Assembly (NCBI GenBank): GCA_964589775.1
Contig: CAZPUN010000041.1
Location: 1-9,477 of the forward strand
Direction of reading: 5' to 3'
Source: an uncultured archaeon
Lineage (GTDB): Archaea > Asgardarchaeota > Thorarchaeia > Thorarchaeales > CAZPUN01
DNA: 9,477 bases
The notes beneath the pieces were generated by a model. The model was given only the letters and a program-made list of their open reading frames with translations, did no database searches and was not told the DNA's origin. Numbering within the stretch: position 1 is the stretch's first letter; every line of letters starts with the position of its first letter. Positions 1-9,477 of the stretch are shown piece after piece. Made by a program: the position numbers and the translations under genes.

Positions 1-1
1 T

Positions 2-415
2 CTGAAAAATCCGTACGATATCGATGAAGTTTTGGATGATAATGAGTTTATGCTTATTATTGACAGTCAGACTCAGGGTAGAGTCCTATCTGAAAAAGTT
101 GCCATTGCCCCGCGTGAGCCATATGGAGTCCCGGTTCATGAGCTATATAATTTGCTCCTTGGAGGTCCGCATTATCACCACGATTTTGATCCTAAATGTC
201 CCTGCCCGATTGGTCTCAATACTCCTGAAAATGAATTACCATTCATAATTACAGTTCCCGAAGGTGTCCCACAACTCGATATTGATTACTTGGAAGAAAC
301 AAACTCAATACTCGACAACATTATCGAGCGAACTCAAAAGATCTATGAAACGGCGCTAAATTCCCCCTTGTGCGAGAATTGTGTTCTCAAACTAAAGAAA
401 AAATACTCTCTCTAA
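2..415 (+). CDS. Partial (5'-truncated) hypothetical protein; possible divergent archaemetzincin/zincin-like C-terminus
   Basis: Frame is open from position 2 (LKNPYDIDEVLDDNEF...) to TAA at 413-415, so the ORF-track start at 32 is probably internal. Contains VHELYNLLLGGPHYHH...CPC and C-terminal LCENCVLKL. Followed at once by TCTCTTTTTT. Confidence 0.7.
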   Translation: MKNPYDIDEVLDDNEFMLIIDSQTQGRVLSEKVAIAPREPYGVPVHELYNLLLGGPHYHHDFDPKCPCPIGLNTPENELPFIITVPEGVPQLDIDYLEETNSILDNIIERTQKIYETALNSPLCENCVLKLKKKYSL

Positions 416-556
416 TCTCTTTTTTAGTGTTTTATTTCCTTAAGTGGTCCCTAAATATTTTCGTTCGTAACGTAAACGTGAATTCAATCTTGAAATTATT
501 GAACGAGATACTCTCTCGGTAAAAAATTCAGACTAAAGTAAACGCTAGATTGCATG

Positions 557-571
557 CGAAAGTACTATAAA
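557..571 (+). promoter_or_regulatory. Putative BRE/TATA promoter for the small ORF at 632
   Basis: CGAAAGTA followed by CTATAAG, about 60 nt upstream of ATG 632. Confidence 0.45.
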
Positions 572-631
572 GGGATTTTCGAAAGTTTTCATTTGTGTAA
601 GAAAGCGGTTTTACCACGCGAGGAGTCAATC

Positions 632-751
632 ATGTATGGCAAAAGAATAAATAGAATAATTCGAGACCGACAGGTCATAAAGTTGGAAGAACTTGGAGAC
701 ATATATGTGGAGAGGCCAAAAGTATTACAGCCCCCTAAGAAGGAGGATTAA
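632..751 (+). CDS. Small basic hypothetical protein, 39 aa (MYGKRINRIIRDRQVIKLEELGDIYVERPKVLQPPKKED)
   Basis: Shine-Dalgarno GAGGAG at 620-625 precedes ATG 632. Upstream TATA-like element, downstream hairpin and T-run. The longer start at 554 overlaps the putative promoter. Confidence 0.55.
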   Translation: MYGKRINRIIRDRQVIKLEELGDIYVERPKVLQPPKKED

Positions 752-793
752 CTCATTTCGAGTTGAACTCCTTCATCATTATTGTTTTTTGTT
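739..793 (+). terminator. Stem-loop plus T-rich tract between convergent genes
   Basis: GAAGGAG (739-745) pairs with CTCCTTC (768-774). TTAACTC (748-754) pairs with GAGTTGA (760-766, one G-U) around a 5-nt loop. Followed by TTGTTTTTTGTT. Confidence 0.45.
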
Positions 794-802
794 AGGGTAT
801 TT

Positions 803-1639
803 TTAGTTTATTGAGAGATCTATTACTTTTTCATCTTCTCCCATAACGTGAGCTACTATTTCGATTTCATCACGTATTTTCTTTGAACTTTTTATTTTTG
901 CAGCGAGTAATTCTTGTACTTGGAATAGACCTGCCATATTACTCATGAAGATTTCTATCATAATTGGTTTATTATCGCCTTTTCGGATTTTCACTCTATT
1001 TATTGCCATTGCCGATGCTGAATGTATGTTGACCATTCCGGAGCTAAATGTGATCCTAGCTCTACCTTTTGTCATGTCCAATGCATCTGCTACGCCCACT
1101 AATCCTGCCTCAATTGTTAGGGCGACTGTATTTTTATCGTGTGCATATATTGCATGTAGTATATGATTTCGTATTTTTATTCGTTTTTTCAAGTTCGGGT
1201 AGATCTCTATGAGTATGCGATCAAGTATCGGTCGAGCGAGCATGACACTCCATTCATAATGTTTGTCCCTGTGAATTGCTTGACCAATATCATGAAGATA
1301 TGTGGCTGCAGTTACCACAAGCATGGAATCTTCGAAATCGCCGCATCCTTCTTCAACTACTGTGGGTGGTTTATCTTTCAGATAGCGTAGTAATGTTATT
1401 GCGTGAAGTGTTGTTATCAATGAGTGGACATGACCATGATCGCTATATCCAAGTCTTCCCATAGTCATCGTATTGCTATCTTCCAAAAGCGTTTGGATTT
1501 CAATATCATTTTCCATTAATTGAAATATTTCTAGTGCTTTTGGATAGCTCTGCAGTACATCTTGTATTTTGTCTGCAAGACGCTTTTCAATTGTAACCTT
1601 TTTAGTTCTAATCTCAGATGTTTTTTGTGATTGTATCAT
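803..1639 (-). CDS. HD-domain metal-dependent phosphohydrolase (COG3294-like)
   Basis: Motifs RLGYSDHGHVH, YLHDIG..IHRDKH, IYAHD, EAGLVGVADALDMTKGRAR, NIHSASAMAI. SD GGAGGG on the minus strand at 1647-1652. Confidence 0.9.
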   Translation of the reverse strand: MIQSQKTSEIRTKKVTIEKRLADKIQDVLQSYPKALEIFQLMENDIEIQTLLEDSNTMTMGRLGYSDHGHVHSLITTLHAITLLRYLKDKPPTVVEEGCGDFEDSMLVVTAATYLHDIGQAIHRDKHYEWSVMLARPILDRILIEIYPNLKKRIKIRNHILHAIYAHDKNTVALTIEAGLVGVADALDMTKGRARITFSSGMVNIHSASAMAINRVKIRKGDNKPIMIEIFMSNMAGLFQVQELLAAKIKSSKKIRDEIEIVAHVMGEDEKVIDLSIN

Positions 1640-1681
1640 TCTGTATCCCTCCGGTAAAAAGCCGTTCTGGATTTAATTTCA

Positions 1682-1708
1682 ATATATTACTATGAAAGAA
1701 TTAATAAG
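1682..1708. promoter_or_regulatory. Back-to-back putative TATA elements for the divergent HD (-) and isochorismatase-like (+) genes
   Basis: Minus strand TAATATAT (1682-1689). Plus strand GAAAGAA-TTAATAAG (1694-1708). Confidence 0.35.
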
Positions 1709-1754
1709 TTCATTTTTTCATGCACATCTTGTTTATGAAACGCTGGTGACTAAA

Positions 1755-2399
1755 ATGTGTGGCGGTGACTTACTAGCTCTTGTTGTTATGAATCCCATTG
1801 AGGATTTTTTCGGAAAAAATTCCGTATTTGAGTTAAAGAATAAGGAGACTGCAATTTCACAAATTAAAGAACTTATAGCAAAGGTCAAAGACCATAATTC
1901 TCCTGTAGTTTATGTTGTAGATAATCATCTTCCTGAGGAAATTGAATTCTTATCGATTCCCAAACATGGTATTCGAAATACGCTCGGGCGTAAAATCATT
2001 TCTGAACTTACACCTGATGATGCAACATATATTATAGAAAAGCGACGGTATTCTGGATTTTATGAAACTGGCTTGGACCAGCTACTGAAAGACCTTGGTA
2101 TTGGCGTTTTGATAATTGCCGGTGGAATGCTTGAAACTGATGTTGTGCAGACTTGTATTGACGCTCGATTCAGAAATTATGAAATTTATCTGGTTGATAA
2201 GACATATGGTTGTATGGATCAAAATTCCAAAGATACTACCCTAGAATATCTCAAGAAATTTTATGATGTTGAACTATTGCAGATGGATGAACTTCACGAT
2301 ATCTTACATGAATATTCTATAGACCATCATGAACATGACCACGAACACAGTCATGAACATGGCCATCAACATAATCATGAACACACACATGCACATTAG
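1755..2399 (+). CDS. Isochorismatase/nicotinamidase (cysteine hydrolase) fold protein with non-canonical catalytic residues and a C-terminal His-rich tail
   Basis: ALVVMNPIEDFF, PVVYVVDNH, KHG, IIEKRRYSGFYETGLDQLLKDLG, GGMLETDVVQTCIDARFRNY. Tail HHEHDHEHSHEHGHQHNHEHTHAH. Start moved from 1692 to ATG 1755 because of SD GGTGA at 1745-1749 and a TATA-like element at 1701. Confidence 0.88.
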   Translation: MCGGDLLALVVMNPIEDFFGKNSVFELKNKETAISQIKELIAKVKDHNSPVVYVVDNHLPEEIEFLSIPKHGIRNTLGRKIISELTPDDATYIIEKRRYSGFYETGLDQLLKDLGIGVLIIAGGMLETDVVQTCIDARFRNYEIYLVDKTYGCMDQNSKDTTLEYLKKFYDVELLQMDELHDILHEYSIDHHEHDHEHSHEHGHQHNHEHTHAH

Positions 2400-2492
2400 T
2401 TTCTTTTATTATTTTTTGGAATGTGGATTCCGATAGAGTTAAAATTAAACTATAGAATTAAATATTTGATAATTTAAATCGGGGTTGCATTT

Positions 2493-3608
2493 ATGATTTA
2501 CCCAATATCGATGGCAAGCGTTGTAGAACTTGAAGAAATAACAAAGAATTATTTTCAGATACATGATTATATGATTGATCATGGGATTCCTGTGTTTATT
2601 GTTTCGTCTGCTGGGAATACTGAAGGGGCGTTTCTAAATTTGACAAAGGATGCGAAGCGAATCGGAACGCTACCTTTGCTTCGTTGGTATGATAAAGACG
2701 AAAACCTTATGATATTGCGTTTTGTTCCAGAAATTAGAAAAGATAAATCTGACATTAAAATCAATATTATTTTGTTTGTTATTACGCTAATTACAATGAG
2801 CTTTACTGGATACTTGTTTGTTTCGAGTCCATTATATGAAAAAGTGTTCTTTCCGAGTGGATATACATTCACGTCGCTTGATTTTGTATTAGGAATTGTA
2901 ACCTTTGTGTTGGCTTTAATGGGTATTATTGCTACTCATGAGCTTGGTCATTATTTCACTTGTAAGCATCATGGAATAGAAGCTACATTACCTTATTTCA
3001 TACCCGGGCTTCCCGCCACCGGCGGAACATTTGGTGCATTTATTATGCAAAAAAGTCCACCCCTAAACAGAAAACAACTATTCGATATGGGAATTAGTGG
3101 TCCTATGGCAGGATTTATTGTTGCCTTGATCGTTTCGATTATTGGAGCATTCTTGTCTGTACCTCTTACCGCCGACCAATTAGCTAGTCTTGCACCTGCT
3201 GGTGAGACTGGAGAGCTACCAACTCCATTGTTGTTCGATATTTTGATAATGCTTTTGATAAACGTTCCCGAAAATGGTACCGTTTTAATGCACCCAATTT
3301 TCTTTGCAGGCTGGGTGGGTATGCTTGTTACCGGTCTCAATCTATTTCCAATAGGACAATTAGACGGTGGTCACGTCGCTCGTTCTGTATTAGGAGCAAA
3401 ATACCACAAACTATTAGGATACGCTGCATTTGCGATTATGTTAATTATCGGATACTGGTTAATGGCATTTTTCGTTGCAATTTTTGTTCGTAGTGATCAT
3501 CCTGGTGCATTAGATGATGTATCTGAAGTATCCAAGGGTCGCATTGCGCTGTTTATCCTTGCGCTGATAATATTAATAATCACAATTCCGCCACTTACTA
3601 TATTCTAA
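2493..3608 (+). CDS. Site-2 protease, intramembrane zinc metalloprotease (peptidase M50)
   Basis: HELGH zinc motif, LPYFIP...GTFGAFI, FDMGISGPMAG, HPIFFAGWVG...LNLFPIGQLDGGH, and many TM segments. Start may be ATG 2511. Confidence 0.95.
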   Translation: MIYPISMASVVELEEITKNYFQIHDYMIDHGIPVFIVSSAGNTEGAFLNLTKDAKRIGTLPLLRWYDKDENLMILRFVPEIRKDKSDIKINIILFVITLITMSFTGYLFVSSPLYEKVFFPSGYTFTSLDFVLGIVTFVLALMGIIATHELGHYFTCKHHGIEATLPYFIPGLPATGGTFGAFIMQKSPPLNRKQLFDMGISGPMAGFIVALIVSIIGAFLSVPLTADQLASLAPAGETGELPTPLLFDILIMLLINVPENGTVLMHPIFFAGWVGMLVTGLNLFPIGQLDGGHVARSVLGAKYHKLLGYAAFAIMLIIGYWLMAFFVAIFVRSDHPGALDDVSEVSKGRIALFILALIILIITIPPLTIF

Positions 3609-3611
3609 GTG

Positions 3612-3644
3612 GTTTTCTTCTATATTTTTTAAAAAAGAGAGAAA
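3612..3644. terminator. Bidirectional oligo-T terminator region between the M50 and signal peptidase genes
   Basis: Plus strand TTTTCTTCTATATTTTTT. Minus strand TTTCTCTCTTTTTT (3631-3644). Confidence 0.55.
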
Positions 3645-3651
3645 TTTGGTT

Positions 3652-4221
3652 TTATGGATCCATCGTACCTAATATTGGATCTTCTTCGGGTTCATAATGT
3701 CTGTTATTATTGTCTTCATCACTTGGATATAGTAAGACTATTGCGATGAGCATAATTACTGTGATTAAGATTATTGGATTCCTTAACCATAAACTAACAT
3801 AGCCGATATATGGAATTCTAAACACGACAACACCAATTATGTCCTCAATTGTTCTAAATCCTGGATCTGATACAGGATTCGCATCTCCTTTTGTGATGAA
3901 TTCTAATGTTCCGCTATTATTGATTATTTCTATGACTCTATGAACCACAGGTGATTCTGGATGCCAATCGGATGTATAAACAACGATATCACCCACTTTA
4001 ATGTCACTTGCTTCACGATGCTGGATGATTAAAAGATCACCCGTATGTAAATTCGGAGACATTGATTCACTTGTAACGACTACCAATGGTGTAGGTGTTC
4101 CCATGGCTAATTGTAATGACAAATAACTACCATATGATGCACCAATTACAATTGCTACAATAAAGATTGTCTTGTATGTTTCATTTTTCCAAAGTTCTCT
4201 AATAAGACTCATAGGAATCAC
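3652..4221 (-). CDS. sec11: Signal peptidase I, archaeal/eukaryotic Sec11 type (S26B)
   Basis: N-terminal TM, VVTSESMSPNLHTGDL (catalytic Ser), VVHRV (His general base), TKGDAN, C-terminal TM. Start is GTG 4221 or ATG 4212. Confidence 0.95.
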   Translation of the reverse strand: MIPMSLIRELWKNETYKTIFIVAIVIGASYGSYLSLQLAMGTPTPLVVVTSESMSPNLHTGDLLIIQHREASDIKVGDIVVYTSDWHPESPVVHRVIEIINNSGTLEFITKGDANPVSDPGFRTIEDIIGVVVFRIPYIGYVSLWLRNPIILITVIMLIAIVLLYPSDEDNNNRHYEPEEDPILGTMDP

Positions 4222-4261
4222 TTTCCTATTTTTAACTAATTATTCTTGTAATTATCAATCG

Positions 4262-4276
4262 TATAAAAAGGAATCG
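4262..4276 (-). promoter_or_regulatory. Putative BRE/TATA promoter of the signal peptidase gene
   Basis: Minus strand CGATTCC-TTTTTATA, 40-50 nt upstream of the start and just downstream of the preceding gene's terminator motif. Confidence 0.5.
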
Positions 4277-4298
4277 AAATAAAAAAGAGAGGAAGCAT

Positions 4299-4712
4299 TT
4301 ATTTCTTCCTATGTAATAGATCCAGAGCTTTTTGTAATTTTATATCTTCTTTCACGCGGGTTGGGTTCCATTCAAATTCTTTGATCTCTACACCTGGTCT
4401 TTCTTTCAAAAGTAATTCTTTCATTAGTTTAAGATTTGCAACATCCATCTTTATACATTTTGCGACATATTGACAGTTTTCTATTGAGCAGATGCTTGTT
4501 GTATAAATTCTGAATTTTCCATCTGGTTCCTTGATAGCTACAATTTGAGCTGGGCAGGTTGGAATTGGCTCTGTAAATGTAATCCTATCGCCTTTGTCCT
4601 CTTCAATAAAATCTCCTAATACTTCGCGGGCTGCCTCTCTTATATCTTCTAAGGAAGCGCTCGTTAGGAGTTCGTTTCTTCCCTTTAACATAATTGTTTC
4701 TTCAGACGACAT
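4299..4712 (-). CDS. Hypothetical protein with four cysteines (C53, C75, C80, C86)
   Basis: 137-aa ORF with protein-like composition, its own TATA-like element and a downstream TCTCTTTTTT terminator motif. No family recognised. Confidence 0.8.
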   Translation of the reverse strand: MSSEETIMLKGRNELLTSASLEDIREAAREVLGDFIEEDKGDRITFTEPIPTCPAQIVAIKEPDGKFRIYTTSICSIENCQYVAKCIKMDVANLKLMKELLLKERPGVEIKEFEWNPTRVKEDIKLQKALDLLHRKK

Positions 4713-4761
4713 ATTTCTTTCACTTTATTTCCTTTGGTCTGATTTTTTCGAGAAGAGCTAG

Positions 4762-4776
4762 AATATAAACTATTCG
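4762..4776 (-). promoter_or_regulatory. BRE/TATA promoter of the 137-aa gene
   Basis: Minus strand CGAATAG-TTTATATT, about 50 nt upstream of ATG 4712. Confidence 0.55.
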
Positions 4777-4928
4777 TATATCTCTCTGATTATTTTATAC
4801 ACTATAGCTCATTTAAGCCTATCTGCATATTCAGAAATACAAATTTATAATTAGTTTTTGTACACTATTTTACATTGTTTTTCTTATTACATGCACATAC
4901 ATTGGCAAATTTTAAAAATATTACCGAA

Positions 4929-4958
4929 AGCTATAGCTCAATATGTTGGGACATATTG
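4929..4958. promoter_or_regulatory. Operator-like palindromes upstream of the longin gene
   Basis: Perfect palindrome AGCTATAGCT (4929-4938) abuts a perfect 8-bp inverted repeat CAATATGT-tggg-ACATATTG (4939-4958). Both lie just upstream of CGAAAAAGAAAG-TTAATTAA and TATATATA elements (4959-4990). Confidence 0.5.
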
Positions 4959-5024
4959 CGAAAAAGAAAGTTAATTAAGGAGTATATATATTTATTATTT
5001 AGTAATTAAAATGAAAAAAGCATA

Positions 5025-6317
5025 TTGGGGATTGGTTGTAATTTGGTAAGAGAACTAATGATACTAAAAAAAACGGGACACACACTATTTCATTATTCTG
5101 AAGATGATTCAAAAGTGCTATCAGACCTAGTAGGGAATTTTCTCAGCGCTGTTAGTACATTTGCTGAAGAATTGGGCGAACGAAATATCCAGTCTCTTGA
5201 GTTTGAAGAAAATAAATTCGTTTATGAGGCTCTTGGAGACTTGCTATTTGTCTTCCTAATCGGGACCGACGAGCCTGAAGATATTTATCGAATTATGCTT
5301 CGCGATATTTCCAAAGAATTTATGGATCGGTATGGTGAGATTGTAAAAAGCGAAGTTGTTGATTTTGATCTATTTAATGAATTCAATGATTATGTGAAGC
5401 AGGTTCTCATGCGATATGAAGGTTTATCGCCAATTGCAAAGAAATATCCCACGATAATATTACTCTCTGAAGATATGAGTAAGCTAAAAGATGCAGTAAC
5501 AAGTGCGGAATCCGGCGATGTTGTCCATAGATTATGCATTATTTCTCAAGATGGCTATGTATTCTATTCTGATTTGAAATCATTTGAAATGGATCTTGTA
5601 TTTGAGTCTATCGAACGCATAAAGCAAGAGGGTAAGGATAAATTACCGTACCTAATAATTGAGCGTTCGATTTTGGACCCACAAACTTCACTGTTTCTTT
5701 ATACAATTACAGATATGGCGTACCTATTAGCAATTATAAATTCAAATTATGATATTGACAAAATCTTAGAATCGCTTCTACCATTGATCAACACCATACG
5801 CGATTTGAACAAGAGTAATTTTATTAAAATCACTCCTGAAATGGCTGAAGTTTCACTAGAAGACCTACAGATTTCTGTATTTGAGCCTGTTTTCTCGAGA
5901 ATTGACTTACTTCGAGAAAATCCCGCTAAGAAGCAAGAATTCAGGAATCTATTTGGCAAGATTGGATTTCAAGTCGTTGATTCCTTAACGCGGAAACTTT
6001 CGTTTAATGATTTGATCGTTCGAACAAAATTAGCTCCGAACACACTAGCTGAAATATTAAACTATCTTATACATTTTGGAGCTATTCGAATTGTTGAATT
6101 GTATCCCGTGATCAATGAAATTGATGAACGATTTGATGCATATCTGGAATTAGTTGGTATGCGTTCACAAGATTATCAAATACTTAAGGCTGCGGTACCG
6201 TTCTGTGACGGCAAGACTTCTCTGGGTGAAATTTCATTACGCATAGGCGTACCGCGAGCACAATTATATGAAATATTGAAATCTTCCGGGGACAGAGTTA
6301 AATGGATTGAAAAATAG
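5025..6317 (+). CDS. Multidomain eukaryotic-signature-like protein: N-terminal longin, central roadblock/LAMTOR-like domain, C-terminal tandem winged helices (NPRL2-CTD-like)
   Basis: aa 7-130 show a longin pattern (RELMILKKTG...SDLVGNFLSAVSTFAEELGERNIQSLEF..KFVYE..LLFVFLI + two helices). aa ~148-262 show an alpha-beta-beta-alpha-beta-beta-beta-alpha roadblock pattern (LCIISQDGYVFYS). aa ~312-430 show two wH-like repeats. The likely start is TTG 5043 (MVRELMIL). Confidence 0.75.
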   Translation: MGIGCNLVRELMILKKTGHTLFHYSEDDSKVLSDLVGNFLSAVSTFAEELGERNIQSLEFEENKFVYEALGDLLFVFLIGTDEPEDIYRIMLRDISKEFMDRYGEIVKSEVVDFDLFNEFNDYVKQVLMRYEGLSPIAKKYPTIILLSEDMSKLKDAVTSAESGDVVHRLCIISQDGYVFYSDLKSFEMDLVFESIERIKQEGKDKLPYLIIERSILDPQTSLFLYTITDMAYLLAIINSNYDIDKILESLLPLINTIRDLNKSNFIKITPEMAEVSLEDLQISVFEPVFSRIDLLRENPAKKQEFRNLFGKIGFQVVDSLTRKLSFNDLIVRTKLAPNTLAEILNYLIHFGAIRIVELYPVINEIDERFDAYLELVGMRSQDYQILKAAVPFCDGKTSLGEISLRIGVPRAQLYEILKSSGDRVKWIEK

Positions 6318-6328
6318 GAGGAATTAAG

Positions 6329-7081
6329 TTGGGAAAGATAATTACAATTCATTCGTTTCGTGGTGGAACTGGTAAATCAAACCTATCTGCAAATCTCGCT
6401 GTATGGACTGCACAACAGGGGAATCGCGTAGCCGTTATAGATACTGATGTTCAATCACCGGGTATCCATGTAATTTTCGGACTCGGACGCGAAAAAATCA
6501 GTCATACTCTAAATGATTTCCTTCGAGGTAATTGTACAATTTCTGATACTTCTGTTGATTTGACAAAGAAGCTTGGGCTCAGGCGTGGCTCTCTTTATGT
6601 AATTCCTGCTAGCTTGAATGCTAAAGAGATTACCCGTATTCTTCGTGAAGGATATGAAGTTGCAGATCTACGTAAAGGCTTTATTGATATCGTTCGCGAA
6701 AAGAAACTTGATTATCTATTCATAGACACGCATCCCGGTGTAGATCGTGAAACTTTGCTTTCAATGGCTACTACAGACTATCTATTCATTGTAATGCGAG
6801 TTGATGAACAAGACTTTTTGGGAACCGCAATAACTATTGAGATATCTAAGAAACTATCAGTTCCGCATGTTTCGCTAATTGTGAATATGGTTCCGGGCAT
6901 TTATGACTTTGAGAATGTACGTTATGAAATTGAAAGGCAGTTCGGTATCAAAGTTGCTACAATTATTCCATTATATAAACAAATGTTCGAACTTGGTAGC
7001 AGGCACCTTATGACATTAAAATATCCGAATCATGAATTCACAAAGCGTATAAATGAAATATACAAATATATTGCGCGATAG
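6329..7081 (+). CDS. MinD/ParA-family (SIMIBI) P-loop ATPase, HSFRGGTGKS variant, no membrane-targeting helix
   Basis: Deviant Walker A SFRGGTGKS, switch I VIDTD..SPG, Walker B LFIDTHPG, IVNMV. TTG start with SD GGAGG overlapping the upstream TAG stop (11-nt gap). Confidence 0.93.
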   Translation: MGKIITIHSFRGGTGKSNLSANLAVWTAQQGNRVAVIDTDVQSPGIHVIFGLGREKISHTLNDFLRGNCTISDTSVDLTKKLGLRRGSLYVIPASLNAKEITRILREGYEVADLRKGFIDIVREKKLDYLFIDTHPGVDRETLLSMATTDYLFIVMRVDEQDFLGTAITIEISKKLSVPHVSLIVNMVPGIYDFENVRYEIERQFGIKVATIIPLYKQMFELGSRHLMTLKYPNHEFTKRINEIYKYIAR

Positions 7082-7141
7082 TATCTCAAATATCAAAAAA
7101 CTAATATTAACCCCCATATTTTATTTTTTAGAGCCTACGAG

Positions 7142-7765
7142 ATGATAGAAATGTCTGAAGTATTTGAAAAGCCAAAAATTGTCATGGTTTCGACGCTGGA
7201 TCTTAAATTTCCGGAAATTTGTCCTGTGTGTGGTCAGCCTGCAGAAGTGCCTAACAATATGATTATAGCTGATTCTTCTGAAAAAGGGGCTGTGGCTGCT
7301 TCAACTCCTACTACGTATGATGCATTTAACATGCCTATCTATTCTTCAAAAGGTCCTGCAAGTAGAATGTCTACAAAACTTAAAGTATACGTTGTGCCAT
7401 CCTGTCCCGAACATGCAATACGAAAGGATAAGAAAAAATCAAAATTCAAACTTATTTTCGGATTATTGTTGTTTATACTTCCGTTCTTAGGATTAATGAC
7501 ATATTTATCGATATCTAGTATTTTACAAAATGGTGGTAATTTATTGATTCCGATTACAATATTTGTGATCTATCTGATTATTACTGGAATCTTTGGATTC
7601 TTTGCATATCAAAAGTCTCTACTTGAAAAATATTTTAACATTATTAAAGTCGATAGTTCCATAAAAGTTGTATTTGTCAAAATTAAAAATAAGAAATATT
7701 ACGATGAGTTTCTTAGATTAAACTATCCTGATGCAAAGGAGTATGTACCTAATAAATCTGAATAA
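7142..7765 (+). CDS. Hypothetical membrane protein with a split Zn-binding motif (CPVC...CPEH) and two TM helices
   Basis: FPEICPVCG and VVPSCPEH, then a Lys-rich stretch, two hydrophobic segments (LIFGLLLFILPFLGLMTYL; LLIPITIFVIYLIITGIFGFFAY) and a soluble C-terminus. Confidence 0.8.
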   Translation: MIEMSEVFEKPKIVMVSTLDLKFPEICPVCGQPAEVPNNMIIADSSEKGAVAASTPTTYDAFNMPIYSSKGPASRMSTKLKVYVVPSCPEHAIRKDKKKSKFKLIFGLLLFILPFLGLMTYLSISSILQNGGNLLIPITIFVIYLIITGIFGFFAYQKSLLEKYFNIIKVDSSIKVVFVKIKNKKYYDEFLRLNYPDAKEYVPNKSE

Positions 7766-7820
7766 ATCTATTTTTCTCTTTTTATTTATTTGCATTTGAT
7801 TTACACAAAAAAATAAAGGG

Positions 7821-9023
7821 TCATGTTATTCCTGAAACCTTTTTTCTGATAAACCATGGGACCATTTTTAGACCTTCTACAAGCCCATATGCGATAACGT
7901 TTCCATATGTTAGTTCTCCTGTCGCAAGACCTTCCATGATCTTTATACCAAGTCTGTTATTATCAAATTTATCAATTATTGAACCAAACATTGCATTTCC
8001 TTTTGCACCCATTTTTTCTGCGAACTTAAAATCTGCTTTAAAATCTCGATGTATTATTTTCTGATATTGCATCATGAATTCTTCCGAAAAGTCATTTGCA
8101 TCTAATGCTCTATATATTACTTGTGCTGCACGTATTCCCATATGCATTGCATAATATATACCTTCTCCCATCAATGGGTCTACATAGCCTGCTGCATCCC
8201 CTAGCAGAACTCCACGCTCAAATGCGATCTGGGTTTCCCATTTTGCGCCACCTAACATCCATGATTTGGGTTTTGTTTCCGGAAGCGTAATAGCATGTGC
8301 TTTTTCAAGATATTTTACAAATCTATTAAACACAGCCTTAATGTTTTTTAGTTGTGCCGCTAATCCTGCTACACCGATTCCTAAATGTTTCCTTTTTGGA
8401 AAGACCCATCCATAAGCTATGCTGATGCCAACATTATGTATTTGCAAGATCTCAGGATCTGAAAAAGCTTCAACTCCATCTTCACCAATCTCAAATTCAG
8501 CTTCCATACCTATTCCGATTCTATCAAAATTCTTTTTGTTTGTTCCCCAGAATGTTGGTGCAGAAATTCCTGTCATTCCATCAGCGCCTACAATTACTTT
8601 TCCCTCAATAGATTCACCATTTGCTAAATGCACTACAGCTTTATCTGGCTTGATTTCAATGCGTTTTGCTCGGGCTTGGTCTCGGATTTCGGCTCCTGAA
8701 TCATGAGCTAAGTCTACAAGAAATGCATCAAACTTACTTCTCATAACAGTTATGCCTATTCGCTTATTTGATTTAAATGTGGCATGATGTCCTTTTCCAA
8801 GATAAAATGATAGACCTTTGAATTCGCGTTCGATTATTTCGTCCGGAATCTTCTTGTTAATTATTCGTAGTGCTTTTTCAGTAACTCCACCACCACATAC
8901 TTTTTCTCGTGGAATTTTCTTTTTCTCTAATAGAATTGTATCAATTCCGAATTTTGCAAGAAAGCGTGCTGCAGTTGCTCCAGATGGTCCTCCTCCGATT
9001 ACAATGGCGTCATACATATTCAT
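7821..9023 (-). CDS. Geranylgeranyl reductase family FAD-dependent oxidoreductase (DGGR-like)
   Basis: YDAIVIGGGPSG Rossmann motif, PREKVCGGG, IVGADG, YGWVFPK, GDAAGYVDPLMGEGIYYAM. Start is 9023 or 9017. Confidence 0.92.
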   Translation of the reverse strand: MNMYDAIVIGGGPSGATAARFLAKFGIDTILLEKKKIPREKVCGGGVTEKALRIINKKIPDEIIEREFKGLSFYLGKGHHATFKSNKRIGITVMRSKFDAFLVDLAHDSGAEIRDQARAKRIEIKPDKAVVHLANGESIEGKVIVGADGMTGISAPTFWGTNKKNFDRIGIGMEAEFEIGEDGVEAFSDPEILQIHNVGISIAYGWVFPKRKHLGIGVAGLAAQLKNIKAVFNRFVKYLEKAHAITLPETKPKSWMLGGAKWETQIAFERGVLLGDAAGYVDPLMGEGIYYAMHMGIRAAQVIYRALDANDFSEEFMMQYQKIIHRDFKADFKFAEKMGAKGNAMFGSIIDKFDNNRLGIKIMEGLATGELTYGNVIAYGLVEGLKMVPWFIRKKVSGIT

Positions 9024-9114
9024 CCCTCACTTACGTTATTGCCAAAAATATACGAAAAACGATGTATTAAATTTTTATATACTGGAAAATAAAAAAGGAG
9101 AGAAATTAATTTAA

Positions 9115-9477
9115 TTAAATGTTTTCGATAAATGTACTTATTATTGCAAGTAGAATGCCTACGCTTACCATAGTGAACGCCATTCGCCAAGGACTAACTT
9201 CTGAAATCCTTGCAAGAAAGACGCCTATTAAGAAGAGCATAAATAGTGATATTAGTAGGGACATTATTACCATAATTAGTGAATCAATCGGGATAAAGAA
9301 CCCTAATATGAATGGTGACATGCCTATAAGTCCTGCAGTTAATGGGCTAATGCTGTCTACAAGTGAGTTCAGAATCGTTGCAATTCTGTTCGCGCGTTCT
9401 TGAAGTGTGTTGTTGTTCATTCCTTCTTTGAGCAATAGTGCTTTTCGCATTTCGGACATTTTGCGGCGGCGTTCAGC
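9115..9477 (-). CDS. Partial (5'-truncated) VIT1/CCC1 family membrane protein (putative Fe/Mn transporter-like)
   Basis: Frame is open to the window edge (AERRRKMSEMRKALLL...). VDSISPLTAGLIGMSPF and LFLIGVFLARISEVSPW are typical of archaeal VIT1/CCC1-like C-termini, with three TM segments. Confidence 0.8.
   Translation of the reverse strand, partial: AERRRKMSEMRKALLLKEGMNNNTLQERANRIATILNSLVDSISPLTAGLIGMSPFILGFFIPIDSLIMVIMSLLISLFMLFLIGVFLARISEVSPWRMAFTMVSVGILLAIISTFIENI

Follow-up and report, generated by a model that had tools for sequence, protein, structure and literature searches.

A conserved archaeal gene pair joining an NPRL2/3-like longin-roadblock-winged-helix protein with a MinD-branch ATPase

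Introduction

A 9,477-nucleotide stretch of contig CAZPUN010000041.1 from an uncultured archaeon of the Thorarchaeales (hereafter the window) carries a gene for a protein with longin, roadblock and winged-helix domains (ORF1), followed closely by a gene for a MinD-like ATPase (ORF2). This layout raises the question of whether folds known as partners of small GTPases, as in MglB-MglA, Ragulator-Rag and GATOR1-RagA (PMC12290439, PMC10933270), are here the partner of an ATPase of a different class. The initial annotation of this DNA had put forward such a partnership and knew of no described system of the kind, a statement that needs qualifying, as an "NPRL2-like" Thorarchaeota family was described by Liu et al. 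(10.1101/2020.10.19.343400) and predicted ParA modules with profilin-longin-like wHTH partners, together with some cases of a ParA replacing MglA beside MglB, have been published by Li, Burroughs and Aravind (10.64898/2026.10.19.760177).

Results

Organisation of the locus

The longest ORF1 reading frame extends from a TTG at 5025 to 6317, on the same strand as ORF2. Alignment with orthologues favoured the TTG at 5043 (M-V-R-E-L...) over that at 5025, and ORF1 most likely spans 5043-6317 of the forward strand, a length that would encode a 424-aa NPRL2/3-like protein with a longin domain, a roadblock domain and two winged helices. Its TAG stop (6315-6317) lies 11 nt from the TTG of ORF2 at 6329, and a Shine-Dalgarno-like AGGAGG, read from the sequence at 6316-6321 (forward strand), overlaps that stop and stands 7 nt ahead of the ORF2 start. 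ORF2 (6329-7081, forward strand) encodes a 250-aa deviant-Walker-A ATPase placed in the MinD branch by Pfam and by its nearest solved relatives, and its TTG start agrees with the orthologue N-termini M-G-K-I-[IV]. The close spacing of the two genes, the ribosome-binding site over the first stop and the TTG start of ORF2 had all been read in this way in the initial annotation, which had also proposed a TTG start for ORF1, now moved from 5025 to 5043. A terminator scan found no terminator-like site in the 11-nt gap, as had been noted before; the sole forward-strand terminator-like site (6575-6591) lay inside ORF2 and was at the level of shuffled controls. Among public sequencing runs, three DNA data sets and no RNA data set were listed for this sequence; a hydrothermal-vent metagenome is a possible source.

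The promoter is presumed to lie in the AT-rich intergenic region 5' of the pair (4713-5042). An operator-like palindrome previously reported upstream was not borne out: no convincing operator was found there, and 4755-5001 held only weak, imperfect AT-rich inverted repeats of 75-83% complementarity. A sigma-70 scan of the upstream region, using a model that is irrelevant to archaea, returned fewer sites than shuffled sequences. The pair has housekeeping neighbours in the window, encoding peptidases, a reductase and an isochorismatase. Two further genes considered as module parts, P0003 (207 aa, a Zn-ribbon and two TM segments) and P0005 (137 aa), stood beside the pair in no relative and were rejected.

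Domain architecture of ORF1

The longin, roadblock and winged-helix domains assigned earlier to ORF1 were recovered by fold comparison. Residues 1-128 (5043-5426, forward strand) form a longin domain in the AF2 model, with VIA-align matches of Z 15-16.4 and rmsd 2.1-2.8 Å, including VAMP7 (Z 16.4, rmsd 2.1 Å over 119 residues) and Sec22b (Z 15.7), and with a weak Pfam match to Fuz_longin_1 (E 4.8e-4). This domain is one of the two best-conserved parts of ORF1 (mean pairwise identity 0.52) and holds an invariant Gly12 in the beta1-beta2 loop, at the site of the GAP-longin "GP motif" (PMC12290439), a likeness that is positional only; in the orthologue alignment Pro is usual at +2, where ORF1 has Thr. 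Residues 129-259 (5427-5819, forward strand) matched the C-terminal roadblock domains of Rag/Gtr proteins (Z 12.1-12.4, rmsd 2.5-3.3 Å), with Z 12.4 and rmsd 3.0 Å over 126 residues for the RagC/A domain. The order of secondary structure in this part is helix-strand-strand-helix-strand-strand-strand-helix, and Pfam Robl_LC7 gave no match.

The C-terminal module (5826-6314, forward strand), for which a separate AF2 model was made (pLDDT 91.3), comprises two winged helices (residues ~284-358 and ~359-424) in an NPRL2/NPRL3-like arrangement. The top 12 Foldseek matches to this model were all NPRL3, NPRL2, Npr2 or Npr3 (TMq 0.48-0.56, compared with about 0.2 for unrelated matches), at E-values of only 8e-4 to 2e-2, and NPRL3/NPRL2 were also the top matches of whole-length ORF1 (E 6e-8). 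Among solved structures, a good match to the winged-helix arrangement was seen only in NPRL2/3 and Npr2/3. In Pfam, HTH_NPRL3 matched weakly (E 0.002; 18.4 bits against a cut-off of 27.2) and NPR2 and NPR3 did not match ORF1, so membership of the NPRL2/NPRL3 families was not seen at the level of sequence. Across orthologues the winged helices showed no consistent basic character (median net charge 0 and -2) and the longin protein as a whole was acidic; the charge of the winged helices is more in keeping with protein contacts than with binding to DNA.

When the single ORF1 sequence was searched against a word index, it returned itself alone, and orthologues were gathered by whole-genome and profile searches. 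Distant proteins with an NPRL2/3-like tail (P0149, P0172, P0187) had no recognisable MinD neighbour, and P0149 lies ~400 nt after an NTPase_1-type P-loop gene.

ORF2 belongs to the MinD branch

The MinD-like character given to ORF2 in the initial annotation was upheld in the form of a MinD/ParA/Mrp-type P-loop protein. It scored above the Pfam gathering scores with PF10609 (64.2 bits, cut-off 27.1), PF13614 (62.4 bits) and PF01656 (59.8 bits), and its closest solved relatives were archaeal and bacterial MinD, then FleN and Mrp, all nearer than Soj/ParA. With the models of MinD itself, it reached 77.1 bits for the archaeal TIGR01969, far under the cut-off of 201.75, and 55.3 bits for the bacterial model, against a cut-off of 212.9.

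ORF2 retains the four motifs of the ParA clade in intact and invariant form. The Walker A motif S-F-R-G-G-T-G-K-S (residues 9-17; 6353-6379, forward strand) has H8, S9 and G12-K16 invariant in the alignment and retains the P-loop Lys16; the signature Lys of the deviant Walker A (KGGxxGK[ST]), which the type-B paralogue has, is replaced by Arg11 (RGGTGKS) in at least 90% of ORF2 orthologues. The sensor-1/switch I D-T-D is followed by S-P-G (D-T-D-V-Q-S-P-G, residues 38-45; 6440-6463, forward strand), with D38, D40 and P44 invariant and G45 kept in at least 90%, and in the Walker B motif D-Y-L-F-I-D-T-H-P-G (residues 128-137; 6710-6739, forward strand) D128, Y129, L130, D133, P136 and G137 are invariant. 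Across 23 sequences K16, D38/D40, D133 and N186 (of the [NT]xxx motif) did not vary. The sequence of ORF2 predicts an active SIMIBI ATPase of the MinD branch, for which an ATP-dependent sandwich dimer is expected. Its C-terminus is the last core helix, with tails that are not conserved and no evident membrane-targeting helix. Neither MinE nor ParB_N was found in the genome (96.75% complete), in line with the earlier remark that the window holds no partner activator. The other ParA-clade genes of the genome, beyond type B, were of Fe-S types (one Mrp/NUBPL and two with ferredoxin inserts).

The gene pair is conserved across Thor- and Hermodarchaeota

Conservation of the pair across Asgard genomes, proposed as a check in the initial annotation, was found for Thor- and Hermodarchaeota. 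In a genome search, an ATPase orthologue (55-62% identical) lay directly 3' on the same strand in 27/29 loci, and 41 of 47 named loci from the two groups had the ATPase on the same strand at a distance of less than 300 nt downstream. The remaining six comprised two with the ATPase 304 and 1245 nt downstream, three at a contig edge and one with no ATPase within 3 kb. The pair is near-universal in two families, with a divergence congruent with taxonomy, and a restriction of the adjacency to a handful of near relatives is already unlikely. Across 19 loci the pairwise distances of the two proteins were correlated (r = 0.93), with the longin protein evolving 1.6x faster than the ATPase. One Thor genome had the two genes on separate contigs, and genus g13 was without the 430-aa gene and had a short longin-wH paralogue directly upstream of the same ATPase instead. 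Upstream of the Helarchaeota orthologues of the ATPase (50-52% identical) lay genes for a TPR protein and for a protein of 110 aa and no longin gene, so outside Thor- and Hermodarchaeota the tie between this ATPase subfamily and longin proteins is not strict. Adjacency of this kind can also come from co-regulation without binding.

The divergent neighbour of the pair in 41/47 relatives encodes an MFS-like membrane protein with a helix-hairpin-helix (HhH) tail. Thorarchaeota clusters add a short longin and winged-helix paralogue, and these two tandem paralogues echo the NPRL2/NPRL3 heterodimer, which suggests an NPRL2/NPRL3-style heterodimer at the membrane. In the present genome the MFS-like gene is on a different contig from the pair (C39) and the short longin-wH paralogue was not found, which makes a homodimer the likely form of the platform in this organism.

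A second module was found in the same genome (contig C28), in which a gene for a MinD-like ATPase (KGGTGKT) is followed after 6 nt by a gene for a 202-aa longin and winged-helix protein. This order was kept in 13 of the 14 relatives' loci with a full-length longin-wH homologue, across three Asgard families; in the fourteenth (L055) no ATPase was found by tblastn. The type-B ATPase scored 85.6 bits against ORF2, as compared with 85.8 bits for archaeal MinD against the ORF2 profile, and is by score no closer.

Co-folding of two ATPase chains, two ATP, two Mg and one longin protein gave a score of 0.60 (runs 0.57-0.62), compared with 0.00 for the best control, a level graded as weak support. The runs agreed in at least 95% of contacts, with a partner pLDDT of at least 78. 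Of 80 solved complexes 58 reached the mark used, as did 2 of 110 mismatched pairs; those reaching it at or below 0.60 were seven of the 80 solved complexes and both of the mismatches. The earlier proposal that the longin protein is tied to the ATPase was supported in part, by the conserved pair and by the paralogous pair, and by a co-fold that reached the mark at weak support only.

Discussion

A probable platform and its ATPase

On balance we favour, at somewhat better than an even chance, the reading of ORF1 and ORF2 as one conserved operon-like module, an NTPase switch and its platform. The two are a real and old ATPase-platform pair whose products probably interact, and, judged from sequence, the "GTPase-regulator" folds of ORF1 probably serve an ATPase here, because in Thor- and Hermodarchaeota an NPRL2/NPRL3-like gene lies almost always directly upstream of it. 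The longin and roadblock domains would form a dimerising surface for contact with the NTPase, and the two winged helices may supply protein-protein contacts. ORF1 most likely binds the ATPase directly, and would couple the ATP-bound enzyme to a target or modulate ATP turnover, a regulatory direction that we infer; such a role would parallel that of MinE or ParB for MinD or ParA, and of MglB or NPRL2 for small GTPases. The pair would serve to position or assemble a membrane-associated complex rather than to signal nutrient status.

Several known systems resemble this module in part. NPRL2-NPRL3 of GATOR1 (Npr2-Npr3 of SEACIT) share with ORF1 an N-terminal longin domain and C-terminal tandem winged helices, whereas ORF1 has a roadblock domain inserted between the two, a similarity under the Pfam cut-offs and no established catalytic Arg finger; unlike GATOR1, the module lacks a DEPDC5-like partner and has a MinD-type ATPase, instead of a Rag GTPase, as the conserved neighbour of the longin gene. 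The tri-longin Rab GEFs (Mon1-Ccz1, Fuzzy-Inturned, HPS1-HPS4) have a longin followed by a roadblock-type domain, as in residues 1-256 of ORF1, which aligned with Fuzzy-Inturned (9rs9 chain A) at Z 14.2 over 211 residues with an rmsd over both domains of ~8 Å, but their third longin-type domain is replaced in ORF1 by two winged helices. The genes of MglA-MglB and Rag-Ragulator likewise set an NTPase beside a longin/roadblock dimerisation platform; there the NTPase is a TRAFAC small GTPase, whereas ORF2 is of the SIMIBI deviant-Walker-A type expected to form ATP-sandwich dimers, and the ORF1 platform in addition bears two winged helices. In MinD-MinE, ParA-ParB, FlhG-FlhF, McdA-McdB and SegA-SegB, a MinD/ParA-clade ATPase is paired, as here, with an adjacent small, fast-evolving partner whose expected role is to govern the ATP cycle or make use of it. 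ORF1 is nevertheless eukaryote-type in its longin, roadblock and NPRL-like parts and unrelated to MinE or ParB, and ORF2 differs from MinD-type modules in its Arg for the signature Lys, its lack of an evident C-terminal membrane-targeting helix and its score far under the archaeal MinD cut-off.

Alternative explanations

Two-gene layouts of an ATPase and a wHTH protein typify partition systems, and the pair could belong to a ParA-type apparatus for DNA segregation or DNA-membrane tethering, in which the ATPase patterns on DNA, the winged helices act as a DNA adaptor like SegB, ParB or ParG, and the HhH-tailed membrane protein, the divergent neighbour in most relatives, anchors the DNA. The genome's lack of a detected ParB_N and the basic ORF2 of this and the Hermod genomes (pI 9.2-9.4) are consistent with this, but the Helarchaeota orthologues are acidic, the winged helices are neutral to acidic in an arrangement that is that of the protein-binding NPRL2/3 tail, ORF2 is nearer to MinD, FleN and Mrp than to Soj/ParA, and no repeated centromere-like sites were seen upstream of the pair; we regard segregation as unlikely. 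We give still less credence to an anti-mobile-element system like the one that Li, Burroughs and Aravind predict, where a ParA and a fast-evolving wHTH protein intercept and coat invading DNA. Their ParA-wHTH ConB2 modules are mostly archaeal, with wHTH partners sometimes fused to profilin-longin-like domains, and are marked by a PG motif after sensor-1, with a Walker A Arg and a "second lysine" highlighted (10.64898/2026.10.19.760177). ORF2 has the PG, a Walker A Arg and such a partner, itself faster-evolving than the ATPase; its Arg, however, replaces the first (signature) Lys with G-K-S kept and is maybe not the substitution of the preprint, which concerns the "second lysine". Unlike these predicted-immune, fast-evolving systems, and unlike the patchy spread typical of defence genes, the module is vertically inherited and present in almost every genome of two families, and it has housekeeping neighbours, no effector (nuclease, NADase or peptidase) in the conserved cluster and no specific PADLOC defence match, the matches being generic P-loop/HTH ones.

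A different objection is that the two proteins are co-located and not partners. In that case a Ras-, Rag- or Arf-like GTPase from another locus would have the longin-roadblock protein as its GAP, GEF or scaffold, and the ATPase would merely be co-transcribed or act in parallel. Longin and roadblock proteins are, as noted, established partners of small GTPases, Asgard small-GTPase genes generally lie outside the operons of their regulators (PMC10933270), and Asgard genomes hold many small GTPases that are possible true clients, the present one including Ras-like GTPases and a pair of a Ras-like GTPase and a Roadblock protein on contig C21. Against this, two independent and deeply diverged paralogous modules both adjoin a MinD-branch ATPase to a longin-wH gene, no small-GTPase gene was found in the window or the conserved cluster, and the co-fold with the ATPase exceeded its controls, if at weak support, so that mere co-location seems to us quite improbable, to about the same degree as immunity. 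Least credible of all is an adaptor-assisted ATPase for metal or Fe-S cofactor delivery, similar to Mrp/NBP35, CooC or HypB. In SIMIBI metallochaperones the metal is bound where the two subunits of the dimer meet, the best Pfam model of ORF2 is of the NUBPL/Mrp type (PF10609), and C69, H8, H47 and H135 are invariant or nearly so; yet ORF2 has no CxxC or CxC motif, its 64 bits for PF10609 are modest beside the 348 bits of the genome's real Mrp, and the conserved cluster contains no metalloenzyme genes.

Implications for Asgard archaea

Returning to the reading of an ATPase with its platform, one may speculate further that NPRL2/NPRL3-type longin platforms first served a MinD/ParA-type ATPase at a transporter-like membrane protein. 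On this view the Thor- and Hermodarchaeota cluster, which groups a MinD-like ATPase and one or two NPRL-like proteins with an MFS-like HhH protein, would be a surviving prokaryotic counterpart of transporter-GATOR/Ragulator-Rag in eukaryotes, with the longin protein as nucleotide-state sensor or activator of the SIMIBI ATPase, which a Rag GTPase would have replaced later. We hold this history to be a long shot.

Genes for Asgard eukaryotic signature proteins are rarely in operons with the GTPases that these proteins are presumed to regulate (PMC10933270), and most of these proteins are therefore without a known partner. The module departs from this pattern, in that its NPRL2/3-like longin-roadblock protein has a fixed genomic partner, a MinD-type ATPase. 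It cautions against taking Asgard NPRL-like proteins as evidence of a proto-TORC1 nutrient pathway, offers a concrete two-protein system for testing what such platforms do in archaea, and raises the question of whether longin/roadblock platforms may be general NTPase partners and not small-GTPase specialists.

The gene pair and its boundaries

The two open reading frames were confirmed on one strand (5025-6317 and 6329-7081) of a genome whose relatives are labelled Thorarchaeota and Hermodarchaeota, and a single sequencing run, a hydrothermal-vent metagenome, was found to contain the whole stretch. As the initial annotation had described, an AGGAGG motif (6316-6321) overlaps the stop codon of gene 1 (TAG, 6315-6317), and the 11-nt gap between the genes, when scanned, contained no terminator-like site. 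The start of gene 2 at TTG 6329 was supported by the N-terminus M-G-K-I of its orthologues. A TTG start for gene 1 also held, but not at position 5025, as the N-terminus of its orthologues, M-(P)-V-K-E-I-I, aligned with TTG 5043, giving a product of 424 aa (first read as 430 aa). The operator-like palindrome reported upstream amounted merely to imperfect AT-rich symmetry. The pair is flanked by genes for a 137-aa protein without a family (4299-4712, reverse strand) and a 207-aa protein with a zinc-ribbon-like start (CxxC...C..H) and two predicted transmembrane helices (7142-7765, forward strand), neither of which is kept beside the pair in relatives. Elsewhere in the window, an isochorismatase-family protein (1692-2399, forward strand) ends in a His-rich tail of about 25 residues, in which His alternates with acidic residues and which may bind metal.

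Domain architecture of the two proteins

Pfam matches of gene 1 were all sub-threshold (Fuz_longin_1, E 4.8e-4; HTH_NPRL3, E 0.002). Its AlphaFold2 model, with 23 orthologues as input (pLDDT 80), has four domains. The first (residues 1-128) is a genuine longin fold, matching VAMP7 (Z 16.4, rmsd 2.1 Å) and Sec22b (Z 15.7), and the second (residues 129-259) is of the roadblock type, matching the C-terminal domains of Rag/Gtr at a Z of about 12.4 and an rmsd of about 3 Å. Whole-length searching by Foldseek placed NPRL3/NPRL2 of GATOR1 on top, followed by tri-longin Rab GEF subunits. When the C-terminal 163 residues were modelled separately (pLDDT 91.3), the best 12 matches were all NPRL3/NPRL2/Npr2/Npr3 (TMq 0.48-0.56 over the full query), and those that followed were unrelated (TMq about 0.2). 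From these structure matches, the longin-roadblock-winged-helix architecture first read for gene 1 is right, and the modelled tail is specifically NPRL2/3-like. The gene 1 family is the 'NPRL2-like' family found in most Thor MAGs by Liu et al. (10.1101/2020.10.19.343400), who described the longin family and not the ATPase link. When 1.84 billion representatives were searched with a profile, only about 7 full-length clusters at 50% identity were returned, and most of the other matches shared only the longin domain, which together with the last winged helix is the best-conserved part of the protein.

Gene 2 was upheld by Pfam as a ParA-clade P-loop protein; its scores fell far short of the subfamily cut-offs for MinD of archaea and of bacteria, and its closest solved structures were archaeal and bacterial MinD, followed by FleN and Mrp-type proteins. 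Walker A (S-F-R-G-G-T-G-K-S), sensor-1 (D-T-D then S-P-G), Walker B (D-T-H-P-G) and N186 were invariant across orthologues, at least 90% of which carry Arg11 where the signature Lys would be. The product is basic (pI 9.2), and a C-terminal membrane-targeting helix was not evident in it. One ATPase orthologue (L025:721-1457, reverse strand) is broken into two frames by a frameshift near 1197, and three longin-gene orthologues (in genomes G323, G350 and G313) carry one in-frame stop each (TGA or TAG); these are possibly assembly errors or pseudogenes.

Conservation of the pair

Full-length gene 1 orthologues were present in two families, f14 (19 of 19 genomes matched) and f2. The initial annotation had allowed that the adjacency could be chance; it proved conserved beyond chance. 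In 27 of 29 fetched loci, the gene immediately 3' of gene 1, in the same orientation, was the ATPase orthologue, and in a separate fetch of 47 named loci the ATPase lay less than 300 nt downstream in 41. The other six had the ATPase 304 and 1245 nt downstream (two loci), a contig edge (three) or no ATPase within 3 kb (one). In a genus without the 430-aa gene (g13), a 305-aa paralogue with a longin domain and NPRL-like tail, lacking the roadblock, lies directly 5' of the same ATPase. Pairwise distances of the two proteins were correlated (r = 0.93), the longin protein diverging 1.6 times faster. On a Helarchaeota contig (L038, 1-12756), within a few kb of an MCR-alpha-like gene, the genes upstream of an ATPase orthologue of 51% identity encode a TPR protein (518 aa) and a lysine-rich protein (110 aa), and no longin gene is present there.

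The divergent upstream neighbour in 41 of 47 relatives encodes an MFS-like membrane protein with a helix-hairpin-helix tail, and in Thorarchaeota the short paralogue sits between this gene and the 430-aa gene. The window's own genome has a 527-aa homologue of the membrane protein with an HHH_5 tail (L071, contig C39:51138-55367), detached from the pair and adjoining an SfsA gene, and the short paralogue was not detected in this genome. As the pair alone is still together there, it is the tightest link of the cluster. At a Hermod-type locus (L039), the pair is followed some 4 kb further downstream by an SfsA gene.

A second module in the same genome

A second, paralogous module (L006/L041, contig C28:4544-8149, reverse strand) comprises a TPR-like ORF, a 267-aa MinD-like ATPase with the motif KGGTGKT and, beginning 6 nt later, a gene for a 202-aa longin protein with a single wHTH. 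Besides this genome's own locus, relatives had 14 loci with a full-length 202-aa homologue (families f2, f10 and f11), and 13 of them kept this ATPase to longin-winged-helix order, the sole exception, L055, having no ATPase by tblastn. The ATPases of this type are just 29-60% identical across the three families. That two deeply diverged versions of a MinD-branch ATPase with a longin-winged-helix protein exist argues strongly for a functional, and probably physical, partnership.

Remaining ParA-clade genes of the genome were of Fe-S types, namely one Mrp/NUBPL and two ferredoxin-insert forms beside NifX. Downstream of the genuine Mrp/NUBPL ATPase (L074, C21:36101-39616; PF10609, 348 bits), and in the same orientation, come genes for a 200-aa small GTPase of the Ras family and a 136-aa Roadblock/LC7 protein, so a classical GTPase and roadblock pair coexists with the ATPase and longin pairs. 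Asgard small GTPases generally lie outside operons with roadblock/longin genes (Tran et al., PMC10933270). At L075 (C20:15063-18206), a NifX-like (Nitro_FeMo-Co) gene precedes two tandem ParA-clade genes with 4Fe-4S ferredoxin inserts, a layout in agreement with the NifX-associated ParA context of Li, Burroughs and Aravind (October 2026 preprint, 10.64898/2026.10.19.760177). Of the partner activators noted as missing from the window, neither MinE nor ParB_N was found in the 2.16-Mb genome (96.75% complete).

Possible interaction and function

Two copies of the ATPase with two ATP and two Mg were co-folded with one longin protein, using custom alignments. The score of 0.60 (0.57-0.62; best control 0.00) reached the mark but fell in the 'weak support' band, with no interface reported; run-to-run contact agreement was at least 95% and partner pLDDT at least 78. 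Of 80 solved complexes, 58 attained this mark, as did 2 of 110 mismatches; only 7 of the 80 did so at scores of 0.60 or below, but both of the mismatches did. Combined with the strong prior from synteny, this result modestly raises the odds that the longin protein binds the ATPase directly.

The preprint of Li, Burroughs and Aravind predicted ParA-wHTH modules, mostly archaeal and with profilin-longin-like fusions, proposed an immune role for them, and also noted ParA in the place of MglA beside MglB. Gene 2 shares the PG motif of their ConB2, which would fit such a role here; the module is, however, near-universal, vertically inherited, free of effectors and in a housekeeping context, all of which argues against immunity.

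On the reading with the best support, the ATPase would form an ATP-dependent dimer of the MinD type, and a longin/roadblock platform, itself dimeric, would read or control the nucleotide state of this dimer. The NPRL-like winged helices would mediate protein contacts, as suggested by their median net charges across orthologues (0 and -2), and the target may be a membrane-associated complex. Folds, motifs and gene order are established by the analysis; that the two proteins bind, which way regulation runs and what the cargo is are what we infer. The ATPase-platform gene pair is real and ancient, and the module, so far noticed computationally only, adds to the modules that join an NTPase with longin/roadblock proteins.
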